A stretch of 64,000 bases of DNA from a virus: the IMG/VR virus record IMGVR_UViG_3300027798_000016, positions 1-64,000 of that record. One strand, 5' to 3'. Under the pieces are notes generated by a model that did not search any database, had not been told where the DNA came from, and saw only the letters and a program-made list of their open reading frames with translations. This document shows, piece by piece, positions 1 to 64,000 of the stretch (the stretch's first letter is position 1; every line of letters begins with the position of its first letter). The position numbers and the translations under genes are program-made.

Positions 1-1
1 T

Positions 2-2263
2 GATCACGAAGCCTATGAAATAACAAACACAAGTGCCTCAGGTACGACACATTCAGTTAGCGTAGGCACTGATGGAATGATTTCATTCCCAGTAATAGAT
101 GGCGAAAGAACTCTATGGGGTGCGGTTGACGAAGATTTCAATATTAAAACAACCAGAACCGAGCCTGGAATTGATGCCGACATTAGTATACTAAGCGCAG
201 ACGACATATGGATGGAAGCAGGCGACGATATTGATCTTAAGGCAGACGGCACGGTTCGTATTACATCTGATAATGCTGCCGCCGGCCCCCAATGGAGCTT
301 TGGCACAGATGGTACATTAACATTACCAAGTGGCGGAGCGGTAGATGGCAACTTTGTCGATGGTCAATGGTTAGATGTTTGGTTGACAGCACCAGAAGGA
401 GCAACTAAAACAGCAGGTGTTCGAGATTTCTTTGGTAAGACAGTGGCTTATGTCAACGAAGATAGTTTTATAATACAAACCAATCGAGCAGTATCTACTA
501 GATCTTGGATCTTTGGTGAGGATGGTATCCTAACATTACCAGCAGGTGGTACTATCACAGAAGGTGGCGGACTCACAGGTGCTATTCGACTAACGCCAGC
601 AGGTGGAGCCAATGAATATCAAGCATTGGTAATTTACCCAACCGCAGGAGATGGTGATCACATACACTTGACCGCAGGTGGTGGCACCACTGACCTGTAT
701 CTAGGCAATGATAATCAGTATGTCCAGATTCAGCATAGTGGTCATGTAGTAGTACAAGCCGCTGATGGCGTAGACTATAGTCAATGGCTGTTTAACAAAA
801 ATGGTGACCTAACATTGCCAGCTGGTGGAGACATTAAAGACAGCAACGGCGCAAGCGTATTAGGCGGCGGCGGAGTTGGCACTTTAGATTCAGTAACTGA
901 CACTGGTTCAACCACTACCAACGGCATAACAGTTGGTTCAGTGACACTGACAAACGGAGCAGTGATTCGAGACACTACGGGTAATGCAGTGGCCATTGGT
1001 AAAGATGCTGGCCTAACCACACAAGGCACTCAAGCAGTGGCAATTGGTATCAATGCTGGAGTGACCACACAAGGCAACAACTCAGTGGCCATTGGTCCCG
1101 GTGCCGGCGCCAGCACACAAGGCACAGAAGCAGTGGCAATTGGGACCGGTGCTGGTGAAACCATACAAGGTAATAGTGCTGTGGCAGTTGGCTACAATGC
1201 TGGATTAACCACACAAGGTCAAAACTCAGTGGCCATTGGTAAAGATGCTGGCTCAAATAGTCAAGGCATCTTCGCAGTGGCCATTGGCAGGGATGCTGGC
1301 CATACCACTCAAGGCGGTGGTGCAGTGGCCATGGGCCGCAGTGCTGGCGGCAACACACAAGGCACCTCGGCTGTGGCCATTGGCGAGCAGGCTGGCGAAA
1401 CCACACAAGGCAACTACTCAGTGGCCGTTGGTTCTATTGCTGGCTCAAGTGACCAAGGCGTCGGTGCAGTGGCCATTGGTACAGCCGCTGGTTCAATCAC
1501 ACAAGGCCAAAACTCAGTGGCCGTTGGCTACAATGCTGGCGCAAATGCCCAAGGCGAACAAGCAGTGGCCATTGGCTTAAATGCTGGACTGACCTCACAA
1601 GGCAATTACGCAGTGGCCGTTGGTCATGGTGCTGGTCAAACTAGTCAACCTGGGTACACGATCATATTAAATGCCACTGGCTCAGCAGTCAACGGCGTTG
1701 AGGCTCAAACTGATAGTTTTTATGTGGCACCAATTAGAAGTGCCACAGCAACAGCCAATGTGTTATATTACGACACCACAACCAAAGAAGTAACTTATGG
1801 TGCAGGTGCTGTTTCATTTGATGGCAACTACAATAGTTTAACTAACAAACCAACTATCAGAATAGCTGTGGCAGCTGGCTCAGGCCCCGGTGGCAACTTG
1901 CAAGCAGATTCGTTGGCATTGGCTGGTCTTAACCCCACTGAAAACATACCTTCAACCTACGGCGGCGACTTGATACTTCAAGGTGGTGTAGGTGGCGCCA
2001 ACGGCGACTTGTATGGTGAAGTTAGAATCAAAAGTGGAACTATTGGTGCAAACTATGAATGGCACTTTACCACTGACAAGAAAATTAAACTGCCAGCAGG
2101 TGGTAGCATTGTTGACAGCACAGGTACCAGTGTATTGGGTGGTAGTGGTAGCTATGCTCCGGCGGTTCCAGCTAACTGGGCAAGTCCAGCTCCTACTACA
2201 ATAGCTGAAGCCTTGAATCGAATAGCTGCCAAGCTGTTAACTTTGGGCGGTGACCTGCCTTAA
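2..2263 (+). CDS. Tail fibre / adhesin-like protein with YadA-head-like repeats (5'-truncated)
   Basis: Frame is open from position 2 (DHEAYEIT...), so the true start lies upstream of the window. Contains 14 x 16-aa (A/S)VA(I/V)GxxAGxxxQG repeats and recurring WxFxxDGxLTLPxGG modules; Gly/Thr-rich. Confidence 0.75.
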   Translation, partial: DHEAYEITNTSASGTTHSVSVGTDGMISFPVIDGERTLWGAVDEDFNIKTTRTEPGIDADISILSADDIWMEAGDDIDLKADGTVRITSDNAAAGPQWSFGTDGTLTLPSGGAVDGNFVDGQWLDVWLTAPEGATKTAGVRDFFGKTVAYVNEDSFIIQTNRAVSTRSWIFGEDGILTLPAGGTITEGGGLTGAIRLTPAGGANEYQALVIYPTAGDGDHIHLTAGGGTTDLYLGNDNQYVQIQHSGHVVVQAADGVDYSQWLFNKNGDLTLPAGGDIKDSNGASVLGGGGVGTLDSVTDTGSTTTNGITVGSVTLTNGAVIRDTTGNAVAIGKDAGLTTQGTQAVAIGINAGVTTQGNNSVAIGPGAGASTQGTEAVAIGTGAGETIQGNSAVAVGYNAGLTTQGQNSVAIGKDAGSNSQGIFAVAIGRDAGHTTQGGGAVAMGRSAGGNTQGTSAVAIGEQAGETTQGNYSVAVGSIAGSSDQGVGAVAIGTAAGSITQGQNSVAVGYNAGANAQGEQAVAIGLNAGLTSQGNYAVAVGHGAGQTSQPGYTIILNATGSAVNGVEAQTDSFYVAPIRSATATANVLYYDTTTKEVTYGAGAVSFDGNYNSLTNKPTIRIAVAAGSGPGGNLQADSLALAGLNPTENIPSTYGGDLILQGGVGGANGDLYGEVRIKSGTIGANYEWHFTTDKKIKLPAGGSIVDSTGTSVLGGSGSYAPAVPANWASPAPTTIAEALNRIAAKLLTLGGDLP
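986..1657 (+). repeat. Coding tandem repeat, 14 x 48 nt
   Basis: cagtggccattgg ... caagg recurs with an exact 48-nt period, in frame. Confidence 0.9.
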
Positions 2264-2268
2264 AATAG

Positions 2269-2294
2269 AAAAAGCCCCGCAAGGGGCTTTTTTT
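2269..2294. terminator. Bidirectional intrinsic terminator
   Basis: aaaaagcccc-gcaa-ggggcttttttt between convergent genes; GNRA loop. Confidence 0.9.
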
Positions 2295-2308
2295 GAAGTT
2301 AAATTAAG

Positions 2309-3160
2309 TTAACCTAGCAACTTGTTTAGTGCATCATCAAGTTCTTTGATAGACTCACTGACCATAGACTGCTCAACAACTGAATCCTTTGGTGGTAGTT
2401 GGTATTCAAATACACCCACCAAGTCTCCTGTGCGGGCCGCTCTTTCCATTGTGCGCTTTAGTGCTACAACTTCAGCTTGTCCTCGTTCACGGATCTCATC
2501 AATTTGTTGAGTGTTATCCAGACGCTTGCTCCAACGAAGCAGTTCCATAATGTCCTTGCGTCTACGACTAATTTCTAATATCTTAGAACCGTTGTTGTCC
2601 CAAGGCTTGCCACCGCTTTCAACATGTAGTGCCATGACACGGGCACCTAGTAAATGATTATAAGGATAGCGGAAACGCTCGCCGTCTTTCTCAACAAATA
2701 TTGCACCAATATTGCGACTGCGAGCACCTGGCTTTTCTTCAGTGACAGGTTTATTGTGACGAAGAATTAACTTTGTGCCACCCAGTGGCTTGTAGCTTGT
2801 TTTTGTAGTGTTACGGCTTTCTGCAACATCTGTACGGTGAATCAATTTCTTAGGAGTAATGCCGCCGGCATAACTTCTGATCACTATTCCGTATAAGTTT
2901 CTATGTGCAATTTCTTCCACTGTGGGTTTGAATGTTTCTTCAAACCATTCTTTATCTGTTTTGATTGGATCAAACCAAATTTCAACATTATTCTCATCGT
3001 GATTAATCATTACCATAACTGATTGTTCTGGTAGATATTGATAGATAGCGTTCTGCTGTTTCAGGGTAGCGGCACCATCGGCATCTGTATAGTGTGCCAT
3101 GTGACTAACGCCCGCAACTGCGGCGGCTATTTCGCTTGAAAGATCTTGTTCTGTTGCCAT
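2309..3160 (-). CDS. Conserved phage hypothetical protein (late)
   Basis: 283-aa ORF directly after terminase; TAAATA motif 5 nt before the ATG; no function recognised. Confidence 0.7.
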   Translation of the reverse strand: MATEQDLSSEIAAAVAGVSHMAHYTDADGAATLKQQNAIYQYLPEQSVMVMINHDENNVEIWFDPIKTDKEWFEETFKPTVEEIAHRNLYGIVIRSYAGGITPKKLIHRTDVAESRNTTKTSYKPLGGTKLILRHNKPVTEEKPGARSRNIGAIFVEKDGERFRYPYNHLLGARVMALHVESGGKPWDNNGSKILEISRRRKDIMELLRWSKRLDNTQQIDEIRERGQAEVVALKRTMERAARTGDLVGVFEYQLPPKDSVVEQSMVSESIKELDDALNKLLG

Positions 3161-3168
3161 AATTGTAT

Positions 3169-4728
3169 TTAGTTTAAAAAGCCAATAGGCATGGGCTTCA
3201 TCATCTCTTCTGATCCATAATCAACCAACTTTTCGTAGGTTTCAACATCCCATGTCATGACAACTTCTACTATTCTGATTACCAGCAATGTTGCCATTAC
3301 CAAGTCGTCTGTTTCACCATCTTTTGCGGCAAAGCTGGCTCCACGAGCAATGAAGTTCTTTAGTTCTCGTAGCAAGTTATGACTACGAATTGTCATTTTA
3401 TCAGCTTCTACATAGTTCTTTAAACGCATGCATGCTGATATTTTTGTCTTGTGTGTGGTAGCGAAACCACGGCGCCCTCGGCTCTGTCCTGCTCTGCGTA
3501 TTTCTTGTACAAATGTACCTGGAATGTTTTCTTCGCCAAATTCTCGAATACTAATAAGCGCGGCTTCACCAATGGTATTGTTTTCAACACTCCAGTACAA
3601 TTCTGTATTGTTGCCTGTTTCATCGCTTAACCATTTTAAAATAGACACAAGTGTACGCAATTGTCCTTGCATGTCTGTTTTATTATGTTGCCATTCTGCA
3701 ATCTGTTCCATCTCTGGAATCTTAAAGATCTGTATAGCGGCAGGATCTCCACCTGTGCCCAAACTTGGATCCCATCCAATGACATAAGATCCATTGCGCT
3801 CTGGAAATTTATAAACTCTGACCTGGCCCATTTTGTTGCTTGGGTCTTTGCCTTCCATGCTAACAAGCTTCATTGGATGAATCAATGTTTCATCTGCAAT
3901 AATAAATTCACATTCGTGCTCGCGTAAGAATCGTTCTTCTCCAATCTTACTGCGCTCAACTTGTGCCCATACTATATCACGGTCTGGATGCTTGCTCCAA
4001 ATAAATTTAATGTGTGCAAATCCGTTGCGGCCAATGCCTGTGGTATTTGTGTTACCGTACTCGTCGACATTCTTTGTTGCTTCTTTCCAAATACGGGCAA
4101 ATTGGTCATCGTCCTGATTAGGTGTGCTTGTAATAATACACTTGCCACCTGTTGACAATGTTGGACTGATTGATGTCCAGAACTCAGTTGCAATCCTAGG
4201 CTTGACGAAAGCAAACTCGTCGCAATAAATCAATGACAGTGACATACCACGAGCTGTTGTTTCTGTTGTTGTGGCACTTACAATACGACTGCCGTTGTCA
4301 AAGTCAATGCTACCTTTGTTATAACTGACTGCTCCAGCTTTTAAAAATGTTGGAAGAGTTTCGTATGTAAATCGTACTCGTTGCATAATTTCTTGAGCAC
4401 CTGCATACTTGTGTGCCGCAATAAGAATTGTTTGATCTGCCATGAACATGGCTCGCCATACTAGGTATGCCGCGGCACATGCTGTCTTGCCCATCTGTCG
4501 ACCCAGCATGTTGATACTGTAACGATTTTCATGATAGCAAGTGATTAGTTCGCGTTGATAATCAAACAGTTTAAAAGGAACTTTACCTCTGGTTGGATGC
4601 TGTACCCAACAGTAGGTATCAATAAAGTAAACTGGATCTTGGGCACACAAGGCAAGTTCACGGACATTTTCGTCCGTGAACTTTTCTACTTTGAACGGTG
4701 CCTTGACAAAATTATTTTCAAGTGCCAT
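3169..4728 (-). CDS. gp17: Terminase large subunit
   Basis: Adenine-binding LFDYQ, Walker A GRQMGKT, Walker B IYCDE, coupling motif TST, nuclease GWDPS...DDLVMA. Confidence 0.97.
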   Translation of the reverse strand: MALENNFVKAPFKVEKFTDENVRELALCAQDPVYFIDTYCWVQHPTRGKVPFKLFDYQRELITCYHENRYSINMLGRQMGKTACAAAYLVWRAMFMADQTILIAAHKYAGAQEIMQRVRFTYETLPTFLKAGAVSYNKGSIDFDNGSRIVSATTTETTARGMSLSLIYCDEFAFVKPRIATEFWTSISPTLSTGGKCIITSTPNQDDDQFARIWKEATKNVDEYGNTNTTGIGRNGFAHIKFIWSKHPDRDIVWAQVERSKIGEERFLREHECEFIIADETLIHPMKLVSMEGKDPSNKMGQVRVYKFPERNGSYVIGWDPSLGTGGDPAAIQIFKIPEMEQIAEWQHNKTDMQGQLRTLVSILKWLSDETGNNTELYWSVENNTIGEAALISIREFGEENIPGTFVQEIRRAGQSRGRRGFATTHKTKISACMRLKNYVEADKMTIRSHNLLRELKNFIARGASFAAKDGETDDLVMATLLVIRIVEVVMTWDVETYEKLVDYGSEEMMKPMPIGFLN

Positions 4729-4740
4729 TAGGCCTCCGTA

Positions 4741-6282
4741 TTACTTCTTACCAGTAATGCTCTCTGAAACAAATTTTCGATATTCGCCCATTGCAATTTC
4801 AAATGCTTCTTCAACACCAATGTCTGTTGTGCCCATTGGGTTTTCGCCTTGACCGTTTGCACGATTTTGACCATAGTCAGCGTGTCCGCCACCTGTGCCG
4901 GGTTTGCTAGGTAATTTGTCAAAAGTAGTACCTTTGTCGTCTGCTTTACCCTGTGGACTATTTGCCCATTCGTTAATGCCGGCCAATGCTAAAATACGAC
5001 TGTATTCTTGTTGTCCTTCATATACGCCTTGACCGTACACATTGCTTGCAGTTGCTGGTGCATCTTCTTTGACTTCTTTGTCTTTGTCTGCCCAATCAGG
5101 AATTCCATCACCGTCGGCATCTGGCTTCTTGTTGTCGTCTTTGTCATCAGCTTTGGCATCAGACTTGCCACCATTTTTCTTGGCAATCATTTTTGCAAAT
5201 GCGGCCTTTTGTGCGGCGCTTTGTGCTTCGTTGGTAACACCAGCCAATTGAAGAATACGAGCAGACGACTCATCAACATAATAAAACAATTCTTCGAGCT
5301 CTTCCTGAGTTGGTTCTTGGTCAAAATATGTAAACTTTGAATGATTCACTATCTTACCAGTAGTTTTATCAAAAATATGAATACTATTCATATCGTCGGG
5401 GCTACCCACTTTGTAGCCCAATGGACCATTTTCTGGGAATTCAAAATCATCCTGTGACATTTTAGGGTCACCAGACGACTCATGTAAACTGTCAAATGCC
5501 AGTTCGTTTGCAATTTCACCGTGTTGATCATTGAGTTCATTCATTTCATCTTCACTTAGGTCTGTGCCATCAGTAAACGAAGCTTGGCTAATGTATGCAT
5601 CACTGAAATCTGGATAGTCTCTGGAATCCACACCATCAACTTGAAGACTGGCTCTGTCAACTTCTTTACCAGAAATCATAATGCCTGACGCTTCTTTAAC
5701 ATAACCAGATTCTTTAACTTCTTCTTCTTCTTCTTTTTCAGGAACTGCGCCTGCCGGAACTGGTGTGTCATCTTCATGATCTTCTTCTGACCCGCCGTAG
5801 TTGCCAGGGCCTGCTTTGTGAACTTGTCCTGTTGCAGTTTGTGTAACTGTTCCGCCTTTGGAAGTTCTTGAAACATCACCTGCCGCTTCTTCAACATCTG
5901 GTTCTGCACCATGATCTTGCATGTCATGATCGCCGTCGCCATCAGCATCTAGCCTTGGATCCATTGGAGGTTGTTGACCCATTGTTTGTGCGCCCATTGG
6001 TGGCAACTCGGCTTCTGGAGCCTCACCGCCCATGGCACCTGGTTCAACTGCAATGGCAATTTCTGGTTCAGCACTTGCGCCACCAACATTGATACCAGCT
6101 AAACGAAGGATGTTTCCAATTTCGTCTGCGCTGTCTGTGGTGACACTAATATTCTTGCCAGGCATAGAAATAGTCACTGACATTTGTTCGGATTGTCCGC
6201 TTTGTTGCATGGCGTCTGTATAGCATTCAGCAACGCCTTCTTTTGCGCCGCGGATACCTTCAGTTAATTTGTTATTTCTCAT
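4741..6282 (-). CDS. Acidic, modular putative prohead core / internal head protein
   Basis: 513 aa, very acidic and low-complexity; many (L/V/I)xE sites; three ILxLAG(I/V) motifs; two DADGDG motifs. Confidence 0.6.
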   Translation of the reverse strand: MRNNKLTEGIRGAKEGVAECYTDAMQQSGQSEQMSVTISMPGKNISVTTDSADEIGNILRLAGINVGGASAEPEIAIAVEPGAMGGEAPEAELPPMGAQTMGQQPPMDPRLDADGDGDHDMQDHGAEPDVEEAAGDVSRTSKGGTVTQTATGQVHKAGPGNYGGSEEDHEDDTPVPAGAVPEKEEEEEVKESGYVKEASGIMISGKEVDRASLQVDGVDSRDYPDFSDAYISQASFTDGTDLSEDEMNELNDQHGEIANELAFDSLHESSGDPKMSQDDFEFPENGPLGYKVGSPDDMNSIHIFDKTTGKIVNHSKFTYFDQEPTQEELEELFYYVDESSARILQLAGVTNEAQSAAQKAAFAKMIAKKNGGKSDAKADDKDDNKKPDADGDGIPDWADKDKEVKEDAPATASNVYGQGVYEGQQEYSRILALAGINEWANSPQGKADDKGTTFDKLPSKPGTGGGHADYGQNRANGQGENPMGTTDIGVEEAFEIAMGEYRKFVSESITGKK

Positions 6283-6899
6283 TTTTTAGCTCCTGACTTG
6301 GTTGGATATGGAATATCCTGTTTCTTTGTTCCCACTGGACTAGTTTTGCCATCTGCTGGCTCTTCCCAAGTTGGGCTTGTTTTTGCTGACTCTTTAGATT
6401 GTGTGATATTCTTACGAGCTTCGGCTCGGTTATTATCTAAATCTTTTAATAGACTTTGATTATACTTATCTCCAGAAGCATCATCTGCTGAAACAGCATT
6501 TGCTTCTTCTTTGGTGTAATCTGTACAAAGTTTGGCCTCATAATTTGGCTCTTTGTCATCTTCTATTTGTTGTTCAATTGGTTCGTCGCGTCCAAATACC
6601 TTAATGGTTCCTTCTCGACAAAATAGTAGTCCACGAAGCTCTGCTTCTAATGTGGGTGTACTAATTGGTAAGCGGGTCACTACATCAACAATAACAATTT
6701 CTGCTCCACCATATTGTGGAAAATCCATTGGTAATGCTTGTAGCATTAATTTTTCTGGGCGACCTACCTCTAACGCATCATATTTTTTCATATGGCGTTC
6801 TAAACATTCTAACTGTGCTTCAGATGGCCGAAAAACCATCTTAATACGGTAGCGATGTTCACGCTGTAACTTGCTGATATACTCTAGTAGGGTTGGCAT
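6279..6899 (-). CDS. Hypothetical late protein
   Basis: 206-aa ORF with GAGG SD and upstream TAAATA; overlaps next gene by ATGA. Confidence 0.7.
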   Translation of the reverse strand: MPTLLEYISKLQREHRYRIKMVFRPSEAQLECLERHMKKYDALEVGRPEKLMLQALPMDFPQYGGAEIVIVDVVTRLPISTPTLEAELRGLLFCREGTIKVFGRDEPIEQQIEDDKEPNYEAKLCTDYTKEEANAVSADDASGDKYNQSLLKDLDNNRAEARKNITQSKESAKTSPTWEEPADGKTSPVGTKKQDIPYPTKSGAKK

Positions 6900-6919
6900 A
6901 ATTAAATCCTCTTATAAGA

Positions 6920-7423
6920 CTATTTATTGTGACCAACACGGTTTAGGATGGCTTTGACAATATCATTACGGTTTCCAATCATGCCAGAGTCTGTTGCATC
7001 GAGGATATTGCTATCGTTGCCCTTTTCTCCGTCCATTCTTGCCTTTCGCAATTGTAACTCAACCATTTTGAGCTTTTTATCCAACTTTGCAGTCTTGGCA
7101 TCCACTGCTGTTTTTAACAATTGCGCGGCAACTTCAAAAATCTTGCCCGCATTTCTATCATCTACATTAAAGCCTAAATCCATCAAGCGTTCGCTTTGTT
7201 CTTGGGCTTTGTTTGCAAGCCCATCCAGCTCTCGCTCTGCTGAAGCCATGTCTGTCACAGTAGGCAACGCAATATCTACACGAGTTGCCATGTCAATGGT
7301 CGCCAGTGCAGTATCTATTTCCTCCTGTATTTCCGCAGGAACTTCAGTTGATTGTGTGTCTAGTAAAGCATTGGCTTCATCAATCGGTGCAAAGCCAAAC
7401 ACTTCTTCTAATTTTTTAGTCAT
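6920..7423 (-). CDS. Putative terminase small subunit
   Basis: 167 aa, helical; ...MDLGFNVDDRNAGKIFEVAAQLLKTA... resembles the gp16-type core; C-terminal GNRNDIVKAIL; near gp17. Confidence 0.55.
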   Translation of the reverse strand: MTKKLEEVFGFAPIDEANALLDTQSTEVPAEIQEEIDTALATIDMATRVDIALPTVTDMASAERELDGLANKAQEQSERLMDLGFNVDDRNAGKIFEVAAQLLKTAVDAKTAKLDKKLKMVELQLRKARMDGEKGNDSNILDATDSGMIGNRNDIVKAILNRVGHNK

Positions 7424-7436
7424 GAACTACTTATGA

Positions 7437-7886
7437 CTATTTGCGTCTCTTCCGAGTCGGATTTACATTGTTAAAAATGTCTTCTTCTGTTAGAATACGG
7501 AATGTGGCACCCATGCGCTGGCACCATGCTTTGGCGGCTTGCCACTTGCACATGTTGAGAGCAACAGCGGCCTTTTCTTGTTGGCTACGGGCAAGTTCCA
7601 TCAATGCTTGTGACTTGGGTTTAATTTCAACCAGTTCAGCATGTCTACCATTGGCATTTTGATATACAACAAAAAAGTCTGGCACATAGAATGTATCTTT
7701 TCCCGTGAAAGGATTGCGATAAGGTATGCGTACATTTTCACTTGCCCACGAAACTACACCTGGATGATTATCGCAGAAGCGCATGAATGTTAGTTCCCAG
7801 CCACTGCGATATTTAGGAGTGCCTTTGCCCACATATTTTTCAGGGTGTGTTGGAGTAAAGAACCCTTGTGAGTAGTTGTTGGCCAT
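7437..7886 (-). CDS. gp4: Head completion nuclease (TnsA-like PD-(D/E)xK)
   Basis: PEKYVG...YRSGWELTFMRFCD...WASE...IPY...YVPDF...VEIKP...KWQAA...LTE pattern typical of T4 gp4 homologues. Confidence 0.9.
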   Translation of the reverse strand: MANNYSQGFFTPTHPEKYVGKGTPKYRSGWELTFMRFCDNHPGVVSWASENVRIPYRNPFTGKDTFYVPDFFVVYQNANGRHAELVEIKPKSQALMELARSQQEKAAVALNMCKWQAAKAWCQRMGATFRILTEEDIFNNVNPTRKRRK

Positions 7887-8170
7887 TATAGTTCACGAGC
7901 AATTACAGTACTCAATTTGGCCGGCTTGTCTTTGTAATATCTGACTGTGTTGGGCAAAGTTAAATTGATATAATCCAATATGCTTTGATCAACATCTATT
8001 TTACCTGTGCTGGTGGCTTTGTCAACAAATTGTTTAAAGTTTAAATCTTTTTCCACACACACATTCCAAAAAACAATCACAATGTTTTCTGCGGCAATCC
8101 TGGACAGTCCAACTGATAAAATCTTTTGAACTGCTTTGTCAAAGTCCACTTGTGGAATTACTTTTACCAT
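7886..8170 (-). CDS. Hypothetical protein
   Basis: 94-aa ORF overlapping both neighbours. Confidence 0.6.
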   Translation of the reverse strand: MVKVIPQVDFDKAVQKILSVGLSRIAAENIVIVFWNVCVEKDLNFKQFVDKATSTGKIDVDQSILDYINLTLPNTVRYYKDKPAKLSTVIAREL

Positions 8171-9609
8171 ACTGTTGAATTACCCTTTAATGGATTGTTT
8201 GCTTGATAGCTTTGTTGACGGGCGGCCTGTTGACTTGATAGTGCATTGCTCTTGGTGTCGTTGGCGTTGACAGGTGCATATCCGTTGACAACAGCTGGAC
8301 CAATTGCTTCTTTTTGTTGGTTTAGCGCAGTATTATAGATTACTTCTCTATCAACCACTCTGACCTTAGGTGCATATCTTTGTGTTGATGTGTTGGCTTC
8401 CAGTTGAGCTTGCTTGACTGCTATTTGTAAATCCTTTGGAGAATCGCTGGCAGGATTAAAATTGTTCTTAAATGCTGTTTGCCATTCCGTAGTACTTGAC
8501 TTGAAGTCGGGCATGTTTTCTAGCCTAGACAAAAAGTCCGTCTGCTTGCTGGCCTCATCACGAGTTGGAAAAGTGCCACTGGTTGCTGGCGAAACTGTAC
8601 CAGTGCTTGCATCATACAAGATTGGCTGTGCTGTATTATTATCCAATGGAATTGTAACTGTGTCTACAAATTGTGGTGTAGTTGAACTGGATGCGCTAAA
8701 GAGTCTGGCCGCAAAAGGTTCTGGTGCTGGTGCTGGTGGTCTAGGGTTCGGCGGCAAAGCCTGTGTGAGACGACTTCTTAAACTTCCTGGTCTGACTGGA
8801 TTTATATTTGGATTGTATCCAACATCACCAGGTAGCTTGTTTAAGCCAGCTCTTCCTCTCGGAATTCCAAATGCCGCTGAAGTTGGATCACCGTCATTGG
8901 CAGAACCGCCACCATTTTGTACCCAACCGTTGACTGGTTTGTCTGGTTTAACAACAGTTGGGTCAATTGGCTTGGTCAGCACAGGTGGTGGAGTGGGCTT
9001 TGCAACAGCAACACCAGTAGTGACATCTTGGGCTTGGCCGTCACAGAACTCTGATTCCATATTTTCATATCTGATTGTCACAGTCCATAACACTACATCG
9101 CTGGTTGCATAATCCAAGGTATCGTGCTGTGCATCTGTAATGAATGCGTTCTTCAATGTGTATATTTTATCGACGTCGTTGCCGCCACCGCTGTCTGCCA
9201 GGCTCATGCCGATCCCGCCACCGCCTAAAGTCCTTTGCGTAATTTTTACTTCAATTGGTTCAAAGTTTGCTTTTTTACTGCCGTCTGTACAATCAAACTG
9301 TCCATGCACAAATTTCCAAATCACTGAATCTGCAACCTTGTTGCATTGATCATAGAAGCTAATGGTAATTGGTTCGTAGTTGAATTTTGTTTGTACAATT
9401 GTTTTATGGTTATAAACATTAATAATTTGTGTGTCAGTTGACCAGCGTGGCAACTCACAAGTTTTAGCAACCAACGGAGGACTTGAACCAATACCTTCAC
9501 CACTGAGAACAACATCCCATGCAAATTTTAGGTAAGGAAATCCACCTTCAAGAGGAAGTCCATTTTCCTGCCGGCCAATGAGTTGTGTTGCTAAATTTGA
9601 ATATGCCAT
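8164..9609 (-). CDS. Tail-tube-like protein with long low-complexity C-terminal extension
   Basis: N-terminal ~190 aa parallels the tube protein (ELPRWSTD..NVYNHK...YEPITISFYD...LDYATSDV..WTVTIRYE); Pro/Gln/Thr-rich tail. Confidence 0.65.
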   Translation of the reverse strand: MAYSNLATQLIGRQENGLPLEGGFPYLKFAWDVVLSGEGIGSSPPLVAKTCELPRWSTDTQIINVYNHKTIVQTKFNYEPITISFYDQCNKVADSVIWKFVHGQFDCTDGSKKANFEPIEVKITQRTLGGGGIGMSLADSGGGNDVDKIYTLKNAFITDAQHDTLDYATSDVVLWTVTIRYENMESEFCDGQAQDVTTGVAVAKPTPPPVLTKPIDPTVVKPDKPVNGWVQNGGGSANDGDPTSAAFGIPRGRAGLNKLPGDVGYNPNINPVRPGSLRSRLTQALPPNPRPPAPAPEPFAARLFSASSSTTPQFVDTVTIPLDNNTAQPILYDASTGTVSPATSGTFPTRDEASKQTDFLSRLENMPDFKSSTTEWQTAFKNNFNPASDSPKDLQIAVKQAQLEANTSTQRYAPKVRVVDREVIYNTALNQQKEAIGPAVVNGYAPVNANDTKSNALSSQQAARQQSYQANNPLKGNSTVW

Positions 9610-9620
9610 TTGTTATAATG

Positions 9621-9646
9621 AAAAAGGGCGATTTCTCGCCCTTTTT
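9621..9646 (-). terminator. Intrinsic terminator after tail tube gene
   Basis: Minus strand aaaaagggcga-gaaa-tcgcccttttt. Confidence 0.85.
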
Positions 9647-9712
9647 ATTTCTCCTAATAAGAGCAAGCATTTCTGCTTACACTTACTTATCACTTGATAT
9701 TAAAGCTAGTTA

Positions 9713-10327
9713 TTAACCGCCGGAATCACCACCTGTTGATGGTCCTAATACGTCAGAAGGCGCATCGCCTTCTAACACTGGTTCATCTATCACAATGTGG
9801 TTAGCATTATCGTACTTGATAGCTATGGTAATATTCAATGGATCACTACTCGAATAGTTGTTCTCACCGTAGTTGACGTTTTGAATATATGCGCCAACCA
9901 AGTGCCATCCATCTAAAACAACTTCAGAGCCACCTGAGCCACCATCTAAGTTTTCAATACGCAAACCAAACTTGTAGCCTTCACCAGATGCCGCTGAACT
10001 TTGTTCAGCATGGTTAAGTTGTCTTTCAAGTTGTGCGGCAATTGCTTTTGCAACTAGACCAGTTACATCGTCTTTTACAGTGATTGTAATTGGATCCCAA
10101 GTGTGTTTACCTGCCAAGAAAATTCTCGAATTGTAAACATCAACTGTGATATCGTCGTGCGTTACGCTTGGACGAGTTACACTAACAACCTGACTTGTTA
10201 GTTCAAGGGTTTCAGCACCATTGCCAAAGTTGTTTAAGACTACACGAAAACGATAACCTAACTTTGGTTGAACAAGAGCACCTGTGCTACCACCTGGTAC
10301 ATTAAATTTGTCTAATTGGACCGCCAT
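9713..10327 (-). CDS. gp19: Tail tube protein
   Basis: Follows sheath; YRFRV...VTRPSVTHDDITVDVYNSRIFLAGKHTWDPITIT...IKYDNA; AGGAG SD. Confidence 0.9.
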   Translation of the reverse strand: MAVQLDKFNVPGGSTGALVQPKLGYRFRVVLNNFGNGAETLELTSQVVSVTRPSVTHDDITVDVYNSRIFLAGKHTWDPITITVKDDVTGLVAKAIAAQLERQLNHAEQSSAASGEGYKFGLRIENLDGGSGGSEVVLDGWHLVGAYIQNVNYGENNYSSSDPLNITIAIKYDNANHIVIDEPVLEGDAPSDVLGPSTGGDSGG

Positions 10328-10344
10328 TTTATTTCTCCTTGTCC

Positions 10345-12726
10345 TTATTTAGTGCCGCCGGCAATCGCGCCAGTGTTTACTACCCTAACAGGAATGTAGA
10401 TGAATTCTGCGGCTTTGACTGGCTCAATTGCCACATCAATGTACAGTTCGTTTCTATCAATTCTAGCTGGTGTATTATTTGTTGAATCACAAACTACCAA
10501 GAAGTCATATACAGCTCTTTTGCTATACAAATCTGCTAAGAAGCCATTGAATACAGAAATAATACGATCGCGGGTCTTTTGATCGTTTGGTTCAAATATG
10601 AACGGACGAGCAATAATATCAAACTGTTTACGCAAGTAAGCTAATAAACGGCCTACATTGACACGATCCAATGCTGTGTCTGCTGGGTACAATGTTTTCT
10701 GTCCCCAGATGTACAAACCCTGGCCTGGGAAGTTGACCAATGGGTTAATCTTGTCAAGATACAATGTATCTCGCTGACCTTGATTCAATGCTATTGGCAT
10801 GAATTCGTTTTCAGCAGTTACCAAACCTAAGTTACTGATACCACTTAACGCACCGCGAGTTAAACCAGCTGGAGCAAACCAAGGATAAGCAACTTGGTCG
10901 TTGTAGGCAATACCACGCAATACTGCATGACTTGCTGGAACTGCAACATCATTACCATCCAAGTCTGTTGACAAAGCACTTGGATAATAAATTGCGGCAC
11001 CACCACTTCGAGTTGTTAGACCATCAGCACCGTTACTGCCTGCTTCTGTGCCCAATGCCCAAGTATGTACATCACTCATTCTACTTGATAACTTCATCGG
11101 AGTGTCAGCAATAATAAATGCTGTTTCCTTACGATCAAAGTTCAATGTGATCATTTCGTCTAGACATTCAACATATCCTGGAGTTGCAATAATATTGAAA
11201 TCTAATGTTTCTGCACGAAGAGCTGGATTGTCTGTCAATGCTTCTTGTAAACGCTTGACAACTACACGGCGTTGTGCTTTGTCAAACATGTAAGGAGCAC
11301 CGGCTTTGGCACCTGCATCAATATTGCCAGACTCTGTGGTCCAACGACTGTTGTCTCCGTCTTCTACCCATTTCTTAACATTGCCAGAACTCATTGCGCT
11401 GTTCCATAATAGCATATCGTCTGGGTAGTAAGCTGGGTTTGGTGCTGTGTCTAATGCTGTTGCACCATTTTCTGTTCCTGTGGTGTCACCTAATGTTGTT
11501 GTTAAATCAGCAAACAAGCAACCTTCTTCTGTGGTCTGGTCTGCATTGTCACGAGCGACCCATGCACTACCATCATATACTTTTAGTAATGGATAGTTGG
11601 CCATGTCATTTGTGTCAACCCATACATCACCAAAGCTTGGGTTTGCTGGTTCTTCAGTGTTGACATCAACTTGGCTGACTGCTTTCCAAATTGGAGTGCC
11701 GTTAACTGTATCTTTTACATAGATGTCCACTGTGTCGCCGGCATCGTACCATAACTTACCATCTGGAGTTGCACCTGCTGGTTTGTCATCACCTGCTGAT
11801 GGATCAATTACAACCCAAGCATCACCATTGTAACGCCTGATTTGAAATTTTGCTTCGTTGGTATCTGGAAATTCAATGTAAAGATCATTTACATTTAGTG
11901 CATCTCCAAATTCTGTAGTTGCAACTGTATTGTTTGCGTAACCAATTCGCATGTCAGTTTTGTTTGGACCAATTACTTGTTTTGTCCATGTCTCTGTGCT
12001 TGCATTGTATTTCTTAATGACTGGAGCAAAGCCTGCATTTGGACTTGTTACTTTAAACCAAACATTTCCAGCAGTTGGAGTCGGACGGTTATAGTGAGCA
12101 CTAATTGTAACAGTGGCAGAAATTGCACCTGAACTTAAAACAACCCAGGCACCAGCTAATTTTTTATAGAACTGTCGCATTGTGGTGCTGGCATCTACTG
12201 CATAGTCTCCGTTAGCACCAACGCCATTGCCTGGCGCACCAACAGTGACTCTAACTTTTTTCTTGATCCATTTAGTGCCATCGCCTTCAAAGATACCCCA
12301 AGATGTAAACAATGTATCCAACCAGTATTGACCGTTGGTTGGAGGTCCAACTGGTGCAGATGCTGATGGCTCTAATTCTTCCATCTTTAAATCTGCTCGT
12401 ACTAGGATAGCACGGTTGGCAATGCCTAGATAATAGTAAGCGGCCAACAAGCCGTATTCGTTTAATTCGTGTCCGTGTACTGGTGTGCCGTCGACGATGG
12501 TGAAATTTGGTTCACCATATAATTGTACTAATTCTCGTTGGCTTGTGAGCATTAGTGGTTTAAGGGCAAAGGGTGCTGTAGTGTAAGTTGCGCTTGTTCC
12601 GTCTGGTGCTTTCTTGTTAGAAGCACTTGCTAAAACAATAACAGGTACAGTTCCAGTGCCTGCAGATGCGTATGCACTTTCATCAATGATCGATACACTT
12701 ACGCCTGGGGAAACTAGCTGAGCCAT
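10345..12726 (-). CDS. gp18: Tail sheath protein
   Basis: LVSPGVSVSIIDES N-terminus; PWFAPAGLTRG, RDTLYLDKINP, IWGQKTL, ALDRVNV, FEPND, NNTPARIDRNEL, IEPVKAAEFIYI. Confidence 0.97.
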   Translation of the reverse strand: MAQLVSPGVSVSIIDESAYASAGTGTVPVIVLASASNKKAPDGTSATYTTAPFALKPLMLTSQRELVQLYGEPNFTIVDGTPVHGHELNEYGLLAAYYYLGIANRAILVRADLKMEELEPSASAPVGPPTNGQYWLDTLFTSWGIFEGDGTKWIKKKVRVTVGAPGNGVGANGDYAVDASTTMRQFYKKLAGAWVVLSSGAISATVTISAHYNRPTPTAGNVWFKVTSPNAGFAPVIKKYNASTETWTKQVIGPNKTDMRIGYANNTVATTEFGDALNVNDLYIEFPDTNEAKFQIRRYNGDAWVVIDPSAGDDKPAGATPDGKLWYDAGDTVDIYVKDTVNGTPIWKAVSQVDVNTEEPANPSFGDVWVDTNDMANYPLLKVYDGSAWVARDNADQTTEEGCLFADLTTTLGDTTGTENGATALDTAPNPAYYPDDMLLWNSAMSSGNVKKWVEDGDNSRWTTESGNIDAGAKAGAPYMFDKAQRRVVVKRLQEALTDNPALRAETLDFNIIATPGYVECLDEMITLNFDRKETAFIIADTPMKLSSRMSDVHTWALGTEAGSNGADGLTTRSGGAAIYYPSALSTDLDGNDVAVPASHAVLRGIAYNDQVAYPWFAPAGLTRGALSGISNLGLVTAENEFMPIALNQGQRDTLYLDKINPLVNFPGQGLYIWGQKTLYPADTALDRVNVGRLLAYLRKQFDIIARPFIFEPNDQKTRDRIISVFNGFLADLYSKRAVYDFLVVCDSTNNTPARIDRNELYIDVAIEPVKAAEFIYIPVRVVNTGAIAGGTK

Positions 12727-12830
12727 TTTAATATCTCCGTAATCTTAAGGGATTCTCATTACCCTTCATGAAGATATTTAGCTATAAAACGAAAAATGAC
12801 GATATTTAGCGGTACAACTGATTTTATAAT

Positions 12831-13451
12831 TTACTGGACAACCATTTCTAGCTGTTTATATAGATTATCCACAGTACTATTGTTGTCAATTATTGCATCA
12901 AACTTGGTACCAACCCACGCCCATTCGCTGGCATGTACATCCGAGTAGGCAGTGGCCATGTGGTTGAAAGTACCAGCATTTGTACTTATGGCAATATCGT
13001 ACCATTCTGGATCTTCTCCTCGCACTACCCTGATCACTTGTCCGCCAGCATTTCTAATTGCTTTGATTTCATTGGGAAACCTACAGTCGGAAATTACAAT
13101 GTTATCTGTGGTGTTTCGCAGGCGGGCTTCTAAACTTGCAATCCAAATGTCGTCATGAAAGCTTTTTCGGCAAACTTCAGTTCCCCACCACTGTAAGACC
13201 CAACGAGGAGTCAAGTTAGGCATGTCAAGTCTGGTACTCCACCAAGGATCAACTTGTTCTCGCCATTCGCGGGCTTGTTTGGTGCGGCCTTCCAGCATTT
13301 CTCTATCCCAGCCAAACACAGCGGCCACTGCATCTTTAAGGGTTGAGGCAAACGAATCTCTGCGAAATTCGTGAAAGTTAACCAGATAGTCTGCGGCTGT
13401 GTCTTTGCCAGAACCTATAAAGCCACATACGCCAATAATTTTTGTAGTCAT
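12831..13451 (-). CDS. gp1: Deoxynucleoside monophosphate kinase
   Basis: P-loop GFIGSGKDT, SFASTLKD, TPRWVLQWWGTEVCR, ISDCRFPNE, VHASE. Start set at ATG 13451, downstream of the promoter. Confidence 0.92.
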   Translation of the reverse strand: MTTKIIGVCGFIGSGKDTAADYLVNFHEFRRDSFASTLKDAVAAVFGWDREMLEGRTKQAREWREQVDPWWSTRLDMPNLTPRWVLQWWGTEVCRKSFHDDIWIASLEARLRNTTDNIVISDCRFPNEIKAIRNAGGQVIRVVRGEDPEWYDIAISTNAGTFNHMATAYSDVHASEWAWVGTKFDAIIDNNSTVDNLYKQLEMVVQ

Positions 13452-13456
13452 AGCTA

Positions 13457-13485
13457 AGTGTAGCACAACTATGACACTAGGTCAA
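13457..13485 (-). promoter_or_regulatory. sigma70-type promoter
   Basis: TTGACC-N17-TACACT, ending 5 nt before the dNMP kinase ATG. Confidence 0.7.
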
Positions 13486-13492
13486 CTATTTT

Positions 13493-14248
13493 TTAGCCAA
13501 TTATGAAGCCTAGTGGAGTTCCGCCATCTGAATACTTTGACAAGTCATCTTCTAGCTTTTCTATTTCAGCTGACGCTTGTGTGATCAGATCATTGCCGTT
13601 CAACTGTACTCCGCCTTGCGGGCCAGCTAAACTTGCAAACTTGCTACGGGCTTGCCCTAATATCATTTTTGCATTGGCCAAACTGTAATTTCTAAGCCAT
13701 TGCCTGCAATGCGTGTCGGCCAATAGAGATTCGTCTGGACGATAATTGAAGGTATGTAAAATAACTGGTTCATCGCCTTTGATATTTCTGTGTAATGTCA
13801 AACGCTTTGTTTCAGAACTCCAAGTAAACATCAAATTGGCGCCAAAAAAGTATCCAAGCATCTTGCGTTGACCCATGTACAACTCAAAAGTTGCAAGTCC
13901 TGCTCCTCTTGTGGCATTTAGCATGTACATGTTAAGATAGCCAGCTTCAAACGGTTCAAACGATGCGGCAGTGGTACCAATTCCGCCACCACTGGATCTG
14001 TAAACATTGGTAACTTCATTGATTTCATTTGGCAAATAATATGTGCTTTCAGCAGTTTGTAGATTTAAAATCATAAAGCTTTCTTCTACTGCACGACTGC
14101 TTCGCTGGCGGTAGTAATCAATGGATTTATCAATTACAAGGTCGTAATGTTCTTTGTCTAGTTCAATATCAACCATTCCACCGCCGAGACTAAGCTCAAT
14201 GAATCGTTGTACTTTTGATCGTTCGGATGTTTTTGTGTCGTCTGCCAT
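13493..14248 (-). CDS. gp13: Neck protein (head-tail adaptor)
   Basis: LGGGMVDIEL...WLRNYSLANAKMILGQARSKF..LAGPQGGVQLNG...PLGFIIG, typical of gp13 homologues. Confidence 0.8.
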   Translation of the reverse strand: MADDTKTSERSKVQRFIELSLGGGMVDIELDKEHYDLVIDKSIDYYRQRSSRAVEESFMILNLQTAESTYYLPNEINEVTNVYRSSGGGIGTTAASFEPFEAGYLNMYMLNATRGAGLATFELYMGQRKMLGYFFGANLMFTWSSETKRLTLHRNIKGDEPVILHTFNYRPDESLLADTHCRQWLRNYSLANAKMILGQARSKFASLAGPQGGVQLNGNDLITQASAEIEKLEDDLSKYSDGGTPLGFIIG

Positions 14249-14290
14249 ATAGTGTCTCCGAGACTATTTACCGGAGACGCTCTACAAAAC

Positions 14291-15544
14291 CTACTTGATT
14301 GCTCGGAGCAAGATTGTTTCTGGACTAATGCGTCCTTTTAACCTGGTTTCCACTGACCTAATGGTATCCATAAACTTACGCAATCCGGGCTTGCCTTGTG
14401 TCTTAAACTCTGCCAGCTTTTCTGCGGGTTTACGCAAGGTCTTGCAGGTGCTCTTGATCTCATCAAAGCCAATGATAGCAGAGCCCTTGACGCCCAACTG
14501 TCCCACTACCATGTCGCCATGCATGGCTACAACAAAGCGACCCAGCTTACGAGTCTTGGTATTGTAAGTCCACAGCTCACTCATTTCTAGAATCTCAGTT
14601 GGATTGATACTCTTAAGACCAAGCTCAGCAAACTCTCTAAGATACTTTAGACCTTTAACTTGGCGCTCGGGTGGCACTGGCTTGCGCTTGGGTTTGGCAC
14701 GGGTGGCTATTTTACTAGTCTTGTATGCACTGGCATCATTGATGATTGCCTCGTAGAACTTGATTAATGCTTTGACGTCACGCTTGTTCAGGTGTTTGTA
14801 ACCTTCCATGAGCTGGCTGTCTCTTCCTTCTAGCAATTCATTTAGTTCGTTAATTTTAGGTTGGATGAATTCGGCCACTTTGGCAATGTACTGCACAGAA
14901 ATATTTTGCCCTTGTAAGAATTTGTAAGCAGAAAATTCTTTGCCTTCGGTCATAAACTCGTCAATTGCTCCTTCAATCTCGCCCATTGCTTCGCTGAACT
15001 TTTCAGCAAGCCTGTCTTGGATTGTTTCTTTTTTGACCACTGGTACTGCTGGATCAACTACCACAGTTTTCTCAGATGCAAGACGAGTTTCCAAGTTTCC
15101 AATCAACTGATGAATGTGACGCTCCTCATCATTTTGCAGTTCAAATCCTGCCAGAACCATACGGCACACCCAACCAACTGTTAAAGTATACTGGCTGTCA
15201 TTGACTGCTTTGAACTTGGCAGGATAATGTGCCAATTCTTCTTTGGTGGCACAGTATGCTTCAAAGAATGCCCTGGCATCTTTATGGTCACAAGAGTAGT
15301 TGTACCAGTTAAACGCACGGCTCATTTGAATTCTGCGTTGTACTTCATCCCATGTGGCTTGTTCGGTCCATTCTGGTTCGTGCCCCATGCGATGGATGTC
15401 GGTAACTTGGATAGCTTTTAGCTTGGGCTTGCCACTGGCATCAAATTTTACTGTACCAGAGTCTTTGGCAGTACGGGTACTTCGGCCCAGTGTTTTTTTC
15501 TTTTTAGGGGGTTTTGCGACTGTGCGTTTAGTTGCTGTGGCCAT
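14291..15544 (-). CDS. Conserved phage protein of unknown function (early-expressed)
   Basis: 417 aa, basic N-terminus, GGAG SD, perfect sigma70 promoter upstream. Confidence 0.75.
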   Translation of the reverse strand: MATATKRTVAKPPKKKKTLGRSTRTAKDSGTVKFDASGKPKLKAIQVTDIHRMGHEPEWTEQATWDEVQRRIQMSRAFNWYNYSCDHKDARAFFEAYCATKEELAHYPAKFKAVNDSQYTLTVGWVCRMVLAGFELQNDEERHIHQLIGNLETRLASEKTVVVDPAVPVVKKETIQDRLAEKFSEAMGEIEGAIDEFMTEGKEFSAYKFLQGQNISVQYIAKVAEFIQPKINELNELLEGRDSQLMEGYKHLNKRDVKALIKFYEAIINDASAYKTSKIATRAKPKRKPVPPERQVKGLKYLREFAELGLKSINPTEILEMSELWTYNTKTRKLGRFVVAMHGDMVVGQLGVKGSAIIGFDEIKSTCKTLRKPAEKLAEFKTQGKPGLRKFMDTIRSVETRLKGRISPETILLRAIK

Positions 15545-15576
15545 GTTTTACTCCAAGTTAGTAGCGTATAGATGCT

Positions 15577-15605
15577 ATTATAACTTATCTTTGCAAACCT
15601 GTCAA
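15577..15605 (-). promoter_or_regulatory. Consensus sigma70 promoter
   Basis: TTGACA-N17-TATAAT exact. Confidence 0.9.
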
Positions 15606-15620
15606 GCGACATCTAAGCGG

Positions 15621-15626
15621 TAAATA
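15621..15626 (+). promoter_or_regulatory. Late promoter motif TAAATA
   Basis: ggTAAATAg upstream of the neck gene; the same motif precedes most structural genes. Confidence 0.65.
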
Positions 15627-15664
15627 GCATGATGAAATAGGTCCATAATGGGCCTGAGGAAATT

Positions 15665-16759
15665 ATGCCTAGAATCTCACTTTGGAAAAACGCTAAAACG
15701 CAAGACTATTACTATCAGGACCGTGTGATCCGTGACATGGTAGATGCCAGCGGTACCAGCATGTTGGTCCACAAATATTTAGGTCCAGCGGCAGTGGAGG
15801 ATGGATCAGATCCGGCCAAGCCAAATTTAGCGGCCCAGACCGAAATTAACGAAATGGACATACAAGACATCTTGTTCATGGAAAACCGCGATCGTGTGTA
15901 TGACACCACCATCTATGAATTGCGTGGTACCTATAATGTCAACGACCAAGACTTTGACTTGAGCCAATTTGGACTGTTCCTAAACGCTGATACCTTGTTT
16001 ATCACATTCCATACCAATGAGATGGTCAAACATCTGGGTCGAAAATTAATGGCAGGTGATGTCATTGAGTTGCCGCACTTGAATGACGATTTACTGTTGG
16101 ATGCCAACGCAAAAAGTATTAACAAATTTTATGTAGTACAGGATGCATCAAAAGCCGCAGAAGGTTTTGGTCCAACTTGGTGGTCACATCTCTGGCGCAT
16201 CAAAGTGGCACCAATGAATGATGCACAAGAATATCGTAGCATCTTAGGCAATCCAGAAGATGAAGACAGCTTGAAAAATGCATTGAGCACATATCAGAAA
16301 GAAATTCAAATTAGCAATGCCATTGTAGAATCAGCAAAAGTGCTAACTCCAACCACTGGTTATCTTAATACTCCACTTGGTAACATTACAAATGTCCCAG
16401 TAATAAATGTAATGAGCGGGCAGAGCACAAGTATTATTCATGTTGCTACCCCTGAAAATTCCAGTGATCGTACAGGCGTTGACAGTGGCTTATCTTTTCC
16501 AGATGCACCAAACCAAGGCATGTTGTTTCAAAGAGCAGACTTTACTCCAACAAGATTATTTGTATATCGTGGAAATAAATGGCATAGGGTTATGGACAAC
16601 TTGAACGAAATGCAATGGACCAACAATACTGTCAATGCTGGCTATTTTATAAACAATACAAATACCACCACTACACAAGGCGCAGGCGGTACTGTTAATA
16701 CTGTTCCTGAGCGACAGGCACTGAGCAAGGTGTTTACTAAACCAAAGGCAGATAATTAA
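15665..16759 (+). CDS. gp14: Neck / head-closure protein (gp14-like)
   Basis: IQDILFMENRDRVYD...DLSQFGLFL..DTLFITFH...GDVIELPHL; sits between gp13 and gp15 homologues. Confidence 0.6.
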   Translation: MPRISLWKNAKTQDYYYQDRVIRDMVDASGTSMLVHKYLGPAAVEDGSDPAKPNLAAQTEINEMDIQDILFMENRDRVYDTTIYELRGTYNVNDQDFDLSQFGLFLNADTLFITFHTNEMVKHLGRKLMAGDVIELPHLNDDLLLDANAKSINKFYVVQDASKAAEGFGPTWWSHLWRIKVAPMNDAQEYRSILGNPEDEDSLKNALSTYQKEIQISNAIVESAKVLTPTTGYLNTPLGNITNVPVINVMSGQSTSIIHVATPENSSDRTGVDSGLSFPDAPNQGMLFQRADFTPTRLFVYRGNKWHRVMDNLNEMQWTNNTVNAGYFINNTNTTTTQGAGGTVNTVPERQALSKVFTKPKADN

Positions 16760-18123
16760 TGGCACAGCAATATTTTTATGATCAACAAATAAGACGCTGG
16801 CTATTGCAGTTCATGCGTGTGTTTGGCGGCTTCAGTGTTCAGATGGGCAAAGATGCAAACAATGATGATTACTATCATCAAGTGCCGGTACGCTACGGTG
16901 ATACAAATCGTATGAGTCAACACATCCTTCGCAAAAACAGCGAGAACACAATTCTTAGTGTACCTGCCATCAGTTGTTATATTGCAGAGCTTGTGCCCAG
17001 TGCCGAGCGGCGACTAAATCCGTCGCATCAAGATTCTGTGCAAATTTATGAGAAGGCAGTTGATCCACAGGGAAATATATTAGATAGCATTGGTGAAACT
17101 TACACCTTAGAAAGACATGCTCCTATTCCGTTTGATCTAACAATCAATGTGGACATTTGGACCAGCAATACAGAACAGAAACTACAGTTGCTTGAACAAA
17201 TTTTGTTATTGTTCAATCCAAGTGTTAACTTGCAAAGCAGTCAAAATCCATATGACTGGACCAGTTTAGCAGTGGTAGAACTCGTGAACATTACTTGGAC
17301 TGCTCGCAGTATTCCGCAAGGAACAGACGATATCATTGACGTTGCAAGTTTGATTTTCTCCTTGCCAATTTACTTGTCGCCACCGGCCAAAGTAAAAAGG
17401 CAAGTGCTTATCCATAGTATTCTTGCCAACATTAGTGCTTTCAATAGTCCAATTGATGCTACCACATTCCTGGACAACATTGTGCTCAATGAGCAGACTG
17501 CAAACAGCAGACAATGGATTACTTTTAAAGATCGCCATATCAAAGTAAACGAAGATTTTGTTCAATTGCTCAACAGTGACAATACTGCAAAAGACAATGA
17601 TGACAGCACTGGTGCTAACCTAAGTTGGAAATCACACTTTGAGATACACGGCGGTATTAGAAATGGCATAACCGAACTTCGATTGAAATTAGGCGATGCA
17701 CTGGATCCAAACGAAATAATTTTGCGGGTCGTTGAAATTCCTGGAAATGAAAATGTACTTGGCTATTCCATGGATAACAGCACTTTGCCAACTGATACAA
17801 TTCCAATGATCAATGGTGTAATTGATCCAGAACGATCTTCTCCGGGCACAGCCAATATTCCTACATCAGCTGTTGGACAACGATATTTGTTGGCCAACAA
17901 CATGGTTATGAATGGCCTATGGGGCAACTTAGAAGCATCTACCAATGACATCATTGAGTACAACGGAAGTTCGTGGATTGTTTCTTTTAATGCACAGGCC
18001 GTCAACACCAGTGGTTATACCACCAATGCCAACACAATGAAAAAGTTATACTTCAATGGCACAGATTGGGTATTGGCAATTGAAGGAATATTTGAACAAG
18101 GCTGGTGGCGCATAGTCAACTAA
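16759..18123 (+). CDS. gp15: Tail terminator / sheath stabiliser with C-terminal extension
   Basis: YFYDQQIRRWLLQFMRVF...VPVRYG...PIPFDLTINVDIW..NTEQKLQLLEQILLLFNP. Confidence 0.75.
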   Translation: MAQQYFYDQQIRRWLLQFMRVFGGFSVQMGKDANNDDYYHQVPVRYGDTNRMSQHILRKNSENTILSVPAISCYIAELVPSAERRLNPSHQDSVQIYEKAVDPQGNILDSIGETYTLERHAPIPFDLTINVDIWTSNTEQKLQLLEQILLLFNPSVNLQSSQNPYDWTSLAVVELVNITWTARSIPQGTDDIIDVASLIFSLPIYLSPPAKVKRQVLIHSILANISAFNSPIDATTFLDNIVLNEQTANSRQWITFKDRHIKVNEDFVQLLNSDNTAKDNDDSTGANLSWKSHFEIHGGIRNGITELRLKLGDALDPNEIILRVVEIPGNENVLGYSMDNSTLPTDTIPMINGVIDPERSSPGTANIPTSAVGQRYLLANNMVMNGLWGNLEASTNDIIEYNGSSWIVSFNAQAVNTSGYTTNANTMKKLYFNGTDWVLAIEGIFEQGWWRIVN

Positions 18124-18132
18124 CTATAAGAT

Positions 18133-18564
18133 ATGAGAGCAGTAGGCGCACTAATCGTAAGTAAAAAAACAGGCAGAGCAATGATGCAGTTGCGAAGCCC
18201 TAGTGAATCACACAGCATGTGTTGGGGCATATGGGGCGGAAAGCTTGAAGGTAACGAAGGTGACCTCAATGGACTCAAAAGAGAACTGTGTGAAGAACTA
18301 GGTTTTCCTGGTGTTCCAGAAACCATTGCAATCAGCCATGTGTACACTTTCACCACCAGAGACAAACGCTTTAGACATGTCAGTTATCTAATCTTATGTG
18401 AAGACGAATTTGTACCCATCATTGATTCAGAGAGTGCAGGTTATTGTTGGGTAAACATGTGGGAGTGGCCACAGCCATTGCATCGCAATACAGCCAAGAT
18501 GTTTAACAGTAGAGGTTTTAAAGAAACGCTCGAAGGGTTATTGAACAATGTTAAGAGTAATTAA
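18133..18564 (+). CDS. Nudix hydrolase
   Basis: Nudix box GGKLEGNEGDLNGLKRELCEELG. Confidence 0.9.
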   Translation: MRAVGALIVSKKTGRAMMQLRSPSESHSMCWGIWGGKLEGNEGDLNGLKRELCEELGFPGVPETIAISHVYTFTTRDKRFRHVSYLILCEDEFVPIIDSESAGYCWVNMWEWPQPLHRNTAKMFNSRGFKETLEGLLNNVKSN

Positions 18565-18979
18565 AGCACCAAATAAAAAATTACTTGACATTTATACAGG
18601 ACCCCACCACCAACTGGAGTATCAACATTGTTGGGAGCCCTGGCTTAACAACCCTCTTCTAAATAATCTGTATAAAAATTCCATCAGTCACACAGAAAGA
18701 TGGTACTTGGAAATTCGTCGTCTTATCAATGAGGAATTGTGGTACCATCCGTTGCTCAATAGTATAATTTTAGACCAAAGTCTCAAGACTAAACTTGTAA
18801 TGAGCTCAGTGTTGGATGGTGCAAGTATGCGTAATGTGCTGGCCAATGATATGTATCCAGAATATCATATTTCTGCGGGTATCAATCTTAAAAAATTAAA
18901 TCGCTGGTGTTCGTTTTTTATTAGCTTGCCTAATTCACACGAAACTCTTGTGTCCCTAAATGCCCTATCTCCCGACTAA
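18548..18979 (+). CDS. Hypothetical protein
   Basis: 143-aa ORF overlapping the Nudix stop; 3' end overlaps the convergent gene. Confidence 0.55.
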   Translation: MLRVIKAPNKKLLDIYTGPHHQLEYQHCWEPWLNNPLLNNLYKNSISHTERWYLEIRRLINEELWYHPLLNSIILDQSLKTKLVMSSVLDGASMRNVLANDMYPEYHISAGINLKKLNRWCSFFISLPNSHETLVSLNALSPD

Positions 18980-19574
18980 GATCTAAGTCGCAAAATATTT
19001 TAACATTGTTCTGCGAAAGCACTTCGCAAAAACCCATATCTTCACCGTGCCAAGTTGAACTGGGTGCATGCCATTTAAGTGGGAAGTGTGGGCTTGGAAT
19101 TTCATTGACGATACTGGCCTTGATTAATACACAGCCCATTCCTGTGTATTTTATTTCAGTGAGTCCGTGTCCGCTGACATCCACTGGTTCCACTGGATCA
19201 ATGTTGTAAAAAGCAGTGGTATGAAATGGTTCTACTCTCTTGGAGTATGTTGCACAAACAACATTTTTATTGTGTTCAAGTAATCTGACAATGACATCTT
19301 CTGGAAATGTCATGTCGCTGTCAAACCACATGATGTGATCTGCCTGATGTGTGTTTATAGCACTATCTAACAATACTTGTCGTTGATTGCTCAATACTGT
19401 ACCTGCATCCATTTCTAATACCACTGGTATACCTTGCTTTTCAGTGAATCGTATTGCGTTGGTCAGGCAAAACGCACTCAATGAATGCATCATTCCGTTT
19501 GTTGGAATGCAGATTACAACCTGCTCACTCAAAGCAGGTTGTTTATCAAAGATAGTTTTTCCGGACTTTAACAA
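18930..19574 (-). CDS. Glycosyltransferase (GT-A fold, family 2-like)
   Basis: VVICIPT...HIMWFDSDMTFP (DxD), GMGCVLI, GEDMGFC, IGHLG. Confidence 0.8.
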   Translation of the reverse strand: MLKSGKTIFDKQPALSEQVVICIPTNGMMHSLSAFCLTNAIRFTEKQGIPVVLEMDAGTVLSNQRQVLLDSAINTHQADHIMWFDSDMTFPEDVIVRLLEHNKNVVCATYSKRVEPFHTTAFYNIDPVEPVDVSGHGLTEIKYTGMGCVLIKASIVNEIPSPHFPLKWHAPSSTWHGEDMGFCEVLSQNNVKIFCDLDLSREIGHLGTQEFRVN

Positions 19575-19577
19575 GTT

Positions 19578-20090
19578 TTATTCACCTACATCACTTGGCA
19601 CATTAGATAAATTTGCCTTGCGTTCTGCTAACCTAGTGGTCTTATTAATGACATTAAGGAAACTTTGGCACTTGGTAATTGTTTCTTCGTACAGTTCAGC
19701 TGGTAATTTTAACATCTGTTCCATATTTTCAAAACTAAACTTTTGTGTCAATGCTTCAATTGCGGCTTTTCTGGCCAATGCTTCTACCCAGAATTCTGGT
19801 TCTGCATTTTCCAAGGCTGTTGCAATGTCTGTGCCAATTTCGGCTTTTAGTTCATTGATTTTTTCTAAAATAATGTTCATTTCATTCAGCACTGACGCTA
19901 GTTCGTCTTCATTGCTGGTTTGCTCGAACAAATTATTCAACGCTTCAATTTCTTGGCAAAGAACAACTAATAGTCTTGGACCGCTGGCCGACCCGTATAG
20001 AAAGTTTTCTCTTTCAAACTTGGTACGGAATGGTACATTCTTCAATAACGCTCTAGAACTGGCTAGAACTTCAACATGTGACAGTTGCAT
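19578..20090 (-). CDS. Hypothetical helical protein
   Basis: 170-aa ORF with AGGAG SD. Confidence 0.7.
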   Translation of the reverse strand: MQLSHVEVLASSRALLKNVPFRTKFERENFLYGSASGPRLLVVLCQEIEALNNLFEQTSNEDELASVLNEMNIILEKINELKAEIGTDIATALENAEPEFWVEALARKAAIEALTQKFSFENMEQMLKLPAELYEETITKCQSFLNVINKTTRLAERKANLSNVPSDVGE

Positions 20091-20146
20091 GGGTAAACTC
20101 CTTTAATAACTTACTATGTATCAAAATATTTTCTGAAATCATAACC

Positions 20147-20176
20147 AAAAAGAAAGGGCGTTGCCGCCCTTTCTTT
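20147..20176 (-). terminator. Intrinsic terminator
   Basis: Minus strand aaagaaagggcg-gcaa-cgccctttcttttt. Confidence 0.85.
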
Positions 20177-20188
20177 GTTTAACAACGA

Positions 20189-20380
20189 TTAAATGTTGTG
20201 TGGTGTACTTCGACCACCAAATGTAGAACTTAAACTGACGGCGCCTGAACTGATGCTAATATAAGCACCAAGTGTACCGCGTAATGCGGTATTTGAGCCT
20301 GCACCTGGGGCCGCATTGCTGTAGCCCTTTTTGACATTAGTAAAAGTCATTGCTGATCCAGTTGCTGGAAGGGTTGGCAT
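20189..20380 (-). CDS. Small fibre-associated protein
   Basis: 63 aa with AGGAG SD, between fibre gene and terminator; LPATGSAMTF..V and SGAVSLSSTFGG half-repeats. Confidence 0.65.
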   Translation of the reverse strand: MPTLPATGSAMTFTNVKKGYSNAAPGAGSNTALRGTLGAYISISSGAVSLSSTFGGRSTPHNI

Positions 20381-20409
20381 AATATATCTCCTTTGCTAGT
20401 TACCTGAGC

Positions 20410-23034
20410 TTAAAGTTCGGTTGTAGCCGAACCGCCTAGCCTAGCAATTTGAGCTGTCAAGGCATCAAGTTGTAGCTGTTGGGCTTTAATTGCTTCGAGC
20501 AACAATGCTGTCAACTTCTCATACTTAACAGTTTTAAAACCTTCAAATGCACTTGGAGCAACCAACTGTGGCAATACTGCTTCAACTTCTTGAGCAATAA
20601 CACCAACTTCTTCTTTGTCAGTAATGCCTAAAGCCAACGCTGTATCATTTGGACGGAAAGTAACACCACGCAAACTCATTACCTTGGCAATAGGATCTGT
20701 AATTGCTTCAATATCTTTCTTCAAGTTAATGTCTGAGTAGTAAGCTGTAATTTCACCTGTAGCAGTGATGCCACCAGAAACTGTTAAAGCACCTGTTGAT
20801 GCTGTACCAAAGCTGACGTTAGAACCTGAACTATAAAAACCGTTACCGTTGGTCAACTGGTTGTTGTTAGTTACATTGGTAGCGCCTGCGGCAATACCAT
20901 TTAACTTAGAAGCAAATGTACTTGTCATGTAACCATCAACTGAAGCTGTAGCGGCTGGCATAGAGATTACAGGAGTTGTGCCACCACTTGATGCTACAGG
21001 ACCAGTTGCTGTAACTGCTGTAACACCAGAACTTGTAACATAACCAGCACCGTTAGTGATTTGGTTATTGTTAGTTGGAATAGTGATTACACCAGTTGTG
21101 CTGTTGTAAGCACCACTACCAGCTACAAAGCTGTGTGCGGCACGAGCCAATGCGTCTGTGTACTGAGTGATTGTGTTGGTTAAGGTAATTGTACCACCTA
21201 AACTTACAGCACCGCCACCACTTAAACCTGTACCAGCTGTAACTGTAACAGAACTGTTTGCTAGTTTTGCGTTGGCAATACTACCAGCCAACATTGCGTT
21301 TGTAACTGCTAAAGCAGAAATTGTCAATGCTGTTGAAGCACCTGTTGTACCTGAACCTGTTACATCACCAGTAAATGTCAATGCGCCACTTGGAATAGAA
21401 ACTGCTGATGTTGTAACTGATGTTACTAGACCTTTTGCATTGACTGTAACTACTGGAATAGATGACGCAGAACCAAATGTTCCAACATTGCTGTTAACAG
21501 TGGCCAATGTAGATGCTGATGATACGCTACCAGATCCATCAAATGCCAAACTTGTCCAAGCTACATCGCCACTCATAGCAATAGTTCTTGCTGTTGCCAA
21601 TGCTGTTGCTGTACTTGCGTTACCAGTTAATGCACCAGTAAAGCCAGTTGAAGTAACTGAAGTTAAACCAGCCAATGTGGTTGATGTTGCACCCAGTGCA
21701 GTTGATGTTGAACCAATTGTAACTGTTGTGTTTGTCAATGAAGTGTTGGGAATACTACCCAAGCTAAAAGCACCAGTTCCACTGCTGTAACTGATACCAG
21801 TTCCACTGCTTCCACTTACTGCGCCACGAGCACGAGTGTTTGTGAAGTATACATTGGTTGTTCCTTCAGCTAAGCCGTCAGTGTTGACTGCGATTGGGTT
21901 GTATGTTGCACCATCATTTGTAAATTGCCAAATGTCTGAACCTTCATTCCAACGAATTGATACATTTGTGTCATCGCCGCGTTCAACTTCAACGCCAGCG
22001 TTTTGTGTTGCGGCACCTGTTGCATCACTGTTTAAAGTGATAATGTTGTCAGCTAGGTTAATTGTGTTTGAGTTAACACTTGTAGTTGTACCGCTGACTG
22101 TAAAGTCACCAGCAACTACCACACCACTGGCATTAACTGTAAGAGCTGTTGAACCGTCAACTGTGACTGTTACAGTACCTGTACCGCTGTCAACCACTGC
22201 AACGCTTGAGTTACCTTGTTGAATGCTTGTTGTGCTGATGTTGCTGATAGCTGTGTCAACATAAGTCTTAGTGGCCGCATCGTTAGCACTGCTTGGAACA
22301 CCAAGACCGATAACTTTGTTACCGTTCATTTCAATGCTGTCACCAAAGTTAACTTTGATACCTGCGCTGTCAGTAATGTTCTTACCGGCTGCGATTTGCA
22401 TTGTACCGTCAATGTTGACGTTTGTTGAGCTTGAACCCAACTGTAAAATACCTGTACCAAGTGTTTTGATACGGATGTTTTGGTCCTGATCAGCACTGAA
22501 TGTGATTGTACCTGTGTCGTCTTCTAGAACTTTACTACCGTTAACATACAAAGAACCTGGACCAACATAGATATCTCTCCATTGGAAGCTTGCACTACCT
22601 AGGTCATATGTGATGTCTGAACTTGGAACAATGCTACCAGTGATACCGACATTGCCAGTTAATGTTAAACCAGCAAATGTTGGGCTTGCACTTGTTGTAA
22701 GTGATTGTGTGGTTGTAATAACACCAGTTGATGAATTGTAGCTGATGCTACCTGTTCCACTTAGTGCGGCTCTTGCGCGAGCATTGGTGAAATATAAGTT
22801 ACTTGGTGCTGATGCTTTTTCTAATACATCATCTGCATTTAGAACTACAGCGCCGCCGTATGTGTTGACGGTTGTTACACCACCAATTTCAACAACTGAT
22901 GCTGATCCGTTATTTTTCTTGATAAAAATTCTGCCGTCATATGTATTGATAGCAATTTCGCCTAATTCTAACTGGCCGGTTGTTGGTATCTTTGCCGGTG
23001 TTGAACTACGCTTTAAAATGATTTGATTGGCCAT
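20410..23034 (-). CDS. Tail fibre with C-terminal intramolecular chaperone (peptidase S74-type)
   Basis: N-terminal IILKRSSTPAKIPT..QLELGEIAINTYDG anchor; Ser/Thr/Gly shaft; YYSDINLKKDI...LRGVTF...VGVIAQEVEAVLPQLV...YEKLTALLLEAIK. Confidence 0.9.
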   Translation of the reverse strand: MANQIILKRSSTPAKIPTTGQLELGEIAINTYDGRIFIKKNNGSASVVEIGGVTTVNTYGGAVVLNADDVLEKASAPSNLYFTNARARAALSGTGSISYNSSTGVITTTQSLTTSASPTFAGLTLTGNVGITGSIVPSSDITYDLGSASFQWRDIYVGPGSLYVNGSKVLEDDTGTITFSADQDQNIRIKTLGTGILQLGSSSTNVNIDGTMQIAAGKNITDSAGIKVNFGDSIEMNGNKVIGLGVPSSANDAATKTYVDTAISNISTTSIQQGNSSVAVVDSGTGTVTVTVDGSTALTVNASGVVVAGDFTVSGTTTSVNSNTINLADNIITLNSDATGAATQNAGVEVERGDDTNVSIRWNEGSDIWQFTNDGATYNPIAVNTDGLAEGTTNVYFTNTRARGAVSGSSGTGISYSSGTGAFSLGSIPNTSLTNTTVTIGSTSTALGATSTTLAGLTSVTSTGFTGALTGNASTATALATARTIAMSGDVAWTSLAFDGSGSVSSASTLATVNSNVGTFGSASSIPVVTVNAKGLVTSVTTSAVSIPSGALTFTGDVTGSGTTGASTALTISALAVTNAMLAGSIANAKLANSSVTVTAGTGLSGGGAVSLGGTITLTNTITQYTDALARAAHSFVAGSGAYNSTTGVITIPTNNNQITNGAGYVTSSGVTAVTATGPVASSGGTTPVISMPAATASVDGYMTSTFASKLNGIAAGATNVTNNNQLTNGNGFYSSGSNVSFGTASTGALTVSGGITATGEITAYYSDINLKKDIEAITDPIAKVMSLRGVTFRPNDTALALGITDKEEVGVIAQEVEAVLPQLVAPSAFEGFKTVKYEKLTALLLEAIKAQQLQLDALTAQIARLGGSATTEL

Positions 23035-23137
23035 TTGAGTATCTACTCCCTTTTTGGTCTATTGATGGGGTTTGTTCCATTCTTTCCAAAGCTATTTACC
23101 AGGACCAACCAATAAACAGGAATAGTACTTAATTATT

Positions 23138-23638
23138 TTAGAATTCACCGCCGTCAACAGCTATGTCTGATTGGGCAATTGAGTCAATTTGGCCAGACTC
23201 GTTTAATGTTATTGTTAGAGTTTTGGTAGAAGCACCGTAGGTTCCAGATAAATCAACTGGACCAATCCTGCTTTCTTTGGCAAATATAATGCTAGACGAA
23301 CCAATTACAACAGGCCCTGATGTAATCAGGATCCATGTTGTTTTTTCGTTGGTAGTTCCTTCTTCCACATACACTTTGGCACCAGAAGTCAGCTCTACAC
23401 CGCTGTCTGCGTCAATTGATCTTGTGAGTCTACTGGTACTTGATGACCAGGAATAAATTCCATTGGTAGTTGCTGGACTTTGACCAGCCAATAATACCCT
23501 GTCTTTGTCGTTCAGCGTTATTCCGTCAATGATGGTCACTGTGTTGGCCAGGGTCAGTGGGGTTCGAAGTGCCACACGAACACTATCTTTGTAGTCAGTT
23601 ACGGCACTGACAAATTGTTTACCTCTGAATATTGGCAT
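23138..23638 (-). CDS. Virion structural / fibre-associated protein
   Basis: DYKDSVRVA...IDGITLNDKDRVLLAGQ...NGIY domain; C-terminal DGGEF. Confidence 0.65.
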   Translation of the reverse strand: MPIFRGKQFVSAVTDYKDSVRVALRTPLTLANTVTIIDGITLNDKDRVLLAGQSPATTNGIYSWSSSTSRLTRSIDADSGVELTSGAKVYVEEGTTNEKTTWILITSGPVVIGSSSIIFAKESRIGPVDLSGTYGASTKTLTITLNESGQIDSIAQSDIAVDGGEF

Positions 23639-23706
23639 TATTGAGCAAATTCCTATGCTTCTTAGCGATAGCTTATTTAGTAAACTTTAGACAATGCAGT
23701 CATTAG

Positions 23707-23737
23707 AAAAGGTGCAAGTTTCCTTGCACCTTTTTTT
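23707..23737. terminator. Intrinsic terminator
   Basis: aaaaggtgcaag-tttc-cttgcaccttttttt; GAAA loop on the minus strand. Confidence 0.85.
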
Positions 23738-23762
23738 AACTAAAATTAGATTTTATTCTAAA

Positions 23763-26700
23763 TTAGTATGTACCACCATCAATTGAGCTGGATTCGTTTA
23801 GAACGCCACCAGCTGTCAAGGTAGAAGTAGAACTTACACGAACAAAGATATAATCGTCTTGTTCCGGAGCCTCAGTCATAACAATACTTGATACACCACT
23901 AACTGTGCTTAGTGAGTAAGAGTATGTAGGTGCTTGGATTAAACCGTTAATAAACACTTGCGTGTTATCAATTGAGCTTACTTCAACGCCTGTACTGAAT
24001 GATGTAGTTGTACCGTTACCAGTGAAGTTTAATGTTGTGGCTGTAACAGCAATGTTCTGTGGAACAAAGTTTTGAGCCGCACTAGACCAAACCAGTGTGT
24101 AACCGTCTTGCAAACCATTTGTTAAATCAACGTCAGACAATGCACCAACGCTGGCGGCTGCAATACGAGCATCTGCACGATTATTCGTGTAATACAAGTT
24201 TGTTGCACCTTCGTCAATTGCATCAGTAGTTGGTGTTACAAAAGTTAATACGCCTGTACCGCTACTGTATGTTAAAATAGTAGCATCATCTGATGTTAAT
24301 GTAATAGCTGAACGAGCCTGAGCATTTGTAAACCATTTGTTTGTACGACCAACATCAGAAATGTCATCACTTGTCAATACAACAACGCCTGTTTGTGAGT
24401 TAACACTATGAACTGCGGCCAATGTACTGATAACACCAGTGGCAGCATCATAAACAATGTTGCTACCGTTGCTGATGCTGTTGCGAGCACGGGCTGTTGT
24501 GAAGTACTGGTTAGTTGAACCTTCTACTACATCATCTGTAGTTGAATTGGCCAAGTTGAATACAAATACACCAGTCGCACCATCATATGACAATACTGAG
24601 TTTTTACTTGTGGTCAAACTAACAGCGCCTCTAGCACGAGTATTGGTAAAGTATTGGTTAACTGGTGAAACACCTTCTGCTACATCATCAGTGACCAGTG
24701 AGTAACTGGCACCCAATGCAATGGCATGACCATTGACTGTGACTGAACTATTTGTCAAACTTGCATTTGGAATACTTGCAAGAGCAATAACACCAGTTGC
24801 TGAGTCATATGTGACTCCGCTTGCTGTTGTTGCGCTTAGGGCTTGACGAATATTTGCATCTGTTACTTTGGCGTATGTGAACACACCTGCGGCATAAGTT
24901 AAATCACCCCAACCAGTACCACTTGTTGCGGCACTAAAGTGAGCGCGAGCTTCGGTAGCACTTGGACCTGTGTATGTAAATGCACCAGTAGCTGAGTCAT
25001 ATGCAAAACTGCCATCACCGCCTGCATCAACTCCACTTACAGTACCACGGGCACGGGCCTGTGTAAAGTACATGGTGCCACTTGTTACTGTTGCGGCTGG
25101 ATCTTCTGTTAGGTCACTGGTGTCATGATTACTAATATCACTTACTTGTCCAGTTACATTACCAGTTAGGTTACCAGTTACATTGCCAGTTACATTGCCA
25201 GTTACAGCACCAGTTAAATCACCAGTGAAACCAGTTGTAGCAGTAATGGTTGTACCTCTTACTGTTGATGCAGTAGTAGCGCCAACTGTTGTACCATCAA
25301 TAGCACCGCCGTTGATATCAACTGTAGTGAATGTACTTGTACCTGTACTGGTGACATTACCTGTAACATTGCCAGTTAGGTCGCCTGTAACATTACCTGT
25401 AACATTACCTGTAACATTACCAGTTAGGTCACCAGTAAATGTAGGAGCTGTCAATGTAGTTGTTACACTTAAACCACCTGTAACAACAACAGACTTGTTG
25501 AAGTTCCAAGTATCTGTACCACTTGCGTATGTCAATGTTGCACTGGCACCATCAACTGTTAAACCAGCACCGTTGGCAGCGGCAGCGTTTGCGGCACCTT
25601 TGGCAACTGTGATGTTTAAGTCATTGATTTCAACAATAGTTGATTGAATAGATGTTAGTGTACCTTGAACTGTCAAGTCACCGCTAACTGTTACATCATT
25701 GAATGTGACGTCACTTGTTGTACCAACTGCTTGACCAATTTCAAAGACACCTGTACCAGCGGTGTATATTACACCTGTGCCACCACTGACATCTGCACGA
25801 GTGCGGGCTGTTGTGTAGTATAGATTTGAGCCTTCTGTCAGATTAGTAGTTGTCTTGGTAGCCAGTTGTGTATCAAATCTTGCTGTTGTGTAGTATAGAT
25901 TTGAGCCTTCTGCAAGATCAGTAGTTGACTTGGTGGCAAGTCTTGTGTCCCATCGTGCGTCTGTCAAGTACTTGTTGGTACCACCAGCGGCTTCAGCAAT
26001 GTCATCGGCGTTTAGTGTCAAACTACCACCCAATGCAAGAGCGTAACTGTTGACTGTGACTGAGCTGTTTGTCAAACTTGCATTTGGAATAGCGGCTAGT
26101 GCAATAACACCAGTTGCTGAGTCATATGTGACTCCGCTTGCTGTTGTAGCACTTAAATTACCACGAACATCAGCGGCTGTTACTTTTGCAAATGTAACTA
26201 CACCGGTTGCTGAGTCATATGTTAATCCACCAAAGCCAGTTCCACTTGTTGCGGCACTTACTGCTTGGCGAATATTTGCATCTGTTACTTTTGCATAAGT
26301 GAACACGCCTGCGGCATAAGTTAAATCGCCCCAACCAGTACCACTTGTTGCGGCGCTTAGGTGAGCACGAACTTCTGTGGCACTTGGACCTGTATATGTG
26401 AAAGCACCAGTGGCCGAGTTATATGCAAAACTGCCATCACCACCTGCATCAACTGCACTAATTGCGGCTTGAGCACGAGCATTTGTAAAGTACATGGTAC
26501 CACTTGATACTGTTGCGGCTGGATCTTCAATGACATCAGTTGTGTCTGGAGCAATAATGTCAATGACACCTGTTCCAGAAGTATAGCTTAGGTTAGCCCA
26601 ACCTGTTGCACTAATTGCGGCACGGGCTCTTGCATCTGTATAATATAAGTTTGTACCTTCAGCAATATCAGTTGTTGATGGCATTACAAAAGTAAACACA

Positions 26701-27638
26701 CCAGTTGAACTGTTATAGGCTAAAATACTAGAGTTGCCAGTTGTTAAACTTACTGCGCCACGGGCTCTTGCATTGGTAAAGTATTGATTTGTTGAACCTT
26801 CACTGATGTCATCTGTATCTAACACTACATCATGAGTTTGTGTGTTAACTGACCAAACTGCGGCTTGTGTACTGATAATACCTGTTGCTGAATCATAATC
26901 AACATTGGCGCCACTGCCAATACTTGTACGAGCACGGGCTGTTGTGAAGTACTGGTTAGTTGAGCCTTCAGCTACTTTATCTGTATTTTGCTTGGCAAAA
27001 GTAAACGCACCAGTACCGCTACTGTATGTTAAAATAGTAGCATCATCTGATGTTAAGCTTATTGCGGCACGGGCTCTTGCATCGCTGAAATATAGGTTAG
27101 TAGTACCTTCTAATACGCCATCGCTGGTAGGATGTGAGTATGTAAACACACCAGTGGTACTGTTATACGCTAATACTGTACCATTGTTAGATGTCAATGA
27201 AATGTCATTGCGGGCACGGCTTGACAAATAGTATAGGTTATTTGAACCTTCTGGTACGTCGTCTGTGCTGTTGATAGTGATTGAATTGATCAATGAATCA
27301 ACATATTGTTTGGTTGTGGCACCTAGGTTAGCAACTGGATCGGCATTTAAAATCAGGAATCCTGACATTGTGTCGCCGGCTTTGGCCAGTTTACCAGCTA
27401 GTGCTGATGTAATGGTTGATGTAAAACTTGCATCATTGTTAATTGCACTTGCTAATTCAGATAGTGTGTCTAACACTTCTGGTGCGGAGTTAATTAAGTT
27501 TGTTACGGATGTTCTAACATAGGCTGTTGTGGCAACCTGGGTTGTGCTTACTTGCTGGGCCGCTGTTGGCGCTGTTGGCGTTCCACGAAGGTCTACTGAA
27601 CTTATGATCGAACTTGACCGGGCTTTGATAATTGGCAT
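23763..27638 (-). CDS. Long repetitive fibre-like virion protein
   Basis: 1291 aa; GTPTAPTA..TQVATTAYV, many EGxxNxY(F/Y)TxARAR repeats, VTGN tracts, C-terminal DGGTY. Confidence 0.8.
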   Translation of the reverse strand: MPIIKARSSSIISSVDLRGTPTAPTAAQQVSTTQVATTAYVRTSVTNLINSAPEVLDTLSELASAINNDASFTSTITSALAGKLAKAGDTMSGFLILNADPVANLGATTKQYVDSLINSITINSTDDVPEGSNNLYYLSSRARNDISLTSNNGTVLAYNSTTGVFTYSHPTSDGVLEGTTNLYFSDARARAAISLTSDDATILTYSSGTGAFTFAKQNTDKVAEGSTNQYFTTARARTSIGSGANVDYDSATGIISTQAAVWSVNTQTHDVVLDTDDISEGSTNQYFTNARARGAVSLTTGNSSILAYNSSTGVFTFVMPSTTDIAEGTNLYYTDARARAAISATGWANLSYTSGTGVIDIIAPDTTDVIEDPAATVSSGTMYFTNARAQAAISAVDAGGDGSFAYNSATGAFTYTGPSATEVRAHLSAATSGTGWGDLTYAAGVFTYAKVTDANIRQAVSAATSGTGFGGLTYDSATGVVTFAKVTAADVRGNLSATTASGVTYDSATGVIALAAIPNASLTNSSVTVNSYALALGGSLTLNADDIAEAAGGTNKYLTDARWDTRLATKSTTDLAEGSNLYYTTARFDTQLATKTTTNLTEGSNLYYTTARTRADVSGGTGVIYTAGTGVFEIGQAVGTTSDVTFNDVTVSGDLTVQGTLTSIQSTIVEINDLNITVAKGAANAAAANGAGLTVDGASATLTYASGTDTWNFNKSVVVTGGLSVTTTLTAPTFTGDLTGNVTGNVTGNVTGDLTGNVTGNVTSTGTSTFTTVDINGGAIDGTTVGATTASTVRGTTITATTGFTGDLTGAVTGNVTGNVTGNLTGNVTGQVSDISNHDTSDLTEDPAATVTSGTMYFTQARARGTVSGVDAGGDGSFAYDSATGAFTYTGPSATEARAHFSAATSGTGWGDLTYAAGVFTYAKVTDANIRQALSATTASGVTYDSATGVIALASIPNASLTNSSVTVNGHAIALGASYSLVTDDVAEGVSPVNQYFTNTRARGAVSLTTSKNSVLSYDGATGVFVFNLANSTTDDVVEGSTNQYFTTARARNSISNGSNIVYDAATGVISTLAAVHSVNSQTGVVVLTSDDISDVGRTNKWFTNAQARSAITLTSDDATILTYSSGTGVLTFVTPTTDAIDEGATNLYYTNNRADARIAAASVGALSDVDLTNGLQDGYTLVWSSAAQNFVPQNIAVTATTLNFTGNGTTTSFSTGVEVSSIDNTQVFINGLIQAPTYSYSLSTVSGVSSIVMTEAPEQDDYIFVRVSSTSTLTAGGVLNESSSIDGGTY

Positions 27639-27716
27639 TTTTTTGTCCTCTTAAAGAATTCTATTGAACTCTGGTTTGGCATTTTTAAGTATGGTGCTAA
27701 CCAACATGAGAATATG

Positions 27717-28883
27717 TTATATTACTAACAGCCAATAGTTTTTCGTTATGTAAACGCTACTGTCACTGGCTGTAACTTTTATTTCATATCTGCTTGGACT
27801 ACTGTTTTGAGGAGCAGTACCAACGATATTACCTCCACTAACTGATAGCCACGAAATTGCGGCTTCTCCATCATATGCTGGATCAATAGTAAAGTTTGTA
27901 GCATTATTTACTCCAATTGGAAAAATAATGCTGTCTCCACCGGAAAATGTTCCGATATAGCTGGTGGAGTCTGTCCAATGTGGCTGATTGGTTCCTACCT
28001 TAATAAGGCCAGGGAACACAAACTCATTGCCACTGGTGTCGACAATTGTCAAATCTTGTGACTGTTGCCAAAAAGCAGTTGACATCAGTGATGTCTCAAT
28101 CATGCATTGCATGGTGTCTGACGTTGGATAGTCAATTCTAGTAACTGCCTTGCCTCCAATTTTCACTGACGTGCCATATGTTATGTCAGTTGCAACAATT
28201 GTGATGGTGGTAAAATTAGAAAGCGTGGCATAATACAATCCAACAATGTTGGGTCTAGGTCTGTCGCTTGAAACTGTGCTCTTCAACACCCTGACTAAAA
28301 TTCTATCATTTTGTTCTGGAGGTTCATCAAATGCAAGTATGTGACCATCAATCAAATTAAAACTGTAAAATGGTTCTTGCTGTATTCCATTGATAGATAC
28401 AACCAGGTTGTTTACACCAGCCACTGACATTTCAAGATCAAATGTCATTGTTGATTCATCACCAGAAAATATTTTTGTGATTGCACTGAATGCTTGTGTT
28501 TGAGTTCTAAAAAGGCCCAGAGCTGAGTCAAATGTAATTACTTGGCCGTCTGTTGGATTTGTAATGTTTACATCAGTCAATGCATTTAAATCTAAATTAT
28601 CAATTTTAAGATCTAACGCTGATTCTGCACCGGTGGCTCGAGTTAACTCTGTTGCAACCTTGTTGTCAACATAAACTTTGTCTGTGATTGTTTGCCAATT
28701 GGCGCCATCAAAGAATTCAGGTTTAGTTACAGTTTGATCAAATCTAACATATCCAGCGGCACTAATCACTGGGCGGTCTGCTTCGGGCCCACTAGGAAGC
28801 TTTAAGGCTCCAGTACCTTCAATTTTTAAAACACCAGATTGTGGTGTTAATGATTCCTGCGAGTGATTAATTTTAATTGTCAT
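27717..28883 (-). CDS. Virion structural protein
   Basis: GALKLPSG...RP..GYVRF, LNALTDVNITNPTDGQV, VSINGIQQEP modules shared with neighbouring fibre proteins; Ig-like C-terminus. Confidence 0.7.
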   Translation of the reverse strand: MTIKINHSQESLTPQSGVLKIEGTGALKLPSGPEADRPVISAAGYVRFDQTVTKPEFFDGANWQTITDKVYVDNKVATELTRATGAESALDLKIDNLDLNALTDVNITNPTDGQVITFDSALGLFRTQTQAFSAITKIFSGDESTMTFDLEMSVAGVNNLVVSINGIQQEPFYSFNLIDGHILAFDEPPEQNDRILVRVLKSTVSSDRPRPNIVGLYYATLSNFTTITIVATDITYGTSVKIGGKAVTRIDYPTSDTMQCMIETSLMSTAFWQQSQDLTIVDTSGNEFVFPGLIKVGTNQPHWTDSTSYIGTFSGGDSIIFPIGVNNATNFTIDPAYDGEAAISWLSVSGGNIVGTAPQNSSPSRYEIKVTASDSSVYITKNYWLLVI

Positions 28884-29428
28884 TACGCTTTACCTGCAAT
28901 CTTTTCTTGACTACGACCATATGCCGCTAAGCCTAGAACAGCACCCATTGCAATGTGGTACAACCCTGCGCCTTGTAAAGTCAGTGGCAACCATTGGCTT
29001 GTTACCTGTCCGCCCTGTATTGATTGTAATACTGACCATAACACTGGAAATATAATAAAGTCTGTGGCACATGTTAACATGTAAAGGACTGCCATCATTG
29101 GGCGCCATTTGCTGTTGATAAAGTCACCAAAGCCACCTGACACTTCAATTGTGGTAGTGCCGCCTTCCTGCATTGCTCCGCCTGCGGCTGAGTTATTAGA
29201 TTGATTTGAAGATCCACCAAAGCCACTGGAACTTCCGAAGCCACTAGAGCTTCCACCAAATCCGCTGGAACTTCCGAAGCCACTGGCTGGCGGTACTGCA
29301 CCAAAACCTGGACTGCTTGTTCCAAATCCTGCGGCAGGTGTACTACTAGCGAATTTATTTGTAATGGATGATTTTGCTGAGGCACTCACCGGTGCTTGAC
29401 TATCATCATAATCGTCTAATTTTGGCAT
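28883..29428 (-). CDS. Putative holin (GTA 3TM-holin-like) with Gly/Ser/Phe-rich N-terminus
   Basis: WRPMMAVLY...hydrophobic segments...LGLAAYGRSQEK C-terminal pattern. Confidence 0.6.
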   Translation of the reverse strand: MPKLDDYDDSQAPVSASAKSSITNKFASSTPAAGFGTSSPGFGAVPPASGFGSSSGFGGSSSGFGSSSGFGGSSNQSNNSAAGGAMQEGGTTTIEVSGGFGDFINSKWRPMMAVLYMLTCATDFIIFPVLWSVLQSIQGGQVTSQWLPLTLQGAGLYHIAMGAVLGLAAYGRSQEKIAGKA

Positions 29429-29438
29429 TGCGGCCTCC

Positions 29439-29642
29439 TTATTTAGGAGTATTTACCAAAGGGGATGTTTTTGCAGTATGTATTTTGGTCCATTTGCCTA
29501 TTGGACAAGATTCGCTTTCTAAAATTATTTTAAAATTTATAAAGCATCCACATTGCCTGCATTGTCTTGCAGGTCTATAGTACCATTCACATTTTTGACA
29601 ATGGCTGGCTCGTTCTAATTTTGTTTTTGTGTTTACAAACAT
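29439..29642 (-). CDS. Small Cys-rich protein
   Basis: R..HCQKC...QCRQCGCFI..K......CPIGKW; TAAGTA 4 nt before the ATG. Confidence 0.7.
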   Translation of the reverse strand: MFVNTKTKLERASHCQKCEWYYRPARQCRQCGCFINFKIILESESCPIGKWTKIHTAKTSPLVNTPK

Positions 29643-29659
29643 GCTGTACTTATGCAATG

Positions 29660-29685
29660 AAAAAGGGCTCCGAAGAGCCCTTTTT
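29660..29685 (-). terminator. Terminator after major capsid gene (cUUCGg loop)
   Basis: Minus strand aaaaagggctc-ttcg-gagcccttttt. Confidence 0.9.
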
Positions 29686-29709
29686 GTATAAACTTAACTA
29701 ATCGGTAGA

Positions 29710-30909
29710 TTAGATGAAGCTTAATGCAGTTGCATCGATAGCAATTGTGTTAACATAATCAGAAGCGTTACCCAAAGAGTTTGACGCATTTGATAATTCA
29801 ACATAACCGTAACGAGTCATGAAGCTGACAGTTGGTTCAAATGTATTTGGATCCAAAACAACACCACTGCTCATCAAAGGAATGTATGGGCAATAGAATG
29901 CAGGAGCATCCATTTCGTTAGCGCCTTTGTAACCAATTAGAACTGGGGCGGCATCGCCTGCGTAATGGTTAACATAAACACGAACTGAACTGTTTAGTGT
30001 ACCAACAAACTTTGTATTTGTAGGAGCTTCAAATGTACCTTCTGTTGTACGAGCAAATGCGCTGGTAGTAGCAGATTGTAGAATTGTCAATGCTGTTGGG
30101 CTAATAACAATGTAGTTACCAGCACCACGACGTGTACGGCTAGCGATGTCGTTAGCGGCACGGTTGATCAACACAGCCAATGCGGCGTGTTGGTCACCAA
30201 CGAAGTTGGCTTGACCTGATACTGCTGACTGGTCGTATGTACCAAATGCACTACCTGCTAAACCAATCAATGAACCAATGATTTCTTGGTCAATTTCAGC
30301 AGTAATTTCTTGTGCTAGAGCGGCCATGATTTCTGCTTCAACGTCAACACCATGAATGGCTTGTGCGTCTTGAGCGGCTTCAAATGTCCAACGAGCTGAT
30401 AACCTACGGCTCTTAGCTTCTACAGTCTCTTTCAAGATCTGGATGTTCATTCTCTTACCAGCAGTACCTTCTAATGTACCTGTTGTTTCAGCTTTACCAG
30501 CTGAGCTACCAGAATACTGAGTAGCAATGCTGAATGGGCTTAGAGCTTCATCGTTTGCTGTAACAGCTTTACCGATGTTGCCATCAGCGGCTGAACTTGC
30601 ACTTACTGAATCTGCATAACGCACACGCAATGTGTGGATCTGAGATACTGGACCTTGCATTGGTTGTACACCAACTAATTCGTTGGCAATGGTTGTTGGC
30701 ATTACACGACGAATAACTGGTAAAATAACCTTGTTTAGAACAGCAACATTACCCTGTGCAGTTGCACCAGCAGTTGCAGTTTCTGTCAAATACTTTTTAG
30801 TATTTTCTAAACAGACTTCCATTGTGGACTTGCGTTGTCCAGTTAGGCCTTCTGTTAAAGCCTGCTTGGTAGCAGACCAATTTTTAGCTTCAAATAGAGC
30901 TTGTGACAT
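29710..30909 (-). CDS. gp23: Major capsid protein
   Basis: IRRVMPTTIANELVGVQPMQGP, VEAKSRRLSARWTFEAAQDAQAIHG, EITAEIDQEII, FYCPYIPL, FMTRYG. Confidence 0.98.
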   Translation of the reverse strand: MSQALFEAKNWSATKQALTEGLTGQRKSTMEVCLENTKKYLTETATAGATAQGNVAVLNKVILPVIRRVMPTTIANELVGVQPMQGPVSQIHTLRVRYADSVSASSAADGNIGKAVTANDEALSPFSIATQYSGSSAGKAETTGTLEGTAGKRMNIQILKETVEAKSRRLSARWTFEAAQDAQAIHGVDVEAEIMAALAQEITAEIDQEIIGSLIGLAGSAFGTYDQSAVSGQANFVGDQHAALAVLINRAANDIASRTRRGAGNYIVISPTALTILQSATTSAFARTTEGTFEAPTNTKFVGTLNSSVRVYVNHYAGDAAPVLIGYKGANEMDAPAFYCPYIPLMSSGVVLDPNTFEPTVSFMTRYGYVELSNASNSLGNASDYVNTIAIDATALSFI

Positions 30910-30926
30910 TTTGTATGTCTCCTTAA

Positions 30927-32039
30927 TTAATTCTTAATTCCAGCGAGTTTACGAAGTTGCTGAATTGTTTCATCAGCTTCGGCTGGGGCAGTAACTGACT
31001 CATTAAGAGCTTTGTTACCTGTAACCACAGTCTTCTGTGATTGCTGTCCTTCAACTAGTTGTTTCTTCTCTCGACGAACTTCTTCGTTTAGAACAGATGG
31101 CAAGTATTTCTGGAATTGGTCTTTTAGTTTACTGGTATCAGTACCTTCTAATAACTCTTCCATAACGCCACGCTTGTCTTTTGACAATGGTGAACATAAT
31201 TCTTGCATAACGCGAACTCGCTGTGCTTGATCTTCCGCAATGCGCTGACGACGAAGCGACTCGCTAATTTGTACTTCTTTATGTGTTAGTTTTGTATTAG
31301 CCTCGGCCAATTGGCCTTGAATTTCGATGATTGATTTGTTAAGCTGGCTAACGGCAGTGCCGTCTGCAAACTTAGATGCCATAAATTCTGCGGCAAAAGC
31401 TTCCATGATCTTACGACCAAAGTTGTTTTCTTTTGCTTCACGAATATCTGTTTTTAACTGTGACATTTCTTTCTTGAATGATTCTGTAACTAGACCGTTG
31501 ATCTTGCTACTGGCTTTCTGGATGAAAGCTGTACGAGTTTCATTAATTGCTTTACGGCCTTCGGACACTAGTTTTACGCGAGCGTTTACCAATGCCTTGT
31601 GATCTTCATGCAATTCAGTTAATTCGCCTGTTAACTTGCGTAATGCAAATTCTTCTAAGCGAGAAATACTTTGTTTTTGTGCGTTACGATCGCCACGAAG
31701 TTCTGCAATTTCTTTGGCAAGTGTTTCCAGTACCAATTTTTGTAGCATTGTAGCATCTTCTTTGATCTTTGTAGCATACTTCACACGCTGAACAATTGCT
31801 TGTTCACGCAGTGATTTTAAATCTGTTGCTCCTGCATTGATAGTATCTTGCATTAACCTATCCATTGCTTCGATAAGTTGTCCTCTATCATGCTCGTAGC
31901 GTGAAGCAAATTCTTCACGCAATTCTGCCGTTACAGTTTCACGGCTTTCGGCAATGTGTTTTTCCCAAGCGGCGTTGATATTCTCACGCACCTCTTCGGA
32001 TAAAACAACTGAGCCCAGCATCTCTGTAAAATTACTCAT
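30927..32039 (-). CDS. gp22: Prohead core scaffold protein
   Basis: Coiled-coil 370 aa between protease and capsid; FGRKIMEAFAAEF; C-terminal LRKLAGI. Confidence 0.85.
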   Translation of the reverse strand: MSNFTEMLGSVVLSEEVRENINAAWEKHIAESRETVTAELREEFASRYEHDRGQLIEAMDRLMQDTINAGATDLKSLREQAIVQRVKYATKIKEDATMLQKLVLETLAKEIAELRGDRNAQKQSISRLEEFALRKLTGELTELHEDHKALVNARVKLVSEGRKAINETRTAFIQKASSKINGLVTESFKKEMSQLKTDIREAKENNFGRKIMEAFAAEFMASKFADGTAVSQLNKSIIEIQGQLAEANTKLTHKEVQISESLRRQRIAEDQAQRVRVMQELCSPLSKDKRGVMEELLEGTDTSKLKDQFQKYLPSVLNEEVRREKKQLVEGQQSQKTVVTGNKALNESVTAPAEADETIQQLRKLAGIKN

Positions 32040-32049
32040 GGTTTTTTCC

Positions 32050-32691
32050 TCAGACTTTCTTTAGATTCGTAATGAATCTAGTAACCTCTGACTCGAGGTG
32101 TTTTTGTGCGGACCTATCGTAGGTCGCCGCGTAGGCCACATCCATTAGAGCGGCACGTCTACGACTGCCCATTACTCTTTCATAAATTGGTGTTGGATAA
32201 GCTTCTGGAGCACTTGGTTGTGCTACAACATCAACAGTGACAATCTCAAATTCAGAAACATTACCAGATTCCTGGACATTTCCTGAGCCTCGACTGCTGA
32301 CGCCTAACTTAACACCACTTTCAAGTAATGTTTTGATAATGTTACCCATTGGTGTTGGGATAAGTTTTAATTTACCATAACCATTGGGGCCATCCATCCA
32401 CATCTCAGTGACCATATGACTTACTCGGTCAATGTTCACTTGTAGATCGTCTGGATGATCTGCTTCTCCTAGAACGGAGAAACCACTATCTAATCGTTTA
32501 CGAATGCTCTCTACAGCATTGGTGATTTCATTTACAGGGTAGATACGCTGATTGTGATTGCGTACTCCACCTTGAATAAAAACACCTTTCATGTAGAGAT
32601 CCTTACCGCCACTGGCTGTGTCTTTAGTTTCAAGAACCATTTGTGCTTGATCAAAAGATAAGTTTTCGCGTAGTGGCTGTAGGTTCTGCAT
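32050..32691 (-). CDS. gp21: Prohead protease
   Basis: GVFIQGGVRNHNQRIYP, GEADHP, VSH, LGVSSRGSG, DVVAQPSAPEAY. Confidence 0.97.
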   Translation of the reverse strand: MQNLQPLRENLSFDQAQMVLETKDTASGGKDLYMKGVFIQGGVRNHNQRIYPVNEITNAVESIRKRLDSGFSVLGEADHPDDLQVNIDRVSHMVTEMWMDGPNGYGKLKLIPTPMGNIIKTLLESGVKLGVSSRGSGNVQESGNVSEFEIVTVDVVAQPSAPEAYPTPIYERVMGSRRRAALMDVAYAATYDRSAQKHLESEVTRFITNLKKV

Positions 32692-32694
32692 GGT

Positions 32695-33492
32695 TTAACC
32701 CTTAGGTAAGACTGAAGGACTTGAACCAGCTTCGCGTCCAGGAGCGGCACCAGGTTTTGCAACCTTGCTAACTGCTGGGCGAGTTGTTCCGCCTAAATCT
32801 TGTGAACTTGGTGCTTTAGCTGGTGATGTACCGCTGGCAACGCCTTCCCCACTTGTGCTTCCGCCAAATGATGTTGATGGACGAGCCATCATTGGATTGC
32901 GTTTTGCAACTGGGCTAGTAGTATTAGTAGCACCTGTTACACTATTTGCACCTGAACCTGCGCCTACTGCTTGACCTTCTGAATTGGCATCTAGTTTTAC
33001 TCGTTGTAATTCTAGAGCTTCTTCTAAAGACTCGCCTGTTGGCATTGGCATTTCTTCAGCACCCATTTCTGGACCCATTTCTGAATCCTGGTCACCTTCA
33101 CCGGATACCATCTCTTCAAATTCTGCTTTTAGTTTGGCTAAGGCTGATTCTACATCTAACATTGCGTCAGCAACATCAGCGGCATCAGAACTAACTGGTT
33201 CTGCACCTTCTTCGCCATTGTCCATGCCGGCTTCTAAATCATCAGCTGGTACTTCCAAATCTTGGACACCGGCTTCTTCATCGCCTTCGGCTTCTTGTGT
33301 TAAATCTGCATCAACTTCGTCTACGGAATTGATGGCTTCTTGTTGTTGATCTTCTTGATCATCATCAGTCATAATGTCTTCATAGACCTGACGACCAACG
33401 CTTACATAGTAATCATGTAACAACGCACTAGCTTTATCTTCTTCTTTATTCAAAAGATGATCTAATGCCTGTTCTAGAACTGTTTTACTCAT
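32695..33492 (-). CDS. Acidic prohead core protein
   Basis: Very acidic ORF between portal and protease; AAGGAG SD before ATG 33492. Confidence 0.65.
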   Translation of the reverse strand: MSKTVLEQALDHLLNKEEDKASALLHDYYVSVGRQVYEDIMTDDDQEDQQQEAINSVDEVDADLTQEAEGDEEAGVQDLEVPADDLEAGMDNGEEGAEPVSSDAADVADAMLDVESALAKLKAEFEEMVSGEGDQDSEMGPEMGAEEMPMPTGESLEEALELQRVKLDANSEGQAVGAGSGANSVTGATNTTSPVAKRNPMMARPSTSFGGSTSGEGVASGTSPAKAPSSQDLGGTTRPAVSKVAKPGAAPGREAGSSPSVLPKG

Positions 33493-33623
33493 TATTAGTC
33501 TCCTTGCGCTAAGGGGCACACATAAGAATGTGCTTTACCAATAACTACTTACTATTGGCACATAATAATGAAGTTCATATGGTAGAAAAAACGGTGTTTT
33601 TCTACTGAAAAATTACAATTTTA

Positions 33624-33836
33624 TTACATTGACTGCTCGACAGGGCGAGCATACATTTTTTTGACTAATTGTAATCGTTGTTTGGTTTCGTATTTCCGTA
33701 AATCTCTGATTTTTCTTAAACGATTCACATGTTCAAGCGTCAAACGCTTCCTACGCAAATCGCCAAAGAAAGCAACTTCAGGATCGATTTCTTTGTCGAT
33801 CTCATCTTGGTTGGCCATTAAATCATTGAATCTCAT
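33624..33836 (-). CDS. Small conserved head-module protein
   Basis: 70 aa, DLRRKRLTLEHVNRLRK...VKKMY; TAAGTA 5 nt before the ATG. Confidence 0.7.
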   Translation of the reverse strand: MRFNDLMANQDEIDKEIDPEVAFFGDLRRKRLTLEHVNRLRKIRDLRKYETKQRLQLVKKMYARPVEQSM

Positions 33837-33860
33837 AAGTGTACTTATCCAAAATGTAAT

Positions 33861-35543
33861 TTAAGTTCCAGGCGGTGCTGGTGGTATTCCTAGGTCTGCG
33901 GCAGGTGCTCCAGCGTCGGCTCCACCTTCTGGACCTTCTGCTGGATTTGCATCAAGTCCACCTGACAGGTCTAAATCACTGTCATTTGGTCCAGATACGC
34001 CGGTTGCACTAAATCCTGCTCCAGCTTCTCCACTCATGTCTACTGCTTCTTCACCTTGATTTTCTTCACGCCACAGCGTTTCGTTTTCTAACAGTTCGTC
34101 ATCATCCAAGCCCAAGTACTTCTTCAGTTTGAATCTATGGCTTAGATATGGAATTTCAGCAAGTTGACTAAACACACCTGCACGAGCTCCATCAATTTCA
34201 ATTTCACGGTAACCACTGAAGTTTTGTGGCTCTAACAAATCAATGTCAAAGTCAGAACTGTCAAGATTTACGCCTCTATTCTTCATAAAAGCCTTGAATT
34301 CGCGGTCGAGATACGGAGCAATTAGCCCCTGTAGCCTACGACAATATCTGTTAAAACGGTACTCTTGAATCATTGCAGTACCCAGTTTTCCATCTGTATA
34401 AACTGCGGCACTATCGTCTGGACCAGTTGGCAAATAGCTACTTGGAATACGCAGGCCACGCAATAACTTGTTGTTAAAGTACTTTAAATCGTCAATTTCA
34501 CCTAGACCGGAACCACCAGGTAATGTTTCAACTTTACTTCCACGACCGTCAGCAGTGGTGGCAAAGAAGAAATCTTCCAGCATGGTCAATGGATTGTAAC
34601 TTGCATCCATTGTTGCTCCGCCACCTGTGCGAGTTGGAATTCTACGCTGGTGAATTTCGTTTTTAACACGCTCAACAAAGGCCATGGCCTGGTGAGCTGG
34701 TAAATTACCTGTGTCAATATAAAATACTCGGCGTTCTGGTGCTCGTTGCACACGATAGATGATGACTGCATCTTCAAGCATTTCTTTTTGCTTGTAGATT
34801 TTAAACACGCTGTCTAATATACTATTGCCAAACGGCCAAGTTCCATCAAGTCCTTCGTTCAGTGTCATGTGAATTATATGTTCACTGTCAATGGCTACTT
34901 CCTCCACTTGCTGTCCTGCTTTTGAATAGTTTACGCCAGTTGCAGGATATGGACCTTGTGGAGTGGCACCCATGGTTGAAAGTGTTTTGACATTGTCAAT
35001 GGGTTTTGTTGCAACCTTTGAAGCAAAGTTTGGATGCACATTGCTAATGACATACTGTTCAACATCTCTGCCTTCTGCTTCATTGATAACTGCTCGTTTG
35101 ACATCTGATGGATTTACCCAGTACAACTCAAATGTTTCTGGATCACGCATGAAGAACTGGTCTCCATACTTGATGGCACTACGGAACATTCTAAAAATAC
35201 GCTGATCCATTTTATTAATTGCACACCACTTCTTCAGTGACTCTTGTACAATCTTGCTTTCGCTGTCAGTTGGATCTTCTTTCCACATGATTCGGAAAGG
35301 TAAATTTGTATCTAGTTCTGCTTGTGTACAGAACTCGGCAATGGTGTCTAATGCGGCATTGACTTCTGAGTCCGCATCCATCAAATCATATTGACCATAA
35401 CGATCAACACGGTTTGGTTGTCCAGTGTATACATCTTGTAGCCAAGATGAGTATTTGGCCGAAGCCGCAGATGATCCACCTCGATTATTTGAAGTAAGTT
35501 CGGTTTCTGGATCCCAGATTTTAAAGTGTTTTCGCCATGACAT
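33861..35543 (-). CDS. gp20: Portal protein
   Basis: EDAVIIYRVQRAPERRVFYIDTGNLP, LEDFFF...GRGSKVETLPGG, IDDLKYFNNKLLRGLRIPSSYL. Confidence 0.97.
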   Translation of the reverse strand: MSWRKHFKIWDPETELTSNNRGGSSAASAKYSSWLQDVYTGQPNRVDRYGQYDLMDADSEVNAALDTIAEFCTQAELDTNLPFRIMWKEDPTDSESKIVQESLKKWCAINKMDQRIFRMFRSAIKYGDQFFMRDPETFELYWVNPSDVKRAVINEAEGRDVEQYVISNVHPNFASKVATKPIDNVKTLSTMGATPQGPYPATGVNYSKAGQQVEEVAIDSEHIIHMTLNEGLDGTWPFGNSILDSVFKIYKQKEMLEDAVIIYRVQRAPERRVFYIDTGNLPAHQAMAFVERVKNEIHQRRIPTRTGGGATMDASYNPLTMLEDFFFATTADGRGSKVETLPGGSGLGEIDDLKYFNNKLLRGLRIPSSYLPTGPDDSAAVYTDGKLGTAMIQEYRFNRYCRRLQGLIAPYLDREFKAFMKNRGVNLDSSDFDIDLLEPQNFSGYREIEIDGARAGVFSQLAEIPYLSHRFKLKKYLGLDDDELLENETLWREENQGEEAVDMSGEAGAGFSATGVSGPNDSDLDLSGGLDANPAEGPEGGADAGAPAADLGIPPAPPGT

Positions 35544-35567
35544 AGTTGACTTACTTACCTTATTTTA

Positions 35568-38500
35568 TTAACTCAGTCTAACCGGAGTATTTGCTTCGGA
35601 TCCGCGGGTATTGCCTCGGATGGCATCTAGATCATCAACAATGGACGCCAGGTAACCCAGTGCTTGTGTTAATATTTCCGGAGTCAATGGAGTTGCATTT
35701 AAACGATTGGCCACAATTGACTCTCCTGAACTCAATGACTCTGCTGTTGGTACAGTTCCCGACACTCCGGGTATTGACATGTCACTTGAGCTTGGCAACT
35801 GAATTTGACCAGCATCTTTCATCTGTGTCATTGCTTGACCAATTTGAGTGAGATACTGTGCTGTCAATCTAACTTCATCGCTGGCACCGGCTTTGGCAAA
35901 CTCCAACAATTGGTCTTTGAAATTGCCCAATGCATCTTTATCAAATCCTTTAAGTCCAGCATTGATGTCAATTAGACCTGTACCAAAATTCTTTATGCCG
36001 TTGCCTAACTTTTCAATTTTGTCTGCCATTGGCGCCATTTGCATGATGCGTTCTAGTGGACCTTTAGATCCAACCAGTCCCAACAATCCAGAAACAATTC
36101 CACCACCAGCGGCCACAATGGCCGCGGCAGCAAATGCTGTCATACCCAGTGCAATGGCACCAAGTCCCAGTCCTACCATCATTAAATTACTACCACTTAC
36201 CTCACCAAGCATTTTTAGTGATTCAGCAAAGGGTTTCATTCCAACGCTGGCAATACCAAGTGCTAGGCCCATTCCTGCGGCAGTTACTCCAAGTGCGGCC
36301 AACGCCACTAATCCTGCACCAAACATTAATGCACCCACACCCGACATCATTATTGCGCCCAGTGCAAAAACTGCGGCTCCTAGTATACCCAGTGCAATGG
36401 CCCCTTTTGTCAAACTTGCCCAATCAACTTCATTAAATGTTTGAAAGCCTTTGCCTGCTACCCACATGGCGGCACCCAGTGCGGCAATGGCCAATGCTCC
36501 TATTAGAATATTTGCTGACATACCACCCAGCAACGAAGCCGCTACACCCAGTATACCTATTGCAACAGCACCTTTGACCAAGCTTCCCCAATTTACTTCA
36601 TTAAATGATTTAAATCCTTGACCAGCTACCCACATTGTGGCACCCAGTACACCAATGACCAGAGCACCTTTAAGTATTGAAGCAGAACCTTTGTCTAACA
36701 ATTTGGCCATAACCACTAGACCGCCTATGGCCAGTGTTCCTTTGACCAAACTACCCCAGTTGACTTCATTGAATACTTTGAATCCAATTGCTGACAATGC
36801 CAGCGATGCACCCAAGATTGCAATGACACCTGCACCTTTTAGTATTGAATTGGAACCCTTGTCTAATAATTTTGCAATTCCTATCAGGCCGCCCAAGGCA
36901 ACTGTACCCTTGAGCATGCCTTCCCAAGTGACTTCACCAAAAGTTTTGAATCCGTGTGCGGCCAAGGCCAAGGCGCCACCCAACAATGCCAGTGTGCCTG
37001 CGCCTTTGATGGTTTTGTTGTCTCCCAGCTTGCCAAGAAAGTCTCCAAACGAGCTCATACCACTGCTGGCGGCCCCGCCTAGCTTGCTGAACATTCCGCC
37101 AGCTTTATCGCCAACAGTACTCAATGCTCCGCCAACACCGCTGCCTGCGCCTTTGCTGAACACACCACCAACAATTTTTCCACCAGCACTTGCGGCTCCT
37201 GCACCTTTGCCAAGTGCTCCACCCAGTATGCTTCCAATTTTAGCAAGTCCACCGCTGCCGCCAAATAGTGCCATTCCTATGCCGCCAAACACCAATGGAG
37301 TCAACAAACCAAGTACACCAATCATAGTGGCATTCAACCATTGAACAGCGCCACGCAAACTGTTTAGAGCCATATCCAGTTGATTCATTGTTTTGATATT
37401 GCCAGCTTCAGATGTTGTTCCACCTAAATCCTTTTTGGCCTTCTTTTCAGCTTCTTCATTGGTCGCGGCTTGACCTATTGTGGTGCCAAAATTCAACTGA
37501 CGTTGTTTGGCTTCCATGTATTTTAGGTCACCAACATTATATGAAGATGCGCCGCCAGCGGCTAGTCCAGCGGCTTCTCGTTGCATTTGAGCAGAGTATG
37601 CCCCCGAATCAAATTTGCCATTTCTTCCGCCAGCACCACCTGCATCAGCACCTCGACCAATGGCATTAATGGTATCTGCAAATTCTGGACCCATCTTTTC
37701 AATTGCAAAGGCCATGCCTTTGTCTCGAGTCTGTTGATCTTGCATCAGCAATGCAATCTGATTGGCATCACTGTCGCTCATGCCAGTGCCTTTCATCAAT
37801 GCCATCTTGATATCTTCTGCACCTTCAATACCAAGTGTACTTGCTGTTTGCCCTGCTAGACTTCTTTTAAAATCATTGATACTTTTTAGCACTTCCTCAG
37901 CACTTAATCCAAAAGTATTACTCAATTTTCTTGCACTTTCCGCAGTATCAGCAAATGCTTTGGCTGATGCCTTTACTGCATCGTCACCGCGTTTGCCACT
38001 GAGTGCTGTCTGTTGTGCAATGGATGCCATCAATGTGGCCTGTGCTTCTTGACTCATTCCCAATTCACTTACTGCAACTGATGCTCTATCAACATCTTTA
38101 ACAAAGTCTTTGCCAAGACGATTGTTTAGGGTCCTGGTAAAATTACTGCCGTTACGAAAGCCTCTAGACAAGTCACTTAAATTTTCTATTGCATCTTGAC
38201 TGCCATTGCCAAAAGATTTAAAGCCCTGATTGCTTTCAGCAATAACTTTTATAAAGCTATCTCCAAGTCCACTCATCGTTTTTGCTTGTCTAATTGATCC
38301 TACTTTGAATGCACCTAGGTCAGCAAAGCCGCCAACACCTGCGGCATCTTTGGCAAAGTCACTCATTGCTCCCAGTGCAAAACTTGCGCCAGCCGCAAAG
38401 CCAAACAACATCTTGCCAACAACAGTATTGGCTCCTCTGAATGTCTCTGCTAAGCCGCCTAAGGATTGATGAACTGTACCTGTTCCAGTTAATAATTCTT

Positions 38501-38861
38501 TACCAAATCGCTTGACGCCTGCTTCCTGGCGTTCCATTTCCCATTCTAAATCTCTTGTGGCTTTGGCCAATTCATCTTGTGCGTCTATAGTGTCGTCGAC
38601 GGAATCACGAAGCTTTTCTAATTTTTTTCTTAGCCTTTCTACTTCTTTGCTATTTTCACCGTGCTTTTTTGTTGCGGCGGCCAGTAGTTTTGCATTTGAG
38701 TCAAGAGCCTTGTCTAATGCGGCGCTGCCGGTGTTGGCTTTGCCAGCTTTGCCACCAGTCTGGCCAACAGAACCATCGCCTTTGCCTCGACCCAATTGTG
38801 AGGTCAGGCGATTCATTGCGGATATCAATTCATCTATTTTATGATCAGCTATTTCAGCCAT
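35568..38861 (-). CDS. Tape measure protein
   Basis: 1097 aa, Ala/Gly-rich helical, hydrophobic 56-aa repeats; divergent from the gp26/gp51 pair. Confidence 0.75.
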   Translation of the reverse strand: MAEIADHKIDELISAMNRLTSQLGRGKGDGSVGQTGGKAGKANTGSAALDKALDSNAKLLAAATKKHGENSKEVERLRKKLEKLRDSVDDTIDAQDELAKATRDLEWEMERQEAGVKRFGKELLTGTGTVHQSLGGLAETFRGANTVVGKMLFGFAAGASFALGAMSDFAKDAAGVGGFADLGAFKVGSIRQAKTMSGLGDSFIKVIAESNQGFKSFGNGSQDAIENLSDLSRGFRNGSNFTRTLNNRLGKDFVKDVDRASVAVSELGMSQEAQATLMASIAQQTALSGKRGDDAVKASAKAFADTAESARKLSNTFGLSAEEVLKSINDFKRSLAGQTASTLGIEGAEDIKMALMKGTGMSDSDANQIALLMQDQQTRDKGMAFAIEKMGPEFADTINAIGRGADAGGAGGRNGKFDSGAYSAQMQREAAGLAAGGASSYNVGDLKYMEAKQRQLNFGTTIGQAATNEEAEKKAKKDLGGTTSEAGNIKTMNQLDMALNSLRGAVQWLNATMIGVLGLLTPLVFGGIGMALFGGSGGLAKIGSILGGALGKGAGAASAGGKIVGGVFSKGAGSGVGGALSTVGDKAGGMFSKLGGAASSGMSSFGDFLGKLGDNKTIKGAGTLALLGGALALAAHGFKTFGEVTWEGMLKGTVALGGLIGIAKLLDKGSNSILKGAGVIAILGASLALSAIGFKVFNEVNWGSLVKGTLAIGGLVVMAKLLDKGSASILKGALVIGVLGATMWVAGQGFKSFNEVNWGSLVKGAVAIGILGVAASLLGGMSANILIGALAIAALGAAMWVAGKGFQTFNEVDWASLTKGAIALGILGAAVFALGAIMMSGVGALMFGAGLVALAALGVTAAGMGLALGIASVGMKPFAESLKMLGEVSGSNLMMVGLGLGAIALGMTAFAAAAIVAAGGGIVSGLLGLVGSKGPLERIMQMAPMADKIEKLGNGIKNFGTGLIDINAGLKGFDKDALGNFKDQLLEFAKAGASDEVRLTAQYLTQIGQAMTQMKDAGQIQLPSSSDMSIPGVSGTVPTAESLSSGESIVANRLNATPLTPEILTQALGYLASIVDDLDAIRGNTRGSEANTPVRLS

Positions 38862-38904
38862 GTGTTTTTCTTAATCTGGGTCATTAGGACATTAAAGTAC
38901 CACA

Positions 38905-38944
38905 TAAATAGATTATGCATATTATAGGCCTATGAACCTATTTA
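38905..38944. promoter_or_regulatory. Pair of late promoter motifs for divergent genes
   Basis: TAAATA on + at 38905-38910 and on - at 38939-38944. Confidence 0.6.
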
Positions 38945-38962
38945 CCGTTAAGGATTAAGTAC

Positions 38963-39856
38963 ATGGATAAAGAAAACCCACTCAAGAAGCCCGTTTCGCA
39001 GGCTACTGCCAACCCGTTGGCAAATTTTTACCGTAGACCTGGCACCTATGTCAGTTTACCCAGTAAAGGACGATACTACAGATCAGCTATCAAACTGTCT
39101 GACAATGGAGAACTGGCAGTTTATCCAATGACTGCCAAAGATGAACTAGCACTGAAGAACCCGGATGCCTTACTAAACGGCGAAGCACTGAAACAAGTGT
39201 TGGCCAGTGTAGTGCCGGACATCAGCAATGTTAATGAAATTCCAGCACCCGACATTGATATGATTTTGGTTGCCATGCGTATGGCCAGCTATGGCGATGA
39301 CTTGGATCTAAATGTAAATCACAATTGTGCGGCCAGTGAAGGTAAAAGTCAAAGTGTCACAGTTGGGCTAGGATCAATTTTAGGCACAATGAAAGAGATT
39401 CCAGACGGTTCCGGAGAAGTGGTATTGTCAAACGGTGTCAAAGTGCTGTTACGACCTTACTCACTGGAAAATCAAAGCAAGTTGTTGAGAGTACAGTTTA
39501 CAACCATGCGTCAGTTGCAGGCCATGGAAGCCAATGAAAAGAACACCATTGATCAGAAAGCTGATGTGGCCAACAAAGGTTACGACATGTTGACCAATCT
39601 AAGCCAGGAAATTTTAGCAGGCAGTATCATTGCAGTTGTACTGCCAGACGGAACTGAAGTGACCAATTATGGACACATTTATGATTGGGTCAAGAACTTG
39701 GATCGTGCCAGTGCCGATCGTCTAGATCAAGAAATGAAACTGTTTGCAGATTATGGTATTACACGCACATTGGAAATGACTTGCGACTATTGCAAGGAGA
39801 AGTATACCACTGATATGCTGTTTGACCCAACAAGTTTTTTCGGCGCAGGCTCTTGA
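38963..39856 (+). CDS. gp26: Baseplate hub assembly protein
   Basis: NPLANFYRRP..YVSLPSKG, VYPMTAKDELALKNPDALLNG, DIDMILVAMRMASYG, C-terminal CDYC...FDPTSFF. Confidence 0.8.
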   Translation: MDKENPLKKPVSQATANPLANFYRRPGTYVSLPSKGRYYRSAIKLSDNGELAVYPMTAKDELALKNPDALLNGEALKQVLASVVPDISNVNEIPAPDIDMILVAMRMASYGDDLDLNVNHNCAASEGKSQSVTVGLGSILGTMKEIPDGSGEVVLSNGVKVLLRPYSLENQSKLLRVQFTTMRQLQAMEANEKNTIDQKADVANKGYDMLTNLSQEILAGSIIAVVLPDGTEVTNYGHIYDWVKNLDRASADRLDQEMKLFADYGITRTLEMTCDYCKEKYTTDMLFDPTSFFGAGS

Positions 39857-40077
39857 TGTTAGGAACCAACGGAGCAAAGATTAGACGCTTCGTTGAAGGT
39901 ATCGAATCTGATGCAAGAGCCCTGATCAAGGAAGTTACTACTTTGAGTGTTTGGGCAACCATAGACCCAGAAACCATTTGGAATATGACTCATTTAGAAA
40001 GAGTTGTGCTATCCGAAGCAGTAAAAGAAAGAACAGAAGCAATGTATGGCAAAAAAGGATTTGCTCGCTCAAGGTGA
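39856..40077 (+). CDS. Baseplate hub assembly catalyst (gp51-like)
   Basis: Short ORF coupled to gp26 (TGATG); IWNMTHLER motif. Confidence 0.55.
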   Translation: MLGTNGAKIRRFVEGIESDARALIKEVTTLSVWATIDPETIWNMTHLERVVLSEAVKERTEAMYGKKGFARSR

Positions 40078-40089
40078 TTCATTTATCAT

Positions 40090-40620
40090 CTTAGTAGAGC
40101 GATTCTATCGCTCTTGAATTTCGCATTGCTTCGCAATCGCTCATTCAGTTTTTATTGTTTAAGGTTTTAACGGTAAAGTATTGTAATGCAAGTGATGAAA
40201 CATTTTGATTACTTGACACTGATGATTCAGTCACACTTAGCCCTGTTAAGGACTAAGAGAAAACTTGACACCGAAGTCCAAGCCACATCCAACTAAAGAA
40301 ACTTGTTAAAGTAAGGGCGGTCACGCTGTACCCTTTTACACTCATCTTATATGACGCTACCGTATTGACCTAGTTGAAATCGTCGATACAGCATGTAGGT
40401 TGTAATAGTTCACCAGAGCCTACTCATTTTAGCTTTCGTATACTAATCCCAGTTCTTTTCAAGCAATTGAACTTCGTCCTGTGAAGGATAGTGGGCGTTA
40501 GTCTCTGCTACTGCACAGAATTTCCTTCCCCAGCGCAACCCTAGTGCCTGGTTTTATGGGTGTCTAAATATATCGGCGACACTGGCCTATCAGTAGTGAT
40601 CTTGTCGTTGTGAGTTTGCT
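40090..40620 (-). ncRNA. Putative large structured non-coding RNA (family not identified)
   Basis: No ORF of 60 aa or more in the track. At least 8 hand-found stems, several needing G-U pairs available only on the minus strand; cUUCGg loop; candidate pseudoknot. Boundaries approximate. Confidence 0.6.
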
Positions 40621-40721
40621 AATTGAATTTGCGAAATCGCTGTGAGTGTCTACATTGCGTAGTAAATTAGCCAGGATGAGTTATTGTACACTTTAATTAT
40701 CAAATGAGCCAGGTGAGTTAT
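40605..40721. repeat. Short imperfect direct repeats
   Basis: aaattagccaggatgagttat (40664-40684) / aaatgagccaggtgagttat (40702-40721); tcgttgtgagt (40605) / tcgctgtgagt (40637). Confidence 0.7.
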
Positions 40722-40729
40722 AGCCGTTA

Positions 40730-41158
40730 TTACAGCTTGTTTATTATGTGTGAGCCATGTACACGAACACTAATTTGTCCATTGTAATAATCTGTCGATT
40801 CCAATACTTTTCTATCAAATTGTTCTTTGGCCTCTATGTAAGAGCATACAGCCTTTGAATTACAGTAATGTAGAATCTCTCTAATAAAGTTATCTCTACC
40901 AAGAGATTCTACATCTTTGTTCAACTGATCGTTGCTACCGTAGTATTCTTTCCAGTCTGAGTCAATCTTAGAACGAATACGCTTTTTCTTCTTGACTCCA
41001 TTTTTCTGTTTGACCACTTTATAGGTAGTCTTGGAAAACTTTGCTAACTTTTTGCCAACATACATCCGCTGGTCAGTTTTATTTGTTATAAGATAAACAA
41101 AACCAACGCATTCTTCGGGAAGTACATCTACCACAGTACCTTGATACAGCCAAGTCAT
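40730..41158 (-). CDS. Compact GIY-YIG family nuclease
   Basis: GFVYLITN....RMYVGKK (GIY-YIG variant), WKEYYGS, FIREIL, conserved E and YYN; Lys-rich insert. Confidence 0.8.
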   Translation of the reverse strand: MTWLYQGTVVDVLPEECVGFVYLITNKTDQRMYVGKKLAKFSKTTYKVVKQKNGVKKKKRIRSKIDSDWKEYYGSNDQLNKDVESLGRDNFIREILHYCNSKAVCSYIEAKEQFDRKVLESTDYYNGQISVRVHGSHIINKL

Positions 41159-41346
41159 TACTTGGGAGTTGACAGGGCTTCTTTCTCGGCTGTAATCTCT
41201 TTACGGCGTTCTTTGATTGCTTTGCTCATTTCTTGTAATGCTTTGCGAGCACGAGCGGCCGCGGCTTTGACACCTTTTGCAGTGAACTTTTCGTTTTCGC
41301 TTTTGTAGTTCTCAAACTGCTCTAACAATGTTTCGTGATTTGACAT
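41158..41346 (-). CDS. Small basic histone H1-like (Hc1-type) protein
   Basis: EKF..KGVKAAAARARKALQEMSKAIKERRKEI pattern; coupled to the GIY-YIG gene by TAATG. Confidence 0.7.
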   Translation of the reverse strand: MSNHETLLEQFENYKSENEKFTAKGVKAAAARARKALQEMSKAIKERRKEITAEKEALSTPK

Positions 41347-41357
41347 TTAATGTCCCC

Positions 41358-43136
41358 TTAGTTAATTTCATTTACCTGTGTGTCAGTATCAAGCATGGTG
41401 AATCCGTTTTCTTTAACAACCATAAGCACATTGTTGACTCGACTGGCCAACTCATCTCTATGTGAAATTAAGAAAATGTTCCGATTCATTTCTCTTCCCA
41501 TGGCTTTTAATACAGCCATCGATGCTTCAATACCAACACTATCCATTCCAGAATCTACCAACTCGTCGATAAACAACAAGTTCATTGGCTCTGTAAAGCT
41601 TTCATACACATCTCTAAAACTCCAGCTTAGTGCTAGAATTAAACGATTGCGTTCTCCCCTACTCAAATTATCAAAATCAAAAGTTTGACCCAATTGACTG
41701 ATATCAACTTCCAAATCGCTTCTAAAAGAAACCTGATGTGGCAATTGTAACTTATCCAAGTAATAACCCAATCTGTGATTCAAATACGCAAGATTCTGTT
41801 CAATAATGCGTTTTCGGACAAATGAGTCTTTGCTTGTAAGTAATTTTAGTAAAAATTCCTGATGCTCTAGAAGCTTACTTACACGGTTAATTTCATCCCA
41901 GCTAACCTCTGCAAGGGCTGTATTTTTAAGAGCACCAATTTGTTCTTGATAAGGATCATGTTCGGCGATCCTGGTTTCCAATTGCTTTTTTGCATTGTCA
42001 AGATTATTTTTATGAGCCATGGCATCTTCAACATTGATATATTTTGTTGAAGGACGATCTGCAAGATTACCAATTTGTTTGACTGTGGCATTGGCCTGAT
42101 CCAATGCTGTTTGTTCTTCGGCCTTTGACTTTTCAATCAGTTCGATGGCATCTTCTGCTTTTGAAATCATCACATCATGTGTTGAATCATGAACCTCTTG
42201 CCCACAGCTGGGACATTGATGATCAACAATGGCTTCTAAATTAGATTGAGCCAAGGTCATGGCATCTGCTAACTTTTTAATGTTGCTCTGATGCATGGCC
42301 AGTTCTTTATTGGCTAACTTTAGGCGACTTTCATTTTCTTTGAATACCACCAACGAGCGATGCGCTTCGAGTTCAGCCTCAATGTCTGTATTTTCTAATT
42401 CCGTGATGGCTGAACCAAAACTGCTGATTTCATCTTCCTTCTTCTTGGTCCAAATACGGCTTCTGCGTTCTAAGTCATCAATGCTGGTTTGTACTCTGAC
42501 ATTACTTTCTTGCAGAGCCTTGATGCGAGCATCTTCATCTCGAATTACTTCTTTGCTAGATTTAATTTGTTCTCTAAGAATTTCAGCCTTCTCACTCAAC
42601 TGTGTGATGCCCAGCAGTTCTTCAATGATATCACGCTGGTCTCCACTCTTGAGACTCAGGAACGGTTGTGTATAAGTGTTCAATGCAACCAAGTGTTTGA
42701 ACATTTCAGCACTCATGCCAACAACTCTATCAATGGCTTCTTGGGTCACTCGGTTTTCGCCCGCACCCTCATCGGTACCTGCTTCACTTACTTCTTGGTC
42801 GTCAACAATGAATCTCAGCAAGTTGGGTTTGCGACCACGCTCAATGGTATACTTGTTGCCGTTTTTCTCAAACTCAACTGTAACAATCATGTTCTTGGCA
42901 TTGGTCTTGTTGATCAAGTTTTCTTTGCGTATGTTTGTGAGTGCAGATCCAAATATGGCATAACTGAGTGCATTGACAATGGTGGTTTTACCCACACCAT
43001 TTCTAGCACCGTCACCGCCCAGGTCTAGATTGTTACCCAGTACCAAGGTCATACCATACTGATCCATACGAAGAGCTTGGGTAACATTACCCACGCTCAT
43101 AAAATTCTTAATGGTTATATTTTTAAACTTGATCAA
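41358..43136 (-). CDS. gp46: Recombination ATPase subunit (Rad50/SbcC-like)
   Basis: IKNFMSVG, Walker A NGVGKTT, zinc hook CPSC, signature LSRGE, Walker B LLFIDE, ISH. Confidence 0.96.
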   Translation of the reverse strand: MIKFKNITIKNFMSVGNVTQALRMDQYGMTLVLGNNLDLGGDGARNGVGKTTIVNALSYAIFGSALTNIRKENLINKTNAKNMIVTVEFEKNGNKYTIERGRKPNLLRFIVDDQEVSEAGTDEGAGENRVTQEAIDRVVGMSAEMFKHLVALNTYTQPFLSLKSGDQRDIIEELLGITQLSEKAEILREQIKSSKEVIRDEDARIKALQESNVRVQTSIDDLERRSRIWTKKKEDEISSFGSAITELENTDIEAELEAHRSLVVFKENESRLKLANKELAMHQSNIKKLADAMTLAQSNLEAIVDHQCPSCGQEVHDSTHDVMISKAEDAIELIEKSKAEEQTALDQANATVKQIGNLADRPSTKYINVEDAMAHKNNLDNAKKQLETRIAEHDPYQEQIGALKNTALAEVSWDEINRVSKLLEHQEFLLKLLTSKDSFVRKRIIEQNLAYLNHRLGYYLDKLQLPHQVSFRSDLEVDISQLGQTFDFDNLSRGERNRLILALSWSFRDVYESFTEPMNLLFIDELVDSGMDSVGIEASMAVLKAMGREMNRNIFLISHRDELASRVNNVLMVVKENGFTMLDTDTQVNEIN

Positions 43137-44155
43137 TTGGTAAGTCCCTGATAGATATGTGCCAGTATTTGTTTGTCAATGTGAGCAGAGTCGATGGCCT
43201 GTATTTGATTGAGTACAATTGCATCAACACTTTCAAATTTTATCTCTCCACCAGTCCACTCTGTTGCATGTTCTTCTGTTTTGCCGGGACTCAGACTGAG
43301 TTCTCGCATGTTGTATGCGTCTACCCATTGCTCTTTGATGTAGCTGGCTTCTTCATAACTGATGTCCACATCAATTGTGACTCTGGCAAAGGTTTGATTG
43401 TCAAACAGTTCTGCATGACGGTCAATGGCCTGAGTCAATGTAAGTGTTTTAAACTTGGGTGCTGAAGGCCAGGTTCTAAATTCTGGCTCTCCGCCGTACT
43501 CCAAGAACATACAGCCACGCTCATCATCCCAAGCATCTGCATAGTTGTGTGGAAAGCAATTGCCCATGTACACCACATTGCCTCTGCGCTGTCGTTTATG
43601 GAAGTGTCCTGAGAACACCAGCTCTTGATTGGGAAAGTGTCCTTCGTTTAGTCCACCATGGTCTGGCATTTCTACCATGGCATTCATTTTAAAGTGTGGC
43701 AGTTCAAAGTGTCCAAACACATAGCGACTCTTTAACTTTTTCATGTCCTCCCATTCACTGCCAACCAGCCAAGGAACAATGGTCATGTCACCAATGGTGG
43801 TAATTTCATCTATTAAATTGACATTGCTCAAGTGTTTGGCAAAGGGCAGTGAATTGATCTCTCGCTTCTCTCTGTATGCTAAATCATGATTGCCCATGAT
43901 AACATACACCTGTTCAAAGTTTTCCGACAGATACTTGATATTTGACGTGGTATAGTTAAGAGTACTGACATTGACAGCGGACCTGTTGTTGTGCCAATCG
44001 CCAAGGAAGATGCATGTTTCAGCACCTGCTTGTTTGGCTTCCTGGGTCATCCACTTGATAAAGTTTTCACAATCATCATTATGGGCTCTGCTGTTGTTTC
44101 TTAGGCCAAAATGAATATCTGTAAAGCATACGGCTTTTTTAAAAGGTTGGGTCAT
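43133..44155 (-). CDS. gp47: Recombination nuclease subunit (Mre11/SbcD-like)
   Basis: DIHFG, LGDW, GNHD, GHFE, SGHFH metallophosphoesterase motifs. Confidence 0.95.
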   Translation of the reverse strand: MTQPFKKAVCFTDIHFGLRNNSRAHNDDCENFIKWMTQEAKQAGAETCIFLGDWHNNRSAVNVSTLNYTTSNIKYLSENFEQVYVIMGNHDLAYREKREINSLPFAKHLSNVNLIDEITTIGDMTIVPWLVGSEWEDMKKLKSRYVFGHFELPHFKMNAMVEMPDHGGLNEGHFPNQELVFSGHFHKRQRRGNVVYMGNCFPHNYADAWDDERGCMFLEYGGEPEFRTWPSAPKFKTLTLTQAIDRHAELFDNQTFARVTIDVDISYEEASYIKEQWVDAYNMRELSLSPGKTEEHATEWTGGEIKFESVDAIVLNQIQAIDSAHIDKQILAHIYQGLTN

Positions 44156-44158
44156 CAG

Positions 44159-44350
44159 TTAGTGTAACATTTCTGCAAGTTTTTGTCTACATCTTTCTAT
44201 TTCTTCTTTGATGTATAGTTTCTTCTTTTTCATTTCTCGGATCGACAAGTTGTCTTTGTAACTGGCCTCCATGGCATGAATTTTACGATCCATTTCATTG
44301 TGCGAGTTTTCCAAATGACTAATGTGATGTATTAGACTATCAGCATGCAT
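44159..44350 (-). CDS. DUF465-like small coiled-coil protein
   Basis: LENSHNEMDRKI...MKKKKLYIKEEI pattern; GGAG SD. Confidence 0.65.
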   Translation of the reverse strand: MHADSLIHHISHLENSHNEMDRKIHAMEASYKDNLSIREMKKKKLYIKEEIERCRQKLAEMLH

Positions 44351-44362
44351 TGTTGACTCTCC

Positions 44363-44731
44363 TTATTGTTTTAAAAATTGAGCCAGTTGTGGTGGCTCCC
44401 ATCCTACAGGTTTTAATACCTTGCCGTCTCTACGCTTACGAACCTTGCCGGTCTCTGAATCAATCTTGGCAAAGTTTGTTTTCATAACTTCTTTCCACGC
44501 ACCTTCTGCATCGGCACCCATGCTGTGTATGGTACCAATGGTGACAACCAATATATCAATCAAGGCATCAAGTGCTTCGACATTGTCATTCATGTCACAT
44601 GCGTGTTTGTATTCTTTATATTCTTCTTCAATCAGTTTTGAGTACAGCACAAACTGAGGTAAGTTGTCCTCACCTACAGTTTGATCGCATGCCCGCATGA
44701 ACTTTTCTTGATCACGAAATGGATTCGTCAT
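44363..44731 (-). CDS. MazG-like NTP pyrophosphohydrolase
   Basis: LIEEEYKE...EALDALIDILVV...EVMKTNFAK...DGKVLKP.GWEPP. Confidence 0.85.
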   Translation of the reverse strand: MTNPFRDQEKFMRACDQTVGEDNLPQFVLYSKLIEEEYKEYKHACDMNDNVEALDALIDILVVTIGTIHSMGADAEGAWKEVMKTNFAKIDSETGKVRKRRDGKVLKPVGWEPPQLAQFLKQ

Positions 44732-45668
44732 TTGTTGCTTCCCCTTCATCTACTAGAGTTGCGGCCAATGCTTCTGCATCTTTGAGAGCATTCAGTCGTT
44801 CAACTTCCGCATGGTGATGTTGCGAACTTTCCATCTGACGAGTCCAACTTGGCATTTGTCCTGAGTTCTGTAACATATCATCGCGAATATCACGCTGTCG
44901 TTTTTCTACATTAAGCACACGAGTAAAGCTATTTGTTACTGCGGCAGTGTAATAAGCAAATGGGTTTTGACTTTTGCCTTCATCAAACTGTAGTGCAATT
45001 TGTGTCAGCTGAATCAATGCCTGTCCACGCATTTCATCCACATAGCTGTAGCCTCGCCAGTTACTTCGTAAACTATAACGCTCGCATAGCTTTAAGAACA
45101 TGGCACCTAGTCGATTGGTAATCTGTCCGTGTTCAACAGAAAAATTACCAGTCTTTACATCGCCCTTCCAATGACTACGCAATACTTCTCGCCATGTGCC
45201 ATCTTCGTTGATTACAAAATGTTTGAATGGAGGAAAGTTTACTTTACTACGATGGTCAGCAAGACTTTTAGGATTGTTTTTACGACCTGGTTCCAGTGGA
45301 ATATGTTCAAATGTCATGAGACGAACAACCAAGTCAGCAGTGGGAATCTTCTTGGCTAAAATTTCAAACTCATCTGCCTTTGGCTTGGTACTGGCTTTGC
45401 CGCCTGCGGCTTCCCAATTGGCCAATCCTTGCTTGTGAGCAATTTGGCTCAGCCTGCTGGCTCTGGCTTCTTTGGCCAGATTAATTGCACCTTCGGGACA
45501 AGCTTTTGTTTTTCGGTTATGAAAACTTTTTAAGTCAGCAACGATGTAGTCATACTGTTGAAATTCCAGGGATTCCTTCCAACAGTAACTCATTTTGCTA
45601 CGATGTATTTCTGCAAGAATATCTTTGTTTTTAAGATAAACTGTTTTTGTTTTTTCTTCTTCTATCAC
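44712..45668 (-). CDS. gp55: Late-transcription sigma factor
   Basis: YLKNKDILAEI...NWRGYSYVDEM...FDEGKSQNPFAYYTAAVTNSFTRVLNVEKRQ; GTG start with AAGGAG SD. Confidence 0.88.
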   Translation of the reverse strand: MIEEEKTKTVYLKNKDILAEIHRSKMSYCWKESLEFQQYDYIVADLKSFHNRKTKACPEGAINLAKEARASRLSQIAHKQGLANWEAAGGKASTKPKADEFEILAKKIPTADLVVRLMTFEHIPLEPGRKNNPKSLADHRSKVNFPPFKHFVINEDGTWREVLRSHWKGDVKTGNFSVEHGQITNRLGAMFLKLCERYSLRSNWRGYSYVDEMRGQALIQLTQIALQFDEGKSQNPFAYYTAAVTNSFTRVLNVEKRQRDIRDDMLQNSGQMPSWTRQMESSQHHHAEVERLNALKDAEALAATLVDEGEATNDESIS

Positions 45669-45687
45669 AATAAGCTCCTTATGAACT

Positions 45688-45716
45688 AGTATAGCAGATT
45701 CATTTTACCTTGTCAA
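45688..45716 (-). promoter_or_regulatory. sigma70-type promoter of the gp55-gp47-gp46 operon
   Basis: TTGACA-N17-TATACT. Confidence 0.85.
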
Positions 45717-45744
45717 CGGTAAAGTAGGTACATAATAAGAACGG

Positions 45745-45750
45745 TAAATA
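45745..45750 (+). promoter_or_regulatory. Late promoter motif TAAATA
   Basis: cggTAAATAg heading the + strand baseplate operon. Confidence 0.65.
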
Positions 45751-45768
45751 GACATGGAGATACCATCT

Positions 45769-46416
45769 ATGAAGATTACCGATTTACAACCCCGCATCAT
45801 TGCCATTTACGCAGGCCGCTTTCATCCATTTCATCGTGGACATGCTGAAGTGTTTCAAGAGCTGGCCTCCAAGTTTGGCATTAACAATACTTACATAACC
45901 ACCAGCGGGAAGGTAGAGCCGAATAAAAGTCCGTTCACATTTGCAGAAAAATTAATAATGATGCAGGCGGCTGGTGTAACGGCCGATCATGTCACTGAAG
46001 AAACAACTCCGTATGCTCCTCAAAATTTACCGTCTAAGTTAAATTTGAACTCAGACAAAGACATTATGGTGTTTGGCGTTGGACAAAAGGACATGTCCGA
46101 AGATCCAAGATTCACCTTCTCTCCGTTGAAAGACGGATCACCAAGTTACTTTCAGAAGTACACAGGTAAAAACATGATGCCGTTCAGCAACAAGAAAAAT
46201 GATGATGGCACTCGAGCCGGCCACGGATATGTAATACCAGTGTCCGATGTTGAATTCAGCATTGCTGGTAAAAAGATAAACAGCGCCAGCCAAATTAGAG
46301 AGTTGTATCAGAATGCAACCGATGAAGGAAGAACTGTAATCTTGAATGAACTCTATCCAAACGGTGGATCAGCAATCAAAAAAATCAAACGCATCTTTGA
46401 TGCAAAATTAGGTTAA
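45769..46416 (+). CDS. Cytidylyltransferase-like (HIGH-motif) nucleotidyltransferase
   Basis: YAGRFHPFHRGH, SPFTFAEK, SASQIR; GGAG SD before ATG 45769. Confidence 0.8.
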   Translation: MKITDLQPRIIAIYAGRFHPFHRGHAEVFQELASKFGINNTYITTSGKVEPNKSPFTFAEKLIMMQAAGVTADHVTEETTPYAPQNLPSKLNLNSDKDIMVFGVGQKDMSEDPRFTFSPLKDGSPSYFQKYTGKNMMPFSNKKNDDGTRAGHGYVIPVSDVEFSIAGKKINSASQIRELYQNATDEGRTVILNELYPNGGSAIKKIKRIFDAKLG

Positions 46417-46417
46417 T

Positions 46418-46975
46418 ATGGCAAAAATAGCAACACCGGTCTCACTTTCATTCAAAGCATTTTCTTCCAACGGAACAGTGGAGTGGCCTGCTACGCCCAA
46501 GATCAATCAAAGCATTGAAGTAAACTACAGCACATGGGAACTTCAGCACACCAACTATCAACCTAGCGCATTTGGCAATCGTGCAACTCCAGTGATCAGC
46601 ATCAGTGGCCCTTGGTTTAGTCGTAGTGCTGAAGAGGCAATTAGAACAATAAATGCCATTCACCTGTTACGAAGTGCCACCAGCATGTACTATGGCCGAG
46701 GTGACCCAAAGAAAGGTACACCTCCTCCCATTGGAAGATTTACAGCACATGGATTCTACAACAATACTCCAGTGGTGGTAAAAAGTTTTAACTATGATTT
46801 CCCCAACGATGTAGATTACATAACTGCTTCAGCATTGGGTGGAACAATGGCAGTACCGGTGTTGTTTGAAATGTCAGTCAGCTTGATTGTTCAAATTAAT
46901 CCGCTGGAAGCTGTCAAAACCTACACACTTGAAAAGTTTCATTCAGGCCAGTTACTTGGAAATGGATACATTTAA
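46418..46975 (+). CDS. Baseplate / tube-initiator protein
   Basis: TP.INQSIEVNY....QHTNY...GTPPPI...PVVVKSFNYDFPNDVDYI; precedes the gp53-like gene. Confidence 0.65.
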   Translation: MAKIATPVSLSFKAFSSNGTVEWPATPKINQSIEVNYSTWELQHTNYQPSAFGNRATPVISISGPWFSRSAEEAIRTINAIHLLRSATSMYYGRGDPKKGTPPPIGRFTAHGFYNNTPVVVKSFNYDFPNDVDYITASALGGTMAVPVLFEMSVSLIVQINPLEAVKTYTLEKFHSGQLLGNGYI

Positions 46976-47275
46976 ATGGAAACTGTTGGAATTAATCAGT
47001 ACGCAAATACACCAGTAAACGATTTTTATTTAGATCGCGCTGTATTGCCTGCCGCAGAAGACATGCTCAGAAATAAAACGCCTGAGCTGTTGGTAGTGGC
47101 TCCCAAGTATCAGTACCGCATGGATTTATTAAGTTATGATCTATACGGCACCAGTGAGTACTGGTGGGTGATTGCGCTACTCAACAGAGATCAGATCAAA
47201 GATCCTATCAGAGATTTAAAAATTGGAATGACATTGATAGTATTGTCTAAAAAAGATATTGCTGGAGTAACATAA
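46976..47275 (+). CDS. gp53: Baseplate wedge protein (LysM-like)
   Basis: YQYRMDLLSYDLYGTSEYWWVIALLNRDQIKDPI. Confidence 0.85.
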   Translation: METVGINQYANTPVNDFYLDRAVLPAAEDMLRNKTPELLVVAPKYQYRMDLLSYDLYGTSEYWWVIALLNRDQIKDPIRDLKIGMTLIVLSKKDIAGVT

Positions 47276-49533
47276 TGGCAACCCGCCCAGGATTCGTTTC
47301 AAATGCCGGTGGCGCCGCATTCGGCAACCCAAACATCACAGCACAAGGACAGCGAGCAGGAGCCACACAGGCAATTCCTGCGCCAAGTGGTGCTGGTGCT
47401 GGCAGAGGAGGCCAAGGTGGCCCAACAGCCGCGCAGTTGGCATCAGTTGGCAACTCGACTCCACCATCTACTCCTTCCACAGGACCAAACACAAAGCCAA
47501 CTTATAATGATGACATAGGATTACCTGACACACATTATAATCCTTTGCAGAATTATAGGAATATGACCTATAACACTAGATTGACAATGATGCCACTGGC
47601 AGAGACCACACTGACTAGACTAGAACGATCGTATGACTATAAAAATGGCATTGTAATGTGGGAAACAGGTGGTGCCGGATCTGTATTCCTAGAAGAACTA
47701 CAAATAGCAGTAGCAGGAACAAAAAATGCCACGGGCAATTACTACACACAACAGCCAACCAGCATCTCTGGTAAAATAGTAGAACCAGTGGGTGGTAGAC
47801 TAATTGAGTCTCTTAGCCTATCTGCAATGAATTTAGGATATTCCACCAATGGTATAGCAATATATTTGCTTGAAGTATGGTTTACAGGATACAATACTGA
47901 TTCAGACATGCCAGAAGTTTGTAAAGGCTGGGAAGGCGAAGAACTAATTTTTCGTTGGTACATTCGCCTGGATGAGTTACATATGAAACTGGACTATAAA
48001 GGTGCAACATATGATTTCAAAGCTGTGCCAAATGATGGCGCCGCAGTTTTGAATGATCACTATACATTAGAAGACGGTTTCAGAATGACTGACGGCCCCA
48101 ATACAATTACACAATTTTGTACATTTCTTGCAAAGGCGCTGAACGACAGAGAAGCAGAAAAAGTAAAAAGCGGACTTCGTTGTATTCCACACAAGTATGT
48201 GATCTCTGCACACAAAGACATTACAAACTTAACATTTTCTTATAGTCTATGGCAGAACGTCACTTCTCTTTGGGGTATGATACCCGGAGAAATACAAGGT
48301 ACACCAGGACAAACAATACAGCAATTCATTACCAATTCAATGCCAAACAGTCCTAACTTATTAAAGTTTCTACATCGTGTTACTGATGGAAAGAAAGAGT
48401 ACAATGCAACTGACACCAATCCAGCTTCAATTCATTTGCCAATGAAGACCCTGGCAATTATTCCAGGATGTAAAGACATTGCGTATGACGAAAAGCTAGG
48501 GCATAGTGCCAAAGAGGTGCATTACTTTTTAACAACTAGAGAAGATGCAACCGCAGTGGTCAGTCCACAGGAATACAAGGATTCTGAAGATCCTAAGAAC
48601 AGGGACAAACGAGTTGACAACTGGATTAAAAAAGGTCTGCTGAGAAAAGTTTATAAGTGGATTTATACAGGTGAAAACATTGAAGTTATCAATACTGAAA
48701 TTAAAATTGACAACATGTGGAGAAGTGTTCGTCCATTATGGATTGACAAAGATGGAAAACCAATTCAAGGTACTGCCGCAACTTCAATACCAGGCAAGCA
48801 GTCAGCTGGTAAAAGCAGTTCAAAGACTGTAACCTGCGCCGCGGCACAAACAGTACAAAAGCCACCGGCAACAAAGGCAACAAGTTACATGGAAGATCTG
48901 CTCTATCGACCAACTGCACCACGAGAAGGTTGGCACCCAACGCAAGCACAGTGGTATCATATGAATACCACAGTACAACAAGGTTCTAACCAAGGTGCGT
49001 TATCTGTGGAAAATGCACAGGAGTACAGTATCTACCGGCAAGTGGCCAATGGCATGAGCGGTGGCGGCGAATTAGTTAAATTAGACCTAGAGGTAGTTGG
49101 AGATCCTTATTGGTTGATGCAAATACCCGGAACGCCAGGTAAGCCGCAACCATGGGAAGATGATGTTTGGGAATACGAAAAGGAACAATTGACAGAAGAG
49201 AAGATGGCTGAAAAGCGTAAATCTGCAAGTACACATACATGGCTAGGAGCATTTTACTTTGAGGCACAAGTGCCCAGTGCAGACAATGGCCCCGATGACA
49301 CAATGGCCTTGCGTAAGAGTGATGCCATAACTGGAATATATTGGCCCTATACAATTGTAAATAGATTTCAGAAGGGAAAGTTTACAACAAAATTGACAGC
49401 AAATAGAGATGTATTGGCAAATCCATGGAAAAAAGATGTTGCCACAAGTAAACCCAATGATACCAAAACCGGTAAAGGTTCTGCCACCAGTGCCGGACCA
49501 ACAACCGCTGCCACGCCAGGCGGCAGACCATGA
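47275..49533 (+). CDS. Baseplate hub protein (gp27-like position)
   Basis: 752 aa between gp53 and gp5; YIYTGENIEV-like segment, LEVVGDPYWL, GIY...IVNRFQKGKFT. Confidence 0.6.
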   Translation: MATRPGFVSNAGGAAFGNPNITAQGQRAGATQAIPAPSGAGAGRGGQGGPTAAQLASVGNSTPPSTPSTGPNTKPTYNDDIGLPDTHYNPLQNYRNMTYNTRLTMMPLAETTLTRLERSYDYKNGIVMWETGGAGSVFLEELQIAVAGTKNATGNYYTQQPTSISGKIVEPVGGRLIESLSLSAMNLGYSTNGIAIYLLEVWFTGYNTDSDMPEVCKGWEGEELIFRWYIRLDELHMKLDYKGATYDFKAVPNDGAAVLNDHYTLEDGFRMTDGPNTITQFCTFLAKALNDREAEKVKSGLRCIPHKYVISAHKDITNLTFSYSLWQNVTSLWGMIPGEIQGTPGQTIQQFITNSMPNSPNLLKFLHRVTDGKKEYNATDTNPASIHLPMKTLAIIPGCKDIAYDEKLGHSAKEVHYFLTTREDATAVVSPQEYKDSEDPKNRDKRVDNWIKKGLLRKVYKWIYTGENIEVINTEIKIDNMWRSVRPLWIDKDGKPIQGTAATSIPGKQSAGKSSSKTVTCAAAQTVQKPPATKATSYMEDLLYRPTAPREGWHPTQAQWYHMNTTVQQGSNQGALSVENAQEYSIYRQVANGMSGGGELVKLDLEVVGDPYWLMQIPGTPGKPQPWEDDVWEYEKEQLTEEKMAEKRKSASTHTWLGAFYFEAQVPSADNGPDDTMALRKSDAITGIYWPYTIVNRFQKGKFTTKLTANRDVLANPWKKDVATSKPNDTKTGKGSATSAGPTTAATPGGRP

Positions 49534-49545
49534 TAAAGACAAAAC

Positions 49546-51690
49546 ATGAAAGCAACTAACCAAGGAGGCCAAGCACAACATCATTCAGCAGGTGGTGGTG
49601 GTGGCGCAAAAAACTTTGGCATCTACATCGGCAAGGTAAAAGATGCATCAGACAAAGAAGGCCTAGGAAGATTGCGTGTATGGATTTCTCAACTGAGCAG
49701 TACCGCAGAAAGCAATGAAAAAGGTTGGTTCACAGTAAGATATTGTCCTCCATTTGCCGGCGGCAGTAATACTCCAACAGAATCAAAATCAACCAGCGCA
49801 ACAGAATTTGCTCAGACCAGTCAGAGCTATGGAATGTGGATGGTACCACCGCATCCAGATGTACAAGTAATTTGCGGATTTATCAACGGAGAGTTGCATC
49901 AAGGCATATGGTGGGCTTGCTTGCCATTTGATTCACATACTCATGCATTGCCTGGCATTGCATCTGGCCTAACACATAAAAATGAAATCAAACCCCTGGC
50001 TGAGAGAAACAGATATAACAAAGCTGATCCAAACGAAGAACGACGACCCAAGCATCCAAAGTCTGCACAAATTAATGTGCAAGGACTGGGCAACGATCTA
50101 AGAAGAGGCCACAACAATGCAAGTCCTTTTAGAGCCAAGGGCAAACATCCAGGATATGCCTACGGCTTTTTAACGCCTGGACAAAATAATCTATTGTTGG
50201 ACGATGGTGCAGATGGCAACGGTGGCAAGATACAATTTAGAACCCGCAAAGGAAATCAAATTCTATTGGATGCTGAAGAAGGATTTATTTACTTCAGTAA
50301 TGCGTCAGGAACTGCCTGGGTAGAAATCGAAGACACTGGCAATATTGACATGTACTGTTCTAAAAATTTCAGTGTTCACGCAGGAGAAAATATTAATTTT
50401 CATGCCAACCTGGACATCAACATCAATGCCGGCGCAGGGCTAAACCTAAGCGCCACCAAAAATGCAGTGGTAGAAGCATGTGAAGAATTTAACATAACTG
50501 GAACCACCAATGTAAAAATTACATCAGCGGCCAATGTGCATATACTTGCTGACAGTCAAATGAGATTGAGTGCAAACCGCATTGACTTGAATGGACCTGT
50601 TGCAGACAGAGCAACATTGCCAAGTCAGAACAGTTTAATTACCAACAGTGAAGTTGGTAAAAGCGTTTCTGTTCGAGTACCTGAAGCAGAACCATATGGC
50701 GGCCATTCACACAAGGGTGGCGAACAACCAACTGCTGGAGATGTGCCGTCACCAGCAATTGTTCCAACACCAGAAAGTTATAAAGATATTCCACCAGCTA
50801 CAAAATCAGATGCCATTGATTGTGTGCCAGACATAACAGAATATAGAATCAGCGAAGAAGCATTTAATGCAAATCTTTCCAGAGAAGCCTATAGAGGCAT
50901 GCAATACTCAGACTATCTTGGTTATAGTGTTGGCTACGGAACACGAGTAGACATTTGGGGTCCAGGAAATCCTGCCAGCAAATTAGATCCAAACATCAAG
51001 CAAGCTCTTAAAGATGGCCCAAGCGAAGCAGAAGCCAGAACAGCGGCACGGCAGATCATGGACAGACACATTAGTCCACCATTGGGAGCTCGACTTAAAA
51101 AAGCCATCGCTGGCGCCGGCAAACCAGTGTGTGTCACACAATCACAAGTGGATGCACTACATATGGCGGCATTTGGAAATCCATCAGCGGCATACGAAAT
51201 GGCAGACCAACTGGTTGCATCAGGAGCGGCAGCTTCAGATGGCAAGCCAACCAGAGAAGATATTGCTAAAATTTGGGCCAATGGTAAATTTAGCAATTCT
51301 GCTGAAGTCAAAAGCAAAGAAGCACAATTTGCAATGACTGGCGAGATAGAAGTAAAGAAAACTCAGCAAGATTTACTAAGCGAGGGTGTGAAATCAGACG
51401 AAGCCGCTGTAAGAAATAACAAAGCCAGAAACCCAGACGGAAAATGGGACAGTGAAGATGGTGGTGGACCAGCAGGCGGCAAACGACTGCAACCAGATTT
51501 AACAAAGCCAACTGCCCAACAACAAGCTCAATATGAAAGAAGCAACTATCTCAACACTGGAAATGTACCTCCGGGCAGTAGATTAACCAAAGAACAACTG
51601 CAAGACAAGTACGGATCTCCACACACTGGCGGCAATGCTGTGGCAGGAACGCCAACACAACCAGAAGCTAAAAAAACAGCCACCGGTTGA
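49546..51690 (+). CDS. gp5: Baseplate central spike with OB-fold and lysozyme-like domain
   Basis: GIYIGKVKD..D..GLGRLRVWI, SYGMWMVPP, beta-helix repeats, then REAYRGMQYSD...SVGYGT...TQSQVDAL. Confidence 0.8.
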   Translation: MKATNQGGQAQHHSAGGGGGAKNFGIYIGKVKDASDKEGLGRLRVWISQLSSTAESNEKGWFTVRYCPPFAGGSNTPTESKSTSATEFAQTSQSYGMWMVPPHPDVQVICGFINGELHQGIWWACLPFDSHTHALPGIASGLTHKNEIKPLAERNRYNKADPNEERRPKHPKSAQINVQGLGNDLRRGHNNASPFRAKGKHPGYAYGFLTPGQNNLLLDDGADGNGGKIQFRTRKGNQILLDAEEGFIYFSNASGTAWVEIEDTGNIDMYCSKNFSVHAGENINFHANLDININAGAGLNLSATKNAVVEACEEFNITGTTNVKITSAANVHILADSQMRLSANRIDLNGPVADRATLPSQNSLITNSEVGKSVSVRVPEAEPYGGHSHKGGEQPTAGDVPSPAIVPTPESYKDIPPATKSDAIDCVPDITEYRISEEAFNANLSREAYRGMQYSDYLGYSVGYGTRVDIWGPGNPASKLDPNIKQALKDGPSEAEARTAARQIMDRHISPPLGARLKKAIAGAGKPVCVTQSQVDALHMAAFGNPSAAYEMADQLVASGAAASDGKPTREDIAKIWANGKFSNSAEVKSKEAQFAMTGEIEVKKTQQDLLSEGVKSDEAAVRNNKARNPDGKWDSEDGGGPAGGKRLQPDLTKPTAQQQAQYERSNYLNTGNVPPGSRLTKEQLQDKYGSPHTGGNAVAGTPTQPEAKKTATG

Positions 51691-51726
51691 TAAAACCCAG
51701 TATAATACATATTGGTAAATAGGCTT

Positions 51727-52107
51727 ATGCCAACATTTACATCAAGATTTCGCGGGTACAGCACAGTAGGAACTACTTTTTTAAAGCCAGTTCGTTACGA
51801 CATGGACTTGGCCAAACAAGACTTATTAAACCATTTTAACACCCGCAAAGGCGAGCGTGTTATGATGCCAACCTTTGGAAGTATTGTATGGGAAATGTTG
51901 TTTGAGCCCTTGGATGATGCAACAATTGCTCTCATCGAGGCTGATGTCAGATCTATTATTAGCAATGACCCTCGTTGGGCGTTGGAGAGCGTGACAGTCA
52001 GTGATGGACCAAATGCTTTAACCTTAGAGGTTATAGTAACCTATCGTCCGTCTGATGAAACAGTTACATTGCCCTTAACATACGATAAAGGAACGGAAAC
52101 AAAATGA
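51727..52107 (+). CDS. gp25: Baseplate wedge protein
   Basis: DLLNHFNTRKGERVMMPTFGSIVWEMLFEPL...DPR. Confidence 0.92.
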   Translation: MPTFTSRFRGYSTVGTTFLKPVRYDMDLAKQDLLNHFNTRKGERVMMPTFGSIVWEMLFEPLDDATIALIEADVRSIISNDPRWALESVTVSDGPNALTLEVIVTYRPSDETVTLPLTYDKGTETK

Positions 52108-55100
52108 GCCAGACTCGACGCCTTGGACAACTAAATGCCGCAGAGAGTTGGCTGAACAACTATAGGTATTTGGTCAATGCAGATTTTAAAGCCTACGACT
52201 TTGAAAGTCTTCGCGCCGCATTGTTAAATCACATACAAACAAACTACCCAGAAGACTTCACTGACTTTATTAACTCCAGCGAGTATGTTGCACTGATTGA
52301 CTTGATGTCATATATTGGACAAAATTTAGCTTTCAGAAGTGATTTAAATTTAAGAGAAACTTTTTTAGAGACTGCTGAAAATCGCGGCAATATTTTAAGC
52401 ATTGCCAGACAGTTGGGATACAAGCCGTTTCGTAATTTTAACGCCGGCGGCTTTCTTCGCATCTCTGCAATAAAAACAAGTCAAGATTTATATGACAGCA
52501 AAGGTGCAAACCTTGCAAATACAACTGTGGTGTGGGCTGATCCGTTGAATCCTGACTTTAACGAACAGACCAGTATCATCCTCAATGAGGCATTTAATAA
52601 AGCTACTCCAATTGGTCGTCCAGTTAGTTCGGCAATTACCAATGGCATTTCTAGAGAGCTGTATCAAATTTCACAATCGCAAAATAGAACAATGGTAGAG
52701 GCATTCAATCTCAACGGTCGCAATAGTACAAATTACAACTGCGAAATTGTACCAATGGTCATTGATGCAACCACACAGTTGGCCCTAGAATCGACTCCTA
52801 ATCCTTATGGTTACATGACAATGTTGTTTAACAATGACGGAACTGGTTATGCAAATTCAACCAATGGTTGGTTCCTGTTATTCAAACAAGGCACACTCTC
52901 ATATGAAGATCATGTATTAGAAACCAGTATTCAAAACCGCGTGATTGATGTTGACGCCACCGGCATCAATGAAAGCGATGTATGGGTACAAAGTGTTGAC
53001 GGCTCTGGTCGAATCATTGACAGCTGGACTAAAGTTCCAAGTACCGTTGGTAAAAATATTGCATTCAATGCAATCAATAAAGACACTAGAAAGATCTACG
53101 AAGTAATCACAAAAGAAAACGACACAATCAGTATCAAATTTGGTGATGGCACATTTGCAGATATTCCCACAGGAAATATTAGAATTTGGTATAGGCAAAG
53201 TGCAATGGAACAAATTTCGTTTGTGCCATCTGATGTACTTGGCATGCAAGCCGCGCTGAGATATGTTGACAGTGAAGGAAAAGAACAAGACTTAGTTTGC
53301 ACATTGCAATTGTCAGAACCAATAAACAATTCACTGAGCGAAACAATAACACAGATTAAAAATCGTGCGGCCAGAACAGCGGCCAGTCAAGATCGCATGA
53401 TCACAGCCAGCGACTACAACATATATCCAGAAGGCCAGATTGGCGGTGTCGACAAGATCTTGTCAATCAGCAGAACCTTTGCTGGTCAAAGCATTTATGC
53501 TGACACACAAGATCCAACAGCAACTTATCGTCCAGTGATCACATTGGCCAGCGACGGTTTCATTTACTCATCTGAAAATACAGTTGAAACAACATTACAA
53601 GATAGTTCCACAACCGATGAAGTTTTAAGTTGGGTACAAGAATCATTGTTGAGCCGAAGCACACATCAGTTATACTATAAAAAGTATCTGTATGATGATG
53701 CCAGTGGTCTTTTACGAATTGGCAGCGACTCTTCATTGGTCTGGCACAAAGTTGACTATGCCAATGGAATAACACACGGATACTTTTATGATGTGGCAGA
53801 CGCAGATAAGAAACCAGTGCGAGTAGGAAAAGGAACTGCAATACTAGAGAATCGAACACTAAAGAAAAATTCTCTAATCAAATTCTCATCTGACAAATGG
53901 GCAAAAATATTAGACATCTACAGAGAAGGTTTTGGGGTAGGTGACAATGACGGAAACAATACAGGACTCCGTGCCAATGGGCAAGGCGCTGTATTTGTCA
54001 ATGGCACCATAGCCGACGGACAGTTGTTTGGATGGATTCCAAGCATGCGAACATTGTTTAACATCAACGAACTGTCTGAAATAGAAGAAAAAATCAAGGC
54101 CAAACAAAACTTTGGTTTGTATTACGATAACATTAAAGATCGATGGTTTGTTGTGTCAGCTGACTTGATCAATGATATCACAGGGCAAGGTCTTGATCTA
54201 ACAACAGCAGGCACAGCAACCTTCAGAGGCAACAGTAGCTGGATGATTCGATTGGTACATAATCCTCTGACAAAAGTTTGGGCCAGTGTATTAAGAAGAG
54301 ATCAAACAGCGTTTGGCAGTGACAGTGAATTGTCCTTTCATAATCAACGGTTTGGCAGTGCATTAGATCAAACAACTCGTCGTGTTATTAAAGATTCTGT
54401 TAAGTTTTTAAATGTCAATGTTGGTTTAATCAATGAGCTAGAATTAGATGTGGTTGACTACTTTAGACTAGATGATGGTCGTTACGATCCAAAAAGAGTG
54501 CAGGTATTGTTGCCAGGACTACTAGATACATTGGTTCCAGATGATCCAACAATCATTGATTCAATTATCAACACAGGTACAAACAACACCAGTGATCACA
54601 TTGTGAATTTAGTAAAACAAGAATTTACTGATGCCAGAGGACAGTACACACTGAAACCAACAGCTTCTGTCACAGTACCAGGCGACCTAAATGGAGTCAG
54701 TGGTAGACAAGATTTAAAAGTTCAGTACAATCATGTTCCTCTAAGAGACAACAGAGTTGATCCAACAACTACCAACATCATTGATATGTTTGTGTTGACA
54801 ACTGATTTTAATCAAGCATTTAGATTTTGGGTAAACAACGGAGCCGCATCAGGTCTTCGTCCAATGCCATTGTCCAGCTACAGCTTGGAACAATTGATGC
54901 AACCTATTATTCCTTACAAAAGCATCAGCGACAGCATTGTTTTCCATCCAGTTGACTACAAAGTAATTTTTGGAGTTGGATCTGATGCTCGATATCAAGT
55001 GACAATTCGTGTCACCAAGAGTGACGGCACAAAAGTCAGCGATGCTGAAATTAGGAGTAGAGTCGTTGCAAGTGTCAATGCCTACTTTAACTTTAGTAAT

Positions 55101-55325
55101 TGGGATTTTGGCGAAACTTTTTATTTTACTGACATGGCTTCGTGGGTACACAAGCAGTTGGGCGGCGTAATCAGCAGTATTGTTCTAGTGCCGTTGCAAA
55201 GTAATCTAACACCAAATGATCTATTTCAAATTAAATGTGAGCAGAATGAAATTTTCATTAGTAGCGCAACTGTGAACAATGTAGAAATTATTTCTAGTCA
55301 AGTTTCACCAACCGGAATCATGTAA
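52104..55325 (+). CDS. gp6: Baseplate wedge protein
   Basis: DFESLR...YPEDFTDF..SSE..ALIDLMSY, FLETAENRGNILSIARQLGYKP, IKFGDG.F..IP, QDRMITASDY, WDFGETFYF. Confidence 0.9.
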   Translation: MSQTRRLGQLNAAESWLNNYRYLVNADFKAYDFESLRAALLNHIQTNYPEDFTDFINSSEYVALIDLMSYIGQNLAFRSDLNLRETFLETAENRGNILSIARQLGYKPFRNFNAGGFLRISAIKTSQDLYDSKGANLANTTVVWADPLNPDFNEQTSIILNEAFNKATPIGRPVSSAITNGISRELYQISQSQNRTMVEAFNLNGRNSTNYNCEIVPMVIDATTQLALESTPNPYGYMTMLFNNDGTGYANSTNGWFLLFKQGTLSYEDHVLETSIQNRVIDVDATGINESDVWVQSVDGSGRIIDSWTKVPSTVGKNIAFNAINKDTRKIYEVITKENDTISIKFGDGTFADIPTGNIRIWYRQSAMEQISFVPSDVLGMQAALRYVDSEGKEQDLVCTLQLSEPINNSLSETITQIKNRAARTAASQDRMITASDYNIYPEGQIGGVDKILSISRTFAGQSIYADTQDPTATYRPVITLASDGFIYSSENTVETTLQDSSTTDEVLSWVQESLLSRSTHQLYYKKYLYDDASGLLRIGSDSSLVWHKVDYANGITHGYFYDVADADKKPVRVGKGTAILENRTLKKNSLIKFSSDKWAKILDIYREGFGVGDNDGNNTGLRANGQGAVFVNGTIADGQLFGWIPSMRTLFNINELSEIEEKIKAKQNFGLYYDNIKDRWFVVSADLINDITGQGLDLTTAGTATFRGNSSWMIRLVHNPLTKVWASVLRRDQTAFGSDSELSFHNQRFGSALDQTTRRVIKDSVKFLNVNVGLINELELDVVDYFRLDDGRYDPKRVQVLLPGLLDTLVPDDPTIIDSIINTGTNNTSDHIVNLVKQEFTDARGQYTLKPTASVTVPGDLNGVSGRQDLKVQYNHVPLRDNRVDPTTTNIIDMFVLTTDFNQAFRFWVNNGAASGLRPMPLSSYSLEQLMQPIIPYKSISDSIVFHPVDYKVIFGVGSDARYQVTIRVTKSDGTKVSDAEIRSRVVASVNAYFNFSNWDFGETFYFTDMASWVHKQLGGVISSIVLVPLQSNLTPNDLFQIKCEQNEIFISSATVNNVEIISSQVSPTGIM

Positions 55326-55327
55326 AA

Positions 55328-58300
55328 ATGGCGCAAGACCCAACAAAAATTAATCCAGTTAGCACATCTGTTAAAACCTATCCAGGCGAACGCTTGGATG
55401 AGTTGGCATTGCCAACGGTACCAGAATTACTTCCAAGTATATTCAGGACAGATACCAATAAAAAATTAATTGCGGCAGTAATGGAAGACATGTTCCAGCC
55501 GCATGCCATGGAAGATTTGAATTACTCCGTTGGCAGGCGCACAACAAAGTCGTTGGTCAATGACTACTTGCCGCATCCAACAGCAAAAAGACAACTGGAG
55601 CCAGGACTTTTAGTTTACCGTGCGGATAACTCTCCAGCAACATTGAGCGCAGATGAAGTGGCGCATGGCTGGGGATTAAACGACAGGACCAAAGAAACAA
55701 CAGTTCCAGTTAGTATCTTAGATTTACCAATTGATCCGGACAAATTTATCAATTGGCCAGACTATTATTGGATACAGGAAGGAATGCCTGTGATCTTCAT
55801 CACTGGAACCGAAACAGAAACTTTTGACATTCAAAATGACATTCTAGGAAAGCCAGCGTACACCACAGTTTTACAACGAAGCGGCAAACGCCTTGAACTG
55901 AAAAATGGAATGCGGGTTGTATTCAACAATGTTCCGTCAGCCGAAGCTACCTTTAATAAACCAGCAAGAATTGGTACTGTACCAATACTATCTAATTTTG
56001 TAATCGACACAGTAACAAATGGAAAATCAAGTCTTGACATAGAATGTGACTTTGTTGCCTATGACCGAAGTAAAATTATTGTCACAGTTGATGGCATTGT
56101 AAAAACTTTTAAAGTTGATTATGATGTAATTGCAAATACCATACATTGGAATGGAACTGTTCCAAGCGTAGACTTACCAGTGAATTTAAACTGCGTTGAG
56201 TATTTTTTAACAACTGATGAAGATTCAAACAAGGCCAGTCGACGATGGCAAATTGCCGGAGTAGGAACAGCCGGCGGCATTCGCTTGTTGTCTAGAACAC
56301 ACCAATACACCAACACAAGGTACAGTAAGGCAATTCAAACTCTATGGGATAAAACAGCAGTACCATGGGATAGTGTTGAGTGGGACGGCGCAATCAAAGG
56401 TATCAATGAAAAACATTATATCTTAGAAAAAGTTGGAGCACGAACTCGAAATACAAATAGCAGGGTTAATGTATGGTATCATAAAGACACCATACAAACT
56501 ACTGCTGACTATCTCAACATCAATTTCAATGATATTGTTACATCTTCTGGCTCAAACACAAATGCATTACCAGCACAAGCATTAAGACCCATTGTTGAAT
56601 TTGATGACACATTGGAATTGTTCAACCATGGAATCTTTTTTAGAGCATGGCCAAATTTAGTCACATCAATAGATGGTGTTGCTGTATCCGATTTCATCAA
56701 TTTGCCAATTGTAGATCTAGATTTAGAAATTCTAAATTCAAAATACATAAGCACAACTCGAAAGTTACAAATAGAACCCGATATAATTGTTCGGGCACTG
56801 TCACAGGGCAATAACATACAAACTGCTCTCAACCGGTCTAGTTTTACAATACAAGAGTTTGATGAATTATTAAACACAGTGAGTCAGAAAATTCTTTATG
56901 AAGTTGCCAATGGAAAAATTATTTGGTTGAAGAACCAACCAGAACATTGGAGCATTACATACCGCATCTCCGGAGTACCAGTTGATAAATTAAGAATTTT
57001 ATGGTTAGTCAACGACATCTATAAAAACAAAATTATAAATGTTTTATCAAACGAAACTGTTACAAATGGATTCGTGCCTGAAACAGCCAGGAATAGAGAT
57101 GCAGTATTAATTGATACTCCTTACAGCACAGACGCAAATTACCTGTTGGAGTATCATTGGGTCAACGGTCAAGCAATTCTGGCACAAACCAGACTTTCTC
57201 GTACACAGCAACCATTGTTTGAATTGTATGATTCAACAAATGTCAAACTGAGTAACAATCCAAATAATCCAGATATTAAAAGTTCTGCAATTATTGAAAT
57301 TGTCAATGGTGACAAATACGATGCAGAATCTGGATATAACTTAAAATTTTTACCTTCACAATTCAGTGAGTTGACAGCTGACAATACTGCATCAGATGCA
57401 ATGTATGATATCGTATATAATCATACATTACAAAATTTTGCATACTACAATCAAGGCACTGCCTCTAAAACAGTCAGCGGTCCATATCAATTCAGACGGG
57501 TGACTGATAACACTCCGTTGATCAATCAACTCAGCATTGGTTACAGCAGAGCATGGTTCCGTTTAAAGAGTTGGGCAATTAGAACAGTTGCCGACTTTGA
57601 TAATTCAACAGTTGAATTGGACGCCACAATGTGGCCCAAGTATGACTGGGGCATTAAAGTAATAAACAATACTTTACGAGCAGTTTACCTAGACAACTTT
57701 AGTATTGTTGCCAAAAACTTGCCAAGGATTGCCGCTGGTGAATCTGCCAACTTTACAGTTTTCGTAGATGGTAATCCAAGCGTGGCAACAATCAGCGGCG
57801 TTGATATGACCAGCTTTGATGTTGATATTGTTAATAATTATTTTACATTTGTAGTTCCAGCTGATGCACCATCAAAGTTAACCATCACCATTGACGGAAA
57901 ATCAATACAAGCAAAAGTCATTGATGTAAAACAAGATCCAAGAAATGTAAAAGTAAAATTAAACGGCTTGCCTGTAGACTACAGCTTCACAGTGGTACGA
58001 GATTCATCATGGGCCATTACATCGGTGCAACTACAGGCCGACGGCCAAGGCACCCTTGAAATTCAACATCAAGGCGACCATGCTGACAATGACCATATCA
58101 CTGCAATTCCAGGGCTGGTATTCAATCCTGAACAAAACATCAACTTAGGAGAATTTACTCCAAGTCGTTTGGTGCATAATATGACATCAAGCATTAATGC
58201 CAACAAACGATCAGACAGTCAAAGTTGGAATTCAGTAGACTATGTGTTTGACGCTGATGGTGCAATAATGGCAGATAACAGTAGCATGCGAAGTGCATGG

Positions 58301-61300
58301 ACCAGCTTCCGTCTGTCGCCTACAATACAAGACAGCGTGATTGCAAGATCACTCAGTGGCTGGCGCTGGTGGAGGAAATTTATTTCCAAATTGGAATCTA
58401 ATTTTAATTTGTTAGACTTTAATTTAAGCACTCCACGAGAAAATCTTGACCGCATCTTAGAAGAATCATTGCTGGGACTTACCTACAGTTCCCCAGATGC
58501 AATTTCTGGCATGGCTGTTTCAACCAATGGTATGAATAAAGCCAGCTATGTTGTTAATAATGGCACATTGACATTTAATGTCAACACTGGTGGCAACGGA
58601 GTCGTATACTTGGACTTTTTTGGTCCGGATATTGTGTATGTTTACGCCAACGGCGAACTGGTATCCAAGAATGATTATGCAGTAGATGCCTACGCCGCTT
58701 TGGTCACATTTAAAACTGCACCAGCAGATGGAACTCAAATTGAAATTTATCATTCAAGTCAGTCTGGTGTATACAGTGGAATTCCAGCCAGTCCAGCCAA
58801 GCTTGGGCTAAGTGGAGTATACCAGCCTGGATTTGTCACAGAAACATGGGGTCAAAATACACGCAAGTATATTCAGCGACATGACGGCAGTAGAATTGCC
58901 ATGTACGGCACAGATGAAGATGACCTTCGTAATTTAGTAATCTTAGAGTTAGAAACTAGAACATACAACAACTGCATCCATTTGGTGGGCGCAGTAAATC
59001 AACAGCGACAATACAGGGCGTATCGTAGCTTGCCAATATTAGAAGCACAGGCCAAAGCACAAATTGAATGGTACACCACAAACAACATTGACTATCAGGA
59101 GCGATCAGATTTTGATGCAGAAGATGCATGGACATGGAACTACAATGGTCTAAGCTGGAGAGCAATCTATATAAATGCATTTGACACTTATCAATTGGAT
59201 ACGGCTCCGTGGGAATCACTGGGTTACGATTCTGCGCCCACTTGGTGGAACAATTACTACTCTTGGACAGATGCAACAAAACGAAGTGCATTGGAAAATG
59301 CCCTAAGATTTGGCATTGTGACCGAGCCAGGAAAGCCAGTGACTGTGGCCGTCAGCTATCGTAGAAATTTTGACACATTTCCTGTGGATCAAGCTGGCAA
59401 TCTAATAGATCCAGTGGCGTGGAATACACCTGCACCCAGCTCTGATGTTGCCCAGCAACCGTGGGAGATTGGATCATGGTCACCTGTAGAAGTGGCCTGG
59501 CGTCGAAGCATTGCTGGCGCATGGGACAATGTTTTACATGCCATAGAAGATTATGACATTGTTCATAACTTCATGGATGAAGCAATCAATCCTTTTGTCA
59601 ATGACACAGATACCAATAGTCCAAAACAAAAAGGAACCAATACATTGCCACCAGGACAGTTCTTTCAAGATCGTCCAACAATTGGTATGGGTTCAGTGTT
59701 ATTTGAAGCTTATAGAGAATTTAATTTAACTGGGCAAGCACCGTTAAACGAACTAATGTCATTGGACAGTCGATTACAATTTGGAGTTGGTGGCTTTAGT
59801 GATGGCGTAATCACACTGAAAATGTATTACGCAAAATTTAAAAATGGATTCTACATTCCTGCCGAAGACTTCTTAATGACGTTGAGCCCCGGAGTCAGCA
59901 CTTCTAAATTAAGATATAGTGCAGTACGAGTTGAAAAAGATGGTGACGGATTTAGAGTGTATGGTTTTGATCCTGGTCACAAATATTTTACAATTTTCAA
60001 ACCATCTGCTCAAAGTTTAACAGAAAGCTATCCAACATCTCGTAGCCAGATAGTGACTCCAAACGGAACTTTTGTCAGCTACTCTGATTGGGATAATATC
60101 TCACATGAGTTGCAGTATGGATCTTATATCAATGATAAACAGGCTCTGTTTACTTTCTTTGAAGGCCTACAAAAATATCAAGAGTCACAGGGACTGATCT
60201 TAGATCAAGTCAACAGTCGTGGCACTATAACAAATTGGCAACAAGCTGGACTTGATGCACTGACATGGATCGCAGAAAACTGGGGAACTGATCACTTTTG
60301 TTTGGTTGGCGTAGCAACAGAAGACGGATTAAAATTTAGTCATGCTCGAGGAACCTTGGACAGGTTAGATGCAGACTTGGGTCGAACTGGTAAGGTATTG
60401 TTTTCAACTGGGCGTTCTGCGCTATCAAATGAATTACAAATCACAAGAGAGTATGAAAAGAATGTAGATAAGATTGTACCAACTGCTGGTCAACAAATTG
60501 TATTTGTCAACTTTTCCACTAGAGATTATGATCATGTTGTGTACATTAATCGTAAAACCAAGTTTGGAGATTTGGTAATTGATCTGCAGACTGGAAATAG
60601 AATTGATGTGCTTGGGTTATCGGCTCGCCGAACAAATGGTTGGACTGGTCGTCCAACTGCTCGCGGTGTTACACTTACACCAGCAGGCCTAATTCCTGGC
60701 TTTGATGCGTTGGTCAGTGATATCGTAGACAGCCACAAGCCAGAGCAAAATGCATTTGACTCAATCAAAACTGACATTGCAAAGTCGGATGTTGTTCCTG
60801 CTAAATCAACAATCATTGATCAGTTGATACAAGATAAAAGCACTCAGCATTTTTACAAGCAAGGCCTACAAACTGCCATGGGTACAAACCTGGCTGTGGA
60901 TGCACTACTAAGAAATTCCAAGATTGATATTCCAGGCAGACAACAAGATATTGAATTGAATGAACAGTGGTTGATTACCACTGGCAACTTTGGCAATTTA
61001 GAAAGCGAAAATATTTGGGAAGTTGAATTAAGACGACAAGATTTTACTGCAAGCAAGCAAGTGGTGCGTTTCCAACCACGCGGCTACGGTGGAATTATCA
61101 GCACAAATAATGGATCTCGCCCCACATACCTATACGACAGTTTAAGTGATAACATCATTGATATCTGGGAGAAGGACAAGCGTTGGGTAACCAAACCACT
61201 TCGTCCATATGAATTTGCCACCATTGATCGCAGTACTCAAACTGGACTGGACGACACTAAGAATTGGTTACCAAATGCTGGTAATCCACAATTGTTCAAT

Positions 61301-64000
61301 ACTGACATTGAAATGCGTGAGTTGGGCAATTTAACACTGGCCAGTTTTATCAATGTTGATCAGACTGATAACTCAATCTTGGCCAATGTCACAGTTGATC
61401 CAGCAAATTTATTAACCACATCAGATATTTTTTCAACCAACGGATTTAGCATCTACAACAATTATCAACCCAGCGACCTATGCTGGCAGGAAGGCAACTT
61501 GTACAGAGCCAAGGCCAAGATAACCGGCTCATCAACCAGTGTATTTGATTCTACTCAGTGGAACTTACAACCAATTGATGGCAGACTATTGCCAAATGTT
61601 TGGGTCAGCGACTATGGCTTTAACATTAATACCAAATACAAAGGCAGTTGGACGGCATCAACATTGTACAATGTTGGCGACATCATTGATATAAATGGGT
61701 TTTACAATGTTTGTATCAAGCCGCACACCAGTGGCAGTACATTTGTTAACAATAGCATTGCTGAATTAAAAATTACACAAAAAGGTTTAAATTATCAAGT
61801 TGGTGACCTAATCAAATCTGGATCAACCATTGTTGGAAATGTCAGCGCAGTTGTCAATGGCACAATTAAAACTGTCAATGTGGTAGATACGGTAGGTGGG
61901 TACAATCCAGAAACCACAGTGATTGCAGTGGCAGGTGGCAGTGGAACAGCACTATTAAGTGCAACATATAAGAATGATACAATTCAACAAACCATCACTG
62001 GTAGAATTGGAACAGCTAATATGCCAACTGGTATCATTGGATTTGGCAATAACTACACCTTAGATAATACCATTGTAACAGTGAATGGCACTGGCACTGG
62101 TGCACAGATAGTTCCAATCATTGAAGATAACATTTCCAGCGGTACATTTACAAGATACAATGTAATCAAGACCTTTGGTTATTTGAATGCTGGAACAGGT
62201 TATGCGGTAGGAGATTTATTAGTTGCACAAAAAGATACAACCTCACAGTCTGCAACGGACGCAGTATTCAGAGTCTCTGAAATTAATGCGTTGACGTCAA
62301 CACCGTTTGCTGTAAATTATACATCAGGCAATATTGGCCTATTTTCGCAGTCAACTCCACCATTGGTTGCTTGGGTCAGCGGAATTGACCAGGATAATTT
62401 TAAAATTTCAACTGTTGAAAAGGCTAGCATTTTATCTGGTGCCGCTTCATTCTATACAACACTGAAACAGATAGTGCCAACTTTAACAAACGCAGATATA
62501 CAATCATTTTTATCTGACATAATTGACAGCGCCAATAGTGAAATAATTTCATACATTGGAAATAACAATGTGTATCTTGCAGGGCCTGATTTTGGTGTTG
62601 AGGGCGAATTAAAAAATGTCACAAGTAGCTCATTTGACATTGGTACCAATCGATATACTCGAGGCACACTGGCCAATGCAAATGTAAAAGTTACTGCCAG
62701 GGTAGTTCCTGATCTAATAAGTCAAACAGACTTAGACAAGGAAATTGACAATCTTGTTACATTAATAACCAGTAATGCGGCCTTTGCTGGATCAGTAACT
62801 ACCGCACAAAAAGCACAATTAAAAACAGAACTAGTGTCAATTTTTGATTTAATAATTGCAGTATTTGAAAATATTGAAGACAATGTCGACTTGTACAATT
62901 ACAGCAAATCGCCAATAAGCAGTTTAGCAAATGCAAACAGTATTAAAAAATTAGTAATAATTCCAAACGATGCCACTTTGGCCTTGGGCGGCCAATCATA
63001 TGCAACCAGAAGTTATAACCTTGTTAATAAAACAGGAACTGGTGTTGGCGGCTCAATAACTGTTACGGCAGTACAAGATGTAACACTTCCATCGCTTGCA
63101 CGATCACAAAATGGTGTAATCACCGGCTTTACAGTTACAACACCGGGCCAAGGATACACACAAGGTACAACAATATCTGTGACAAGACGAAACCCATCCA
63201 GGGCAACAGCGGTAATTACCAATGGCGTCATAACAGCAATTAATGTACTTCCAAGTGGTCAAGGTAGCAACATTTTAGTGGCTGCTGATATTAAAGTTGT
63301 TATTAATAGTGGTTCTGGTGCTGGTTTTACATACACTCCAAATATTGTAAATGGAAAGTTGACCAGCGTAACAGTGATCACAGGTGGTAGTTCTTATAGT
63401 GCTAACTCAACAGTGACAATTGTTGATCCGTATTGGACTGATGCAGATTCATCAGATGTAACTGTTGGCTTTTTGGCACCAGTTACTTTAACTGTAAACC
63501 GAATTGGAGTCATTGATAAAATCAATGTCTTAGATGGCGGAAGTGGCTATACTACAAGTTCAATCATTACAATCACCGATTCAACTAGATCCACTGCATT
63601 GTTGCCTGCAGTCGCAACAGTCACTGCCACAGCTGGTGGTGCAATCAACAGCGTTGTAATTACAAACTCAAGTGCTGTATTTGATCAGATACCAACGCTG
63701 ACAGTCACAAGCCAAGCAGGCTCTGGTGCTGAGATTACTGCATCAGTTACATCATATTGGAAATTAAAAACAACTGGTTATGGATGGAACATTCTACAAA
63801 CATTCAGTCCAATGTATGTTGAAGAAACTTGTCCAAATGCATTAGACACCTCTGCAAATGAAAGCAAGGTTACTTTTGCTGATCCGCATGGATTACGAGC
63901 ACAAGACTATATTGTAATGGTTGGAAACAATGACGGAAACTATGACAAAGTTCATAAGGTATTAAAAGTTGTTGACGATTACAACATCTTAATTCCAGCA
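55328..64000 (+). CDS. Very large baseplate/virion structural protein (3'-truncated)
   Basis: ATG 55328 two nt after the gp6 stop (MAQDPTKINP...LLPSIFRTDTNKK...QLEPG...IDPDKFINWPDYYW). The same frame is open at the window end (LKVVDDYNILIPA). No + strand ORF is listed in this span, consistent with no stop codon. Confidence 0.85.
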   Translation, partial: MAQDPTKINPVSTSVKTYPGERLDELALPTVPELLPSIFRTDTNKKLIAAVMEDMFQPHAMEDLNYSVGRRTTKSLVNDYLPHPTAKRQLEPGLLVYRADNSPATLSADEVAHGWGLNDRTKETTVPVSILDLPIDPDKFINWPDYYWIQEGMPVIFITGTETETFDIQNDILGKPAYTTVLQRSGKRLELKNGMRVVFNNVPSAEATFNKPARIGTVPILSNFVIDTVTNGKSSLDIECDFVAYDRSKIIVTVDGIVKTFKVDYDVIANTIHWNGTVPSVDLPVNLNCVEYFLTTDEDSNKASRRWQIAGVGTAGGIRLLSRTHQYTNTRYSKAIQTLWDKTAVPWDSVEWDGAIKGINEKHYILEKVGARTRNTNSRVNVWYHKDTIQTTADYLNINFNDIVTSSGSNTNALPAQALRPIVEFDDTLELFNHGIFFRAWPNLVTSIDGVAVSDFINLPIVDLDLEILNSKYISTTRKLQIEPDIIVRALSQGNNIQTALNRSSFTIQEFDELLNTVSQKILYEVANGKIIWLKNQPEHWSITYRISGVPVDKLRILWLVNDIYKNKIINVLSNETVTNGFVPETARNRDAVLIDTPYSTDANYLLEYHWVNGQAILAQTRLSRTQQPLFELYDSTNVKLSNNPNNPDIKSSAIIEIVNGDKYDAESGYNLKFLPSQFSELTADNTASDAMYDIVYNHTLQNFAYYNQGTASKTVSGPYQFRRVTDNTPLINQLSIGYSRAWFRLKSWAIRTVADFDNSTVELDATMWPKYDWGIKVINNTLRAVYLDNFSIVAKNLPRIAAGESANFTVFVDGNPSVATISGVDMTSFDVDIVNNYFTFVVPADAPSKLTITIDGKSIQAKVIDVKQDPRNVKVKLNGLPVDYSFTVVRDSSWAITSVQLQADGQGTLEIQHQGDHADNDHITAIPGLVFNPEQNINLGEFTPSRLVHNMTSSINANKRSDSQSWNSVDYVFDADGAIMADNSSMRSAWTSFRLSPTIQDSVIARSLSGWRWWRKFISKLESNFNLLDFNLSTPRENLDRILEESLLGLTYSSPDAISGMAVSTNGMNKASYVVNNGTLTFNVNTGGNGVVYLDFFGPDIVYVYANGELVSKNDYAVDAYAALVTFKTAPADGTQIEIYHSSQSGVYSGIPASPAKLGLSGVYQPGFVTETWGQNTRKYIQRHDGSRIAMYGTDEDDLRNLVILELETRTYNNCIHLVGAVNQQRQYRAYRSLPILEAQAKAQIEWYTTNNIDYQERSDFDAEDAWTWNYNGLSWRAIYINAFDTYQLDTAPWESLGYDSAPTWWNNYYSWTDATKRSALENALRFGIVTEPGKPVTVAVSYRRNFDTFPVDQAGNLIDPVAWNTPAPSSDVAQQPWEIGSWSPVEVAWRRSIAGAWDNVLHAIEDYDIVHNFMDEAINPFVNDTDTNSPKQKGTNTLPPGQFFQDRPTIGMGSVLFEAYREFNLTGQAPLNELMSLDSRLQFGVGGFSDGVITLKMYYAKFKNGFYIPAEDFLMTLSPGVSTSKLRYSAVRVEKDGDGFRVYGFDPGHKYFTIFKPSAQSLTESYPTSRSQIVTPNGTFVSYSDWDNISHELQYGSYINDKQALFTFFEGLQKYQESQGLILDQVNSRGTITNWQQAGLDALTWIAENWGTDHFCLVGVATEDGLKFSHARGTLDRLDADLGRTGKVLFSTGRSALSNELQITREYEKNVDKIVPTAGQQIVFVNFSTRDYDHVVYINRKTKFGDLVIDLQTGNRIDVLGLSARRTNGWTGRPTARGVTLTPAGLIPGFDALVSDIVDSHKPEQNAFDSIKTDIAKSDVVPAKSTIIDQLIQDKSTQHFYKQGLQTAMGTNLAVDALLRNSKIDIPGRQQDIELNEQWLITTGNFGNLESENIWEVELRRQDFTASKQVVRFQPRGYGGIISTNNGSRPTYLYDSLSDNIIDIWEKDKRWVTKPLRPYEFATIDRSTQTGLDDTKNWLPNAGNPQLFNTDIEMRELGNLTLASFINVDQTDNSILANVTVDPANLLTTSDIFSTNGFSIYNNYQPSDLCWQEGNLYRAKAKITGSSTSVFDSTQWNLQPIDGRLLPNVWVSDYGFNINTKYKGSWTASTLYNVGDIIDINGFYNVCIKPHTSGSTFVNNSIAELKITQKGLNYQVGDLIKSGSTIVGNVSAVVNGTIKTVNVVDTVGGYNPETTVIAVAGGSGTALLSATYKNDTIQQTITGRIGTANMPTGIIGFGNNYTLDNTIVTVNGTGTGAQIVPIIEDNISSGTFTRYNVIKTFGYLNAGTGYAVGDLLVAQKDTTSQSATDAVFRVSEINALTSTPFAVNYTSGNIGLFSQSTPPLVAWVSGIDQDNFKISTVEKASILSGAASFYTTLKQIVPTLTNADIQSFLSDIIDSANSEIISYIGNNNVYLAGPDFGVEGELKNVTSSSFDIGTNRYTRGTLANANVKVTARVVPDLISQTDLDKEIDNLVTLITSNAAFAGSVTTAQKAQLKTELVSIFDLIIAVFENIEDNVDLYNYSKSPISSLANANSIKKLVIIPNDATLALGGQSYATRSYNLVNKTGTGVGGSITVTAVQDVTLPSLARSQNGVITGFTVTTPGQGYTQGTTISVTRRNPSRATAVITNGVITAINVLPSGQGSNILVAADIKVVINSGSGAGFTYTPNIVNGKLTSVTVITGGSSYSANSTVTIVDPYWTDADSSDVTVGFLAPVTLTVNRIGVIDKINVLDGGSGYTTSSIITITDSTRSTALLPAVATVTATAGGAINSVVITNSSAVFDQIPTLTVTSQAGSGAEITASVTSYWKLKTTGYGWNILQTFSPMYVEETCPNALDTSANESKVTFADPHGLRAQDYIVMVGNNDGNYDKVHKVLKVVDDYNILIPA

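What the first reader, a model, noticed from the sequence alone, without database searches (positions are those of the whole stretch)
40090..40620. Candidate undescribed ~500-nt highly structured RNA in the only long intergenic gap
Seen: 40078-40729 is the only ORF-free stretch over about 130 nt in an otherwise packed window. Read on the minus strand (the direction of the upstream gp55-gp47-gp46-GIY-YIG operon), it gives these nested stems, in + coordinates. (1) GUGUC/GACAC (40560-40582). (2) A three-way junction closed by ACUAA..CCCA/UGGG.UUAGU (40442-40502), holding hairpins UCCU-UCAC-AGGA and AGUUC/GAACU. (3) GUAGG/CCUAC (40395-40423). (4) A 12-position stem with two G-U pairs (40358-40369 with 40382-40393); its loop UUCAACUA (40371-40378) can form 8 bp with downstream UAGUUGGA (40288-40295), i.e. 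a pseudoknot. (5) GUAA..GGG/CCCUUAC (40311-40339). (6) A cUUCGg-capped hairpin (40264-40282). (7) The 9-bp CUUAGUCCU-UAAC-AGGGCUAAG (40236-40257). The G-U pairs become A-C mismatches on the + strand. Known: phages carry large ornate RNAs (GOLLD, ROOL) and group I introns. Inference: this is a functional large RNA; I cannot match it to a named family.
Basis: partly seen in the sequence, partly recalled or inferred. Interest (0 to 1): 0.85.

Follow-up and report, generated by a model that had tools for sequence, protein, structure and literature searches.

The report
Full-length Polynucleobacter-1 phage RNA
The gene-free gap behind a small nuclease gene of this uncultured freshwater T4-like phage encodes a real, heavily knotted non-coding RNA of about 500 bases. 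Only its first third is catalogued, as an orphan RNA motif, and its job is still unknown.

Summary
The feature is a minus-strand RNA. Its core is 40206-40600 (395 nt), followed by a variable linker and two conserved 3' hairpins that end near 40096.

- **Known part.** 40442-40587 is a full-length match to Rfam RF01718, Polynucleobacter-1 (90.8 bits, cut-off 37). So part of it does match a named family.
- **Uncatalogued part.** The Rfam model lacks one strand of each of two pseudoknots. It also lacks the whole 3' domain, which is the part shared by all relatives.
- **Support for the fold.** On 43 distinct relatives, a 106-pair model with four pseudoknots is 87.9% paired, against 33-43% when the partners are slid. 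Across three classes with different 5' domains, the 3' domain holds at 87.8%.
- **Against.** Folding energy is no better than shuffled sequence.
- **Context.** In 83 of 83 phage loci with enough upstream sequence, a small nuclease gene lies directly upstream. The RNA also occurs in a few small-genome Burkholderiales, next to DUF6641 genes.
- **Function.** Unknown. I read it as a stand-alone, trans-acting RNA.
- **Unexplained.** Two 8-nt boxes are always identical to each other within a genome but differ between lineages.

This scan has already reported the same RNA on other genomes.

The parts
40206..40600 (-). Conserved core of the RNA: 5' domain plus 3' domain, 395 nt
   Evidence: 44 unique class-1 relatives are 391-404 nt over the same bounds. 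A model of 106 pairs is 87.9% paired.
40442..40587 (-). Part matched by Rfam RF01718 (Polynucleobacter-1), model positions 1-141 of 141
   Evidence: 90.8 bits, cut-off 37, E 4.4e-18
40591..40596 (-). CUACUG, 5' strand of pseudoknot PK-A. It lies upstream of the start of the Rfam model.
   Evidence: It pairs with CAGUAG at 40508-40513 in the loop of the UCUG/CAGA hairpin. 100% paired; one pair varies as UA 36, CG 4, UG 2, GC 1.
40504..40519 (-). Hairpin P3 (UCUG/CAGA), whose loop carries the 3' strand of PK-A
   Evidence: 100% paired; UA 22 / CG 21 at one pair
40560..40582 (-).
   Evidence: 100% paired; 4 of 5 pairs change on both sides
40442..40502 (-). Three-way junction: closing helix ACUAA..CCC/GGG.UUAGU with hairpins UCCU/AGGA and AGUUC/GAACU
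   Evidence: Junction helix 88.7% paired, 5 of 8 pairs change on both sides. UCCU/AGGA hairpin 95.9% and AGUUC/GAACU hairpin 100% paired.
40432..40464 (-). Pseudoknot PK-D: GCUU (40461-40464, in the AGUUC hairpin loop) with AAGC (40432-40435, just 3' of the Rfam model)
   Evidence: 90.7% paired; 3 of 4 pairs change on both sides
40395..40423 (-). Hairpin P5 (GUAGG/CCUAC), the first helix of the shared 3' domain
   Evidence: 100% paired in A1 and in A2; 4 of 5 pairs change on both sides over 62 sequences
40358..40393 (-). Long hairpin P6, whose loop carries the 5' strand of PK-B
   Evidence: All 12 pairs change on both sides. 70-75% paired on MAFFT alignments.
40288..40378 (-). Pseudoknot PK-B: UUCAACUA (40371-40378) with UAGUUGGA (40288-40295)
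   Evidence: 89.3% paired; 7 of 8 pairs change on both sides; at least 13 complementary versions
40314..40355 (-). Hairpin P7 (AGGGU/GCCCU, 40314-40334) holding the near-invariant GGUACAGCGUNACCGCC. Pseudoknot PK-C: GUCAU (40351-40355) with GUGAC (40320-40324) in the P7 loop.
   Evidence: P7 100% paired. PK-C 97-100% paired, with UA 42 / CG 20 at one pair.
40301..40312 (-). Hairpin P8 (ACUU/AAGU)
   Evidence: 94.4% paired; 3 of 4 pairs change on both sides
40264..40282 (-). UUCG-capped hairpin, specific to this subtype. Its 3' strand is twin box 1, GUGUCAAG (40264-40271).
   Evidence: Only 57.5% paired across the alignment.
40236..40257 (-). Hairpin P10 (CUUAGUCCU/AGGGCUAAG)
   Evidence: 88-92% paired; 3 pairs change on both sides
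40212..40219 (-). Twin box 2, GUGUCAAG, identical to box 1
   Evidence: These are the only two copies in the 64 kb. The boxes stay identical to each other while differing between lineages.
40148..40205 (-). A/U-rich linker, variable in sequence and length
   Evidence: Not conserved in alignments
40096..40147 (-). Conserved 3' tail. A hairpin with a GAG/AA internal loop (40115-40147; outer stem UGAAU/AUUCA) is followed by an 8-bp terminal hairpin (40096-40114).
   Evidence: The block is conserved in phage relatives. The outer stem differs but stays complementary in bacterial and class-2 copies (read by eye). In one bacterial copy the terminal hairpin is followed by UUAUUAU.
40730..41158 (-). 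Gene directly upstream: 142-aa SegE-like GIY-YIG nuclease. This is context, not shown to be a partner.
   Evidence: Pfam PF19835, E 1.7e-31. 78 of 83 phage loci have it and 5 of 83 have a PD-(D/E)XK nuclease instead.

Best explanation
It is a gene for a large non-coding RNA of about 500 nt, the full-length form of the RNA whose first 141 nt Rfam lists as Polynucleobacter-1.

**Shown**
- The minus strand folds into two domains.
  - The 5' domain runs from about 40600 to 40432. It is the Rfam motif plus an upstream CUACUG that closes a pseudoknot.
  - The 3' domain runs from about 40430 to 40206. It is not in Rfam and is the part shared by all relatives.
- Four pseudoknots tie the two domains together.
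- Two conserved hairpins end the unit near 40096.

**Inferred**
- It is made either as the tail of the gp55-gp47-gp46-nuclease transcript or from a promoter that I could not place.
- It ends at the terminal hairpins.
- It works in trans as a folded particle, that is, a protein-binding scaffold or a catalytic RNA. It is not a leader that controls a neighbouring gene.
- The two identical 8-nt boxes are read by base pairing. They could be read in turn by one partner strand, which would make a toggle, or by a partner not yet found.

What the RNA does in infection is not known.
For: **Identity**
- Full-length RF01718 match, 90.8 bits against a cut-off of 37.

**Structure**
- 106-pair model on 43 distinct sequences: 87.9% paired against 33-43% when slid. 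54 pairs change on both sides against 13-27 when slid. 0 of 500 shuffles reach the score.
- 3' domain on 62 distinct sequences of three classes: 87.8% paired against 33-50% when slid.
- Table of PK-B versions.

**Strand**
- 281 G-U cells against 110 A-C cells.

**A unit of its own**
- The RNA keeps its length (391-404 nt) and its 3' hairpins in three settings:
  - class-1 phages, where a convergent gene follows, so no gene lies downstream on its strand;
  - class-2 and class-3 phages, where an unrelated ORF of 147-162 aa follows;
  - bacteria, where the downstream genes differ in each of 3 loci.
- One bacterial copy ends in a hairpin plus UUAUUAU.
- In a cultured relative, Synechococcus phage SynMITS9220M01, the homologous GIY-YIG gene lies just upstream of a tRNA cluster, with one small ORF between them. 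That is a place where stable RNA genes are kept.

**RNA libraries**
- Contigs from four metatranscriptome runs were laid. Those of X17 (40321-40728) and X18 (40044-40511) cover the RNA.
Against: - Folding energy is no better than shuffles (z = -0.32 and -0.14). Nested-only folding cannot score the four pseudoknots.
- No start, end or strand of a transcript is shown. The runs are contigs only, and DNA carry-over cannot be excluded.
- No promoter or terminator was called in the gap, apart from one weak promoter-like site inside the RNA.
- In the window the terminal hairpin is not followed by a U run on the minus strand.
- A nuclease gene lies directly upstream in 83 of 83 phage loci. This fits a cis or partner role as well as it fits mere synteny.
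- Two helices of my model are weak. The box-1 hairpin is 57.5% paired, and the box-2 hairpin is 79.5% paired with no change on both sides.
- No trans target, protein partner or activity is known.
Confidence: 0.55

Rival explanations
1. It is a cis-acting 3' element of the upstream nuclease message. The folded RNA would stabilise, limit or time expression of the homing-type nuclease, or would bind and restrain the nuclease protein in the manner of an RNA antitoxin.
For: - A small nuclease gene lies directly upstream on the same strand in 83 of 83 phage loci with enough flank: 78 GIY-YIG and 5 PD-(D/E)XK.
- No promoter was found between the gene and the RNA.
Against: - Bacterial copies have no nuclease upstream. 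A DUF6641 gene lies there on the opposite strand.
- The same GIY-YIG family occurs in 420 cultured phage records. The gap and a class-2 RNA gave no blastn match in that collection, and none of three homologue loci that I read has room for a large RNA directly behind the gene.
- Two unrelated nuclease folds at one position is what swapping of homing endonucleases beside a conserved target looks like (my inference from T4 seg and mob genes).
Confidence: 0.17
2. It is a 5' leader or riboswitch that controls a downstream gene. This is the cis-regulatory reading that the 2010 table gives for the 141-nt motif.
For: - Weinberg et al. 2010, Table 1, marks the motif as probably cis-regulatory, with 'switch ?' (passage seen).
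- Class-2 and class-3 phages and the bacteria do have a gene downstream on the same strand.
- Many invariant unpaired bases would suit a ligand pocket.
Against: - In the window, and in every class-1 locus whose flanks I read, a convergent gene follows. Nothing is there to regulate.
- The downstream genes in 3 bacterial loci are unrelated to each other: no Pfam family, YbjN, no Pfam family.
- Conserved hairpins, one with a U-rich tail, end the unit before those genes.
Confidence: 0.07
3. It is a DNA-level element. It could be a replication origin, a recombination hot spot or the homing target of the neighbouring nuclease, with the apparent structure being that of single-stranded DNA or of no consequence.
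For: - It lies at the convergence of two transcription units, beside recombination genes (gp46, gp47).
- A conserved RNA gene is a likely homing target.
Against: - Four pseudoknots and twelve hairpins with changes on both sides, and a 2.6-to-1 excess of G-U over A-C, point to selection on one strand as RNA.
- A strand-specific covariance model matches it.
- Being a homing target would add to, not replace, its being an RNA gene.
Confidence: 0.04

Closest known systems
Polynucleobacter-1 RNA motif (Rfam RF01718; Weinberg et al. 2010, Genome Biol 11:R31, PMC2864571)
   Same: - 40442-40587 matches all 141 model positions at 90.8 bits.
- The same hairpins and three-way junction are present.
- The habitat and taxa agree. 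The paper's table lists Burkholderiales and fresh water/estuary. I found it in small-genome Burkholderiales and in freshwater runs.
   Different: - The catalogued motif is about a quarter to a third of the RNA.
- It leaves out the CUACUG strand of PK-A, the AAGC strand of PK-D, the whole 3' domain of about 230 nt with PK-B and PK-C, the twin boxes and the 3' hairpins.
- The 3' domain also occurs with two other 5' domains that match no Rfam family.
- The table's cis-regulatory label does not fit the class-1 phage loci.
- I could not see the paper's supplements, which may show more.
GOLLD and ROOL large ornate RNAs of phages and prophages
   Same: - They are several hundred nucleotides long with many pseudoknots.
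- They are carried by phages, often near tRNA genes.
- They have no known function.
- These features are recalled. For the cryo-EM preprint 10.1101/2024.12.08.627333 I saw only the listing and the start of the abstract.
   Different: - No Rfam hit to either family at E up to 10.
- Sequence and helices are unrelated.
- The hosts differ: here T4-like aquatic phages and Polynucleobacter-like bacteria.
- Multimer formation was not tested here.
tmRNA, including the two-piece tmRNA of related aquatic T4-like phages (Melnitz; PMC9004378)
   Same: - The size is similar, and E. coli tmRNA has four pseudoknots (recalled).
- tmRNA is carried by T4-like phages of streamlined aquatic bacteria (passages read).
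   Different: - ARAGORN finds none in the window, and Rfam gives no tmRNA-family hit.
- I saw no T-arm and no alanine-type tag frame.
- All 4 bacterial genomes that carry this RNA have a standard tmRNA elsewhere.
Free-standing homing endonuclease beside stable RNA genes (T4 segB in the tRNA cluster)
   Same: - A small GIY-YIG or PD-(D/E)XK nuclease gene lies directly upstream of a conserved RNA gene.
- A homologous GIY-YIG gene lies just upstream of a tRNA cluster in SynMITS9220M01.
- The T4 segB case is recalled, not checked.
   Different: - Here the RNA is one large knotted RNA, not tRNAs.
- Homing was not tested.
- The nuclease is fixed in nearly all relatives rather than sporadic.

Membership tests
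Rfam RF01718 Polynucleobacter-1 | Covariance-model score at or above the curated gathering score, over the full model | tested here: met
   90.8 bits against 37, model positions 1-141 of 141, minus strand
Rfam RF01718 Polynucleobacter-1 | The model's helices are kept with compensatory changes in relatives | tested here: met
   P1, P3 and the AGUUC hairpin are 100% paired with 2-4 pairs changing on both sides. The junction helix is 88.7% paired. P2 is 79% paired.
Rfam RF01718 Polynucleobacter-1 | Location in a 5' UTR (probable cis-regulator, as listed in Table 1 of the 2010 paper) | tested here: not met
   A convergent gene follows in the window and in every class-1 locus whose flanks I read. 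This is an annotation of the family, not part of the model.
tmRNA (one-piece or permuted) | tRNA-like domain and tag reading frame detectable by ARAGORN or by the Rfam tmRNA models | tested here: not met
   ARAGORN finds 0 genes in the window. No tmRNA-family hit at E up to 10. The host genomes have their own tmRNA.
Bacterial RNase P RNA | Match to the RNase P covariance models | tested here: not met
   No hit at E up to 10. The GGAAAUUC segment pairs locally (P3), not long-range. All 4 host genomes have RNase P RNA elsewhere.
Group I or group II intron with a homing endonuclease ORF | Intron covariance model, and flanking exons of one interrupted gene | tested here: not met
   No Rfam intron hit. 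The nuclease ORF abuts the Hc1-like gene upstream and the RNA is followed by a convergent gene.
GOLLD / ROOL / HEARO / OLE / raiA large RNAs | Match to the family covariance model | tested here: not met
   RF01718 is the only hit in the window at gathering scores. Nothing else appears at E up to 10 apart from two chance-level eukaryotic models.
RNA-guided or RNA-partnered nuclease system | Obligate co-occurrence of RNA and nuclease, and a guide segment matching a target | tested here: inconclusive
   The nuclease is upstream in 83 of 83 phage loci but absent from 3 bacterial loci. The nuclease family is common in phages without this RNA. No complement of the boxes occurs elsewhere in the 64 kb. 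Binding was not testable.

The most novel reading that the evidence does not exclude
The RNA is a new class of large functional RNA particle shared by T4-like phages and mobile islands of their hosts. It could be a ribozyme. It could instead be a self-assembling RNA in which the two identical boxes let one strand pair either within the molecule or with a second copy, as in the strand-swapped multimers seen for ROOL and GOLLD. In either case it would act in the conflict between phage and host defence. One bacterial copy sits beside a Zorya I system and a small recombinase.
Probability: 0.06. Interest if true: 0.85.

Novelty: new variant of a known kind. Interest (0 to 1): 0.55.

Why it matters
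- An orphan motif catalogued in 2010 as a 141-nt probable cis-regulator turns out to be the variable front end of a much larger RNA. That RNA has four pseudoknots and a conserved, uncatalogued core.
- It is common in uncultured T4-like phages of lakes and seas. I verified 92 IMG/VR loci from three pattern scans.
- It joins the short list of large, intricately folded bacterial and phage RNAs with no known function. Such RNAs have repeatedly turned out to be ribozymes, guides or unusual assemblies.
- The twin boxes give a concrete handle for experiments.
- A full-length model would let databases annotate what is now an empty gap in these phage genomes.
- In print I found only the 2010 paper (search; related searches found nothing on it).
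- This scan has met the same RNA repeatedly on other genomes, so the window adds a further member, not a first sighting.

Tried and rejected
**Identities rejected**
- tmRNA, RNase P, group I/II introns and GOLLD/ROOL/HEARO: rejected by Rfam at E up to 10 and by ARAGORN. The four bacterial carriers have their own tmRNA and RNase P RNA.
- The resemblance of GGAAAUUC and ACAG..ACCGCC to RNase P conserved regions was recalled. I dropped it because the first segment pairs locally.
- Hammerhead-like and box C/D-like words (CUGAUAG, CUGAAUGAG): considered by eye and dropped, because they are not conserved.
- A tag-like small ORF (GCU AAA AUG ... UGA): dropped, because the frame is not kept in one relative (L073) and the peptide is not tag-like.
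- A sigma-70 -35 box on the plus strand at the twin boxes (TTGACA): dropped, because there is no -10 and the boxes vary.

**Partner of the twin boxes, not found**
- No constant complementary column in the alignment. The best bins are the local 5' strands, in 17-18 of 44 sequences.
- The P1 3' strand fits in some lineages only.
- The linker 'anti-box' fits in one lineage (L008 type) only.
- No complementary 8-mer elsewhere in the window.

**Searches that gave little**
- Mutual information with APC and my own helix finder were noisy. I used them only as leads.
- blastn of the gap and of a class-2 RNA against cultured phages: no match.
- Genome-contig scan with the 3' core pattern: 37 loci, none matched the profile, all taken as chance hits in GC-rich genomes. 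The bacterial copies carry a variant core that this exact pattern misses.
- Metatranscriptome contigs cover the region, but they cannot show transcription, strand or ends. The parts without cover in X19 and X20 mean nothing.

**DUF6641**
- No PDB relative, no PADLOC hit, no paper, and only its own family in the ESM Atlas.
- It is multi-copy: 16 copies in 8 of 151 genomes. The nhmmer profiles found the RNA beside 2 of those copies. A third copy, in G092, lies beside the weak RF01718 match (25.8 bits, below the cut-off), which I also read by eye.
- I therefore do not claim that it is the RNA's partner.

**Not used**
- The metagenome-contig scan, complex prediction and build_rna_model.
Full report
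**What is in the window**

The stretch 40078-40729 lies between two converging genes. One is a 74-aa ORF that follows a T4 gp26-like baseplate gene on the plus strand. The other is a 142-aa SegE-like GIY-YIG nuclease gene on the minus strand. Upstream of the nuclease gene on the same strand lie an Hc1-like gene and the gp46- and gp47-like genes. With a greedy set of ORFs of at least 50 aa, this is the only long gap in the 64 kb; the other gap of 130 nt or more is 177 nt. The window is part of a 125-kb IMG/VR virus record that CheckV rates 38% complete. Freshwater and lake-water runs hold the stretch.

**Known part**

A scan of the whole window against Rfam gives one match. 40442-40587 on the minus strand matches RF01718, Polynucleobacter-1, over the full model at 90.8 bits against a cut-off of 37. 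A permissive scan of the gap (E up to 10) adds only two chance-level eukaryotic models. ARAGORN finds no tRNA or tmRNA. The only paper in the library that names the motif is Weinberg et al. 2010. Its Table 1 lists it as a probable RNA, probably cis-regulatory, 'switch ?', from Burkholderiales and fresh water/estuary (passages only, supplements closed).

**Relatives**

Three exact-pattern scans of IMG/VR were made, one with the core of the motif and two with a conserved word about 183 nt downstream. They returned 29, 76 and 119 or more loci. I removed chance hits by eye and with nhmmer:
- 10 of the 29 loci;
- 1 of the 76 loci;
- 39 of the 52 loci that were new in the last scan.

This left 92 loci that hold the RNA. 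Three classes appear.
- **Class 1** (52 loci from the first scans plus 12 new ones) has the Polynucleobacter-1 5' domain.
- **Class 2** (26 loci) has a different 5' domain.
- **Class 3** (L135) has a third kind of 5' domain.

Classes 2 and 3 match no Rfam family (10 class-2 loci at gathering scores; L033, L075 and L135 at E up to 1). All classes share the 3' part. Cultured phages gave no blastn match.

**Structure**

44 unique full-length class-1 RNAs are 391-404 nt long. RNAalifold predicts 55 pairs, 26 of them with compensatory changes. It also shows that the invariant CUACUG just upstream of the Rfam model pairs with CAGUAG in a hairpin loop of the motif.

I wrote a model of 106 pairs in 18 helices, four of them pseudoknots. 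On 43 distinct rows it gives:
- 87.9% of cells paired, against 33-43% when the partners are slid;
- 54 pairs with changes on both sides, against 13-27 when slid;
- 0 of 500 shuffles reaching the covariation score.

The 3' domain alone, on 62 distinct sequences of all three classes, is 87.8% paired against 33-50% when slid.

Weak points of the model are the box-1 hairpin (57.5% paired), the box-2 hairpin (no change on both sides) and the long stem on a sequence-only alignment (70-75%). Minimum free energy is not better than that of shuffles on either strand. G-U cells outnumber A-C cells 281 to 110, which fits the minus strand.

**Ends**

Conservation stops near 40206. A variable A/U-rich linker follows. 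Then comes a conserved block with a hairpin that holds a GAG/AA internal loop (40115-40147) and a terminal hairpin (40096-40114). The same two-hairpin tail, with different but complementary outer stems, follows the RNA in class 2 and in bacteria. In one bacterial copy it is followed by UUAUUAU (read by eye, not counted). No promoter or terminator was called in the gap, apart from one weak promoter-like site inside the RNA.

**Twin boxes**

GUGUCAAG occurs twice, at 40264-40271 and 40212-40219, and nowhere else in the window. In every relative the two boxes match each other, while the word differs between lineages, classes and bacteria. I found no constant partner. This remains unexplained.

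**Context**

Of the 83 phage loci with at least 700 nt of upstream sequence, 78 have the GIY-YIG gene and 5 have a PD-(D/E)XK nuclease gene directly upstream. Two truncated loci were set aside from that count.

The GIY-YIG family occurs in 420 cultured phage records. Three of those loci were read:
- in Melnitz it follows nrdB, with no large gap behind it;
- in S-SRM01 a convergent gene follows closely;
- in SynMITS9220M01 it lies just upstream of a tRNA cluster, with one small ORF between.

The RNA also occurs in bacteria. 4 of 151 sampled genomes of one Burkholderiales-order sample match, 3 of them above the cut-off, and all four genomes are 1.7-1.9 Mb. Within their genera it is patchy: 1 of 4 and 2 of 7 genomes. 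These copies carry both domains, the pseudoknots and the twin boxes.
- In 3 of 3 loci with flanks, a DUF6641 gene lies divergently upstream.
- One locus sits between a Zorya I system and a 212-aa tyrosine recombinase.
- DUF6641 is multi-copy, and most copies lack the RNA.
- All four genomes have their own tmRNA and RNase P RNA.

**Expression**

Six metatranscriptome runs hold the stretch. Contigs of X17 and X18 cover the RNA. Contigs cannot show transcription, strand or ends.

**Reading**

The RNA behaves as a unit of its own in three unrelated gene contexts, has its own end hairpins, and has no downstream gene in class-1 phages. I therefore favour a stand-alone, trans-acting folded RNA (0.55). 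The alternatives are a 3' element of the nuclease message (0.17), a leader or riboswitch (0.07) and a DNA-level element (0.04). The remaining odds go to readings that I have not thought of. What the RNA does is not known.

**Earlier notes of this scan**

Earlier notes, which I read only after my own analysis, report the same full-length RNA, the twin boxes and the DUF6641/recombinase islands on other genomes. They agree with my reading and did not change it.

Noticed in passing
window 19210-19386: The only other gap of 130 nt or more (177 nt) without an ORF of at least 50 aa in the window.
   Followed up: no
window 40605-40729: ACTCA-containing repeats between the nuclease stop codon and the RNA. 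Two longer copies read AACTCA.CCTGGCT.ATTT. A similar GGCTAAT word precedes class-2 RNAs. They could be promoter or binding sites.
   Followed up: partly
window 41158-41346: A 62-aa Hc1-like (histone H1-like) basic protein gene lies between gp46 and the nuclease gene. It is present in the class-1 loci but not in the class-2 loci that I read.
   Followed up: partly
L217 10262-17947 (bacterial genome G050): A complete Zorya type I defence system (ZorA, ZorB, ZorC, ZorD with an SNF2-Mrr fusion) lies next to the bacterial copy of the RNA. A 212-aa tyrosine recombinase lies two genes downstream of the RNA.
   Followed up: partly
L222-L237 (bacterial genomes G003, G024, G037, G050, G081, G092, G102, G103): DUF6641 is a multi-copy family, with up to 4 copies in small Polynucleobacter-like genomes. 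What lies upstream of the copies without the RNA was not examined.
   Followed up: no
L042, L051, L079, L032, L087, L064, L135 (about 450-930 nt downstream of the class-2 and class-3 RNA anchor): Class-2 and class-3 phages carry an extra ORF of 147-162 aa with a conserved Cys-Pro-(F/Y)-Ala-(R/K) motif between the RNA and the baseplate genes. There is a weak DUF6217 hit (E 2e-4, below the cut-off).
   Followed up: partly
I did not examine it.
   Followed up: no
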